From NCBI GenBank assembly GCA_905178155.1, contig CAJINV010000004.1, forward strand, positions 7,460,654 through 7,467,806: DNA of 7,153 nucleotides. Direction: 5' to 3'. The notes beneath the pieces are model-generated. The model ran no database searches and was not told where the DNA came from. It saw only the letters and a program-made list of their open reading frames with translations. Origin of the DNA: Amoebophrya sp. A120. Its lineage: Eukaryota > Protista > Dinoflagellata. A program made the position numbers and the translations under genes. This document shows positions 1 to 7,153 of this stretch, one piece after another (the first letter of the stretch is position 1; every line of letters begins with the position of its first letter).

Positions 1-423
1 AAAAAAAAACGCGGGAGGCGCTCCTCAATCGTTTTCCGGAAACTAGAGATCTGTTGAACGTGGGTAGATCAGATTCATCAGAAAGGATGAAATCTACAGC
101 AAAACAAAACAAAGAAGTTCCCGAAGGATGAACCGTCGTTGACGAGCACGTGATTCGTTTTTGATTCGAACAAAAAAGGCCGCGCGCAACACTTGCGAAG
201 AACCCTGCGTGGTGGGCCTAAAAATACGGATAGCGAGGAAGTAACCCTAAGTACGTTAATCGTCTTTGAAAGCTGGTATGTAGTGCATTTTTGGTCCTCT
301 TTCGACGGCACAGGTAAAAACCTTCTCAAGAATGCCGACTGCTACGTTGGGAATAAAGGATGTATTTGTAATATTCAGTGGCAGACACTAGCACTACTAC
401 ACGCACGACGTGTTTCAAAATAG

Positions 424-441
424 CTTCTTCTTCTTCTTCTT
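424..441 (+). repeat. (CTT)6 microsatellite; (CTT)5 at the homologous sites 2321-2335 and 5069-5083
   Basis: Read directly from the sequence. Confidence 0.85.
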
Positions 442-836
442 GCCTTGGTCTTGAAATCGCTCGAGATTATTAAATGAAACAGTAGTTGTAGTGCCAAGAA
501 TGAGGTCTGCAACAGACATAATCTTTGCATTTTGATTCATTTTTATACGAATGAGAATCTTACAAAAGACAAACAAGAGTTGAAAGAAAAACAAGTTATT
601 TCTTCACATGCATAGTAGTGCACCGTACTGTACTTCGATGGTACCTAGGTGTACTTGTAGTATGTGAAAGCATGAAAATTAATCTCTTGTGTAAGTATAG
701 ATACGTTTGTTCAAAGAGAAGTAGAAATTGCTCCACAGGATACGTCGGTTTCCGCACATCAAAGCCTGAACAAGAATGCGCGAAAACATGTTGATTTTTC
801 TAGTTAGAGTTAGTACAAGACAAAAATATTTTTGCT

Positions 837-1198
837 TTACACCTCCGTGTTGAACAGGCGGTTCCCCGTATCAGTCCCACCCCGCCCCTTGTACTGGTTC
901 TCCGAAACCCGAAGGGTGAACAAATACACTTTTACAACCAACCGCGCTGAAGTAGACCGGGCGCTTTCCTCCTGGATCTGCTTGATCTGTTTCCTGAATT
1001 CGCTGCTTTCGTTCAAAGTCGCTGCCTGCACGACGCCGGTCAGCATCAGGATTCTGATTTCGTCTCTGGTCGTGTTTTGTTGGTTCTTTGTCGAGTTGAA
1101 TTTGTTGGGGAAAGAACTTTTGTTTTTGTTTTTGGTTCTCTCCACCTCCACGACCACCTCCTTCGCCTTCTCCGCGGCAATGGTCTTGATGAATTCCA
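837..1198 (-). pseudogene. 3'-terminal fragment of the same gene (copy 1), from EFIKTIAAEK to TGNRLFNTEV*
   Basis: Aligns to 2717-3087. Homology stops at 1198, where a TIR element begins, just downstream of the PRPP loop. The HAD domain and the N-terminal half of the UPRTase domain are not found between 1199 and 1912. Confidence 0.65.
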
Positions 1199-1305
1199 TA
1201 TCCAGCAAAAAAACAGAGTAAGTGTAACTTTGTAGGAAGAGCAGCATGACAAATTCGTTTTGCACTACAGGAAAAACTTGTCATGCGCAGCTAGTACGTG
1301 AAAAC
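1199..1305. mobile_element. Truncated family A element (left half only)
   Basis: Ungapped match to 3978-4084 (86/107 by manual count), starting exactly at TATCCA. It sits at a different codon from the copy 2 insertion. No right TIR or second TSD (expected TTCCA) found downstream. Confidence 0.85.
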
Positions 1306-1680
1306 ACGTATGAAAGTGTCCGATGACTCCCACAGTGCTGAACAACGTAGACGAGGTCGTGATCGAGCGGTCGCAGATGTTGACCATCTTGTAGAAGGAA
1401 AAGGAAAAAACCGATTTTCAGTGTCGTTGCCCCCAGCAGCATCGCGTTTTGTAACATTAATATCAAGCTTTTCAGCAGCCTCGTCTGCACTGCTTAATAT
1501 CTTCGGGGGCCGTGATGTCATCTTCCTCCAGGATTGCCCTCGTGATACGCCGCACGGTGAAGGTGTTCCTACTCGTCCCTGCACCTGTTCACTCGGGGAG
1601 AAGTTGTGGTTTCTATCTCCCAAGAAGCGGCCTCCTGCTTGGGCTGAGGCTGCGCCACTTCGTCTGCTCGGAGCTGACAT
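1291..1680 (-). CDS. Possible N-terminal exon or degraded ORF (MSAPSRRSGAASAQAGG...), product unknown
   Basis: ATG at 1680-1678 at a shift from AT-rich to GC-richer sequence, on the same strand as the repeated gene and where its 5' end would lie in a head-to-tail array. The frame ends inside the truncated element. No recognisable motif. Confidence 0.3.
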   Translation of the reverse strand: MSAPSRRSGAASAQAGGRFLGDRNHNFSPSEQVQGRVGTPSPCGVSRGQSWRKMTSRPPKILSSADEAAEKLDINVTKRDAAGGNDTENRFFPFPSTRWSTSATARSRPRLRCSALWESSDTFIRVFTY

Positions 1681-2716
1681 GGTAGTTTGTCTCCTGAGAA
1701 GGCACGAACAAACACGTCGATGATGAGTGATCAGCTTCACTGCAATGATAAACGTCGAAAACGCTTTCAAAGAGATAAAGAACAAAACAAGGCACAATTA
1801 TAATTCGACCAAGCAGCAAAGAACAGAACAATACCGAACGACCAGAAAAGAAAGCTGCACAAGATCTTCTGTGTACAGAACAGGGCATCGGAAAAGTTAA
1901 TCGAGGAAAGGAAAAAAAAAACGCGGGAGGCAGTCCGCGATCGTTTTCCGGAAACTCAAGATCTGTTGAGAGTAGGTGGATCAGATTCAGAAAGGATGAA
2001 ATCTACAGCAAAACAAAACAAAGAAGTTCCCGAAGGATGAACCGTCGTTGACGAGCACGTGATTCGTTTTTGATTCGAACAAAGAAGGCCGCGCGCAACA
2101 CTACTTGCGAAGAACCCTGGGTGGTGGGCCTAAAAATACGGAGAGCGAAGTAACTCTACGTACGTTAATCGTCTTTGAAAGCTGGTATCTAGTGCGTTTT
2201 TGGTCTTTCGACGGCACAGGTAAAAACCTTCTCAAGACTGCCGACTGCTACATTGGGAATAAAGGATGTATTTGTATTCAGTGGCAGACACTACTACAGG
2301 CACGACGTGTTTCAAAATAGCTTCTTCTTCTTCTTGCCTTGGTCTTGAAATCGCTCGAAATTATTAAATGAAACAGTAGTTGCAGTGCCAAGAATGAGGT
2401 CTGCAACAGACACAATTTTTGCATTTTGATTTATTTTTATACGAATGAGAATCTTACAAAAAACAATTAGGGGTTGAAAGAATAAGAAAAACAAGTTTCT
2501 TCACATGCATAGTAGTACACCGTACTGTACTTCGATGGTACCTCTAGTATGTGAAAGCATGAAACTCTTGTGTATAAATTTGCTCAAAGAAAAGTAGAAA
2601 TTGCTCCACAGGATAGGTCGGTGTCCGCAAACCAAATCCTGAACAAGAATGCGCGAAAACAAAATCAAATGTTGACTTTTCTAGTACAACATATACAAGA
2701 TAAAAATATTTTTGCT

Positions 2717-4947
2717 TTACACCTCCGTGTTGAACAGGCGGTTCCCCGTATCAGTCCCACCCACCCCATTGTACTGGTTCTCCGAAACGCGAAGGGTGAA
2801 CAAATACACTTTTACAACCAACCACGCTGAAGTAGACCGTGCGTTTTCCTCCTGAATCTGCTTGATCTGTTTCCTGAATTCGCTGTTTTCGTTCAAAGTC
2901 GCCGCCTGCACGACGCCGGTCAGCATCAGGATTCTGATTTCGTTTCTAGTCCTCGTGTTTTCGTTTTGTTGGTTTGTCGAGTTGAAGTTGTCAGGGAAAG
3001 TAGAACTTTTGTTTTTGTTTTTGTTTCTCTCCACCTCCACGATCACCTCCTTCGCCTTCTCCGCGGCAATGGTCTTGATGAATTCCACCATCGTCGCCCC
3101 GCTGTTCACCACCGGATCCACCAAAAGAAACACGCCCGCCCCACTGATGACATTGTGCTTATCCGGCAACAGATCGCCGGCTTGGTGCGGGAAGTCGATG
3201 CGCGCGGCGCTCATCTTGCCGAGGATGTCATAAACCCCGTCTGCCATGTACTTACCGGCTCGCATAATGGCGAGAATGCTGGCTTTTTTCAACATCCGGC
3301 TGTTTTGACCAAAGGAGAAGTCCGGTTCGAAACCTCCACCGGGACAAAGATGCCCCTGTTTGAAAATGATGTAAAGGTTTTTCTTGAAGAGCGCGATTTT
3401 TAAATGTTTGTTTCCAGTACTGCAAGACGAGGTCGACCTACATGGAGGCAGGTGATCATGATAGTACTGCATTCGGTGAGAGGAAATTTCGACTGGCTCA
3501 AGGCCTGCTGGTGGTCGTCCCAAGAACTACTATATGCACAATGCGACAAAAAAGAAACTTCCTTACGTACCTGCACATGCTTGATATCGCACATTCCCAA
3601 AAACTCGTCCCCAAAACAATCCAGCATCTTCAGCGCCAAGTATTTCCCGACCTCGGTGTGGATAGCGCCCAAGGCCGGCCCGGCGTTTGCCGCGTCGCGC
3701 ATCTTCGTCGCCAAAATTTGGCTGGAAGGCAGGGTTGACCCGTCAAAACACAGCGCGAAGAAATCGAAATCTTGGCTCGTCATAGCTGGTGGACCACGAC
3801 CGGAAGTGGAACAATTACGGACAGTCTTACTCCACAAAGCTTTAGAAGAAGATGCACACGTCTTCGCCGATATAATTCCGGTCCGGGAACGCTGCATGGC
3901 AGGCTCAACGAATTTTTCTCCTAGACTGTCTTTATTCGCCGCGGTCGCACGAGGACCAGTGCTGCTGGCACGAAAAATATCCAAGAAAAAAACATTGTAG
4001 GTGTAACTTTTTTGGAGGAACAGCATTACAAATTTGTCTGGCATGACAGCAAAAACCTGTCAAGCGCAAATAGTACGCGAAAACGCCCTTTAATGGACCC
4101 TACGACGCACGCCAAGCATGACAGACGCAATCATCTTGCATGTTGCGCACCACAAATTTACACTAACAACGTTTTTTTCTTGGATAGAAAACGCGAGATG
4201 GAGATTCTTGATCGCCTGGGACGAGGACCGTCGGACCATTCTTAACCGTGCTGGGAGGTGACGGCGCCGGACCACGTATGCAATGCAAATACGTCTGGGT
4301 CTGGAAATTTGTGATGCAAGGAAGGGAATATTAAGCACCCTGTAATGCGCTCCCCAGCATGACAAGTTTTTCCGTAGTTCAGAGTTGCGTACTCCGCATG
4401 AGAAACTGCGTTTTTGCATGACAGACAAGGGGAACTCTTCGTTGACACGCAATACAGAGTTTAGAGTCATGCCAGACTAGCATGACAAATCTCGGAATCT
4501 CCCAGACCCAGACATATTTGCAGTTCATACCACGGTTTTCAATACCACAGTGGAACACCAGGTCCCGGACTTCGTCCATGGTCGCTTCTGGTAGAAATAA
4601 GGACAAGGCCACCGCATTCGTCGCAGTTTTCATCTTCGAGGATGTTGACAGGAGATCCAGCTTGCGCACACGAAAACGAGCACTCATCTCATCCAGAAGC
4701 TGCTGATGTCCACAAGAACTGCGCTTCAATTCCGCTGCGAAGCTCTTCGACGTGCCAACCAGCGCGTAGCCGTAGTCCGCTCCCCGCAACATGGGAATAT
4801 CCAGCGGACTGTCCCCAAACGCCAAAATTCGACAGCCAGGGCTTCTCTGCCGCAAATGCTCCACAACTTTCAGCTTCGCCGCAGGATTGATAATGACGGG
4901 AGTATTTCGTTCGGGGTCGAGGCCCAAGACAACCACGAAGGGACAAA
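2717..4947 (-). CDS. HAD-like hydrolase / UPRTase-domain fusion protein, copy 2 (5'-partial; predicted exons >4947..4535, 4276..4187, 3972..3571, 3355..2717; element junctions can slide within the TSDs)
   Basis: Collinear with copy 3 with the same motifs. ORFs 4379..4936, 3400..4044 and 2717..3523 plus a 90-nt segment at 4187-4276 (RGPAPSPPSTVKNGPTVLVPGDQESPSRVF) join into one stop-free frame if 4277-4534, 3973-4186 and 3356-3570 are removed. If the two elements are not spliced, this copy is a pseudogene. Confidence 0.7.
3356..3570 (-). other. Canonical phase-0 GT-AG spliceosomal intron, 215 nt (copy 2)
   Basis: Minus strand CAG|GTACGT ... ATTTTCAAACAG|GGG. Removal joins two different frames into HVQ-GH. 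Read-through meets a stop at 3400-3402. Confidence 0.85.
3978..4186. mobile_element. Non-autonomous TIR element (MITE-like / putative introner), family A, 209 bp
   Basis: Left end TATCCAAGAAAAAAACATTGTAGGTGTAACTTT (3978-4010) versus reverse complement of right end TATCCAAGAAAAAAACGTTGTTAGTGTAAATTT (4154-4186): 29/33 identical, outer 16 perfect. Flanks AAAAA (3973-3977) and GAAAA (4187-4191) form a 5-bp TSD with one mismatch. Empty site in copy 3 at about 6666-6670. Confidence 0.9.
4277..4529. mobile_element. Non-autonomous TIR element (MITE-like / putative introner), family B, 253 bp
   Basis: Left end TATGCAATGCAAATACGTCTGGGTCTGG versus reverse complement of right end TATGAACTGCAAATATGTCTGGGTCTGG: 25/28 identical, extendable by about 16 bp after a 9-bp gap. 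Perfect 5-bp TSD CCACG (4272-4276 and 4530-4534). Empty site CCGCG in copy 3 at 6742-6746. Confidence 0.92.
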
Positions 4948-4948
4948 N
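4948..4948. other. Single N, probable scaffold join between two contigs
   Basis: The N separates mid-CDS sequence from mid-spacer sequence with no continuity. Confidence 0.85.
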
Positions 4949-5475
4949 TGGTCTTTCGACGGCACAGGTAAAAACCTTCTCAAGACTGCCGACTGCTACA
5001 TTGGGAATAAAGGATGTATTTGTATTCAGTGGCAGACACTACTACAGGCACGACGTGTTTCAAAATAGCTTCTTCTTCTTCTTGCCTTGGTCTTGAAATC
5101 GCTCGAAATTATTAAATGAAACAGTAGTTGCAGTGCCAAGAATGAGGTCTGCAACAGACACAATTTTTGCATTTTGATTTATTTTCATACGAATGAGAAT
5201 CTTACAAAAACAATTAGGGGTTGAAAGAATAAGAAAAACAAGTTTCTTCACATGCATAGTAGTACACCGTACTGTACTTCGATGGTACCTAGGTGTACTT
5301 CTAGTATGTGAAAGCATGAAACTCTTGTGTATAAATTTGTTCAAAGAAAAGTAGAAATTGCTCCACAGGATAGGGCGGTTTCCGCAAACCAAATCCTGAA
5401 CAAGAATGCGCGAAAACAAAATCACATGTTGACTTTTCTAGTACATACTTTATACAAGATACAAATATTTTTGCT

Positions 5476-7153
5476 TTACACCTCCGTGTTGAACAGGCGG
5501 TTCCCCGTATCAGTCCCACCCACCCCCTTGTACTGGTTCTCCGAAACGCGAAGGGTGAACAAATACACTTTTACAACCAACCGCGCAGAGGTAGACCGGG
5601 CGCTTTCCTCCTGAATCTGCCTGATTTGTTTCCTGAATTCGCTGTTTTCGTTCAAGATCGCCGCCTGCACGACGCCGGTCAGCATCAGGATTCTGATTTC
5701 ATCTCTGGTCGTGTTTTGTTGGTTTGTCGCGTTGAAGTTGTCAGGGATACTTTTCGCCTTCTCCGCGGCAATGGTCTTGATGAACTCCACCATCGTGGCC
5801 CCGCTGTTCACCACCGGATCCACCAAAAGAAACACGCCCGCCCCACTGATGACACTGTGCTTATCCGGCAAGAGATCGCCGGCTTTGTGCGGGAAGTCGA
5901 TGCGCGCGGCGTTCGTCTTGCCAAGGATGTCATAAACCCCGTCTGCCATGTACTTACCGGCTCGCATGATGGCGAGAATGCTGGCTTTTTTCAACATCCG
6001 GCTGTTTTGACCAAAGGAGAAGTCCGGTTGGAAACCTCCACCGGGACAAAGATGCCCCTGTTTGAAAATGTTCAGGTTTTTGAAGGGCACGATTCAATGT
6101 TTGTTATTTCCACTGCAGGAGGTCGACCTACATGGAGGCTGCAGGTGATCATGATACTGCACTCGCTGAGAGGAAATTTCCGCTGGCTCAAGGCCTGCTG
6201 GTGGTGGTCGTCCCAAGAACTAGTATAAACACAATGCGACAAAAAAGAAACTTCCTTACGTGGTACCTGCACATGCTTGATATCGCACATTCCCAAAAAC
6301 TCGTCCCCAAACCAATCCAGCATCTTCAGCGCCAAGTATTTCCCGACCTCGGTGTGGACTGCGCCCAATGCCGGCCCGGCGTTTGCCGCGTCGCGCATCT
6401 TCGTCGCTAGAATTTGGCTGGAAGGCAGGGCTGACCCGTCAAAACACAGCGCGAAGAAATCGAAATCTTGGCTGGTCATAGCTGGTGGACGACCGGAAGT
6501 GGAACAATTACGGACAGTCTTACTCAACAAAGCTTTAGAAGAAGACGCACACGTCTTCGCCGATATAATTCCGGTCCGGGAACGCTGCATGGCAGGCTCA
6601 ACGAATTTTTCTCTTAGACTGTCTTTATTCGCCGCGGTCGCACGAGGACCAGTGCTGCTGGCAAGAAAAACGCGAGACTCCTGATCGCCTGGGACGAGGA
6701 CCGTCGGACCATTCTTAACAGTGGGAGACGACCGCGCCGGACCGCGGTTTTCAATACCACAGTGGAACACGAGGTCCCGGACTTCGTCCATGGTCGCTTC
6801 TGGTAGAAAGGACAAGGCGACTGCATTCGTCGCAGTTTTCATCTTCGAGGATGTTGACAGGAGATCCAGCTTGCGCACACGAGGACGAGCATTCCTCTCC
6901 AGAAGCTGCTGATGTCCACAAGAACTGCGCTTCAATTCCGGTGCGAAGCTCTTCGACGTGCCAACCAGCGCGTAGCCGTACTCCGCTCCCCGCAACATGG
7001 GAATATCCAGCGGACTGTCCCCAAACGCCACAATTCGACAGCCAGGGCTTCTCTGCCGCAAATGCTCCACAACTTTCAGCTTCGCCGCAGGATTGATAAT
7101 GACGGGAGTATTTCGTTCGGGGTCGAGGCCCAAGACAACCACGAAGGGACAAA
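5476..7153 (-). CDS. HAD-like hydrolase / uracil phosphoribosyltransferase-domain fusion protein, copy 3 (5'-partial; exons >7153..6267 and 6057..5476)
   Basis: ORFs 6072..7142 and 5476..6090 join in frame across a GT-AG intron (...KHVQ|GHLC...). HAD motif III/IV-like AAKLKVV...AFGDSPLDIPML (GDSPLD at 7005-7022). UPRTase-like motifs LATKMRDA, ILAIMRAG, PRPP-binding loop LLVDPVVNSGAT (DPVVNSGAT at 5794-5820) and C-terminal GGTDTGNRLFNT. Stop TAA at 5476-5478. Frame is open to the window edge. Confidence 0.85.
6058..6266 (-). other. Canonical phase-0 GT-AG spliceosomal intron, 209 nt (copy 3)
   Basis: Minus strand CAG|GTACCA ... ATTTTCAAACAG|GGG, at the same position as in copy 2. Splice dinucleotides are conserved while the interior has many indels. 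Confidence 0.85.

What the first reader, a model, noticed from the sequence alone, without database searches (positions are those of the whole stretch)
3973..4534. Two TIR/TSD elements inside one coding exon that appear to act as non-canonical introns (introners), with the empty allele in the same window
Seen: both elements are absent from copy 3, have ~30-bp TIRs and 5-bp TSDs, and break the frame if retained (A plus TSD is 214 nt, a frameshift; B has an in-frame stop at 4379-4381). Removing element plus one TSD restores the copy 3 frame, and the rest of copy 2 has no stop or frameshift. No slide across the TSDs gives GT-AG: B offers CG-TA, GT-AC, TG-CG, GG-GT, GT-TG, TA-GG or AT-GT, and A offers e.g. 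GT-AT or TA-TT. Established: introners are transposon-derived introns, and IR/DR-flanked non-canonical ones are described in Amoebophrya. Inference: TIR pairing in the pre-mRNA could juxtapose the exon ends and guide a structure-dependent splicing route that coexists with the GT-AG intron about 400 bp away.
Basis: partly seen in the sequence, partly recalled or inferred. Interest (0 to 1): 0.85.

Follow-up and report, generated by a model that had tools for sequence, protein, structure and literature searches.

The report
Hairpin transposons spliced without GT-AG ends
Two small hairpin-shaped mobile elements interrupt a coding exon and are cleanly missing from assembled contigs of likely RNA origin from that gene copy, although they lack the usual GT-AG intron ends; they are likely members of the introner elements already described in the marine parasite Amoebophrya.

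Summary
Confirmed, but a known system. Elements A (3978-4186) and B (4277-4529) run TAT...ATA, have about 30-nt terminal inverted repeats and 5-bp target duplications, and are absent from the paralogous copy 3. A 1039-nt contig from an RNA-like run matches copy 2 with no difference and skips the GT-AG intron, A+5 nt and B+5 nt, leaving 513 open codons. Both joints recur in two more runs of that sample and A in a second sample; two DNA-like runs show neither. All four element ends fit the published Amoebophrya A120 introner motif, so the host and membership are inferred from motif. Hairpin-guided splicing remains inferred and was already proposed (PMC7789003). The scan noted similar elements in other genomes. 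Side finding: 17 of 29 non-coding indels between the copies are 3 nt, and 21 of all 23 three-nt indels read xyNxy, like hairpin-type excision scars that add one codon.

The parts
3978..4186 (.). Element A, 209 nt, TAT...ATA, 33-nt terminal inverted repeats; removed from copy-2 contigs together with 5 flanking nt (214 nt)
3973..3977 (.). Target-site repeat of A, left (AAAAA; the version found in the spliced contigs and in copy 3)
4187..4191 (.). Target-site repeat of A, right (GAAAA; the G at 4187 is removed with the element)
   Evidence: joint 3973->4188
4192..4271 (-). Short exon left between the two elements (contig piece 4188-4270)
   Evidence: table 8
4272..4276 (.). Target-site repeat of B, left (CCACG)
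4277..4529 (.). Element B, 253 nt, TAT...ATA, 28-29-nt terminal inverted repeats; removed with 5 flanking nt (258 nt); in-frame stop at 4379-4381 if retained
4530..4534 (.). Target-site repeat of B, right (CCACG)
3356..3570 (-). Canonical GT-AG intron, 215 nt, spliced in the same contigs; differs from its copy-3 counterpart (6058-6266) by ten 3-nt indels
2717..4947 (-). Host gene copy 2 (3' part): HAD-like plus uracil phosphoribosyltransferase fusion; cut off by the assembly join
4948..4948 (.). Single N, assembly join between copy 2 and the flank of copy 3
5476..7153 (-). Host gene copy 3, without the elements; empty sites at 6666-6670 (AAAAA) and 6742-6746 (CCGCG), single target copy and no scar
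   Evidence: empty-site joints in X1, X2, X5, X6
1199..1305 (.). One-armed relative of element A (81% over 107 nt) at the breakpoint of the truncated copy 1; no second arm found in 1190-1920

Best explanation
A and B are short terminal-inverted-repeat elements with 5-bp target duplications that are missing, with exactly one target repeat, from copy-2 contigs of likely RNA origin, so they likely act as non-canonical introns of the Amoebophrya introner type, with the cut likely set by the stem that their paired ends are predicted to form. Shown: anatomy, high copy number, empty paralog, exact removal, open frame, no GT-AG option, and for A a 5' cut 1 to 5 nt upstream of the stem (the C next to the 5' TAT is removed). 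Inferred: they inserted as non-autonomous DNA transposons after copies 2 and 3 diverged; the palindromic ends bring the exon ends together in either orientation; a modified spliceosome (U1 reported missing in Amoebophrya) or another activity cuts at a fixed distance from the stem, within the target repeats, whatever their sequence. My preferred register is a 5' cut 4 nt upstream of the stem, which makes every 3' end T-A-N (A: TT...AT, B: GT...AC); it is one of five registers that the data allow. Odds: real splicing about 0.9; membership in the A120-type family about 0.85; stem-set cut about 0.6; the particular register about 0.3.
For: X3 record 10 and X4 record 13: 1039 nt, 0 other letters and 0 gaps against copy 2, in four pieces that skip 215, 214 and 258 nt; copy 3 differs from copy 2 next to both junctions, so these paths are not copy 3. 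X5 shows both joints, X6 the A joint (33 letters on the short side). X3-X6 have no cover inside the GT-AG intron, and X4-X6 none at 1775-2155 where X2 has cover, as expected of RNA. X1 and X2 cover the intron, show the copy-3 empty-site joints, and give depth 0 for the three splice joints. In X3 the exon bins 3908-3966 and 4203-4261 hold only the spliced contig's depth (48.6), so no contig with a retained end is assembled at three of the four junctions. Element bins reach depths of 1.7e4-2.0e5 against about 50 in flanks, with loose ends at 3978, 4186 and 4529. A metagenome scan with A's ends gave 15 loci; 12 from one record series are relatives of A (63-95% identical), 3 are AT-rich chance hits. 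Of 35 listed TAT...ATA elements in those loci, 25 have a perfect 5-bp repeat and 10 one mismatch. Removing element+5 gave a longer open flank than the better of +4/+6 in 21 of 36, tied in 3, lost in 12 (Wilcoxon p 0.009), and 21 of 36 junctions lie in the longest restored frame. A-family copies restore frames in both orientations (2 sense, 3 antisense including the window's). No register shows a common dinucleotide pair across 21 elements; a GT/GC-AG cut is possible for 2 of 36. Motif TAT+7 nt+AAA, given for A120 in PMC7789003, is met at 4 of 4 ends here and 62 of 72 ends in the related loci.
Against: The RNA label of X3-X6 is the tool's guess; they are assembled contigs, not reads, from one study, and the B joint is seen in one sample only (X6 shows depth 0 for it). 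Contigs drop rare forms, so neither splicing efficiency nor the absence of the joined form from DNA is strictly shown. Reverse-transcriptase skipping across a stem flanked by direct repeats would give the same joint. No call names the organism; the host is inferred from the motif. In 12 of 36 related elements the +5 removal did worse than a control, and the element list was picked by eye (nested and unmatched pairs dropped; L011 dropped as a duplicate of L007). Nothing here tests whether the stem is required.
Confidence: 0.85

Rival explanations
1. The joints are reverse-transcriptase template switches: the enzyme skips a stable stem and lands on the second direct repeat, giving a false intron; real transcripts keep the elements.
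For: The anatomy is the one known (recalled) to cause such artefacts: strong stems and 4-6 letters fitting both sides of each joint. Only cDNA-derived contigs were seen.
Against: The skipped form carries the full exon depth in X3 with no retained-end contig at three of four junctions; both elements are skipped in one path; retention would stop a conserved frame at codon 174 or 188 of 513; related loci carry three or four such elements in single long frames.
Confidence: 0.06
2. The contigs come from an unassembled genomic copy that has copy-2 flanks but no elements.
For: The locus is a partly collapsed repeat with an N join; contig assembly drops variants and some contigs mix letters of both copies.
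Against: X1 and X2 show depth 0 for both joints while keeping the copy-3 empty-site joints; the depth of X1 record 8 (65.4) fits two copies (61-73) better than three (95-114), a rough test.
Confidence: 0.05
3. The elements are spliced, but by a spliceosome with relaxed end recognition that reads linear signals (for example the element's terminal T-A as part of a TAN 3' site), with the stem being only a relic of transposition.
For: One register gives a 3' end A+N for all 21 elements, like the AG-A(N) ends reported for Fritillaria (passage in PMC7789003); most spliceosome proteins are reported present.
Against: No 5' dinucleotide is shared in that register; A-family copies restore frames in both orientations, so any linear signal must lie in the palindromic ends themselves. 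This rival overlaps with the best explanation and differs only in the recognition step.
Confidence: 0.3
4. Ordinary MITEs that inactivated a paralog.
For: Classic MITE anatomy and high copy number; an intact empty copy exists.
Against: Copy-2 contigs are present in RNA-like runs, lack both elements and keep an open frame.
Confidence: 0.03

Closest known systems
Introner elements (IEs) / non-canonical introns of Amoebophrya sp. A120 (Farhat et al. 2021, PMC7789003; read: passages, sections 10 and 16, supplement passages without figures)
   Same: RNA-supported non-GT-AG introns with terminal inverted repeats starting TAT + 7 nt + AAA, 3-5-nt direct repeats at the boundaries, about 240 nt long (here 214 and 258; mean 242 for 36 related elements), repeated, mixed with canonical introns in one gene, hairpin model for splicing.
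   Different: Nothing fundamental. Added here: a filled/empty paralog pair that polarises the event as a gain, a uniform 5-bp duplication, a target mismatch that excludes one cut register, and short scars that suggest excision, whereas that paper favours copy-paste and found no transposase in A120.
Amoebophrya A120 introners classed as TIR DNA transposons (Gozashti et al. 2025, PMC12130899; read: passages, one supplement file searched)
   Same: TIR-derived introns in large numbers, many per gene.
   Different: The two element ends searched were not found in supplement file 3, which lists genes and hits, not sequences; family number not assigned.
MITE-derived non-canonical introns of Fritillaria borealis (via review PMC11282704, section 6)
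   Same: TIR and TSD, non-canonical ends, species-specific positions.
   Different: Fritillaria keeps preferred ends (AG-AC, AG-AT); here no 5' dinucleotide is shared.
Nonconventional introns of euglenids (via review PMC11282704, section 6)
   Same: Stem that closes the two ends, TSD-like repeats, no GT-AG.
   Different: Different terminal motif; circular excision products are reported there and untested here.
Introners of Micromonas and Aureococcus (via PMC11282704 and PMC7789003 passages)
   Same: MITE insertions that become introns, cut within the TSD.
   Different: Those carry or co-opt GT/GC and AG; these do not.
Hairpin-type excision footprints of Ac/Ds (PMC5873905, passages) - for the side finding only
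   Same: Repair scars centred on the complement of the base next to the break.
   Different: Here the scars are nearly all +3 or +6 and the element that left them is not identified.

Membership tests
Amoebophrya A120-type introner element | Removed from RNA with non-GT-AG ends | tested here: met
   Joints 3973->4188 and 4270->4529 in RNA-like contigs, none of 5 (A) or 7 (B) cuts GT-AG; RNA label is a guess supported by intron and intergenic gaps
Amoebophrya A120-type introner element | Inverted repeat of at least 8-20 nt pairing the two intron ends | tested here: met
   A: first 16 nt perfect, 33 nt at 88%; B: 29 nt at 90%
Amoebophrya A120-type introner element | Direct repeat of 3-5 nt overlapping the exon/intron boundaries | tested here: met
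   5-bp repeats; joints slide over 4 and 6 letters
Amoebophrya A120-type introner element | IR motif TAT + 7 nt + at least three A | tested here: met
   4 of 4 ends plus the half element at 1199; motif wording
Amoebophrya A120-type introner element | Repeated family across the genome | tested here: met
   Depth 1.7e4-2.0e5 against about 50; 12 related loci
Amoebophrya A120-type introner element | Host organism is Amoebophrya | tested here: inconclusive
   No genome held, run names coded, no named close protein hit; inferred from the motif
Amoebophrya A120-type introner element | Identity with one of the published numbered IE families | not testable with these tools
   Element ends not found in the supplement text searched; figures and sequence files not visible
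MITE (non-autonomous TIR DNA transposon) | Short, non-coding, TIR, fixed-length TSD, high copy number | tested here: met
   209 and 253 nt; 5-bp repeat perfect in 25 of 35 and one mismatch in 10 of 35 related elements
MITE (non-autonomous TIR DNA transposon) | Cognate autonomous element with the same ends | not tested
   No genome held; superfamily not assigned
Canonical U2 introner (Micromonas/Aureococcus type) | GT or GC donor and AG acceptor | tested here: not met
U12 AT-AC intron | AT...AC ends | tested here: not met
   Not among the options for A or B
Euglenid nonconventional intron | Circular, non-lariat excision product | not testable with these tools
   Needs RNA experiments; works-like comparison only

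The most novel reading that the evidence does not exclude
These introners are the visible half of an active cut-and-paste cycle that is frame-safe at both levels: while inserted they are spliced out exactly, in either orientation, by a cut measured from their stem; when they (or a sister family) excise from DNA, hairpin repair leaves a +3 or +6 scar that adds one or two codons. The scars are as frequent as point changes in the spliced intron (10 against 13), so this would be a mutational engine for the rapid protein evolution reported in Amoebophrya. Not shown: that the scars come from these 5-bp-TSD elements (no +4 or +5 scar among 40 indels in the window, one +4 in a related element).
Probability: 0.3. 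Interest if true: 0.72.

Novelty: already known. Interest (0 to 1): 0.36.

Why it matters
The elements themselves are two more of a published class of tens of thousands. Their value is practical: how such introns are cut is an open question, and direct repeats normally hide the cut site. Mismatched target repeats (A here; 10 of 35 related elements) are natural markers that can fix the register from existing RNA data, and a filled/empty paralog pair expressed in the same samples is a ready assay locus. If the +3/+6 scars are excision footprints, they point to an unidentified hairpin-forming transposase and to a source of single-amino-acid insertions; four paper searches found no report of this for Amoebophrya.

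Tried and rejected
No whole genome is held and the related records are not held for search, so no genome-wide count was made. No RNA holder is listed on record. The viral-contig hit L001 and loci L009, L012, L013 are AT-rich chance matches (57-59% to A, no target repeat) and were dropped. A 3-bp target repeat with variable terminal bases was considered and rejected: related elements show 5-bp repeats. Selection for AG or GT in the target repeats: no signal in 21 elements. A 'two-base repeat plus P nucleotide' reading of the scars was considered by hand and fits about half the cases, so it was dropped. The CCA-CCA at the empty site of the copy-1 half element is not a scar by eye: fungal homologs have the same length there. 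The complement rule gave no information in six events from related loci. L007 against L011 was not informative. Three protein searches gave no named close relative. Earlier-scan look-ups by place and by sequence were blank. No structure or complex job was run; none bears on the question.

Full report
Layout. The window holds three copies of the 3' part of one minus-strand gene. Copy 1 (837-1198) is truncated, copy 2 (2717-4947) ends at a single N (4948), and copy 3 (5476-7153) follows its own 3' flank behind that join. The protein is a HAD-like plus uracil phosphoribosyltransferase fusion (Pfam UPRTase E 1.9e-13, weak HAD hits). Its 21 longer homologs are 29-40% identical over most of the query, and those that carry an organism name are ascomycete proteins. 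No genome is held for the window.

Observation. Copy 2 has two insertions against copy 3, of 214 and 258 nt. A is 3978-4186 and B is 4277-4529; both start TAT and end ATA, with flanking repeats AAAAA/GAAAA and CCACG/CCACG. Copy 3 has one target copy at each site and no scar. The arms are real: 26 of 30 matches against at most 22 in 100 resamples, and folding z-scores of -6.3 and -6.4 against +0.75 for the nearby GT-AG intron. A and B share only weak internal similarity and a repeated GCATGAC word. With both elements and the GT-AG intron removed, copy 2 is open for 513 codons; keeping A stops it at codon 174, keeping B at codon 188.

Are they spliced? Eleven runs were listed, none of the holders on record as RNA; four are guessed RNA. 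I laid 7 of 11. X3 record 10 is a 1039-nt contig with 0 other letters and 0 gaps against copy 2, in pieces 3222-3354, 3570-3973, 4188-4270 and 4529-4947. X4 gives the same contig and X5 both joints; these three are one sample. X6, a second sample of the same study, has the intron joint and the A joint (depth 3.9, 33 letters on the short side) but not the B joint. Copy 3 differs from copy 2 within a few bases of both junctions, so the joined paths cannot be copy 3. That X3-X6 are RNA is supported by zero cover inside the GT-AG intron and, for X4-X6, at 1775-2155, where X2 has cover. DNA-like X1 and X2 (one sample, possibly the window's source) cover the intron, show the copy-3 empty-site joints and give depth 0 for the three splice joints. 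X9 laid no read and is no test. A rough depth count favours two genomic copies over a hidden third, empty one (observed 65.4; expected 61-73 or 95-114). Both copies appear in X4 and X5, so copy 2 is not silent. Limits: contigs, not reads; one study; template switching by reverse transcriptase is not excluded, though in X3 no retained-end contig adds depth at three of four junctions.

Where is the cut? The joint slides over 4 letters for A and 6 for B. On the coding strand A allows CT-TT, TC-TT, TT-TT, TT-AT, TT-TA and B allows AT-GT, TA-GG, GT-TG, GG-GT, TG-CG, GT-AC, CG-TA. None is GT-AG or AT-AC. The message regains the pre-insertion sequence of copy 3 at this site.

Family. Element bins have depths of 1.7e4-2.0e5 against about 50 in X1, with loose ends exactly at 3978, 4186 and 4529. 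A scan with A's ends gave 1 viral-contig hit and 15 metagenome loci; 12 loci of one record series are relatives of A, the other 4 are chance. Those loci are packed with further TAT...ATA elements (26% of bases in the 11 loci kept). Of 35 listed, 25 have a perfect 5-bp repeat and 10 one mismatch. Removing element+5 beat the better of +4 and +6 in 21 of 36 cases, tied in 3 and lost in 12 (p 0.009); it lengthened the longest open frame in 8 of 11 loci, for example 191 to 371 codons across four junctions. A-family copies restore frames in both orientations, and no register gives a shared dinucleotide pair in 21 elements. These are frame tests without RNA.

Mechanism. Shown: exact removal of element plus one repeat without canonical ends. 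Inferred: insertion as a non-autonomous DNA transposon; recognition of the palindromic ends, most simply as a stem, with cuts at a fixed distance inside the target repeats. Orientation independence and the lack of sequence preference in the repeats argue against directional internal signals. A weak natural control points the same way: the one-armed A relative at 1199-1305 is kept in a 495-nt X6 contig with no difference (1169-1663, depth 4), but this is one contig with only 30 letters on one side.

Comparison. PMC7789003 (passages and sections 10 and 16 read) describes RNA-supported non-canonical introns in Amoebophrya with inverted repeats, 3-5-nt direct repeats, a mean of 240 nt in A120, an A120 motif of TAT, seven variable bases and at least three A, missing U1, and a hairpin model. 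All four ends here and 62 of 72 in the related loci fit that motif. PMC12130899 (passages) classes many A120 introners as TIR transposons; the review PMC11282704 (passages and section 6) sets them beside Fritillaria and euglenid introns. Every testable defining feature is met; the host is inferred from the motif only, and the family number could not be checked. Earlier notes of this scan report similar elements in two other windows, one naming Prorocentrum (not checked). Verdict on the finding: already known.

Side finding. Small indels between the copies are strongly patterned. In non-coding parts 17 of 29 are 3 nt, under each of three gap settings 17; in the spliced GT-AG intron 10 of 10 are 3 nt, beside 13 substitutions; coding parts have 6 of 11. 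Of 23 three-nt indels 21 read xyNxy against 28% for random deletions (p 3e-10), 16 of them imperfect, unlike slippage. Three of six 6-nt indels read 5-mer, N, 5-mer (3% by chance). N is the complement of a flanking base in 17 of 18 imperfect cases, but 14 are expected; of 6 informative sites 5 fit (p 0.018), and two further events both fit (7 of 8, p 0.003). In related element L006 two such +3 events are insertions against all 7 other close copies. This resembles hairpin-repair footprints described for Ac/Ds (PMC5873905, passages). Against a link to A/B-type elements: their 5-bp repeats would be expected (recalled) to leave +4 or +5, and none occurs among 40 indels here; A-family copies themselves rarely carry indels. 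Searches found no paper on this in Amoebophrya; earlier scan notes describe a related but different scar in other genomes.

Scores. Observation confirmed; interpretation supported; novelty already known; interest 0.36, lifted by the register marker and the scar pattern.

Noticed in passing
window 3356-3570 versus 6058-6266; 1-836 versus 1913-2716: Indels between the gene copies are mostly +3 or +6 near-duplications (xyNxy) with N often the complement of a flanking base, even in the spliced intron (10 of 10); likely hairpin-type repair scars, source unknown.
   Followed up: partly
window 1199-1305 and 1306-1774: Copy 1 looks like a fusion: an unrelated 5' frame (ATG at 1680, no Pfam hit) that has another genomic copy, half of an A-like element, then the UPRTase 3' end. 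One X6 contig covers 1169-1663 unbroken, so the one-armed element is kept there.
   Followed up: partly
window 2717-4947 and 5476-7153: The host gene is a HAD-UPRTase fusion whose named homologs are all ascomycete proteins (29-40% identity); the fungal proteins also carry an N-terminal kinase-like domain. Patchy distribution or transfer not tested.
   Followed up: no
window 2201-2716 versus 4949-5475: The 3' flanks of copies 2 and 3 are more alike (7 substitutions in 515) than their exons or intron, which suggests recent conversion or a collapsed assembly next to the N join.
   Followed up: no
window 2163-2733: X4 and X5 contigs cover about 550 nt beyond the stop codon of copy 2, a likely long 3' UTR.
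   Followed up: no
window 4947 and 7153: Copy 2 at the N join and copy 3 at the window end stop at the same homologous base; the copy-3 frame continues 76 residues beyond the window (P0022).
   Followed up: no
L002-L016 (12 loci of one record series): Many further TAT...ATA families of 156-333 nt, up to six in 3 kb; in 4 cases including window A, a mismatch at the first target position has G directly after ATA.
   Followed up: partly
window 4041, 4116, 4357, 4416, 4472, 4480, 1244, 1286: The word GCATGAC occurs only inside the elements and is shared by A, B and the half element; a candidate transposase-binding or structural motif.
   Followed up: no
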